NCBI GenBank assembly: GCA_965235115.1
Contig: OZ249445.1
Coordinates: forward strand, 5,704,001-5,768,000
Origin: Laetmonice hystrix
Lineage: Eukaryota
Direction: 5' to 3'
Length of the DNA stretch: 64,000 nucleotides
The notes beneath the pieces were generated by a model. The model searched no databases. It was not told the DNA's origin and worked only from the letters and a program-made list of their open reading frames with translations. Positions 1 through 64,000 of this stretch are shown here, piece by piece (within the stretch, counting starts at the first letter, position 1; each line of letters begins with the position of its first letter). The translations under genes were made by a program, and so were the position numbers.

Positions 1-13
1 CCTGTTGTTCCAG

Positions 14-3000
14 CGGGTGTGCCTGCAGCGAGTGCTCACGTGTCTCTTCAAGGAGGCCATCAACCCGGAGATGATCCCCTTCCTCCTGCCAAACGTCCTC
101 CTGATTGCCGAGCAGGCCACCAATGAGGAGTACTCACAGCTCATCCTGCCAGGACTTGTTCCCATCTTCAAGATGACAGAACCTATACAGGTGAGTGAAA
201 GGGTTCACACATTCCAAACATTTAGAGCAATTTCTTTCAAACTTGGTGACGAGAGAGGGCATCTGAGGGACAATAAGCGTGCCAATTTATTTTAAGTTCA
301 GATTAAATATAATTGAACAAGGTAACCATATACTTTCTATAAACTAAGATTAGAAAGTTATATTAAGTTTCAATTGTCGCTATTTCCGTTTACATTGAAT
401 GACCTTGTGAGGTAAATCAATTTAAGGTTGGGACGTTTCGATGATTCATATCGCAAAAGCACTTCAAGATAACCACTTACTGCGACTATTGGATGAAGAC
501 ATATATAAGTTTCTTTGTGACTCATGTATTACGGATGTTCTCACATGGACTGTATCTCTAAAAAAGTAGGTCTATACATAGTTCCTGGACCCACAGATAA
601 TTAATAATTATCTGTGGGTCCAGGAACTATTACCCCGGTAGTCCCTACCCAGTTGGGGCTGTGACTCCGACGGGGTCTTTTGTTTACATTTTTTTGAATA
701 CATTTTGATGCTCACACATCAGGGAATAAAAGGAGAGATTCACATCACCACATCATCAAAAATGATACCTGAGATGGTGTTGGTGTGAAAAAAGGTGTTA
801 CCAGGTTGTGGAGGTGCTATAATGATGTATTCAAAGTGTCCTCTACACTGAGTGTTGTGAAATGCTCTGTTTATGGCACAAGGTAAAACCTGACCAAAAA
901 GTCTCAATCTCGTAACTTACTTGTTCAAAGTTCAGTATTTTATTTTGACCACCATATCAATGTTGATCCGAGACATAAATTGACCACCTAAGGTCTGATT
1001 CCTTGGAGTCGAGAAAAGTGTTCATCCCCTGCGTCCTTGTATTAGTCTGGTATCTTACAGATACAGGGATCACTTTAAGCCGTGCCATTGCACCAATGGC
1101 ACATTAAAATATAAAATGGCACATACTTCTCGTCAACCTGTGCCCATAGGCCTACATGTGGGCTAGTTGTAACCTATCACTGCCTTGCTATTGGTCCTGT
1201 AGTTGGATGCTTCTTGAAGCTGAAGGTGGTCTAAGGTCAGCAGGCCCCTATCCAATTTTTCATAAAAAAGTAATTTCCTCCAAGGGCACATACTTTTATC
1301 ACTGGTGTGCCCAAAGGCACAGAAAATTGTTCCCACGGTTATCCCAGAGATAGGACCGTGTCAGTGTTGTCCTTGTCCTGACCCATGCCTGTATAATTCT
1401 CCAACCTCCTGACAAGACTTTTAGCACTGACTGGGTTTGGACCTCACTGCCACAGACTTTGGCCTGTCGCCAAGGCCGTAGAGTTGGTGCGTGTAGTCGT
1501 GGTACCGGGAGATGAGGCCGTCTCCTTTGGCCTCTCTCCTCCGGTTGTAAATAAAGTACCAGATGTAGACGGTGACGATGGTTACCACCAAGAACACACA
1601 GGCTCCGATGGCGACCAGATCCTTGTCAGAGAGATGGATCCTGTTGTGTGGTGGTAGGGCAGGGGGCCGAGCAGAAACCTGTAATATGGCATAGACTGAA
1701 GTCACAACTGTAAATGGTGGGGATGATCCAGTGGGGACCTTGAACAAGGGATTAGTAACTGTTGTTTGTAAGACTATTCTGATACAAGAAGAGTCAGGCT
1801 GGGGTCATAATATTTTATTATAATCAGCATCTGTATCATTAGAACGTAGAGTAAGTGGCGATATCAAGGTACGTCCCTGTGGACAATATGGTGTTGAAAC
1901 CTCCTGAAGGATGTCTTGGAGAAAATCATACAGCACTTACACTTACCCCTACCGTACTCCGTGTAGAGCTCATCTTTACAGCGCTGATCCCCGGAACAAT
2001 GTGATCTAGTGTCTGTTGCATAGGGTTTCCGCCATGAATGTTTAAATCAAACGCAGACCCATTGTTATTGGCAAGTGAAATCCTGTAGGCCTGCTTGGTG
2101 ACTGCTTAGTTTGTTACTGGGACGATGAGGGAAGGAGATTGTTTCCGTCACCAGGAGGCGATGGGTGGTCCGTGCTGCCACCTGGCGGCAAACTTGAGTG
2201 TAACGACGCAGGTAAAAGGTGAAGCAATCGAAGAAGGAGGGTGATCCTGGTTGCCACCTGGTGAGCCTGTGAGAGGGTGATCCGGGCTGCCACCTGGTGA
2301 GCCAACAGGAGGGTGATCCGGGCTGCCACCTGGTGAGCTAGTGGGAGGGTGATACGGGCTGCCACCTGGTGAGCTAGTGGGAGGGTGATCCGGGCTGCCA
2401 CCTGGTGAGCTAGTGGGAGGGTGATCCGGGCTGCCACCTGGTGAGCTAGTGGGAGGGTGATCCGGGCTGCCACCTGACCCCAGTTGGTTAAAATCGTGGT
2501 TAACTCTAACTTTAACCAAAATTGGTTAATTCTCTGTTTCCTGATTGGTTAATTTCTGGTTAAAATTCATCTTAACCAACTTAGTTAACTTAACCACTTT
2601 TTTCTTGAAACTGGGGCCGGTGAGCCAAGGGGAGGGTGATCCGGGCTGCCACCTGGTGAGCCAAGGGGAGGGTGATCCGGGCTGCCACCTGGTGAGCCAA
2701 GGGGAGGGTGATCCGGGCTGCCACCTGGTGAGCCAACGGGAGGGTGATCCGGGCTGCCACCTGGTGAGTCAACAGGAAGCTGGTCCGTGCTGCTACCTGG
2801 TGAGCCACCTGAAACTCGAGATGTCAGAGTGTAAGAGCGCCGGCAGGGAGGGTGATATGTTTATTATAGAGAGCTGCATGCACACATCAGGTATTACCTG
2901 CAGCAGACCACAGGGAGCTACACCCCTCTTCAAAGAAAGTGATAATTAAAACTTCTATTATTGTTTTATTGTACATTGTTTGCAAGAAGGATGAAGCCTA

Positions 3001-6000
3001 TTGATATACCCTGTCTGGTTTTTGTTGTTTTTTTGGTTTTTTTTGCCTGTAAGGAAACATCTGAAAGATCTTTTGACCTCTGGTGATTTACTAGTAACAG
3101 ACTATACCCTGGTAGTGTGACCAACTGACTCCTAACAGTAGCAGTAACATAGCATTTAGGGTACCATCCATACCCAGGGCGGTGCTAACGTTATTCCCCG
3201 ATGGTAAGTTTATGGAGAAAGTTTAGGAGAAGGGGACTTGGCCCTCCTCTGGTCGTCAGTGGCTCTCACCAGCCGGCGGCACACGACAGGTGGTCACACA
3301 TCTGACCTTGCCTGACCTCAACCAACATGCCGGTGTCCCGTTCTCAGTTCTCAACCGGTGTAACAGATTTTTAAGTCCCACTGGAATGCAGGTCCAACGC
3401 CCCCCTGTGGACCTGCATTCCTACAGCTGATATAAATATATATCTTCGTGTATATTTCTCCGTAATTATAACATAAACAAAGGATTTCATCCCGCCAGAC
3501 TTATCTTTCTTTCCCTTGTGTCCCTGCTCCCTAGCAGGTTGGTTTCCCCACGTAAGACGCCACTGCCTTCATAGAAAACGTGTGTGGCACTTTGACTTCA
3601 TAACATCTGGATATCTGCTAGCTGATTGACAGGAGAGTTTTCTTGCAAACAAGGTCGAATCATTATAGAAATGAGTAGTCGGTCAGATATGGAGAACTTG
3701 GAGACGTGAAAGTTACTGGGAGAGATGTGACCAGGCCACCGGAAGGCAGTGAGTGATAGAACCGGACCTCAGTCGGCACTCCCTCTGTGTATCTAGGTAC
3801 CTCCATACATAACCTACTCGTTTCTGACAACCTTCGTTAGGATTCAGTAACCTTGCTGTATGTAATCCAACCGACACTGGTGGCAGATAAATAAATCTAA
3901 CTTACATTGGTCCGTAAAATCACACCTGTATAAACGATGACTGGCCTGTCATGTACTCCAGCTGAGACTAACCTAACCTCCCTTGCACAGGTGGGGGAAT
4001 AAGGGAGAATAATTAAACAATAATCCGCTGGTGCTCTCTGGAATAGAAACAGAGCTAAAGTTAAGTGGACAAATAGAGATGGCTCACGGGCAGGGTGGAG
4101 ATCGTGTTTCCGTAACGTCGGTTTTAGTTTCACGGTAATGATGTAAACTGTTGTCGTGGCGAGTCGACTGTTCACATTCTGCTTCACTGCCGCAGTACCA
4201 CCACCGGCCCCGGCCTGCCCCACTCACACTCACACACACTCACACACACTCACACACACTAAACAACTCGACTTTAGAATTGTTCACTGACCTTTGATCA
4301 GACCAAGCTCTGATCTCATCTCACACAGCCTTCGGTGGTCACAACAGGAAGAGAATCCCGGAACATCACCATGGCAACGCACCCGGTATAAACGGACGGA
4401 AATAATCACATTGAATCAGATAATCGGACAAAAATATTAATGATAAAGACATAGATAAGTCGCAAACAGGGTTCTTTTAGTCCCCCCCCCTTTTTTCCCC
4501 CTTTTTTTTTTGGGGGGGGGGGCACATTTTGAGTTAGAGTATTGTTCTTTTTTGTTCTTTTCAGTAATGTTTAAACAAATGAACTTGCAGGAATATCACA
4601 GAATACTCCCGATGTACTTGGGGAAAAAAGTACTACGGTAGCGTGATGATAGGTTGTGGGAGGCTATACGTGGCCCGCCAAACTGTCGGTGTTCATGTTT
4701 TCACGTCGCCTCACGTGTAGCCGGTGAATTAACCCTTGGTGGGATCATACAATTCTATCTTTATATGAAAGTGAGCCAGCTGCCGGTGGTTAGGTCGTTT
4801 GTGGTACGATAAACCAGCCAAGTCGTTGGTGCGTGTCCATAGTGTGTGGGTGTGTGTCATGACTTCACAGAGCCTCCCACCCCACCCCCAACCCATTTTT
4901 TCCGACTCCAGGCTATCTTCAGACTTGTTGCATGAATCGTGGGTGTAAAGGCCTGTTTGTGGATTCACTTCACTTCACCAGGTTCTGACATGTGGTGGCC
5001 AAACTTGACGTCTCTGTCCGATCTCGAGGTGAATTATATCCGTCCAAAGAAAACTCATAAATCCGCGTCGATAAATGTCACAAGTGAGACGACTATCCCA
5101 ATCGGAGCTACAGCGTTTGCTCGTAAACCTGCATGGCATAGTTTTGACATGAAGTTGATGAAGCGGTCCGCCATTGTGTTGGTGTTTTAAAAAGTTTGTT
5201 ATAAATGACCTAAAAGTAAGAATGTATAAAGTGAGGCATTTCCCAGTAGCCACAGTCCCCCTCCAGGGGTCGCCCCCCGCCTTGTCGTGAAGTTGGATAT
5301 CCGCCATTTTTGGTGTGTACAGGCCCAGGTTTTATTTCGGAAAATGCAGACCTTTTCCGCCTCTGACAGAAATCACCAAACAAAAATAGGGTCTTGAGGT
5401 TTTAACTAGAAAGCTTGCTTTAAAAGGTCCCGATTTAATATACTTACAAAAAAATAGTACTGATTTGAAAATTGTCCTAAAAATAGGGACCCTTTCCAGA
5501 AAACCGGGACCTTTGGGCCCAAGGGGGGGGGGGGGCTTCAGTGCCCCCCGCCCTGGTTACAGGCTTGATATATTATGTTACTGCGATGTTTACATCGGCG
5601 CATCAACCGTGGCTATCTGCGGCGTCTGCTGCCCTATTTTGGCAACTCGTTATAAAACACGAGTTGCGAAACTATGATGAGATCATATGCATTTCTTCAC
5701 AGCAGCGTCGTCATTGTTCAAACACAAAATAAAAGTGATAGAAAAAGGTGAACGGTTTTAGAGATACAGTAGTCACAATGGGAAATGAAATGAGAGTCAG
5801 CTAACCAGGTGTAGTTCGGTGTGCTGACGGTAGAAGGCAGCAAAGGACACCCTTTTCGTTTCACCAGATAAAGACAGATTTGGTATACAAGTAATGGTTC
5901 GATTCATGAAATCATACCTGAAGTTTTCATTTGCAGAAAACGGTAAAGCAACATATTTCTTGATATTTTTCAGATATCGCTGATTTTCCTCCAGAACATG

Positions 6001-9000
6001 AACCTCCTCCTGAGTAAAACTCCCCAAACTGAGATCCAGAACCATGTGTTACCCATGGTCTACAGGGCCCTGGAGTGTCCGATGGTACAGATACAGGTCA
6101 GTGGTAGATCCACAGGGTGAGGATCCATGGTCAGGGTGGTTTATGATTGGCCAGTAACTGGGTCCGGATTGGTGGCCAGGGAGGTTTATGATTGGCCAGT
6201 AACTGGGTCAGGTTTGGTGGCCAGGGTGGTTTATGATTGGCCAGTAACTGGGTCCGGATTGGTGGCCAGGGTGGTTTATGATTGACCAGTAACTGGGTCA
6301 GGATTGGTGGCCAGGGTGGTTTATGATTGGCCAGTAACTGGGTCAGGATTGGTGGCCAGTAACTAGGTCATGATTAGTGGCCAGGGTGGTTTATGATTGG
6401 CCAGTAACTGGGTCAGGATTGGTGGTTTCGTCAGTCGGGATGAAACCTTTAGAAACCATGGAGACAGGTGCCAATAGAATCTTGACCTGCCCCTTACCGG
6501 TGATTGCAGGAGTTGTGCCTGTCCATCATCCCAACCTTTGCCAGCCTGATCGATTATAGCGCAATGAAGAACGCCCTGGTCCCTCGGATCCGCAAAGTCT
6601 GCCTTGGTACCGCCTCCCTCAAGGTAAGCCGCAAGTAGTGTCTCACACTGCTCACACCCCTCAGTTACTGCTTTTGTTTTCTGTATGAAAGGTGGGGGGG
6701 GGGGGTTAAGAACTGCAGGAACCGAGCTGAACTCTAGAAGTGGACTTTCCAACTTGTGTTGTGTCCATGGTGTTTTGTTTGGACTAAGTTGTGGACGTGC
6801 TTTCAGACCCGAGTTAACAGTTTGGTGTGTCTGGGTAAGCTGCTTGAGTACATGGACAAGTGGTACGTCCTGGATGAGGTGTTTCCGATCCTCCAGGAGA
6901 TTCCGTCACCCGAACCTGCCGTCCTGATGAGTATACTCGGTAAGTATACCAGTACACCCACTCCGTCTGGGTACATGTACTCAGTCAGATCTAATACATT
7001 ATGGTGTATCTAGATGATCTAATACATTATGATGTATCTTTCACCGAAGGTATTTACAAGGTGACCATGTCACACAAGAAGTTGGGTATCACCAAGGAGA
7101 TTCTAGCAAATCGTATCCTTCCTTTTATCATCCCTCTGGCCGTCGACAACAACATCAACCTAAGACAGGTAAGATGGCTCTCCGCCAGGGGGCAGCACAC
7201 TGCACACCCTGGTGACAGGGTCGAGCATTATGTAGGTGTGAGTGGTGGCGCCCTCTTGTATAATTATGTGTAGGAACTTTGGTATGTCTTGGATCATGAT
7301 AAAATGTTTGTTACTGTTATCACTGTTAGACACTGTCAGACACTGACCCATTGTCTCAGACACTGGCCCATTGTCTCAGACACTGTGGCCCATTGTCTCA
7401 GACACCGACGCATTGTCTCGGACACTGTGATCCATTGTCTCAGACACTGGCCCATTGTCTCAGACACTGTGGCCCATTGTCTCAGACATTAGGACCCATT
7501 GTCTCAGACCTTGTGACCCGTTGTTTCAGTTCAATGCCTTCATGGCAGTGATCCACGAGATGGTGGAGAAGGTGGAGAGTGAGCACCGGACCAAACTGGA
7601 GCAGCTACACTCCATCCAGCAGGAGCAGCGTTCGCTCCAGTTCACCACTGAACCCGTCAAGGAGGCCAATGCGCTCGTCCCCGGTTTCAACTCGGAGAGT
7701 AAACAGGAAACTCTGGTAACTGTTTCCATTTCATCAGACATCCTCTGGTAACTGTTTCCGGTTGGTTAGATATCTTCTGGTAACTGTTTCCGGTTGGTCA
7801 GATATCTTCTGGTAACTGTTTCCGGTTGGTCAGATATCTTCTGGTAACTGTTTCCGGTTGGTCAGATATCTTCTGGTAACTGTTTCCATTTGGTCAGATA
7901 TCTTTGCCTAGAACGATACCAGTGGCGTTATAACATCACTAGGGGAATATGGGGCGAGTTCCGAAAGGAGAGCCCAATAAATGAGGCAGTACAAAGGGTT
8001 GCTTGGTTATATCGGGTGGATAAAAAAAAACGCCCCGAACTTTAAACTTTAATATCTCAAAAACTATGCATTATAATTCAATAAAATTTCTCTTAGTATC
8101 ACTTCATGATGTTATCTCTGGTATGTTAAAGTCTCAGGTCAATAGCTTTGATATTAATTCCGTGGCGCTAAAAACAAAAATCAGTGTCTAAAAATGCAAT
8201 GCCGGAATTAGGTCAAATATCATGCAGCTGCCAGGTGTTCAATTTGACAGCTGTTTGATGCACCGCATTGTACCTTGGGTAAAAAAATTCAATATTTAGT
8301 TTTTGCATGTTTTACAATATGTATAATGTTGTGGACCACTAGATATAATAAAATAATTATGTGCTATTCCTAGTACTTTTAGAGAAAACAGATGTTTAAG
8401 CCAAACCCTACAGAGAAACTGCAACATTAGGACGATATGCCTGTAACCAGAAGTTCAAGAGAAATCGTATTATTATCACGTTTAGCAACACGTTCAGAAC
8501 GTTGCGTATTTCCCAATGTTGGGAAGATATTTCCCTATCAGAGATCGGGAAGTGCACTGGCTCATGGAAAAAGAGACTGAGAGCAGTATGAAGTGAAAAC
8601 AGGGGACCGATTGACCACCTACTCTAGTGTGAGGCCAGGGACTCTGGGTGCGACTACAACTCGTTTTAGGCCGGCATTGTGCTTTTGTACAATGATTTTT
8701 GTTTTTAGCCCCACAGAAAGATTATCCAAGCTATTGAGTTGTAACGTTAACAACTAAGAGACAACATCATGAAGTGATACTAGGAAAAATTTCATTAAAT
8801 TACAATCATTACTTTTTGAGATATTGAAGTTTAAAGTTCGGGGCGTTTTTTTTTATCCACCCGATATATCATACGTTTTCCTGGACCTAACCCACAACAG
8901 GACCAGATACATGTTAGTTTCAGCCCAGTCACATGTCATAATCTTCCACTTTGTCTTATGTAATAAGGTATTTGGAATCTCTTCTTCCCCCGCAGATGGA

Positions 9001-10185
9001 TAAGTTTATGAGTGGCTTTGGAATGATGTCCTATTTCTCTGATGGGTCTTCATCCAAGTCAGAGGATGTTGCAAAGAGTGCCAAGTCAGTGCCACAATCG
9101 ACAGTGACCGTGACCGGGCCAGCGCCTACCCTCAACAACATCCCTCTCCCGGCCAGCTCTGATACACGCCTTCCGAACCAACCGGCCAAGGTACGCTCCG
9201 AGTCCACTCCATGGGAACGGGAAATCTTTTAAATGGGTGGGGAGTCTCCACGCTGAAGGTGGGAAAATACAGGGCGACATTTAGACTCGAGTTTTACCTG
9301 CTGCCATTTTAGATATCTGTTAAAATGTTCAGATAGAGCCTGATACAGAGAATTATGGAGGGAGGTGAAGGGTCACTGAAACCTCGGGCTCAGTTCTCGA
9401 TATGACCTCAGTGTGTTTCAGTTTGGTGTAAATTTCAGGTTAACTTATCGATGGCGGAGAAGCAGCGCCTAGCCCGCGAGGCTGAGAACCAGCAACGACT
9501 GAAGACCCAACAACCCCTTACGGTCAAACCCTCCTCAGCACCAGCGTCTAAATCAAGCATGAAGGACCTGTCGTCCACGTTGATGAATACACACATCATA
9601 GCGCCTCCAAAGAGCAGTGTCTCGTCCACGTCCGGTATGGGACTCGGGCACGGCGGGTTCCGACAGAGTAACTCGTCAACAGGAGGTGTCTTTTCCAGTG
9701 TGGGAGGTATGAACAGCAATGGGTCGTCCATCATGGCCGCCGGGATGTCTCAGGGTGGGCCGCCCACCCTGACACCTGGCGGCGGATTTGGAACAGCTGG
9801 GGCAGGATTCCAAACAGTGTCACAACCAAAGAAAAACATTGACCTCTCAGCCTTTGATAATCTACTGCCGTCCTCCACGCAGGGCAAAAAACCCATGAAT
9901 CAGATGATACAGCCACCTCAACCAATGGGAGGAGGGTTTGTAGGACAGCCAATAGGGGGAGGCTTTGGGATTCAGCCTCAACCAATGGGAATGGGTGGAA
10001 CAATGGGAGGCATGATGGTTAACCCGGGAATGATGGGTAACCCACGCATGCCGGGAGTTCAACCAATGGGAGGTGGGGCTTTCATTCAGCCGCAAGGCAT
10101 GATGGGCCAGGTGGGGGGCGGCATGCGGACGGGGGGCAACATTGGGGTGAAACCCAAATCAGATTTTGATGATTTATTTGGATAA
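14..10185 (+). CDS. SCYL2: SCY1-like pseudokinase 2 (CVAK104), 3' part; gene starts upstream of the window
   Basis: Phase-consistent GT-AG exons 14-190, 5974-6096, 6510-6623, 6807-6939, 7050-7168, 7530-7715, 8996-9190, 9439-10185 (TAA). Translation (QRVLTCLFKEAINPEMIPFLLPNVLLIAE; LLSKTPQTEIQNHVLPMVYRALE; RVNSLVCLGKLLEYMDKWYVLD; ESEHRTKLEQLH; LSMAEKQRLAREAENQQRLKTQQPL; Gly/Met/Gln-rich tail ending DFDDLFG) matches the SCYL2 HEAT region and C-terminus as recalled. Confidence 0.95.
578..630. repeat. Perfect 25-bp inverted repeat with 3-nt spacer
   Basis: atagttcctggacccacagataatt-aat-aattatctgtgggtccaggaactat. Confidence 0.9.
1421..1738 (-). CDS. Candidate terminal exon of a nested antisense type-I membrane protein (pseudo)gene in a SCYL2 intron
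   Basis: Acceptor cccttgttcaag|GTC; Ser/Pro/Thr-rich stalk, hydrophobic LVAIGACVFLVVTIVTVYIWYFIY, basic stop-transfer NRRRE, ~40-aa tail with YHDY and YGL, TAA at 1423-1421. Confidence 0.5.
   Translation of the reverse strand, partial: VPTGSSPPFTVVTSVYAILQVSARPPALPPHNRIHLSDKDLVAIGACVFLVVTIVTVYIWYFIYNRRREAKGDGLISRYHDYTHQLYGLGDRPKSVAVRSKPSQC
2148..2808 (-). repeat. 36-bp tandem repeat (~12 units) reading GGSPDHPPxxSP on the minus strand; probable mucin-like exon of the nested gene, interrupted by an insertion
   Basis: Unit GGTGGCAGCCCGGATCACCCTCCCNNNNGCTCACCA; acceptor tttcag| at 2809/2808 in phase 1; units at 2808-2619 and 2475-~2225. Confidence 0.85.
2476..2618. mobile_element. 143-bp AT-rich MITE-like insertion (Harbinger-like termini)
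   Basis: Termini GACCCCAGTT...AACTGGGGCC, internal CTGATTGGTT; removing 2476-2618 restores the repeat register gctgccacct|ggtgagcc exactly. No clean TSD. Confidence 0.65.
4365..4378. promoter_or_regulatory. RFX X-box-like motif
   Basis: ATCACCATGGCAAC, one mismatch from GTYRCC-AT-GGYAAC; lies upstream of the nested minus-strand candidate. Motif match only. Confidence 0.25.
6132..6426. repeat. 45-bp minisatellite (~6.5 copies) filling most of a SCYL2 intron
   Basis: Unit cagggtggtttatgattggccagtaactgggtcmggattggtggc. Confidence 0.92.
7326..7529. repeat. 21-22-bp degenerate minisatellite ending at a SCYL2 splice acceptor
   Basis: Unit gacactgtggcccattgtctca(g); last unit gacccgttgtttcag is the true acceptor. 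Confidence 0.85.
7705..7903. repeat. 32-bp minisatellite, 6 copies, built from a SCYL2 splice donor
   Basis: CTG|GTAACT with GT at 7716, 7748, 7780, 7812, 7844, 7876. Confidence 0.92.
8008..8868. mobile_element. Non-autonomous Tc1/mariner-like element (~860 bp)
   Basis: ~55-bp near-perfect TIRs TATATCGGGTGGATAAAAAAAA(A)CGCCCCGAACTTTAAACTTYAATATCTCAAAAA with TA at both ends; no transposase ORF. Confidence 0.8.
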
Positions 10186-10959
10186 GGCTGAAAATATCTG
10201 TGACCCTGTTTAAATTATTCTCATTTTGACTTGTTAAAATATGTAGCTCAAGTGGGACCAGAGTAGATGGGCGACATTCTGTGTGATAAACCTGACGTGG
10301 TATCGGTGACCAAACTGTGGAAGTGCTGGTTCATCCTGTGGGTACTTATGTGTGAATGACTGATACTGTGTGACAGATGTTGTAACTGTTCTGAGGACAT
10401 TGGGACATGAAACTCCAGCAAAGTGATCACCTGGAAGTCACGTCAGTTTGGGGTAGCCCCTCAATTGGCCCCTGAGATTTAATAACCATATTTGGCCGTC
10501 TTGCATAAGGTAATTATTTCACTTTCATTCCATAACAGCTTTATGAATTTGCTAATATTATATGTATAGGATATTTATTAATTAATAGTATACAAATTTT
10601 GTCGAGACAATGAGGTGTGTAATGTGAAGTATTGGTCATTTAGTTAGTTATTAATGTGTCATTCAAAGAGGCGGGGGGGGGGCACTGTGGCTGAGACGTT
10701 TTACCCTCCACAGGGAGGGAGGGTCCCACCCTAGGATAATCTGCTGCCATTAAAAACGGGTGTCGTGGGGATATCCGTGAGACCGTACCTGTACGTTTGT
10801 ATTTGTGTATATAGCACAGCCACTTGTTTCTCATTCCGTAACGCCAGGCCCCGGTCCTTAGTTATCATAACTCTCAAGACTAAAGAGTCAAAACCTGGTT
10901 GATATTCTGATTGGCTGGTAAACCATCCAATCAGAAGCCGTGAAGGTGATGGGTTTTAA

Positions 10960-11227
10960 AGTTACCCCGAAAATTCCTCAGATACTTTAACTTACCTTCG
11001 AACCCCAGGCCATGTTAAAATTTCAGGGTCAATAGATGAGCGAAAGTATGTTAAAAGCGGATTACCGCTAGTTCCTAGCCCGCGCTGGCTTGAGAAAATA
11101 GTGGCCGGCCGGCAGGGTAACTCAGAAACCTAACATAACTCATGTTTCGCTTATCGCTCGAACCTGAAATTTTAAATGGTGTCCCTGGGGTTCAGCGGTA
11201 AGTATTTGAGGAATCTTTGGTGCCACT
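10960..11227. mobile_element. Kolobok-like MITE
   Basis: TTAA on both flanks (10956-10959, 11228-11231), AG...CT termini, ~90-bp imperfect TIRs (ATTCCTCARATACT..GAACCCCAGG..AAAATTTCAGG). Confidence 0.65.
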
Positions 11228-11278
11228 TTAAGGCCCGTTTCGTAAACAAACCGGGGCGAGGTGTGTTGAAATGAGCAG

Positions 11279-11404
11279 GGCCCGGTTCACAAACAAAGTC
11301 AAGTCAATTTTAATTGACTTGAAGTCAATTTTACTTGAATCTGATTGGTTAAAATGGATTTCAAGTTAATTAAAATTGACTTGACTGTGTTTGTGAACCG
11401 GGCC
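11279..11404. mobile_element. PIF/Harbinger-like MITE (126 bp)
   Basis: TIR GGCCCGGTTCACAAACA(A/C)AGTCAAGTCAATTTTAATT; 3-bp TSD CAG at 11276-11278 and 11405-11407; central CTGATTGGTT. Confidence 0.8.
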
Positions 11405-13614
11405 CAGGACTTCAATCAGTATTATACAGACGTTAGGAGGACGGCCAAACCTTGGACGATTATTGTGTTAATGAGTACAAGGTCAAACCAACCCTCGTGG
11501 AGCTCACAATTTAACCTATTGCAGAATACGAGGCCAATATAGTCAACAGACATCAGAGCATACAAGTATACACTGTGGTTTCTTTATATACCCGTAGTCG
11601 CCATGTGTGAGGGCGAAGTTATAATACTTGTAGTACAGGTAGTAGAGTTTTCTGTTGTCCACATCGACCAGCGGAACTTTGAAGATTGAGACGCGAGCAG
11701 AGAGGATCAAAAGGAATCAGTAAAGATATGAGAGGTCAGGAATGGCTGATCCGTTTTTCTCGAGATCCTAGGAAAGAAGACGAGGGAAGCAATTCAGGGC
11801 CTCATTCTTCCCAGGCAAATCGTCTCGGCCGACCAGGTCCTTCCGAATCGTTGGGTTTGGTAATAAAATATTAGGTAATAATGATACCGGCATCGTGCGG
11901 CAGAGGGCGCTTTGCGTAACGCCATGACGCTAAGATTGCTGAACGCCGACACAGTCCTTCCAGTCCGAGCACGTGGTGAATATACATGCGGACTTTTGAA
12001 AGGGATAATAATGTGCAGTATGTAGTATGTAGTATAGTATACCACTGATTTTACTGAAAATATGGTTGGGGCAGTCATTCATATGCATTGTAGTCGTATC
12101 CATTATCATATTTATGTAAAGACACGCATGCTAATATTGTACAGTATACAGTATTGTACAGTATACATAATTACAATGGGATGGTATGATGTTATTGTTA
12201 AAAGTTTATTTGGGTCGGACCCATGTGTTATAGATACAGTGACGGATACAGTCAACACGTTATTCAAATATATAGACAAAAATCCATCTGTATGTATATA
12301 AAAATGATGTAGATTGAGTAACCTCACAGCGCCGATCAAAGTGAGAAACCGCATATAGAGGTCTATTCGATATGACGAACCACAGCTGTGAACGGCTCGG
12401 AGCACTGATAATGTAATGAATGGAGACTGAAATAAATGATATTAGGTACGTCCGAGTCGGACGTCAGTGAAAGCATTGTCATGTTGGGTCGTGCCTCAGT
12501 CGTGCCTTGGGAAGAGCGTAGCCTTTGTTTGAAATGGGAAACATATGGGTTTATGTTGATATAAATCTATTATATCTGTATATTGCATTGAGAATTGTTT
12601 ACCTGTATTCATGGTTGGTTAGACACGACCCACCAGAACTTTACCCTTTGATATGACTGCTGGTTCACGGTCTGTTCACCGGGTATCCCAATGCCAGCCG
12701 CATGCTTCTGTTTTGACATATTAACATATTATAATGTGACCTACTTTTACAGGGGCCCCATACAGGGCAGGGGGTATGTAAGCAGTGGAAGCATTCCCGT
12801 AGGTATCTGTGTTTTACAGACATTTTTTAAAGACGTTTATTTAAGAGTTTGAAGAGAAGATTGAGGGGTGGAGAGGTGGGACTTGCCGTGTGTCCGTCCC
12901 GGTGTGTTGTGGGGCGGACTGCCGGTGATGGAGGGAGGAGGGGGAGGCCCACCCGGCCCTGCACACTGCTGCACGACCCACGCTTTGTTCGCTATCTTCA
13001 CTCGTATTGGCCGTCAGCAGAGAGTTCAGCCGAATCCGTAATTCCCTCTATTATGTATTATGATCAATATCGAAGGACGAGTTCCCACTTGGTGCGTATT
13101 TTGCATGCAGTGTGGGATCAAGGAGAGTGGGAAGAGCGTAGCCTTTGTTTGATTGAGCTGTAACTGACCGCTCTGACAGAGGTGTGACAGAAACACCGAA
13201 CGATTTGTGTGCAGAGACCAGGTGACTGAGCGGTTTCTGGTGATAGTTGAGTAGAGCGGGAGTCAGGGAGGAGGCCATATCCACAGCGTCCACACGCGGC
13301 CAGGGGTGCAATCTTCGTGAAGCCAGATCACCGAGTACGGAGACGTGGGAGTACCACGAGAAGGTTGCTCGCTGACCACTGGGTTCGAGCAGATCCCCCG
13401 CCGACCGACGGACGGTGAGAGGACGGGCACAGCCCGGAGAGACATCATGTAGAGGAAAGAGACGTCACGTACGGAGAGTAGGAGCTGTCAGACGTCGGCT
13501 TTACGGGCGGCCGTGTTCGGACGGAGGGATGAGGCACATTGGCTGGGCGTCATGTCGTATCCCAGCGACCCCAGGCCCGTGACCACTGCTAACGTTCAGT
13601 GACGGCCACCTCCT

Positions 13615-13812
13615 CTGATCTCAGCGACCAGGGTAAGTGTTCCTCTCACCGCGGATATAAGGCCTTGCACACTGTGCACTGATCTAAGTGACCAGGGTAA
13701 GTGTTCACTGACCGCGGATATAAGGCCTTGCACACTGACTGTGCACTGATCTCAGCGACCAGGGTAAGTGTTCTCTGACCGCGGATATAAGGCCTTGCAC
13801 ATGACTGTACAC
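13615..13812. repeat. ~65-bp tandem repeat x3, each carrying a consensus splice donor
   Basis: ACCAGG|GTAAGTG with GT at 13633, 13697, 13764. Confidence 0.85.
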
Positions 13813-14596
13813 ACACGTATAGAACGTGCCCCCTAATTCTCAATTATTATCTAGGACTAAGATCTATATACGGAAATTGCCGTGGAACAGACTAACGTCG
13901 GGGGCACTTGTCTTTCGGCCTATTTCTGTTGATTAAAAAGGCGCCTTCTTCCCAGAGATCCTTTTTTTCCTTGATTTTTTGAAGTGTCAAAGGAACTCCT
14001 ACCCCCCTTTCCTCGCGCGGTACCTCCCTGTGACATAATAAATAATTCGTCACCTAACAGTCTGTAGTCGGCTTTAGTTTTCAGGTGAGGGCGGGTGGAT
14101 GCGTCCGTTCTAATTAACCCAGTTTCCTTAATGAGGTTAACCAGGGGGCGGGGGTTGTGGGGCGGGTTTTGACACGGGATTCCCCCGGGGGTGAGGTCGA
14201 CAGGGTGCCAGGGCGTCCCTGGTCATGTCAGTAAACACGACGGGGTGACGGCGTGTTTGTCACACCACAACGAGCTGTCCACTTGTCCCATACTGACGTC
14301 TCTCACAATGAACGCCTGCGTCTCTCTCAATGAACGCCTGCGTCTCGCCAATGCACGCCAGTGTTATTTTTAAAACTGATGTAATTATTTAAACTCATCA
14401 TGATCGATTGCACCAGTTCCCAGGCCTATAGACAGGCCCATCGATTCTCTATAATATTACATTTTACCCAGCTATCTCCTGTCGTACAGCTCGGCGCCAA
14501 TACAATGTCGGGCTGAGGTTGACGGAACCCACGGACTAAACATAGACCGAACCCATGGCCATTTGATTTCCCAGGTTTCCCGATGGACAGCTAGCT

Positions 14597-14765
14597 CCCC
14601 ATAATAACATTTACATGAAATTTAGTGGCAAGAACTAAAATCGATCACAATCCCTAGCCCCAGACCTAAACCTAACCCTCAGTCCCAAGACCTCCACTCA
14701 TCCTATATCTCTAGCCTTGCCCCCAGCTGCTCCTAACCGTTACCCCTACCCAACTTCGTGGGGAA
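14597..14765 (+). mobile_element. Short element with degenerate CCCTAA-like core, same family as 40426-40655
   Basis: ccccataataac..catgaaattt...cctaaacctaaccct...ttcgtgggga resembles the reverse complement of 40445-40633. Confidence 0.45.
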
Positions 14766-17282
14766 CAGCAGACCAACCAACAGCAGTCCGACTCGTGTGT
14801 CATTGTGAGTGACACAAGTCTAGAAGGTGTGTCGGTATGGGACCGACCACCATGCACAGACCTACATTCACACAATGGTACGTCCTGCATGCATGCACAC
14901 GGCGTGCGTGGAGACAGGCCGACCGCGAGGAGCGTGCACGCGCGCGTTCACAGTGTCTACCCGCCATCAGGTCATGTCCGTGCAGGACGCGTGCAGTGTC
15001 TACGTGCCAGCGTACCTCGTCTACAGACCCTACCATCTGACGGCAAACTTCCCACCGTAAGCCGGATCAGTGTAGAGGCCCGTTTTTATCAACCATATTA
15101 TAGGCTCATTGGAGTTGCACTCTAGTCAATAAAAGATATACTGAATCACAAAGTATATATATTGTTGGGGTGGGGTTCCACATGTCAATACGGGGAAATC
15201 CCAGTACCAGTGCGAGCTGGGTGTCACCATTATTAACGGCTACAGAAGGGGATTGATTCTGACTGTGTTCTAGTCTGTCTATGGGGCATTGAAATCCGGT
15301 CACACAACGTCTAAGGTTAATAAGTACGCCGCGTGATAACTCGCTATCTGGGCAGAGTCCTAATCCGGCAGAAACACTGTGATTGTCTGCGGAAAGGACT
15401 GGATGCAAGCACGGCTGACGACTGGTATCAGGAGTTGTGGAAGCTGAGGTATGGTTAGCTGGGGCCATATACCCCCAGCAGCTATGGTATTAATGCCATA
15501 TTGCATGCCGGCACTAGGTAATACTATAGGACCTAGACCTATAATAATGGGACAATCATCGAACTAAGATTGCGTGTGGAACCCTATTATAAACCTAGAT
15601 GATATTATGTTGTTGGTGATTGAGTTTGTATCCTTCAAATTCAGTCTCAAAATCACAGGCTGTTGGAGCATTCTATATGGTCGTTGATACGGAGAGGCGG
15701 GAAGGGTATCGTAAGGCTGGTTGGGGTGGCATAAAAAGGGGTGGCCCCTAACGCATAGATAATCAGAATAAAGCTTATTCCTTTATTAAAATAGCCCCCC
15801 CCCCCCCCTCCCCGCCGAGTGCGGGGCCTTGTCTGTGCTGGGGGCCTTGTCATGACGGTCGTGATGCCCGGGATAAAGTAGTATAGTGAAAGTGACGTTG
15901 TATGAGGGCAGCCAGCCTGCGGACGGCGCGCTGTACGTACGACGGCCGGCCCCTCGAGGTATATCATTGAATTAATCACGTGAAACATGTAACCTTCCTC
16001 ATCTTGATTACCTACTTTCCTGACCTAACATATCGGATGATAATTTGTGTAGGCTGCAGGGACCGTGGTATCCACCACTTCCCATGGTCTCCGTCACGCA
16101 GTCAGTCGGCGTACACGGTGATAATTGTGGCGGTATTGATAGCCCTGCCAACACGGTCCACCGAACAGTGTGGGTACAGGCGGTACCTTTCTATTATTAA
16201 TGACGGCTAGTCACGGCCCCACACCACCAGGTGGCGTCCTTACAGCCTCACCTACAGGTACCAAAACCGTACCCTGTTATTGCTGGCCCGAGGCGTCCCG
16301 TTCACACATCTATATTAATGTCCTGTTAAAGACATTATCGATCTGGTCGTTCCTTATGTTACATGTCTCTCAACCAAAGTTTGTGATTGTCAGTAACACG
16401 AGTGAACCACTTCTTCAGCACGCCTTACGTAGGCCTAATGGGTCTATAGGTGGTGAAGTTATTCTGACTTAGGGCATAAGAGTGTCAGGCACTTCAAAAC
16501 ATCTCAAGTCATGACGTTTGTTCATACTAAAGTTTGGAGTCGAACCGAAACTTCTTCGGTTTTTTCCTTCTGACAGTACGAACTCTAAACTTCTCAAAGA
16601 CGAATTCCACAACTGATAATACTTTTGATCGTCGTCAGCCTGAAAGTCTAAAGCCACAATCGACCAGACTTTGGACTAAACGAGACTTTTTTTGTGAATT
16701 CATATGCACATCGCCTCTTTAGAAATTTATGTAACACAAAAATATATCTAAAAATCCCCCCCCCCCTTTCACCACGTGACATCCATGTGCTGGATCAGCC
16801 AAACTAGTCATGCCTGCACCGAGTGACCTTTATGCAAATTAGCTCCATAATGGCGGTGGCAGCGTTCTTCAGAGATGGAGCCTGTCCCCAGCTCCCCAAC
16901 CCCTCCCCTTCAACCCTTACACCGTCAATGTACTGTCTCTGTAGGTCACATATTACAGATATTTTGAAGAAAAATTAGATTTGTAATGGAACCTCTCCCA
17001 TGACACGCGTGACAACGATTAACAATGCATCGTGGCAAACTAGAATGAATCTGATCGTGCGAGTATTTCCAGATCCAGGTCCCTACTCATTACACTCGTC
17101 ATCCCTAAATACATAGTGCTTTTTATTTGATTTATTTAGCCACCTTTAACCGGTATGAGATCGGTATATATGTAAGCAGTCCGATCTTGTCGTCATGTTC
17201 CTGTCCACACACGGATTGACTCTCGGCTCCGGTTGGTTTGTTCCAGTGGACGGACTCTCCTTACCCCATGCGTATCGCGGCC

Positions 17283-20200
17283 ATGGAGCACTACCTGCCC
17301 CACTACACCCACCAGCGCCCACGGCCCAAACACGGCACCGTGCGGCTGGCGGCTGTCTTCGTCGAGAGTGGCACGGCCCGGCTCATCTCGGAGGAAGAGG
17401 CGGTGCACTGCCCGGACAGTCCGTTCCCGGCGCCGTCAGCCCTCCGGCGGCCGAGGGCCTCCCGCCGGCTTGTCAAACACATGGAACCGCGGGGTCACAC
17501 CCGGGTCAGGCCGCGCATCTGTGAGGGGCACAACTTGAGGAGAAGTCTGCGCGGGCACTTGGTCCGCCACATGCTGGTGTACCTCACACTATTCGGGGTC
17601 CTGGTGGGCCTGGCGCTCGGCTTCGCACTCCGACCTGTCCGGCCCTCCGACAACACCCTCGTCTGGCTAGGTGAGCGTGGCAATCAATTTCTTGTAATGG
17701 TCTTGTATGTTCTTGGCAAATATCAAGGCAGAAAAATGACTGCTTTAAGATTGAGCTAAAGCTGTTGTGGGCCTATATCAAATAGTTTTATGTTAAATCC
17801 CTGAGGTCATAGCTTAGAAACAAGGCAAGGAAGGGAAAGCCCGTACTACAAGCTATAAATGCCTCACCAAATCATGTCTTGGTTTCCATTCCTGCCGCCA
17901 GGATTCCCCGGGTATCTCTTCCTACGCCTGCTCCAGATGATGATCGTCCCTCTCGTGCTCACGTCAATCATTTCCGGTAGGTTCCGTGAGTGCGTGGCGT
18001 TCATGTCGTGTCCCCGGGGCCAGTGGTTGCCACGGTGACGGTGGCCCCATGGTCTCCTATTTTTAAAGCTGTTCAATTGCTAGGGTTACCGTTGTATGTG
18101 CCCCTTTGTACATGTCTGTCTTTCATGGTAAGTTATAGAATCGTATATATCTTTCGATTTCCGTCATTGTATCTTAGCATGTGTCTCTTTTCCATGGCAA
18201 CAATATATTTCAGGGACAGCTAGTCTGGACGTGCGATCGTGCGGTAAGATTGGTCTAGTCGGCTTCATCTTCATCGTGCTCACCAACATCCTGGGCACTG
18301 CCCTCGGCCTCGTTCTGGCTCTCCTCACCACCCCCGGTACGTCTCAAACACCCCTGGTGCAGGTTTTAATCGGCCCTGGACCTGGGTCTTCAAAACGGAC
18401 GCTTATGATTGGCTGGTTTCGATCAGCCAATCAGAGGCATTCAATTTAAGCTGAAGCAAGAGCTTAGGATCCGAGAAACCGGAGCTGGAATACTAGTTCA
18501 ACGTTCACTTTCAGGCTTAACGAAGATCACCACATTTCGTAGTATTTTAAGAACAGTCCTGGCCGTTTATAAAAGGCGGTCCATCACATTTCATTTATTA
18601 ACGTTGATAAGTTATCGATAATAATAAACCATTTAAGGTTACTCCAGACCTCTTGGACAGACTAAAGCCTACTGTGCACTGTTCTTTATAACTCACACCA
18701 ACGTCTACCCTGCAGGTTACGACCTATTGGACCAATCAAGTGCCTTGAAATCACTGGACTCCAAAAAAGCACAAGATATCATAGCAGATTTTCTACGGTG
18801 AGAATGGCCAGCCTCTTCGCTCCATGCGTTTGTCTTGTCTCGTACTGTTATAACTGGATTCTGTTTCTATCATTAATTCAGACGTGAATTAACAAGCGTT
18901 GCATGCACGTTGCACTCGTCTGTCCACATTGACAACCGTCCAGTATTATGTTTAAATGTTTATTGATGTATTGATCTCACAATGCGCCTACAAATACCAT
19001 CTTGTTTTAATATTTGCAGTAACATGATTCCCGATAACATTGTTCTGGCTACAATACGACAGGTAGGCCCAGGCAGCATTCTTTCTTTTATGAACTAAAA
19101 TTCAACTGTCCAACAGTGTCCAAATATTCTAGATTTAGATCAGGGAATAAACTCAGTAGTTTGTTTGTCTCTCTTCTTCCTGTTACTCTTGCTCTCTTTC
19201 TGTTTTTTCTTCTAGAACCCTTCCCCTGTTTCCCCCTATCATTCTAATACTGAAGGTCAAAATGGTCAGACTAAAAGTTGACGCTGACCGCTGACCGCTG
19301 ACTGCTGGCCACTGATTGCTGACCACTGATTGCTGACTGCTGACCACTGATTACTAACCACATGCCGTTTCTTGCAGACCCAGACGGAGTACCTCCCTCT
19401 GGAAGCCGCCCGTTCTCTCAACACCACGGCCGGGGTAACGGTCGAGGCACCCGTTCTCCTCCGCTCTACCGTCGGCTACGTCGACTCCACCAACGTACTC
19501 GGTAAGATATCACTTTGCTAAATTCCGCTCGTTCATATACGCGTCCGTCGTGCAGATTGAAGGCTCAAGAACTTTTGAAAGTTTCTCAGGAAGTCGCAAG
19601 TTAGTTATTCTTCAACACAATAACAAATTCTTTGGGCGCTGGTTTTCACATCTCCGGCTTCAGTGAACCGAGTACAGCGTTTACATAGATCCGTCTTGCA
19701 GAACCTTTAAAGCAATCAGCGAGTCTCTCATTATAGTGACTCGAAAATACAGACATGGACTGTTCAGTTAGATAAAGCCTTAGATTACATAAATCAATGT
19801 TTACCCACAAAAATGGAGAAATCTACTGAAACTCAACATTCTAGTTGCCCGTTCTCGCCATGAAGCGAACGGCTCATTTCTGGTTGTTGACCTGGCATTA
19901 ACTTTAAGAGCCAATGAAATTAATTGGTTCACCGTCCGATGAGTTTAATTGGCTGTTCAAGTCAATGCCAGGACAACGATTACTTACCATTTACTGTTAT
20001 GTACTGATCAGCGGGGATTCCCATTGTGTATGACGAAAATGACGCGCGTTCCAGGTCTGGCGTGCTTCGCTCTCCTCGTCGGCATAGCAACAAGTTTGAG
20101 CGGTGACGCGGGCAAACCATTCCTGACAGGAATACGATCTCTGACAGAAATCATCTTCATCATCCTCCGATGGATTCTATGGTAGGTCAACTACATTTCT

Positions 20201-21755
20201 GTCAGAGTAGGCCTTAGGGCTACGGAAACCATTGGAATGATAAAATAAAACAACAAAGGGGCAATCAGCCCTGTTTTATTTGGGCTTACTCATTTTCCGT
20301 CTTATGGTAGATGAGCTGTCTCGAATGTCATACAAGAACTTTGCTGAGAGAGATCTTCCATGTAAAGTTGCCAGTTATGGCGCCATAGTTGTTGTGATTT
20401 CATAAACTGGCGTCTATTCGTGTGACAGGAGTGCGCCGGTCGGTATCACGAGTCTGATCGCAGCGTCCGTGGCGTCCGTCTCCCAGGTGGAGCCACCGTT
20501 CATCAAGTTGGTCATGTTGGTCGTCACGGTGGTAACCGGGCTTGTCCTCCAGCAGGTGCTCGTCTACCCCATCCTTTACGCCGCCTTCACCAGGAGGAAC
20601 CCACTGACCTTCTACCGGGACCTGGCCAGCGCCTGGGGCGTCTCCTGGGCCTCCGCATCCACGTGAGTCACATGACGAAGTTGTTCAAATTTAAAACCTT
20701 GTCGCTGACAACGCATAATGTCAGGAGAGTAGGAAACCACCATGGATTATGTTCTAGAACGAGGATTTAAACAAGTAGACTATAGACCCTACTATATAAC
20801 TAAATACCTGGATATATTATGGCAGCCCTATAGACCTACAGAAGATAACTGTCCTACAAATGTAATTTTAAGAAAGAGAATTTTCCTTCTCTTTACTTTT
20901 CTCTAGAGCCATCGCCATGCCGGAGCTATACAAGGGTCTGGACGCGCAGACCGTCGACAAGAGGGTGTCAAGATTCCTGGTCCCGCTAGGTGTCACCACC
21001 AGCGCCGACGGCAGCGTCTGTTTCCTTGCGGCCGGCGTTCTCTTTCTGGCTCAGATGGCCGGCAGGCAGCTCGACTTCGGTCAGGTCCTCACTGTCGGGT
21101 CAGTTACACTTCCGGGATCTTTGCGTTTCATGGCCAACAACGTGGCAAGCAACACTGGCATTGACCCACCCACTCACTCTCGTATTCACGTGTTTTAGGG
21201 TTGTGACGTCACTCTCTGGACTCGCTCTCCCGGCGGTACCTGGGGCGTCACTCGTCATGCTTGTCGTCATTGTGACGTCACTCAGTATCCCAGCCAGAAA
21301 TATCGGTCTTCTCTTCATTGTGGAATGGTTCCTGTAGGTAGATTTCTCTATACAACGACCTTTAAGCGAGTTAGCAGTTGCTAAAATCACTTGCAAAAGC
21401 CTATGTCCAATTTAATTAAGCAGAGTAGAAGTCGAGACCCTCTGCTTGCATTCTCACTAACCCTCACCCCCAGTAGGCCTATCCGTCAAGGCGTTTCACT
21501 GGGCCGTAGTCGTGGTCGTGTCATAGGCTGACTAATGTTTTTCATGATGAACTCGTTCATGGCGCATGTTTCAGCGACAAGATGCGGACGACGAGTAACG
21601 TAATGAGCGTGGCGGTCGGGGCGGCTGTGACGTCACACCTCTGTCAGGAACAGTTACAGAGACTGGACGCCCGCGAGATCGAGGAAATCGAGTCGACGCC
21701 AGACACGGGCACAACTGACCTGACCAGTATGACGGACGTCAAGGAGCTGGCCTGA
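17283..21755 (+). CDS. Divergent SLC1 (EAAT/ASCT, dicarboxylate/amino acid:cation symporter) family transporter, ~567 aa
   Basis: Exons 17283(gccATGg; alternative in-frame ATG 17268; acceptor just before 17247)-17670, 17902-17976, 18214-18336, 18716-18797, 19020-19062, 19378-19501, 20055-20181, 20429-20662, 20907-21098, 21199-21333, 21575-21755 (TGA); 1704 nt, no internal stop. Family motifs: FPGYLFLRLLQMMIVPL, ASLDVRSCGKIG, DFLRNMIPDNIV, VDKRVSRFLVPLG, FLAQ, EWFLDKMRTTSNV. Start codon uncertain. Confidence 0.92.
19283..19359. repeat. 7-bp tandem array (11 units) of branch-point-like motifs upstream of an SLC1 acceptor
   Basis: gctgacc/gctgact/actgatt units ending in actaacc, 18 nt before the acceptor at 19377. 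Confidence 0.85.
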
Positions 21756-23435
21756 CCCCGCCCCACAACCAACCGTTGATGTCGTCACGGGGTCAATGGG
21801 TCAGCAGGAGCCCGTGTTCTCAAACACCCTCAGGTTACCAGCCAATAGATCTAGGCCTATCTAGGCCTATCTAGGCCTGCAGGTGCACAAACATTTTCTT
21901 GGGGTAGGCCTACTAGGACTATATAAGGGAATATTACCCTCCCACTATACACTCTGTCAACTAATTAATGTCTTGGCTGACCTTCAAAAACGCCAATCAC
22001 GCACATCGTTTATTCCTGCCGTGACCTTGAAGTTGATGTGCCCAGATATCTACTTGAACCCCAAAACAGTAGTCCTATAGGCCTAACGTTCAAAAGTTCA
22101 TGAGGTTTCCAGGATGTTGAGATAGAACCACAAAACACGGATAGGCTACAATAGGCCTAGGGGCCTATAGGCCTAGGCTCTACCTGCATGACGTATCAAG
22201 GCCTAGGGCCTCGGCTTAGGCCTACATAGCTCCTCTATCTTGTATCCCACTGACACGATGTGCTCAATGAATCAAGAATATACCGAGATGAAGGGTCTAG
22301 GGTCTGGATCAATGACCACACTCAGATCACGTGCTCAGTTGGTCCAAGACAAAGAACCTAGCGAAATACAAGGCCCACCTAGGCCTACGTGTTTAAATTA
22401 TGAAACTATACAACCTGACACTCGATGTACTCGATGCTTCAAATGCCTATGATGCGTCAAAAAAATCTTGAACAAGGAAAGCGTATCCACAATGACCCAA
22501 CGTTCTCAACGTAGAACCAGATGTATTTGTAAAATACATCTGGTTTGGATACATAGAAACATACATGTACTTGATGCAAGGGGCCATGGCTCTAGCATTA
22601 AGGTACCAGTAGGCCTGCTTCATTTGAAGAGTGTAATCAGAATTTTTGAGTGGACAAAGTAAAGGCCCTTTTTTAGGAACGGCTGGAACGGAGAATAATT
22701 TTTTATACTTTAAGTTTACAAAGTAAGTAGAAGACACAAAAGTGTTCCCAGGGAATTTCTACAACCTCATATCATCGTTGTTGCAGCTATTAAGATATGC
22801 ATGCTATAGAAATGTAACAATTTATTGGAAACAATAATAATTATGGCAGGTATGAAAATGGTGCTGTTAAAAAACAAAACAAAAAATCATGCCTTTAGGG
22901 TCCGTATATGCAAAATACTTGTTTGGGCCTTAGCGGGTGTTACACCGTATATAATGTAACTTGATTCGTCCACCAATAATAATATTATCGGTTAAGGGCC
23001 TAGGATAGTGTAAATATGACGAGAATCAGCCTAGAATTGTACGTCATTATAGTCGATTAATCTGTGGATGAGCCAGTTGCTACAGTCAACATCATACCAG
23101 ATAAACTGTGGGTTTCTGCCGAGTAGATGGGGTACCAGATTATGCCAATTCATGGAGTCCAAACGGACTGCTCTCCTGTCCGTACGGGGGTAGGCCTGTC
23201 CGTCAGCATACCAGCAACATGTTATTGCTTACAGCCTGCACTGGTCACACCATATTAGCAACATGTTATTGCTTACAGCCTGCATGCACGCCTCGGTGTA
23301 ATTGTACTTAATGAGCGGTTATTTCGTGTAATAATGTGCGACTAATTATGATAAGGCTTAATTAGCATAGGTTGGATATCGCGGGGTCTACAGAGATGTT
23401 GACAGTACTCACAAGATCTCAGGACGACCCGATGT

Positions 23436-23529
23436 GTATAGATTGGCGAGGGGACCGTATGAGCCGTATAGATTGGCGAGGAGACCGTATGAGCCGTATA
23501 GATTGGCGAGGGGACCGTATGAGCCGTAT
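23436..23529. repeat. 30-bp tandem repeat x3
   Basis: tatagattggcgaggrgaccgtatgagccg. Confidence 0.85.
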
Positions 23530-24615
23530 CTTATCTGTTGTCTGTATTGCAGGATCTAAATGCCCAGATGTATGGTGAAACAGTACCTTTGTGATATTGT
23601 GCCGCATAATGTAAGTCGTAATTTTTGTCTGAGAACTTTACTGAAGGTATATGCTCTTGGATACTGAAACCACTTTGTCAGAACAACACATTACAATTTA
23701 CAAGCCTTCACAAATACGCCCAGTCCCAGATGAAGTTAGCCTAAACGTTACCTTGATATAATATGACATAAAACTCTTGAGGTAGTATAAAAAATTAATC
23801 TCTGATGATAATATTTATGGTTGATATTTAAGCTAGCATCCGGAGCAACAAATCAACTGTAATTCAGATACAGTACACCCTACATTTTGTGATTGAACGA
23901 TGATACATAAAGATACAATTGAGGCAGAGTCGAGCAAAAGTCTGACATTGCATGGCTATATAGGCCTGGCCGAACAGTGAATGGAGAGTAAGGCCTTGTC
24001 GTGTCTAGTCGCACGTACAATCAGTGTGTGTAGATAGTAAGCAGCGAGTGTTAGCTAGTAGACGCTACCCTGTGGAAGTCCGTCAAGGGTCCCGCCATTT
24101 TATATTTACGTCTTGAACATGTCGTCATCAGTCACAGTGACACCTTACACCACAGCATGGCCTGGAGACCACCTGCCTGTACCACTCATTCAGGAAATAT
24201 CCAGTTTATTTTCTTTTTTTCTTTTTTTCAGAATCTTCTTTTGCCATTTTGGCACAGAATAAACTTACTTTTGAAAAGAAATTGAGTGCTTTTTAAACTA
24301 AAACAATGGATGCAAAGTAGCAGCACAACAAAATGAATAGATTAAAGGACGATTTAATGGTTGTTTACATTATGCAAATGTCATTTTCAAAAGAAGTCGA
24401 CATTAATAAAAGAAATGGCGAAAGTTCCCCTCCAACCAAAGTGTCGATGGCGATACATTGATTGCCGCGCCCCCTAATGGGTGCTGTAAACACCACTATA
24501 TGACGCTTTCCGGATTTATAAGCTGGTTCTCGGCTTCCTCGCTTGGGGGCTCTGTGGTCGACCCGAGTAGGAGCTGGGACTGCCTACTGAATGTTGACTG
24601 TCATCATTAGGCCTA

Positions 24616-24816
24616 TAGTGGCGTCGAGGGGGAGGGGAGGGGGGGGAGGTCACAGTTCCCCGGGACAGTTGTGGGCTCTTTTTGGGCTCAGGATTTTGTT
24701 AAGGGGGGGGGGGGACCTACAAAGAATGTTTGTTACGGGCGTGGGAGGGGTAAGCCGGTAGGGGGTCCTGAGTTGTGCTGCCCCGGGACCCGGCCGCCTG
24801 GCTCTTGACGCCACTG
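24616..24816. mobile_element. hAT-like MITE remnant
   Basis: Termini TAGTGGCGTCGAG...CTTGACGCCACTG, G-rich interior; flanking 8-mers differ, so no TSD. Confidence 0.5.
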
Positions 24817-25030
24817 CCACTGGTCATTGGCCACACTCCCGTCTTTGATAGCTCACATCTTAATGGCTTATCTAAAAATAGTTTAAGGATAAACCTCCGT
24901 GGTGGCCGCTCACATGATTTCTTCTACCAAATTTAGAACGTCTTCGATTGTCACTGGACACTACTCGACCACAGAGCCACCAAGCGAAAGAGCCGAGAAC
25001 CAGCTTACTTTCTGGACTACCGCAAGATTG

Positions 25031-25094
25031 GTTCCCGATCCCGTCGCTAAGTGGCGAGAAAATATTCTCCCCACCTAGCGACGGGACCGGGAAC
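25031..25094. repeat. 30-bp imperfect inverted repeat (64-nt hairpin)
   Basis: gttcccgatcccgtcgctaagtggcgagaa-aata-ttctccccacctagcgacgggaccgggaac, 3 mismatches. Confidence 0.85.
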
Positions 25095-26393
25095 TGCACA
25101 AACGCCAAGGCTCCGTCAGCGACGAATCGGACCCCAAGAACTTTATCTTTACGACTTAGGTATTAAAATATACTACCTATTTGGCAAAGGTAAGAGATTT
25201 TTTAATATAAAATTATAATAGCCTATTTTAAAGGCCTATAGTTTTCTTAGGGCTATGTACATAAAATGGTCGGACGTTAAGGAGTGTTTGTCTGCGTGAG
25301 ACAGCCACGACTTAGACCGGTGACTGCGGGTTCGTTGTGCCGTCGGTTGGGCCGAAGTGTCAGTAGTATATGGAAAGTAGGACATTTAGGCTGAACTTGA
25401 AGTTGAAGGGTGTCAGTAGTATATGGAAAGTAGACAAGTTAAGTTGAAGTAGTACTAGTTTCCAGTTTCCACATGCGGCAGGATAGGCCTTATTAAGGCC
25501 AACCCCAAGCCAAGGCAAGGGGCATGAGGCGGCGGGGTAGGGCTGAACCACACCATTTATGTCTTGACTTTAGTCAGGATTTTCGGACGCATTACGCTTT
25601 TCAGCCTTTTGTACCCAAACTTCACGCCTAGCCTAACGTTACCCTAACTTTGCGCACTCCCGTTTGCATGGTTTGTACCCCGGCGTTGCAGCTGCTGTCG
25701 GGGGGATATCAACATGACAAAAACGAGATACAAGATATTTAATTTCTTTTATTCATGTAAAACGATTTGCAAATATGAACATATATCATAATGTACACTT
25801 TATAGAAACTTTTACACTTCTTTTATTTATCTCCCTTTTATTTTTAACTATTCCATTAAATAAATTCACTTTCATGCTACCCTGACAACCTTTGATGTAT
25901 ACACGACCACTATAAACCTTGTACTCCCTTCATTACCTAGGTTGAGGCACACCAGAGATGTCACAAACAAACCAAAAAGCACGGCTTAAGCCAACAGCTT
26001 GATTCCTACCAGTTAATCTACTGCCAGTACTCGTCTAGTTTCATGATGAAAGCTGCAGGAAAATTCTCTTTCAGACTGAATAGCTTCTGATGATTCCAAA
26101 CCATGGAGGTAGTTCAATAAAGATTTGAATTTACACAGAAAATATTTTTGGCAAGAATATCCTAAACTGGTCATGTCTTTTTATCTTTTTGACAATCTGA
26201 GGTTCTGTTTGTTTACCATTGGTAAGTAGATGAAATTGTGAATTCCTAACTTTTTTAACGTTCCTGACAACAAAAACTTTCAGGTCATGGCTGCAGTGGC
26301 TGTGTGTGCGTCCCCAGATGGGGAGAAGAAATAATGATAGTGTAATGATGATTAGTGTAAGATGATGATAATGATTACAATATGATGGTAACA

Positions 26394-29300
26394 TCATGAC
26401 TGAGGTATCTTTCGATTCATGCGCCTCGTTTGCCACATGTTGAACTTGGTGTAAGCTGCTGCCAACATCTCTTCCATGTGTCCAGCCAACTAGAGAACAG
26501 ACAACAAAACACTTGCAATCGAGGCGAGACACAATTAGAAATTTTCAATTTAAAAAGAGATAAATGAGGCTAGTATTGACATAGTAGGGTCATAGAGAGC
26601 TCAAGTTAATGGACTTAACCGAAGTATCTTAGCCTTAGGGACATATTTCTATCAATTTGAAAGTACATGTACACTACTTGTCATCAAAGGTGACACTTTT
26701 CCATGGATAACTGAGGGCCAACTCTCCCCTTTTCTAAACACAATCTGTACATCTCACTTCAATTGTAAACCCGTCCCAGGGCACCAAGAGGAGCAGACTT
26801 ACATTAATATGATAGTGTAGAGATGCCAGTTTCTCCTTGACCGGGTCAAGCATTGCCTGGTGGAAACGTTTAAGGTTTTCGTGCATGCGAACTGTCTGTA
26901 GGAGAATGATTTTGATTAGCAGTTTAAAGATTTTGATTAGCCATCTGCATTTCCGATATACATAGCCATACAGATAACATATCAATCTCACAAAGTATTC
27001 AGTTTTTGATAAAAACACAGTTTAATGTTTTAACATAATTGAGTAAAAGTAAAACGCTGACCAGTAATTCAATACCCAGTCGTGCACTTGCAGTCTCACT
27101 CTACATTTTATAATAAAGACCATGTCTCACATGGCTATTTGCCAGAAGTAAATAATCACGTGAGGCAGTCAGGCACAGTCAGTACAAATTTAACTGCTGT
27201 TATCTAACAGCTGAACTGAGGTAATTAACGAAGATTCATTTCAAGCTTGAAAGGAGTCTCAGGTCTAGACTCTAACATTTCTCTCCATTATCTTTCATTG
27301 CGACGTCATGTCTCTGACGTACCTTCTCCTCCATGAGCGGAGTGGTTGTCGGGAAACATGACCAGAAGTGACGTAGTAGCTCTAGGAGAGCACTGTATGT
27401 ATTGCGAAGCTCCTTCTGAATTTCGTCTCCAACCATTTCTGAACATAGATATTCAATGTGACAAAACCATGTTCACGTCCAACAAATATGTGTTGTGTAT
27501 ATAGCACAACAAACTTACACTGCCTCACTCACTTGCTGTAATAGTATATCATATTTAATAAATCTCTCAGGTTTGGCTGTGTAATGGTTTTACTTGTATA
27601 TCACAAAGAACATTGCTTGATATATACATGTACATGGACCTCAGAGATTCTGTTTCAGTTTTCATAATACATGTCATCAGAGTACTTACGGTCTAACTGT
27701 TGGTCTGAAAATGTTTTCATGAGTAATCCACCAGGAGAGAGTTCACTTAATATACTCATAGCTGTGTTACTTGACAACACCTGTAAATGCCAAAGGAAAC
27801 AATGTTTAAGAGAGAACAGTGCAGGTTGTTTTTAGTTTGAGGATGAGGATTTATGACCTCAACAATCTGTTCCCTGTATCATTCATAAAGAGAAATGGTT
27901 TATAGTACCTGAGACAGACTGGGCTGCCATTGGTGCATGACCTCTCGCACAGCATGCTGTGAGTGCAGCATCTCCTCGCTGGTCGTGTACTGGGCCGCTG
28001 TGGCAGGAGTTGGGCCGTGAAGGAAACGTTCGGCGTGTTTCAACCGTAAAACTGGGCCACTTTTTGTCTGACCATCAACCTCAAGGTCAGAATACTCAAG
28101 CTTTTCCTGCAGCTTTGCCTGAAATATTGTCATGGGGAGGAGCTTCATATTCTTTGGCCAAAATAAAAAAAAATAAAAAATTCTGACTTATACACATCTC
28201 ATACCATGCCCTGGTAACACCTCTAAAGAGAATCTGAAAAATTATCCTACAGATAATTATTCGAGACCAGCAATCTTGTTCTGAATAGTCAAATGTCATG
28301 CGCTTAAACCATTCCTGTCTCATCCCTACTACCTTTTTATGTTGTGGAGGCTGGATTGATGGCTGAGAGTTGGTGTGACTAGGAGCTGTGCCATTCGGTT
28401 GAGACCCCTGTTCACCAGTACAGGTTGCTGTCGCTCCGTGTTTGAGGCCAGCTTTAAGAACCATGGTTGAATGCTGGTTAAAACGCCTGATGAGTGACGC
28501 GTTGGCTGTGTTTGCACTCAGTGGTGTATTTCCATCCACTCCATAACCCTATAAATCATTAAATGATGATTAAAGATACAGTTCCAACTTAGGATACTTG
28601 GTAACGGAGGCATGATACGACAAGTGTCAGGTTCCCAACACTCAGAAATAAATACAGAATAAACAAAATAAATAAACAGTTTTTGAAATAAGTACAGACC
28701 ACTTGTGACATCATCATCATGTCACTCAGAGAAGAGTGACTACACACAACATGGTATTCAGTCTAAAAACCTGGCCTTATAAAATAATCCAAATTGTATC
28801 CAGATACACCAATAATTGAGTGGGCTAGGATATTCCCAATCCTTTGGTGAAGGGTTTATGTCTAAATAATGTGTAGAATGACCATGAAAACTGACCTCGC
28901 CAAGATTGTGGTCAGACAGGTAAGTGAGGTCAATAAATGGGTCATCCAGTGGCTGCTGCATTTCCTCCTTGATATCTATAAATATTTCAGTCATTCTAAG
29001 AGACATATCAATGGCTGTACATAGACACAGAGGACCACACTCATGGTATGTGGAGACAGCTCTGCAGTCTTTAAGGATTATATTTAGTAACATTTACATC
29101 CCTGGAACAGATCTCCAACTTAATTTTTCTTGCCTTTAGAATGGCACTGTATTAGTCATACCATGGCAATCCGCCATGGTACATATCCCAGCAGTCTAGT
29201 AGGAGGCCAGAAATAAGTCTCTGCCCAGCCAAAGTTTCCATTAATTATTTACCTGAATGAATTTGGTGATTTAGGATTGTTATTTAGAATGACAGAGCAC

Positions 29301-31201
29301 ATTCCACTTACTCTGTTCATCTGTTTTAGCACAGTCTGCAAATAAGTCCTTGTTATTCAAGTTGATACGGTCTCTATGGAAGTAATGGGATTGGAAAAAA
29401 CGTGTCCAGAAATCTGCCTCTGTTAGCTTGTCAGGTACATACTCCAAATGTTTCTTCTTCACTGGAACAGACACAAAAACAAAATTTATGACATTACAGC
29501 TAAACGTCCGATAGCCTGCTTCCATCTATTTTGAGGTATGAATGAGGTTCTTCATTCGTCTACGGCAGTTGTTACAGAGAAATTTAATCCTTCCTTATGG
29601 TAAGAACTTTATGAACATTTGATTTATCTCACTGAAAACTAGTGGGTTACCTGCAGGATAGGTACGGAATATGGCTCCAATGATGTCTGCTGTAAGATTA
29701 TATTTGAGTCCATTACAGCCATCCATCTGTGGTTGAATATCTGCCTGTAATAGGAAGGAACTGCTGCTACAATGGTTTCTGCTTGGAGTATATTCTCTGC
29801 CGAATCAGCATGGAAACATCTGATACAAAGAAGTGTTAATAGTGAAGTGGAAATCATTTTATCTCATAAAGTACATTAGATTATATCTAATCTAATAATT
29901 AATAAATCTTTGAGCACGTGAATCTCTTATTTTAGGTGCATGTGTGATGAGTCATGATAAATTTGTTCATAAATTTGTCCATAATTCTTTTGTATCGAGT
30001 TGCCAACACTTTGATTTAAAGATGGCTCAGAAGGATAGAAAGCTCCATGACCTTACCAGGAATGCTGGTGACACCCCTACATCTTGTTTACTGTTAACAG
30101 GAGTTGTTCCTTGTTGCTGAAAAATTAAAGTGTGTTCTTTAGAAAATATAAACTTTACAAGTGACTACCATTTCACAAAACACGTCAAACCAACATACAT
30201 AAAGTGATAGGCTCACAGTCCCTAGGCAATCAATCCCAAGATTTACCTTCAGGAAATAAGTGTTTTTCTTCTTTTTTTGAAAGAGACCTGATTAAGATAT
30301 ATCTATATACACCTGAACTCTGTTGGCCCAGAACTCTTCAGCCGAGACAATGCCTGACACTACGAGGTCTTTGTAGAGCTGGAACAACTCTGGATCTTCC
30401 TGGAGCATCCTTGAACAATATAAAAGCTCTTCAAATCAGAAACAAAATCTCTTCGTAATCTACTCGGATTTATCTGGGCTGTGGTTTCCCAATCAACTTT
30501 CTAGATCTAAGTAATTAAAGTAATCTGTTCTGCACTGCCAATGATGATAACATTCAATAAAAAAATAAAAAGTAAAAAGTTCATTACTGGTAGTTGTTTA
30601 CAACTTTCATAATGAACCGCTGTGTTTATAATTCACCTGTTTTTCTCCTCGAGCTCGCTGTTGACTTTGTTTCTGAATTTAGGCAGGAGTTGCTGGAGCA
30701 GTTCCTTCACACCCTCCCTGTCCTGAATCTGTGCATCTCGGCCCTTAGGGTTCGTAAAGTGGAACGTATCTGCTCCACCATCATGCATCACTGCCTGAAG
30801 CTGTACTTTGGCTTTCGTATCAGGAGAAATCTTTTGGACTGAAAAATTCACACATTGTCCCAAAATTTTGATAACTGTTGCCTGATTGTTACCAGCTTAA
30901 TGTGAAAATGGCTAAATATTATCAGTGTATATTAAATTGCTGTATGGCAACATTCAAGATGTCAATAACATTGCACGAAAGGCTAAAAAATAGCTTTACA
31001 TCTCCATCTTTACATCTAAGTTTGATAGTGATTTAATCATATTGTACCTTTAATATCAGCATAATTGTGGCTGATTGAAAATGTGTCCTTGCTTTGCTGC
31101 ATCCATGCCATCCGCTGGCCCATCATGTACATTGCTCCATCACTCTTCTTGTGTCGAACATGTTTTATAATTAATAACACCTCCTCTGAACTACGCGACA
31201 T
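26394..31201 (-). CDS. GTF2H1: General transcription factor IIH subunit 1 (p62), ~552 aa
   Basis: Exons (minus) 31201-31048, 30838-30637, 30409-30313, 30116-30057, 29744-29651, 29461-29312, 28975-28896, 28548-28333, 28118-27909, 27780-27690, 27438-27323, 26895-26803, 26489-26394 (TGA); 1659 nt. [21 protein letters not shown]-like start, [53 protein letters not shown] (BSD), [10 protein letters not shown]. Possible non-coding 5' exons with donors near 31753 and 31885. Confidence 0.97.
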
Positions 31202-32482
31202 TGTCAGACCTGCAAAAAAAATAAAGGAAGTGTATATTTAGCCAGCAATGGCTAAATAAGATTATCTTAGTTTGACTTATTACCAAATCAATTTCTTGGG
31301 TTAGGGTTATGGTTAGGCCTCGAGTTATTTTATTTTTGTCTTAGTCAGGTTCGGCCGCTAAATAATATGAAACCATGCACCCGGAGATTGCAGACCAGTG
31401 GAGAAAACAGACCACGACACCGGCTAAATATACACTGCGGCCAGTACCTATATTAAGTTGAAGTGATTCCTCACAAATTCTAACTGCCACAGGCAGTGCC
31501 AGTGGCACGGACTGTGTAACTTCATCTTGTCTTTACTTTTCACTCGACTGTAGATAGAGAGTGTTGAGTGTAGAAGTTAGTCTGTGTGATTGTCACTTTC
31601 ACAGTGTCAGTTAGCCGTTGACTCTCCCCTATACACTAGCTGTTAAGGGTGTCCACATCTAAGTGTCAGTCAGTGGCACAGGGGACAGACACACACACCC
31701 ACACACACACACAGTGCGAGTGCGACGGCGAGTGTCACTGGCCTCAAACTTACTTCAAACACGTCGATTGAAGGTACTGATGCAATGATGTTACTATATG
31801 ATATTTCAGAACTAGATTCCGATAGAAAGTGAGACTTGTAAAGACCCAGGTCATACAGTAAATATCTGGAGGGTGGTCTACTTACCTCTGCGTGGAGCTG
31901 ACAACTTTCCTCACACTCCGGCACGAACAATCATTCAGGTATCACAGCGCTAGTTATTTAAGGATGGGAGGTAAACAGTGAACCTAAAAGCGATGTAGGT
32001 ACGATATGTTTTCAGATAAAATTTTGAAAACAACATTTTTAGTGCTTCCTCATATTCCGCCGTTATTAAGGGAGCCCGAGACCGTTGGGGCTTTTGAAAA
32101 CTAAAAACAAAATGTATTAAAGTCGGAGTTGTATGGTCGACGGAGTGAGTTTAATCTCCGGAGACCTTAATATACTACCACTCCGCCATCTGGCGGGAAA
32201 ACCGTGTAAGTTTCGGAGGATGACTGGAGATGTTCTTCTCATTTCAAACGAAATCAAGTATAATATAATTCCCATTCCATTTGTAAATGTCCATACGCAT
32301 AATTGGGCCATACTCTTGTAGACATGTGTGCCGTACAGCCTATTGTAACGAATTGAGCTGGTTTTTCTGTGTTATCCGGTGGTCCTCGTCAAGATTGGTG
32401 TTACTGACCACGTGCCCTTTCCGCGGAGGGTCGTACAACGTGGTCCAAACAAACTGTTAACCGGCGATTTTCGGTGCCGGCT

Positions 32483-32509
32483 GGGGGGGGGGGGGGGGGG
32501 GGGGGGGGG
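32483..32509. repeat. G27 homopolymer upstream of GTF2H1
   Basis: Direct reading of the sequence. Confidence 0.9.
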
Positions 32510-33588
32510 TAAAAGTAATTTTTACATCATGTAGGCCTACATGGCAAACATTCCCTTCATGTTCCTGGGAAAACAGTTTGAGAAAAATCATATTTGTGAG
32601 AAGGAAATGATAAAAACTGGACGAGATGAGAACATAACAAGAGCCTTAATTGCGTATAATATTTTCTTTATTTCTTAGACCTCTCTGTTGATGAGATACT
32701 GATGATAAAACACCAAGGGAAAATCTTTTTGAAGTGTTTACAGAGTTAAAAAATCTTTCCTTCATAGTAACAAAACAAGCCTATATGATACATCTCTTCT
32801 TGTTTCAAACATTTTGAGGAATTGAAGAAATAACTCAACCATCCTAGGTTTCTGTCCTGCAACTACTTGAGCGCCCTCATCGGACATGTAGGTGAAATAA
32901 CGAGGCACCTAGAATTTGAACATGGAGAAAAAAACATTGGCAGGAAAAAGTTTCTACCATAAATAATACTGTTCCACTCCTTATTCTTTATTGCACCAGC
33001 CCAACTTCATTTATAATATTTTAAAATGAATTAAAACTCTTTACGTGTATGGCAGATTAACCCTGCATTTGTAAATAAATGTTTGAAAACTCAACATGTG
33101 CAGCATGTCAAAGACAGAGCTCTACAGATCATATGCGTGAATAAAATAGTTCCAACTTTGCGAAGAATATCACCATCTTGATATTCAAATATCATTCAAA
33201 GATCATTAATATCAAACATTCCAAATATCAGATAGAAAGGTGTTCAAGTAATATCATGTCCCTCTTTTACTTTTGCGCATTCAGAAATCACCTCCAGACT
33301 TTACAGATTATGCTATAGGGAGCACAAGTCTCGTGACCTAGTTATCATAACATTGTGCTAACGAGCATCCCTGGCACCATACAGCCTTATTGTATCACAA
33401 TTCCCCATTGGTTTAACATAGGGTGAACGTACACCTCTACAAATACTGGCCTGTTTTTTTGACAATTGAATATTTCTTAAATATGAAATGTATATTTTCT
33501 AACATAAGAGATGTTGGTTTAGATGTATAGTGAGTTTGATGAATAAGAAAACAATAATCGTGGAGATATCACGGGTTGAAGTTGTGTT

Positions 33589-33770
33589 ATAATATCAACA
33601 TCCAACTCTCTAACCTTCACAGACAATGCGGTATAATATCAACATCCAACTCTCTAACCTTCACAGATAAAGTGCTATAATATCAACATCCAACTCTTCA
33701 ACCTTCACAGATAAAGTGCTATAATATCAACATCCAACCTTGAAACCTTCAACGCTTCACAGATAATGTG
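33589..33770. repeat. 44-bp tandem repeat (~4 copies)
   Basis: ataatatcaacatccaactctctaaccttcacagataaagtgct. Confidence 0.88.
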
Positions 33771-33911
33771 TTTTAACATGTAATATTAAATCTACCTTCA
33801 TTCTTTCACAGATCCTTTGATATGATTCACGTCCTGTCCTGCACAGTAAATGCGACAAAATGAAACGTGAAAGATTTGAAGAACGGTTCCATTGGAATGG
33901 CTGTTACCGGT

Positions 33912-34262
33912 ATGTAGAGAACGATGGAATGCTTCCATTAGAATGGTTGTTCCTATGTAGGGAACGATGGAATGCTTCCATTAGAATGGTTGTTCCTATG
34001 TAGAGAACGATGGAATGCTTCCATAGAATGGTTGTTCCTATGTAGAGAACGATGGAATGCTTCCATAGAATGGTTGTTCCTATGTAGAGAACGATGGAAT
34101 GCTTCCATAGAATGGTTGTTCCTATGTAGAGAACGATGGAATGCTTCCATAGAATGGTTGTTCCTATGTAGAGAACGATGGAATGCTTCCATAGAATGGT
34201 TGTTCCTATGTAGAGAACGATGAAATGCTTCCATAGAATGGTTGTTATTGTAGGGAACCATG
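33912..34262. repeat. 42-bp minisatellite (~8 copies)
   Basis: gtagagaacgatggaatgcttccatagaatggttgttcctat; source of three spurious ORFs. Confidence 0.93.
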
Positions 34263-34493
34263 GAAACGGCACAGGTCCTAGATACCATCTCCCCAATCAA
34301 AACAAAATCTCTTCAAATTTGCTGTGTACTTTCTCACCTCCATACCTCATCGGGAGCATGTATCAGACAGTATCAGTTGGGATTCGAATGCTGACTTGTA
34401 AATACCTAGAAACAATTGTTCTGTTGTTTATGGGTATCATGAACGATTATTCCACAATCTTATGCAATCAGGCGTTCAACATTCCTAGTCAGG

Positions 34494-37400
34494 TTACTCA
34501 AGAATGATAATTTGTCTGAGCTCCTTTAGCAAGATGAACTCTCTCAAAAAGACGGGAAGCGGTAGATTCTGGACCTTCTTGATTATATTGTATCCTATAG
34601 CCTGACGTATGATGCTGCGGGAGAGCAGACGAAGGGGCCGTGGGTTTGACACCCAGTCAATGAGACGGGTCCGGAGGTTGACATTCTCTTGCAGTGGTGC
34701 TGGTAGACTTGCTGTCCTGGTCGGATCTGTCAGTAACTGCCGGGAGAAGAATCAGTAGAGTCAGCTGAATCACCTTATAAGCAGTCAAACACTGACGTCA
34801 GTATTTCATAAGCAGTCAAACACTGACGTCAGCATTTCATAAGCAGTCCAACACTGACCTCAGCATGCAATAAGCAGTCAAACACTGACCTTAGCATGCC
34901 ATAAGCAGTCAAACACTGACCTCTGTATGAAACATATTACATTGTACAATGGAAACTGAGGGTGATCTCCTCGGGACAGAACGCAAGGTGCTCTCAAAGC
35001 AAAATATGTGTACAAACCCTTCAAAGTACACTTGATATCAGTATAACATAACAGTAAGGTTTTTTGAATGTAGGCAATCACTGTAAACATTGAAAACCAG
35101 GAAAAGTTCATAGTCTTATTTTTGGCAACCAGTTAATTTGTAAAAATGGGTAGGTGTGGGCTGGTCCCAAATAAACATTTAATTACGAAATTTTTAATGA
35201 AAGCCTTTTATTGTCTTTCAGACCTGCAAGACAGACGGAAGAGTTTGTCATACCTGCCAGTCAAAGTTGCAGCCAGCTAATATCAGCATTTCAATGATGG
35301 TGCCAAACTTTTTGTTGGGTTTGGTTTTGAATGGATCTAAGCGTGTGATGTCACAGTTAGCTTCAAGAAGCACCCGTAGAACGCGTCGGTGGCCCTCGTT
35401 AACAGCAACCATGGCAGGTGTTAACTCATACAGTGACTCTACGTCAACCCGAGCCCCACTGGCGACAAGGAGCCGTGTACACTGAGCATGCCCTCCTCGT
35501 GAAACCTGAAAATAACAGGTCAGGTCACACCATTTATAACAAATACCCTCGCTAGTACAGCAATAATAACTTATTTCAATTCTCAATGTAATTTGCTACT
35601 TTTTCTCTCTTTCATCATCAAAAAAGTGATCCAATTTTTTTTTCATATAAAAATCAACATATATTTTCTGTTTCTGATCCCACCTTGTGTAGTGCAGTCA
35701 TTCCACTAAAGTCAGCATGGTTCACGTTACAGCCTTGTTTCAGCAGCAGTTTCATGACGCCCTGGTGTCCCCTGGCGGCAGCCAGCAGACACGGCGTGAT
35801 TCCATTCATCCACACAGAGATATCAGGGTCAACACCTGCAGCTAGAAGCATGCCGACAATGACTACATGATTATTCTGGGCTGCCACGTGTAGTGCTGTC
35901 CATCCTTCATCTGTCTTCACTGTGACATCTGCTTGACCATTGATAAGCATGTCTACAATGGTGTCGTGTCCGTGTTCGGCTGCGTTGATGAGCGGAGTTT
36001 TGCCATGTACATCACGGACATCAGGAAGGGCCCCAGCTGACAGGAGTAGCTGAACACACCTGCCTTCAAACAGGACATCGACATTACCAGGTATTTATGA
36101 ACACTGAAAAACTACAGCAGTCAACCACTGCCTATAAGTTTAGATATAGAATACAAAATCTGGTTCGAGTAATTTCATAGTACATTTGTAAATTATTTTG
36201 TGTGGAAGCTGTGGTCATCATTTTAAATAACATTTTTGTCGAAAAACTGAGCCATTGAGGTATAATAGAGCTTCCTGATTGAACCTTTAATAAACGTACA
36301 TACATACTTGCACCTGACTTTGTTGCCACATGCAAAGCTGTTTTACGCATGAGGTTAACCTTGTTCAGGCAATGACTGGGGTCAGAGGTCATGTGTCGTA
36401 GCAGAAGTTGTAGCAAAGCATCATAGCCACGCTTGGCTGCCAGTAACAGAGGTGTGTCTCCATTACGGTTTGGGCGGCCAGGGTCAGCTCCCTCCTCAAG
36501 CAAATACTCAACACACTACCAACACACAATACATGGTGCCTTAAAAAATCTTTTCTGTCACGCAGTTTACTTAGTTTATAAGCAGGGTGTGTAATCAGAC
36601 AGTTTTCATTGAAAACTAAATGGACAATGACTTTGTACCAATAGTCTGACTGATTTATACACTTTGGTTTCTCAATAAAAACAAACACTTGATATTGGGA
36701 TGATTATTTGTTGCCTGTGTACCCCGGCACTATTTTTCTTGATTTTTACTGTGACAATTTTATACTGTGACTGAATGTCGCTCCTTTCACTTTGTGACTA
36801 AACGTCCTCTGACCAAATGTCCTCTGACCAAATGTCCTGTGACCTAATGTCCTGGGACCAAATGTCTTGTGACTAAATGTCTGGATACCATCACAGACCA
36901 GGCCTTAGGTACTTGCCATGAATTATTGTGATTGCCATTTAACTCACCTGTAAGTGTCCCTTGTCACATGCCATATGTAAGGCTGTCATCTGGTCATGGT
37001 TTCCATTGTTGATGTTCCAGTACTTAAGTCCACGAGACCACATCAACAGAAGTTTAACCACCTGAGAGTGGGATTACAGATAAAATAGATCATTATGATA
37101 TATCTTTCCCAGCAGTGGAAATTAACGCTCACCCTTTCACTTGAACTCGCCCTAGGCAATTTCATTTACAGCAGGGCCCCTGCTGGCTAGTACCGTAGGT
37201 GATTTCCCCCAATTTCCATCCCCCTTTTCCGTCAAACACACAAACACCTTTAGTCATATCTTTTTGAAATAAAAGGTAGACTCCACACTAGTCAGAATGA
37301 TAGGTGTCAACCCATTAGAGGTCTAGCAATGGAAGTATACCTCAGCATGTCCGTTGTGGGAGGCAAGCAGGACAGCCACATTACCATTCTGTCCAGGCTG

Positions 37401-39086
37401 GTCGAGGCGAGCGCCACTCTTCAACAACAACAGAACACAGCCACAGTGGCCCTGAAGGGCAGCATGGTGAAGGCTGGTCAGGGCTTGGTAATCCTGTGAC
37501 AACACAATAATATCAGGGTTAGATAGGCCTGTAACAACACAATGATATCAGGGTTAACAGCGTTCAAATTAAGCGGTTGTCGGGGACAACCTAAAATGTT
37601 GTCGGACAACCCTACTTTTCTAGCAGGGTTGTCCGACGGACAACCTCATTTTTTTGGTCTGCTTGATCGACTCACTCTGAGTGGGAAATGATAGGTGACA
37701 TAATCCTCGTGGAGTCGCAAATTTCACACTGAAGAGCGTGAGGATGTTCCAAGCATTGTGGTACAATTCTGGACAACTAGAAATTCCTGCGGACAAGGTT
37801 CCATATATAGGTTGTCCAGCAGACAATTCGAGAAAAAATCCTTAAATTGAACGCTGGTTAACCCCCAACCTCTGCCTTGAATCTGCCACTGTAGGGCTAA
37901 CAGTTGGCACTTGCTAAAATATTTCTGGATAAAGGCGAGTTGAAAGCATCATGGAGGTAGTTGTGAAAATAAGCTGGCTTACATCCAATTAATTATTGAA
38001 CAATTAACAAATTCTAATTTGTGTACCTGCACATTTATCTGGCTGCCAGCTGCCATCAAGACCTTCAGCACCACTTGGTGGCCATGTCTGGCAGCTATCA
38101 TCAGTGGTGTCATCCCACGGCGATCCTAGTGAATAGAATTGGTTGATTTTTTAATTGGTCTATTTGGGTGTCTGCTCCGCAACATAAAACCATTTCACTG
38201 CTTCTTATCAATAATATCTGTTGTTCATCAAAAGTATTTAACTCACCAGAACATCCACAATGGCTCCACTGGTAGAGAGCAGCTGACAAATATCCACACT
38301 GCCCACCTTGGCAGCATAGTGAAGGGCACACATCTTCTTACGATTGGTCTGATTAAGGTTGGCTCCCTGCTCAACCAAAAACTTGACAATTGGCAAGCTT
38401 GCCGCCTCAATGGCAAGCATCAGCTCATTCTCTCCAGTGCTGGTTTGGCTGAACAGTGCACCTGCTGCCACCACACACTCCACCAGAATTGGAAAACCTC
38501 CTCTACATGCATGGTGGAGTGCCGTGAAGTCACCAACATCCCTAAAGTTGAGGTCTACTCCTGCTTCAATCAGACACTGACAAACTTCCAAACTCCCATG
38601 TTTGGCAGCCACCATGACTGGCGACATCTGCTGGATGTCTACAACATTAGTGTTTGCTTGGAACTCAACTAGCAGCTTTGTGCTTTCAGCCTGGTTCACA
38701 GCAGCGGCATAGTGTAACGGGGTTTTGTCTTCAGAGTCCCGCGTGTTAACACTTCCTCCAGCATCTATGAGTGAGCGCATCATATCCACCTTGCTTGTAC
38801 AAGCGATGTAATGTAGAACAGTTTTCCCATGGGAGTCATACCGGTTGACATCAGCACCATGAGCAATGAGTCGTTTGGCAATCTCATCATGATTGTGTTT
38901 AAGTGCAACCAAAAGGAGCGGTTCCTCAGCAGGCGAGTACAAGTTGATGTCTGCCCCCTGAGTGAGTATTTGACACACAGCGGCACCACTGCCTTCCTGT
39001 ACAGCCTCCAGGAGTCCTGTACTGACCACAGAGGGCACCTGGTACTGGTCATCAAAAACTCCACTAGGATCTAACCCTTCAGCCAT
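34494..39086 (-). CDS. Ankyrin repeat and SOCS box-containing (ASB-like) protein, ~762 aa, ~19 ankyrin repeats
   Basis: Exons (minus) 39086-38247, 38125-38027, 37493-37341, 37061-36948, 36515-36308, 36063-35684, 35505-35254, 34736-34494 (TAA); 2289 nt, phase-consistent. Repeated TPLH/TALH..G..V..LL motifs. The last exon (absent from the ORF track) encodes NPRPLRLLSRSIIRQAIG...VQNLPLPVFLREFIL, a SOCS-box pattern. Confidence 0.9.
34777..34922. repeat. 31-bp tandem repeat x5 containing CRE-like sites
   Basis: ataagcagtcaaacactgacgtcagyatttc; perfect TGACGTCA in the first two units. Confidence 0.88.
36796..36885. repeat. 15-bp degenerate repeat x6
   Basis: gaccaaatgtcctct-type units ending in ggatacc. 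Confidence 0.75.
37558..37856. mobile_element. MITE with CAGCGTTCAA(A/T)TTAAG termini in an ankyrin-gene intron
   Basis: 16-bp TIR with one mismatch, internal GGACAA(CC)/GGTTGTCC subrepeats, GTTAA on both flanks. Confidence 0.65.
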
Positions 39087-40425
39087 TATACACCGTCATC
39101 ATCACACTCCTGAGACACATATACCATAGGCTGTATGGTAGCTGCATAGGAATAAATTAAAACATATCAAACAAAGGAGGTGCACACAGTCTTATTACTT
39201 TGAATGCCTACTTGCTGGAGCACCTAATGAAGGTCTCTACACATTTTTGAAATGGATTTTCTTGATGGATCAAACCACTTTCAAGCAAATCTTCATATGA
39301 CCCCACCATTTGCCGGTTATTACACTATTTATTGTAAGTAGAAACAAACACATAACTTTGAAATCGGCATTTGCCATTGTTGCTATAGGCCTTGAGCACA
39401 TTCTTGTCCTGCATAACAGAGAAGGATGGCCACATGATCTAGCTTATGTGTCAGGGATAATTTTGGGCTCCACCATCATGCCATTGGCCTTTTAAAAATC
39501 TACATGGTGCATTAAATGCTGTCTAAATGTGTCTTGATGGCACAGGAATAAAAATCATGACGTGTTGCTTATTCAATAAACCTTCAAACCTACTTTTTGA
39601 CAGGGTTGGCAAAAACCCGGGTTTTAAGCTTATTGCCCAGCCCAGTGTTTACCCGGGTTTTATTCTATTATCTTGAAAACGGCCATAATTCAATTTCATG
39701 GCAGATTTCATATCATCATCACGTTACAGTTAATAAATGTTTGCTCATGTTGATGCCGATGACAGTTTGACGCATCAACTAAATGTCAGAACTTCAGAAT
39801 TGTGTATGGGCCACTATGACTATCAATGATGCTATGGTATGCCTATGCATAGGTACGGCGCCTTTACAATTCTCTAATTAGTAATTACGCCACTGAAAGT
39901 GAAATATGAACTCCACGACGAGGTGTTGTCTTCTATGCTGGCCTGTCGTTTAGTCTAACTGCCCTGCCTCATTTAAAAACACTGCAACTGCAAGCATTGC
40001 ACTGGCAGAACCTGTCAACAAACGAATGAAATGTACCTTATTATCGCCCATGCCACAGTACCCATTTTGCCGTGACCTTAGTTATGATTGCCCATAATGA
40101 TCTCGGTGACTCTCACCATCAGTCGACAGAGTGTTTGCGGTATGGCTGGGGTGTGAGGAATGTATCCTCCACCCTCGGACACTCCACCGCCTCCACACGA
40201 CCACAGCATCACCCCCAGTACTTCACCCCATGGGCCCATCTCACCGAAAGACAGCTTCTCCAAATCACCACCAGGGGCGCGCAGCTTTCCACCACATTCA
40301 CTAGATGGCGCCGTTGTGTCAATCCCCCCGGGGCCGCCTTTTTTGCACCTGTGTACTGTACAGGAATCTAGCCGGAACGCATTCATGAGTGACAGGGCTG
40401 GGGTCGGGGGGGGGGGGGGGGCGAG

Positions 40426-40655
40426 GGGGCCGCGGGGTTCTTCCCCCATGATAACTTTCCCACGAAATGTTTGGGCAGGGGTTAGGGTTAAGGTCAGGGA
40501 TAGGGATAGGGATAGGGATAGGATAGGGATATGTTTTTAGGAGATGTAGGGACTGGGGTTAGGGGTTAGAGATAAGGTCAGGGCCAAGGATCTTTACTTT
40601 CCACCAAATTTCGTGGGGTTTAAGTTATCATGGGCGATCTACCGGCCGCGGCCCC
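40426..40655. mobile_element. Palindromic element with TTAGGG/ATAGGG-like core (possibly Helentron/HINE-related)
   Basis: Inverted blocks GGGGCCGCGG, CCCATGATAACT and CCCACGAAAT at both ends around gggttagggttaagg/gataggg repeats. Confidence 0.55.
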
Positions 40656-40778
40656 CCTTTCGTCAGGGTACCAATCAGAAAAAAGGCAAAATTTTGTTGT
40701 TTGCAACTGTAAAAGCAAACATTTTGCTTTCTCAGAATGCAGGAAATTTCCGGAAATGCCATTTCAGAGACTCTATAG

Positions 40779-43700
40779 ATGTTCAAAATTGTCCCGGGGA
40801 TGGTCTGTGGGGGACACAGATTAGATGGGAAAAGATGATAGACGAAACGTATGGTCTGCCTCCTGGACAATAAAGGCATGGAAACATGAAACATGAGGCG
40901 TCCCTATACTATTGGCTACTCTTGTATACAATCAAACGGTAGGCCCTACAGTACAGGGACGAGGGAGGCCAAACAGTACAGGGAGGAATCGCTAAAAAGC
41001 AAAGTATAGATACTGTCTGGCCTAGCACCCAAGCGAACACTACAGTGAGGCCAAAGAGTACAGTGAGGCCAAACAGTACACTGTGGGGCCAAGCAGTGTG
41101 GGAGGCCAACCAGTAGAGTAAGCCCCTACATCTTACCGGCTGGCCCATAGGAGCCATGCAAACACTACAGTGAGGTAGTGGAAATGAAAGGTACAGACGA
41201 GGAGCATCTAATGTTAAAATCTGCCTCCTGGACAATAAAGGCATGGAAACATGAAACATGAGGCGTCCCTATACTATTGGCTACTCTTGTATACAAGCAA
41301 ACGGTACAGGGAGGCCAAACAGTACAGGGAGGAATCGCTACAAGGTATACTGTCTGGCCTAGCACCCAAGCGAACACTACAGTGAGGCCAACGAGTACAG
41401 TGAGGCCAACAGTACACTGTGGGGCCAAGCAGTCCGTGTAGAGTGAGAAGTCTCTACATCTTACCGGCTGGCCCATATAGTAGCCATGCAAACACTACAG
41501 TGAGGTGGTGGAAATGAAAGGTACAGGCGAGGAGCATCTAATGTTAAAATCTGGAAAAGATACTCAAATGGGAAGTGTACACATCACAACCATATATCTG
41601 TAGCGAACGTACGAGACCTATAGGTCCGACAGTTATACATCTGGCCTAAGAATAATAATTTTGGGGGGCGTAGTTTAAATTTGACGTATCAAAAATGAAG
41701 CCATTTTTCGCTTATCATTGTCTCTCGCCTAAGAGCCAGAGGTGCCTGCCAGCCGGGCCAGGTGTAGGTGGTGATTCCACCGCTGGCCGGAAGACGGCAG
41801 TGCAGTCAGCGCCGCCGCCGCCCTTCAGTGGAGCTGCGCTGCACCCTGGTGTTTTCTGCCTGCAATATCTCTGTGTCATCTTTCTTTGTTTGTTACTTGG
41901 GGATGGGATATCTGATATAGAAAAGGCGTACAACGTCATTTGCCATTGTTAACTAAACCTTGGCGGCAAACAGTCATTGAGACGACCTCACAACGTTGTC
42001 GGACGCTTACAGATGGTCTGTAGGGGACACAGATTAGATGGGAGTAGATGATAGACGAAACGTATGGTCTGCCTCCTGGACAATAAAGGCATGGAAACAT
42101 GAAACATGAGGCGTCCCTATACTATTGGCTACTCTAAACGGTACAGGGAGTCCAAACAGTACAGGGAGGAATCGCTACAAGGTATACTGTCTGGCCTAGC
42201 ACCCAAGCGAACACTACAGTGAGGCCAAACAGTACACTGCACATGGGGCCAAGCAGAGTGGGAGGCCAACCAGTAGAGTTACAAGTCCCTACATCTTACC
42301 GGCTGGCCCATAGTAGCCATGCAAACACTACAGTGAGGTAGTGGAAATGAAAGGTACAGACGAGGAGCATCTAATTTAAAATCTGGAATAGATACTCAAA
42401 TGGGAAGTGTACACATCACAACCATATATCTGTAGCGAACGTACGAGACCTATAGGTCTGACACTTATACATCTGGCCTAAGAATAATAATTTTGGGGGG
42501 GCGTAGTTTCAATTTGACGTATCAAAAGTGAAGCCATTTTTCGCTTATCATTGTCTCTCGCCTAAGAGCCAGAGGTGCCTGCCAGCCGGGCCAGGTGTAG
42601 GTGGTGATTCCACCGCTGGCCGGAAGATGGCAGTACAGTCAGCGCCGCCGCCGCGCTTCAGTGGAGCTGCGCTGCACCCAGGTGTTTTCTGCCTGCAACA
42701 TCTCTGTGTCATCTTTCTTTCTTTGTTACTTGGGGATGGGATATCTGATATAGAAAAGGCGTACAACGTCATTTGCCATTGTTAACTAAACCTTGACGGC
42801 AAACAGTCATGGAGACGACCTCACAACGTTGTCGGACGCTTACAGATGGTCTGTAGGGGACACAGATTAGATGGGAGTAGATGATAGACGAAACGTATGG
42901 TCTGCCTCCTGGACAATAAAGGCATGGAAACATGAAACATGAGGCGTCCCTATACTATTGGCTACTCTAAATGGTAAAGGGAGGCCAAACAGTACAGGGA
43001 GGAATCGCTACAAGGTATACTGTCTGGCCTAGCACCCAAGCGAACACTACAGTGAGGCCAAACAGTACACTGCACATGGGGCCAAGCAGAGTGGGAGGCC
43101 AACCAGTAGAGTTAGAAGTCCCTACATCTTACCGGCTGGCCCATAGTAGCCATGCAAACACTACAGTGAGGTAGTGGAAATGAAAGGTACAGACGAGGAG
43201 CATCTAATTTAAAATCTGGAATAGATACTCAAATGGGAAGTGTACACATCACAACCATATATCTGTAGCGAACGTACGAGACCTATAGGTCTGACACTTA
43301 TACATCTGGCCTAAGAATAATAATTTTGGGGGGGCGTAGTTTCAATTTGACGTATCAAAAGTGAAGCCATTTTTCGCTTATCATTGTCTCTCGCCTAAGA
43401 GCCAGAGGTGCCTGCCAGCCGGGCCAGGTGTAGGTGGTGATTCCACCGCTGGCCGGAAGATGGCAGTACAGTCAGCGCCGCCGCCGCGCTTCAGTGGAGC
43501 TGCGCTGCACCCAGGTGTTTTCTGCCTGCAACATCTCTGTGTCATCTTTCTTTCTTTGTTACTTGGGGATGGGATATCTGATATAGAAAAGGCGTACAAC
43601 GTCATTTGCCATTGTTAACTAAACCTTGACGGCAAACAGTCATGGAGACGACCTCACAACGTTGTCGGACGCTTACAGATGGTCTGTAGGGGACACAGAT

Positions 43701-44918
43701 TAGATGGGAGTAGATGATAGACGAAACGTATGGTCTGCCTCCTGGACAATAAAGGCATGGAAACATGAAACATGAGGCGTCCCTATACTATTGGCTACTC
43801 TAAATGGTAAAGGGAGGCCAAACAGTACAGGGAGGAATCGCTACAAGGTATACTGTCTGGCCTAGCACCCAAGCGAACACTACAGTGAGGCCAAACAGTA
43901 CACTGCACATGGGGCCAAGCAGAGTGGGAGGCCAACCAGTAGAGTTAGAAGTCCCTACATCTTACCGGCTGGCCCATAGTAGCCATGCAAACACTATAGT
44001 GAGGTAGTGGAAATGAAAGGTACAGGCGAGGAGCATCTAATGTTAAAATCTGGAGAAGATACTTAAATAGGAAGTGTACACATCACAACCATATATCTGT
44101 AGCGAACGTACGAGACCTATAGGTCTGACAGTTATACATCTGGCCTAAGAATAATAATTTTGGGGGGCGTAGTTTCAATTTGACGTATCAAAAATGAAGC
44201 CATTTTTCGCTTATCATTGTCTCTCGCCTAAGAGCCAGAGGTGCCTGCCAGCCGGGCCAGGTGTAGGTGGTGATTCCACCGCTGGCCGGAAGACGGCAGT
44301 ACAGTCAGCGCCGCCGCCGCGCTTCAGTGGAGCTGCGCGGCACCCTGGTGTTTTCTGCCTGCAACATCTCTGTGTCATCTTTCTTTGTTTGTTACTTGGG
44401 GATGGGATATCTGTTTTAGAAAAGGCGTACAACGTCATTTGCCATTGTTAACTAAACCTTGACGGCAAACAGTCATTGAGACGACCTCACAACGTTGTCG
44501 GACGCTTACAGATGGTCTGTAGGGGACACAGATTAGATGGGAGTGGATGATAGACGAAACGTATGGTCTGCCTCCTGGACAATAAAGGCATGGAAACATG
44601 AAACATGAGGCGTCCCTATACTATTGGCTACTCTAAATGGTAAAGGGAGGCCAAACAGTACAGGGAGGAATCGCTACAAGGTATACTGTCTGGCCTAGCA
44701 CCCAAGCGAACACTACAGTGAGGCCAAACAGTACACTGTGGGGCCAAGCAGAGTGGGAGGCCAACCAGTAGAGTTAGAAGTCCCTACATCTTACCGGCTG
44801 GCCCATAGTAGCCATGCAAACACTATAGTGAGGTAGTGGAAATGAAAGGTACAGGCGAGGAGCATCAAATGTTAAAATCTGGAGAAGATACTCAAATAGG
44901 AAGTGTATACATCACAAC
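40779..44918. repeat. Tandem array of an 833-bp unit (~4.1 kb)
   Basis: Anchor GATGGTCTGTAGGGGACACAG at 42012, 42845, 43678, 44511 (exact 833 spacing); first unit (40779, anchor variant) is ~1233 bp with an internal duplication; last copy partial. Confidence 0.96.
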
Positions 44919-45254
44919 ACTGTGGTGCTCACCAGTGTTGCCAAGAACCGACTGAAATTAACCAGACACAGCTGCCTTTGAGCAATCCGGGACTATAATT
45001 ATTTATCAGTGTAATACTATATCTCTTCCTCTTATTCCCGACAGATCTCTCCAACTTCTTCTTCTTCCTTTTATCCCCCCCCCCCCCCCCCCACCTCCTA
45101 TCCGACCCCAGTGAGCCGCTCCTTCAGGCGGGACCAGGCAGGGCAGGCAGGTAAGAGGCTCGAATCCCCAGCATTGCTAGCGTTATTTAAAAGTTAAATT
45201 TTGTCGAATAGCCGATGCCAAACGACATTTGAGATTTTCAGCTCTCGCCGGCGT

Positions 45255-45329
45255 CTCACACGGGAATCGAACCAGGAAAACAGTTGCGACACGCTAAGTT
45301 CTAGACCCTAACCACTGGGCTACAGAAAC
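45255..45329 (-). pseudogene. tRNA-derived pseudogene or SINE head with Pol III A and B boxes
   Basis: GTTTCTGTAGCCCAGTGGTTAGGGT...CCTGGTTCGATTCCCG: A box 45322-45312, B box 45273-45263; D stem pairs but anticodon and acceptor stems are broken. Confidence 0.6.
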
Positions 45330-45608
45330 TATTAAATATTTCCGAGGTCTATCTTACTTAGAGTCTACTTACTTTGGAAACGCGGGACGAGAATCGACAA
45401 CGCGCGGCACGAGAGTCGCCAAACCTGCGCGCTATTTGAGAATCTGGGGAAAAAACGCGCCAAAAGGTTATGGCTATGGGCCACGTGCGCCGAGGACACC
45501 AGGTCAACCGGGTTTGAAGTTCCAGTTGGATGGTTAAAGCAGTGGGCGTCCCTTTAGTCAGATGAGATCCAATAAGACTCGGTCTTCCACACTGGGGTAC
45601 GCACGGCG

Positions 45609-45614
45609 TATAAA
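45609..45614 (+). promoter_or_regulatory. Possible TATA box of the ABCC gene
   Basis: TATAAA 35 nt upstream of ATG 45649; in-frame TGA at 45640 closes the frame upstream. Motif only. Confidence 0.25.
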
Positions 45615-45648
45615 TTCAGTGTACAGTGTAGTAGGCTACTGAGATGAG

Positions 45649-58572
<12,924 letters not shown>

Positions 58573-60359
58573 AACAAAGGTGGTCGAGTCTGACTGAGAC
58601 ATAGTCGAGCAGGCCCGGAAGGGGCTGTTTCCAAGGGAAGTTTTTAAGGGCGCAGAAATCTATGTAGGGCCTACGGGACCCGGAGGTATGCTCCCCGAAG
58701 AATCTGAATTGAAAAATGCATTTCCTGCAGTTTTGGGGGCTACAAAAGTATGTTTTATTTGCTTTACATGGTTAAAAAATGTTTTTTATTTGGATTTTCA
58801 TCTTTACCAGGCGAACCTTGACTGGCCCTCCCGATCCCTGTCTACGTGCCTATATCGTCTTCCCGGGTATTTTCTGTCCCCAATTGTGAAATTATAATAG
58901 GTCAAATAAGGTGCCCGAGAGAGGGCTAAGGGATAATAGCACACCGCCAGGCACGCATGAGCCAGGAGATGATACACTTTTACTTAAAAAATTGAGGGGT
59001 TGGGTGCAATAAAATATCCTAAACCACATAGTTGTTGTTTTGAGATAATTGAATTTAAAGATTTTGATCACCAATAGAATGAGACATTGCGCGTAGCTTC
59101 AGTATTATATCCAGACAGCAGAGACATCTTGCGGCGGAGACTGGCTAAGACCGTCTTCATGAGCCCTACTGCATGGTCACACTGGTGATACGTCATAGAC
59201 CGGTCATGTGAGTATGCCACCACCCGGCATCACCTGGAACCACTGGTACCAATGGTCACCACCAGAGGGGGCATGGACCTTTTATATGTACTATTAGGCC
59301 CTACTTTACAATGTAAATGTATTCGACATGCAGGCATATAGCATGAAAGATATTTTAGATCAATTAGTGTATTTTGTTAGTGTTTTATTATATGGTCTTG
59401 TGTTGATGTCTGACGAGGCCTAGAATATGGGAAGGGGCGGGGCGGGTGGAGATAGTCCTTCCATTCCAAGAATTTAACTTGCAATATGCCCGGAGAATTA
59501 GACTCGCATGCATGTTGGCCTACTTGTTTAGGACGTCTTGGTTATATATACATGTACATATACATGTAGTGGGCCAAAACTAAATACATTGTACAACCAC
59601 GAACATTACAAAACAGGAAGAAAAATTATGGTGACAAATGCTTTATTCATTCCTTTATTTCAAGCGTCAAAATGAAGATATTCACATATGTGATGACCAC
59701 CGGCAAACGTGGGCTTGTCTCCAGCGGATGTACCGTCCTGATGGTACCCTGTCCACCACATGGAGGTTCTCAACTAGACATCATGACAACCTCAACATAT
59801 CATGACCTGGACATTCAATTTAAGCAGTAAGTAGGTTTTCTTTATAAACACAGAATTGTAACCTCGCCTGAAATCCTGGCTGTGATACCACGTCTCCACT
59901 GGATGGTGAACTGGCGGTCATTTTGTTTTCTGTGTGCAAAGTGAAAACTGGAATGTGGGCTTTGTGATTAAAGTCATTACACATTTTATCCTCTATATAT
60001 GTTTAAGAATATCAATAACAAAAATCATTCATTTCAATACTAACACTTCAGGTCTGGAAAAATTGCACATCACTGCCACAATGAATTTTGTTTAAAAATA
60101 CATGTACAATGAATAACACCAACACAGAGCCTGATAGCTGATAGAGTTAAGCCCACAGTTTTAGGGTGCCAGATTCTCCCCTGATCCAGTGTTCTCTGTA
60201 CAATGGTTCCTGATCTCATGGCTGTCAGGAAGGTATAAGCCGACATGCCTGTAAGTCAGACATCACGTTCAGCTCAGCAGAGTCTATGTAGTTTAAGTCC
60301 CTGGTATGACGTTACATCGCGCAGCAGAGACAGCGACTCTTGGACCTCTCTGGGCTGTC

Positions 60360-63300
60360 TTAGACTTTCACTCCTTCCTCTGCCTGTTCATCAGCCTCCA
60401 TTTCACCCTCACCGTTCTCAACTTCACTCTCTTTCATTTCTGTTTTCTCCTCTGTCTTGTTCTGAACTTCAAGCTGAAAAAGACAGAATGAAGGCTTCTT
60501 AACACACTGTGTAGTTGGGCGGGACACCCATCACCTGCACTTCGGATGGAGCAGGGTCTGTGATTGGTACAGCTGCTGCCATGGAAACTGATTCCTTAGT
60601 CACTCATCATCACTCTGTCTACTGTAATCAATGTTCTTGTCATATTTGGGTTCCGGCATCTTTTCTCCGAAAGCTTCCATTTCTTGTTCAATTGACATCA
60701 TGCCCTTGGCCATGTCATTGTGCCATTCTCCAATCTCATTTAGACCGTCCACCGAGGGGTTGCGTAAACTCTCCTGCTCTTGCCACTACAAAATATAGAC
60801 CACATCTTTAAAACCTGAGGGTTGACACTAGGGGTCCTAATTTGTGAATTATGGGGGCCGTCCTGCAGTAGCCATTGAAAAAATAGTGACCCCCCAAAAA
60901 AAAAAAAAAAAAAAAAAATTAAAATAGGAAAATGCTGGACAGAGACCTTCTACATTTTCAAAGATTTAAGCCTATGTTGGAAGCCTAGTGTTCCCACAAG
61001 TCTATAGTGATTTCAAACAGTTTTTAGTTGGATTTGGTCATTTTTGAGGTGACCCCTCCCAATTGTTGTCTTGAACTGTCTGAGTGGTGACACCTATCTA
61101 GACTTTTAACAAATGTTCGCATACTAATGGAATCGTATCAACGGTACCCTAATTGACAATTATTGATACAACTGACTCCTTGTACCAATGTGAATCACTG
61201 ATAGTAACGACAAATCTGATTGTACCGGTACTCAATGCCAATGGGGTACATTAGACGCATGCGCAATGGGGATTTCAAGTCAAATCCGCAAGGCGGCAGC
61301 ACTGTGCAAGCAGTCCTTGCTGCAGTACGTTAGCATAAGTTTAGATAGGACGAAGAAATGCTAATGTGCTGTAGGATGACCTAACCTCATCATTACTAAA
61401 TAATATTAACTCATTTGGACTAAAGTGAATGAAAGAAGTTTAAAAATTGTCATAACTTTTTAGAACAAATGTCGGTATGGCAACCAGCCACAGATTAGCA
61501 GATATCAGCCTATCTAATTCTATGCTAAAATGTCGCCTCCTGAACCGCTTGCACAGTGCTGCCGCCATGCGGAAAAAGCGGCGACCATGTTCCCCATTCT
61601 GTTCTGATCGTACAAGCATTGATATCTGGACCGTCACCTACTCAAGCTACACTAAACATAAACCCAACTTCTGGTTGCCTATTTTAATGAGCAATAATGA
61701 CAGCTTTTTCCATCAGTATCAGTCTTGAAGTTGAAGGACCACTAAATAGGACCACTCAGTAAACCTATCTCAGCCAATTGTCTGCCTCTATGGAGCCACC
61801 CCTTTCCCACTAGATTGCCAAGTTCACCTGAGATCCTTCCATACTTTCTTGTCTCTAGACTTAGGCCGAGTCTACTGGAGAGTTATCATGGGATTTTTAT
61901 AACATGAAAACAGTATTTCAGGTACAGTAAACGTGACATGAAAACCTCAACTAAAACTTCAACTCAACTTCATGACCTGTGTATTACATGGATGGTATCT
62001 TAAGAATGCAGATATTTTGACATAGGTTCGTAAGTTTGTTGCAAAATTTTACTTAATAATTCGTGTTTTACTTTTAGGGAGAAAATATGAATACACTTAA
62101 AACAAATCAATGAAAGCCTTGATTCAGCTTACCGCAGCATCAACCTTAGCGAATTTCTGGAACATGCCAGCATAGGTTCTCTTCTCCTTCTCCTTGGCCT
62201 CCTTAATCATCTGGTTGGAGATGACGACCTGGTTCTTGGCTGCCTTGTTGTTGGGATCCACTTCCAGAACTGCACGGAAGTCCTTCACTGCCTCCTCGTA
62301 GTCCTTCATGTTAAAACGTGCCTGGAAAGGTGAGCAGACAAATAAAACTCCATTATCATACCTCCAGTATTCCACCAACTATACGAGGTTGAAATCTGAA
62401 AGTTTCCAACTTTTTTCTCCCAGGAAATACATGAGAATTTTCCACTACCTGGGTCACAACTGATGGGAGGAGGAATTCGGCTGCAGATGACATTGAAAAT
62501 CAGCTTGATGGAAATCACTCTAGATGTTCTTGATTCGATTCAGATTTTTTGTCTACATGAAGCCTGAGATGAGGGAGTACTGACCTGACCCCTCCTGAAG
62601 AGCCCCTTGTCACTCTTGGGGTTAAGCTCCAGTGCCTTGTCGCAGTGCTCGATAGTCTTGCTGTTGTCGCCTAGCTTTAGTTTACACATGGCCAGGTTGA
62701 GATAGACAGCTAACATGAGCGCCTCTCTTTTGTCCTTGTCATCACCCTCAAGGCTAGTCTCAAACTGGAGGAAGTCTATCACTTTCTGATAGAACTTGAC
62801 AGCCACTGTGAATTTCCCACTCTAAAACAAAGGTTGTGACAAAGGGTCTCGTTAGGCAGGTGTTTCTGAAAACACCTATTCTCTCAGTATTATTTTCTAA
62901 ATATTCATGGCAACAAAGCCCATTACTACATTTGCAACGTTTACCAGAATAATCTTGCTCTTTTGTTAAGTACTGGTCTAATTGCCATAAACACTGCCTG
63001 TGTGTTAATGGCCATAAACACTGCCTGTGTGTTAATGGTCATAAACACTGCCTGTGTGTTAATTGCCATAAACACTGCCTGTGTGTTAATGGCCATAAAC
63101 ACTCTGTGTCCTAATGGTAACAAATACTGCCTGTGTATCACTTCTATGCTATTTCACCAGTCCACTTTATCATTTTTAACCTACCTTGAAGTAGTTTGAC
63201 CCTTTAGATTTCATTATTTCCGACTGTTCCAGCTTCTCTTTTGTCTCCATTTCCCATGATTCTTTTGCCTGAAACATATTTCCACAACATCTACTGATAC

Positions 63301-64000
63301 AGATATTTGTATACATCCACCATTGTAGGGGAACTAAACTCTTACACACTGGCATGAAAGTTTTAAGTTGTTTAACATCTTTGTGAAACAAAACACTTTT
63401 TTTTATCTGTTAAAAAACATGTAATGTACAATTACCTTTTCAAAGTTTTTCATGGTCACTTCATATTCTACAGTTGCATTTGGGGGAATATTCTTTTCAG
63501 GACATCCAGCTTCTCCATAAGCATGTTTGGCATCTACTGTCAATTTTGATTTTTCTCCTTTTTTAAATTTCCTCAGAGCATGCTCCAGGCCTTCCGAGAT
63601 GCCTTGTTCTGTACCTTCCCCAAGGCAGAAGCTCACATCACGTTCTTCAAATACACTTCCATTGTAACAGCCCACGAGATGAACTTTAGGGTAGAAACAT
63701 ACAAACATTATTTTCACATGTCTGACAAATCACTCACTTTGTTGCTTTTAACATTAATTAAGACACAAAATGTTCTTGCAACCAATGAATATGTGTCTTT
63801 AATATATTATTATATAAGTACTGTTCTCTCCAGAATGAATATTCTGCTTATCTCTTCCCTTAGTAGCATGTATATCCTATTATTAGAATGACTTAGACAT
63901 GGTTTATTGCTGGGAAGGTTGGAAATCTTACTTTCCACAGAGGCTCCATCGTTCGGAGTGGTGTAAGTATCAGGTGAGAACAACTTCGATCGCTGAATAC
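60360..64000 (-). CDS. FKBP4: FKBP4/FKBP5 (FKBP52/51) co-ortholog, FK2 domain + TPRs; 5' part lies beyond the window
   Basis: Exons (minus) >64000-63932, 63683-63436, 63268-63185, 62821-62585, 62321-62133, then terminal exon 60785-60600 or 60473-60360. Motifs FEERDVSFCLGEG, IPPNATVEYEV, KESWEM, YLNLAMCKLKL, KGLFRRGQA, PNNKAAKNQ, EKRTYAGMFQKFA. Confidence 0.95.
60600..60785 (-). CDS. FKBP4: Proximal alternative terminal exon of FKBP4 (61 aa + stop)
   Basis: Acceptor tattttgtag|TGG, phase 0; WQEQESLRNPSVDGLNEIGEWHNDMAKGMMSIEQEMEAFGEKMPEPKYDKNIDYSRQSDDE*. Confidence 0.7.
   Translation of the reverse strand, partial: WQEQESLRNPSVDGLNEIGEWHNDMAKGMMSIEQEMEAFGEKMPEPKYDKNIDYSRQSDDE
62981..63110. 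repeat. 27-bp tandem repeat x5 in an FKBP4 intron
   Basis: gccataaacactgcctgtgtgttaat(g/t). Confidence 0.9.

Follow-up and report, generated by a model that had tools for sequence, protein, structure and literature searches.

In the SLC1 family, transport is coupled to the inward movement of 3 Na+ and 1 H+ and the outward movement of 1 K+. Within the family, ASCT1/2 (SLC1A4/5) are Na+-dependent obligatory exchangers of neutral amino acids. Which SLC1 residues make coupling obligatory is debated through point mutants and reconstructed prokaryotic ancestors. In EAAC1, the D454A mutant loses K+ binding and relocation and retains homoexchange, and N365A is inactive (PMC7537348). Further, E374Q removes K+ coupling and M367 must swing in for Na2 to form (PMC10160106). 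The alpha-amino-acid specificity is set by D444 and T448, and the EAAT-like orthologues aligned in the same paper share R447 and N451 (PMC3737229). The diversification of ion coupling among homologous transporters is the subject of PMC12668577. It describes AncInt, a reconstructed Na+-independent intermediate of prokaryotic glutamate transporters that binds aspartate with high affinity without Na+, which shows that the fold allows such binding. In animals, Culex CuqDCT, an insect SLC1 member turned dicarboxylate transporter, shows that an invertebrate SLC1 gene can, after duplication, gain a new mode of transport via few pocket substitutions (PMC3737229). A metazoan survey of 2026 counted every SLC1 homologue as an EAAT-like transporter for clearance.

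The window analysed here (64,000 nucleotides of Laetmonice hystrix, contig OZ249445.1, positions 5,704,001 to 5,768,000 of the forward strand) holds an intact gene for an SLC1/EAAT-fold membrane protein, of probably 572 aa, that is under purifying selection. We give somewhat better than even credence to the view that this intact, selected member of an SLC1 subclade works as an acidic amino-acid carrier that is not driven by Na+, H+ or K+. The gene (Pfam SDF), rebuilt from the window, has an unbroken frame, no stops and GT-AG at every intron, and the rebuild bears out the 11 phase-consistent exons without stops claimed by an earlier sequence-only reading of this DNA. The exons are as follows.

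Exon 1, 17268..17670, plus strand: probable start codon, 101-aa basic N-terminal extension and TM1; in frame, with a GT donor.
Exon 2, 17902..17976, plus strand: TM2 with FPG..PLV.TS; AG/GT borders, phase 1; Pfam SDF positions 29-51.
Exon 3, 18214..18336, plus strand: TM3; codons 18264-18287 read FIFIVLTN.
Exon 4, 18716..18797, plus strand: AG/GT borders with agreeing phases; two synonymous SNPs.
Exon 5, 19020..19062, plus strand: RNMIPDNIV motif; AG/GT borders; counterpart exon in the paralogues and the orthologue.
Exon 6, 19378..19501, plus strand: extracellular TM4 loop with an NTT glycosylation sequon; AG/GT borders; five synonymous SNPs.
Exon 7, 20055..20181, plus strand: TM5; AG/GT borders; Pfam SDF positions 140-178.
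Exon 8, 20429..20662, plus strand: TM6 and HP1a, ending ..WASAS; Pfam SDF at 35.6 bits.
Exon 9, 20907..21098, plus strand: HP1b and TM7; Pfam SDF at 40.3 bits.
Exon 10, 21199..21333, plus strand: HP2 and the start of TM8; Pfam SDF positions 322-364; aligned to EAAT1/EAAT2.
Exon 11, 21575..21755, plus strand: TM8, C-terminal tail and stop at 21753-21755; aligned to EAAT1/EAAT2.

Exons 2, 7, 8, 9 and 10 match Pfam SDF (PF00375) collinearly over profile positions 29-364, and exons 8 and 9 each exceed the curated cut-off of 27.9 bits alone. The locus was also recovered in a whole-genome profile scan (L018/L028). The transport-domain core, HP1-TM7-HP2-TM8, can be aligned to solved SLC1 structures, with HMMER alignments free of gaps to EAAT1, EAAT2, EAAT3, ASCT1/2, GltTk and GltPh chains. 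A search within the gene for duplicated or mutually exclusive exons found none, and the neighbouring ORFs (9 to 32 kb of the window) showed no functional link to it.

The first in-frame ATG lies at 17268 (MRIAAMEHY), 15 nt upstream of the start at 17283 from which the sequence-only reading had derived 567 aa. Because all three orthologous exon-1 ORFs from other species (P0350, P0351 and P0352; MRV..MEHY) begin M-R-V-x-x-M-E-H-Y, the gene probably starts at 17268 and encodes 572 aa, which replaces the earlier start. The basic N-terminal extension, previously put at ~95 aa, is real: it runs for 101 aa ahead of TM1, is conserved in four species with invariant blocks such as VRLAAVFVESGTARLISEEEA, and is the longest among 188 homologues compared (median 31-35, maximum 87). 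Within the clade described below it is limited to this orthogroup. An AlphaFold model of exon 1 with four orthologues (mean pLDDT 53.7) is confident for TM1 alone, a helix at residues 87-121, and of low confidence in the extension, which is probably disordered; a Pfam search of the extension found no signalling domain.

Selection on the gene is evident within and between species. The sequencing runs found for the species are three DNA runs from a single sample, with no RNA run among them. In the conspecific haplotypes, the 12 exonic SNPs comprise 11 synonymous changes and one nonsynonymous change (P = 4e-6 if neutral; pN/pS ~0.03), and none of the 12 listed indels lies outside an intron (P = 0.004). 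The sole nonsynonymous SNP, T381A in the 567-aa numbering, falls in exon 8, which also holds one synonymous SNP. A complete 11-exon orthologue, 70.9% identical, is present on two haplotigs of another species (dN 0.235, dS 1.66, omega ~0.14); in both species the reading frame is uninterrupted and no splice site is lost. By part, dN/dS against the orthologue is highest in exon 6 (0.26), is 0.22 in exon 1 and is 0.06 in the C-terminal tail, ..DAREIEEIESTPDTGTTDLT..MTDVKELA, which is nearly identical in the two species. A decaying or non-functional paralogue left from family expansion, for which the sequence-only reading had allowed, might explain the long terminal branch of the gene (1.38). It might also explain why, among 1.84 billion representatives searched with exon 9, the orthogroup yielded no full-length ORF and was represented by exon-sized genomic ORFs only. 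The selection data effectively refute it, however, and a pseudogene is rejected on the SNP pattern, the dN/dS and the confinement of indels to introns.

The gene lacks the N-M-D of TM7, the Na1/K1 Asp of TM8 and the proton/K+ Glu of canonical EAATs, and has their acidic alpha-amino-acid pocket (D444, R447, T448 and N451). TM7 codons 21001-21009 read S-A-D where EAATs have N-M-D (NMDG to SADG). Codons 21022-21027 read F-L where EAATs have Y-E, the aromatic residue before the Glu position being kept and the proton/K+ Glu (EAAT3 E374) being Leu; TM7 aligns without gaps to EAAT1 (5llu/7awq) and others at E = 1e-10. In HP2, codons 21215-21250 read SGLALPAVPGAS where EAATs have a Gly-rich SIGAAGIPQAG tip. 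TM8 codons 21576-21611 read DKMRTTSNVMSV, in which D394, R397, T398 and N401 (EAAT3 D444, R447, T448 and N451) are kept and the Na1 Asp (GltPh D405, EAAT3 D455) is Val (codon 21609-21611). The earlier motif readings in TM7, HP2 and TM8, the calls N310>S, M311>A, D405>V and proton Glu>L, and the retention of the four pocket residues all hold up in gap-free HMMER alignments to solved EAAT1/EAAT2 chains. The full orthologue also has all four pocket residues, with Thr at D405 and Met at the proton/K+ Glu position. D312, which had been called retained, is an Asp in this gene but is not conserved, as the full orthologue reads SASG at the NMDG position.

At the Na3-site positions of TM3, Y89 is Ile, T92 is kept and S93 is Asn. 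The codons agree with the earlier reading on both substitutions, but Y89>I says little, since Y89 in the GltPh/GltTk structures contributes to Na3 through its backbone carbonyl. Oxygen ligands for one cation could still come from Thr92, the Asn at S93, Ser310 and Asp312.

The gene is not the singular oddity for which it had been taken, as the genome holds ~11 such divergent SLC1 loci together with three canonical EAAT genes. It falls inside a clade of mollusc, annelid and nemertean proteins and one hemichordate protein, outside the canonical EAAT clade. In the maximum-likelihood tree this clade has 50 rows, a branch length of 0.59 and UFBoot 99 / SH-aLRT 100; a quick tree gives the same placement. 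Within the clade, the gene joins four paralogues from the same genome (support 82/92). Clade signatures are Asn at S93, Ser at T314, Leu470, Ala477, Pro479 and Glu at D390 (Glu510); the gene has five of the six, with Val at 470, and all three losses (Met311, Asp405 and Glu374).

A residue census compared 146 divergent clade members with 53 canonical proteins, the latter defined by NMDG, so that their N-M-D (53/53; M311 = M in 100%) holds by construction. Among the divergent members, the M311 position is Ala in 43%, Arg in 39%, Cys in 9% and never Met. The D405 position is His in 62% and Asp in 0% (Asp in 96% of canonical proteins), the proton/K+ Glu (E374) position is Ile in 84% and Glu in ~1%, N310 is Asn in 50% and D312 is Asp in 45%. 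The S93 position is Asn in 87%, where canonical proteins have Thr or Ser. In contrast to these cation-site residues, which are replaced or free to vary, those for acidic alpha-amino acids are nearly invariant across the clade: D394 99%, R397 99%, T398 91% (Thr or Ser), N401 84% and G313 96%, with T314 as Ser. A slow-evolving core of the clade (32/146) carries N-A-D-G-S and His at the D405 position. We infer lost or altered ion coupling around a kept substrate pocket, and the family-wide pattern strengthens this.

The sequence-only reading had also raised membership of an already characterised clade; the clade exists, but literature searches for the subclade found no functional study of it or of any characterised member. 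It is a large, apparently unstudied invertebrate SLC1 branch with shared ion-site loss, and interest rests with the clade more than with the single gene. As a natural and selectively maintained group with more than 100 sampled members, in which the pocket is near-invariant while every position of NMD, and the Na1 Asp as well, has been left to drift, it would amount to an experiment of nature on the working of an elevator transporter deprived of its ions. Database labels such as 'sodium-dependent excitatory amino acid transporter' would then probably be wrong for genes of this clade, a question that bears on the glutamate-clearance and amino-acid-uptake capacity read from mollusc and annelid genomes.

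Compared with described systems, the gene shares with mammalian EAAT1-3 (SLC1A3/2/1; 5llu, 7xr4, 6x2l) the Pfam family, a collinear architecture and D444/R447/T448/N451. It differs from them in NMD to SAD, E374 to Leu, D455 to Val, S93/T to Asn and the HP2 tip (A-x-P-x-V-P-x-x-S versus G-x-x-G-I-P-x-x-G), at an overall identity of ~30-33%. ASCT1/2 are likewise SLC1 members without the proton/K+ Glu, and K+-independent exchange is therefore a natural functional analogy. However, the sampled ASCT sequences keep NMDG and the Na1 Asp and have Cys for Arg (ASCT2 ..DRTCT.., ..GD), whereas the gene keeps the Arg and has lost Na+ residues; the tree places the ASCT proteins on a branch of their own, and their residue pattern is absent from the gene. 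Its clade-mates include lophotrochozoan 'excitatory amino acid transporter-like' proteins (Owenia fusiformis P0199, Pecten P0274, Crassostrea P0283 and Tubulanus P0270), which are 41-44% identical to it. They have the residues Asn184, Ser440, Ala477, Pro479 and Glu510 in common with the gene product and likewise lack Met311, Asp405 and Glu374. Against the conserved clade core, N-A-D-G-S with His, the orthogroup has S-A-D/S-G-S with Val or Thr at D405, a far longer N-terminus and faster evolution. In CuqDCT the altered residues were those of the substrate (D444N, T448A; PMC3737229), whereas here the coupling residues are altered and the substrate residues intact. AncInt is described as having Na1/Na3 residues arranged as in Na+-bound GltPh, with coupling restored by allosteric mutations (PMC12668577). 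The present gene, by comparison, encodes a natural animal protein in which the site residues themselves are replaced. Site residues alone reportedly predict coupling poorly in the AncInt study.

Judged from its residues, the most likely function of the gene would be that of an acidic amino-acid carrier or exchanger independent of Na+, K+ and H+ drive. Elevator-type carrier function would be kept, with aspartate, glutamate or a close acidic analogue as ligand, and binding and translocation would be decoupled from the entry of 3 Na+ and 1 H+ and the exit of 1 K+. Such decoupling would follow from loss of the Na1 carboxylate in the orthogroup (Val here, Thr in the orthologue), a Na3 site with Ser for Asn310 and, in the orthologue, also without Asp312, Ala for the Met that links Na2 to substrate, and Leu or Met for the Glu required for H+/K+ coupling. 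Transport would be expected to be equilibrative, as facilitated diffusion or obligatory exchange, and not concentrative. Motifs for sorting or regulation would most likely lie in the conserved N-terminal extension and C-tail.

The substrate may instead still be concentrated by a cation-coupled symporter of reduced or remodelled stoichiometry, for example with one Na+ at a rebuilt Na3 site (Thr183, Asn184, Ser436 and Asp438) or with H+ used elsewhere. We regard this as an unlikely but serious alternative. T92 is kept, the Asn that 87% of the clade has at S93 bears oxygen, both this gene and its counterpart in the closest related species have Asp438 (D312), and the His at D405 in the N-A-D core (32/146) could bind a proton. 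On the other hand, the orthologue with Ser at D312 and Thr at D405 is equally constrained, and the orthogroup has neither Met311 nor an acidic or His residue at 405. It also lacks Asn310, while EAAC1 N365A is inactive (PMC7537348).

Rather improbable, in our view, is a protein that is mainly a non-carrier, acting as a substrate-gated anion conductance like EAAT4/5 or as a sensor that signals via its long cytosolic N-terminus. A conserved pocket beside dismantled coupling sites would suit it, as would the very strongly conserved C-tail and an extension with invariant blocks and no counterpart elsewhere in the family. The yeast proteins Ssy1 and Snf3/Rgt2 are transporter-derived sensors with such extensions. 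But the extension belongs to this orthogroup alone, whereas ion-site loss is clade-wide, and it is modelled as disordered and has no Pfam signalling domain. Anion gating in EAATs, moreover, relies on Na+-bound elevator intermediates. A related and equally doubtful proposal is that the orthogroup may be an amino-acid sensor (transceptor), or a regulated ion-independent release path for acidic amino-acid osmolytes or transmitters, with the N-extension and C-tail as a regulatory or signalling module. If this were true, marine lophotrochozoans would possess a large family of SLC1 carriers that operate independently of Na+, a mode undescribed for animal SLC1.

Conservation within the orthogroup extends to HP2, where the central run LALPAVPGAS is the same in the orthologue and the two residues before it differ (SG versus AA). 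In the exon-9 search, the matches after the closest one were at most 51% identical. The closest, P0001, is a 61-aa exon-9 ORF from a related species that is 93% identical and keeps SADG and CFLA.

Rebuilding from the raw window sequence placed eleven SLC1 exons in a single frame with no stop codons and with AG/GT at every intron border, bearing out the phase-consistent, stop-free structure claimed by the sequence-only reading.

Exons of the SLC1-type gene (window coordinates; read from frame and AG/GT borders)
17283-17670, + strand, exon 1 (start as in the earlier reading)
17902-17976, + strand, exon 2
18214-18336, + strand, exon 3
18716-18797, + strand, exon 4
19020-19062, + strand, exon 5
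19378-19501, + strand, exon 6
20055-20181, + strand, exon 7
20429-20662, + strand, exon 8
20907-21098, + strand, exon 9
21199-21333, + strand, exon 10
21575-21755, + strand, exon 11

Exons 2, 7, 8, 9 and 10 match Pfam SDF (PF00375) in profile order, and exons 8 and 9 each exceed its curated cut-off alone. Because the frame is open 5' of 17283 as far as an ATG at 17268, and the exon-1 open reading frames of orthologues in other species (three of three) begin M-R-V-x-x-M-E-H-Y, 17268 is the more likely start codon, giving a predicted protein of 572 aa. Residue numbers follow this protein, except T381A, which keeps the earlier 567-aa numbering. With this start, the basic N-terminal extension previously put at ~95 aa measures 101 aa before TM1 (Lys+Arg 20, His 10, Asp+Glu 8); in 188 homologues the median is 31-35 and none exceeds 87. 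It is limited to the studied orthogroup, where blocks such as VRLAAVFVESGTARLISEEEA and RASRRLVKH are invariant in four species. Since a Pfam scan of the extension returned no domain and its structure model is of low confidence, it resembles a disordered tail in which short motifs are conserved.

Substrate and ion sites were read with HMMER from single exons aligned to solved structures, with no gaps in the regions that matter. In TM7, PLGVTTSADGSVCFLA lies opposite EAAT1 PVGATINMDGTALYEA, which in GltPh numbering gives N310>S, M311>A, T314>S, Y317>F and Leu for the EAAT proton Glu, with D312 kept. HP2 reads SGLALPAVPGASLV opposite ASIGAAGIPQAGLV, and TM8 reads DKMRTTSNVMSV opposite DRFRTMVNVLGD, so that D405 becomes V while D394, R397, T398 and N401 are retained. 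TM3 retains T92 and carries S93>N. The residue table of the sequence-only reading is therefore correct, with two qualifications. Y89>I stands as a substitution but says little as a lost Na site, since in the GltPh and GltTk structures Y89 contributes a backbone carbonyl; D312 is retained in this gene but not conserved among its orthologues.

The best bit score for the gene was to an annelid Owenia protein, and several mollusc proteins were slightly higher in identity. Two word-seeded searches from the nearest full-length relatives retrieved hundreds of mollusc, nemertean and Owenia proteins and one from a hemichordate; their labels in the sources are 'excitatory amino acid transporter-like' and in some cases even 'sodium-dependent ... 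glt-6'. In a maximum likelihood tree (72 rows, LG+C20+F+G4), the studied gene, its paralogues and all retrieved divergent proteins form one clade (UFBoot 99 / SH-aLRT 100, branch 0.59), with canonical EAATs and ASCTs outside it. Its sister, with moderate support (92/73), is a group of lepidopteran and aphid 'excitatory amino acid transporters' (P0219-P0229, P0232) in which NMDG and Asp405 are kept, Leu occupies the Glu position and HP2 is of the S-A-S-V-P-S-A-A type; they may represent an intermediate state. An origin of the clade before the protostome-deuterostome split is suggested only tentatively, given how long the hemichordate branch is.

A census of 146 divergent and 53 NMDG-bearing sequences indicated which positions are held across the clade. 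Among the 146, Met is absent at position 311 (Ala 43%, Arg 39%, Cys 9%) and Asp at position 405 (His 62%), the Glu374 position is Ile in 84%, and Asn310 and Asp312 persist in only 50% and 45%. Conservation is high at D394 and R397 (99% each), G313 (96%), the T314 position (Ser 95%), the T398 position (Thr/Ser 91%) and N401 (84%). Six positions cleanly separate the two groups (Asn at S93, Ser at T314, Leu470, Ala477, Pro479 and Glu at D390), and the studied gene has five of these residues. The slow-evolving core across phyla comprises Y-I-x-x-T-N, CVTLNADGSALFI, ALPSVPSSS and EWFLDRIRTTSN..SH, whereas S-A-D with Val, found in the studied orthogroup, is a derived combination unique in the sample.

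Scanning the entire 627-Mb assembly in six frames with Pfam located SLC1 exons in a dozen places, and their TM3, TM7, HP2 and TM8 exons were then read. Canonical motifs (YY..TT, NMDGTALYE, ..GD) occur at three loci, C2:35.08 Mb, C2:48.32 Mb and C6:22.03 Mb. The locus at C11:24.30 Mb (L039) keeps NMDG and the Na1 Asp, with a rewritten HP2 (..GAPPADGG..), Ala at the proton-Glu position and a D394/R397 stretch that did not align; its oddity differs in kind from that of the studied gene. About 11 loci, the studied gene included, are of its own type.

Other loci of the studied type (contig positions; identified by exon motifs)
C19:11.63-11.64 Mb, two loci
C19:23.93-24.02 Mb, two or three loci
C6:22.87 Mb, one locus
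C7:10.84-10.88 Mb, tandem array of five (L036, L037 and three more)

The C7 array is very divergent (TM7 ALMTNTAAGG, HP2 SIGAMAGGS) and forms the longest branch of the tree, with TM8 still DRIRGTSN. A C19 paralogue (L033, L034) has exons 2-9 at 23.926-23.934 Mb, and HP2 and TM8 exons were not met until ~20 kb beyond (23.955 Mb); the gene could be split or carry a large insertion, or these two exons could belong to a separate fragment. Given these loci and the strongly supported clade, the gene is not the singular oddity it had seemed, and the interest lies chiefly in the clade. A literature search found no paper singling out the subclade or assaying a member, which is not proof that none exists.

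Constraint was assessed from a small polymorphism sample, the window against DNA runs of the same species (the sole public runs with this stretch), whose contigs continue through the introns. Of the SNPs listed (five more exist), 12 are exonic, 11 of them synonymous and one nonsynonymous (T381A); nonsynonymous changes make up 73.5% of possible single-base changes, and the split has P = 4e-6 under neutrality (pN/pS ~0.03). All 12 indels listed, with one more existing, are intronic (P = 0.004). A full ortholog in another species (L048, on a 1.4-Mb contig, with a second haplotig, L049) shares the 11-exon structure, with GT-AG at every intron, and encodes 575 aa at 70.9% identity. Nei-Gojobori comparison gave dN 0.235, dS 1.66 and omega ~0.14, approximate because dS is saturated; omega is 0.22 in the N-terminal extension, 0.13 in the membrane core and 0.06 in the C-tail. 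The ortholog reads FIIFTN, SASGS..FM, LALPAVPGAS and DKLRTTSNVLGT; its substrate residues and HP2 tip run LALPAVPGAS are identical, with Ser at D312 and Thr at the D405 position. Low pN/pS and omega, intronic indels and the intact ortholog led us to reject a pseudogene, and the decaying paralog (dN/dS near 1) that had been allowed for has next to no chance of being correct.

Published mutagenesis and structures of other family members bear on coupling. Neutralizing the Na1/K1 Asp of EAAC1 (D454A) abolished K+ binding and relocation and left homoexchange, and N365A was inactive (PMC7537348). E374Q abolished K+ coupling, and Met367 must swing in to build Na2 and the high-affinity pocket (PMC10160106). 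D444 and T448 provide alpha-amino acid specificity, with R447 and N451 conserved in the EAAT-like orthologs aligned (PMC3737229). Tight aspartate binding to the SLC1 fold is possible without Na+ (PMC12668577). Because the D/R/T/N pocket is near-absolutely constrained while the cation ligands are replaced or drifting, we lean, on sequence and these analogies, towards a carrier for acidic amino acids with a cycle no longer driven by Na+, H+ and K+. The pocket would still hold an acidic amino acid, and loss of the cation ligands would uncouple the cycle, leaving equilibrative facilitation or obligatory exchange. Residual coupling to one cation or a proton has a modest chance, and a substrate-gated anion channel or sensor a smaller one. 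A role for such a carrier in amino-acid osmolyte release by marine osmoconformers is speculation.

Repeats occur in and around the gene. At 19664-20125 (intron 6), contig depth rises from ~60 to 3,000-66,000 in the three DNA runs, and loose ends and short skips are numerous, indicative of an interspersed repeat of very high copy number. Short tandem arrays of GCTGACC/GCTGATT-type units lie at 19255-19350 (intron 5), with a 49-base slip-back in one run, and arrays with palindromic units TCTAGGCCTA/AGGCCTAGG lie past the stop codon at 21848-21880 and 22140-22235. In the ortholog, the 3' end of exon 6 (..LLTPVLSYVESTNIMG) is repeated in tandem, in five or more additional copies, within intron 6 (L047:15017-15622, same stretch in L048), immediately downstream of the real exon 6; the window's own gene lacks such copies.
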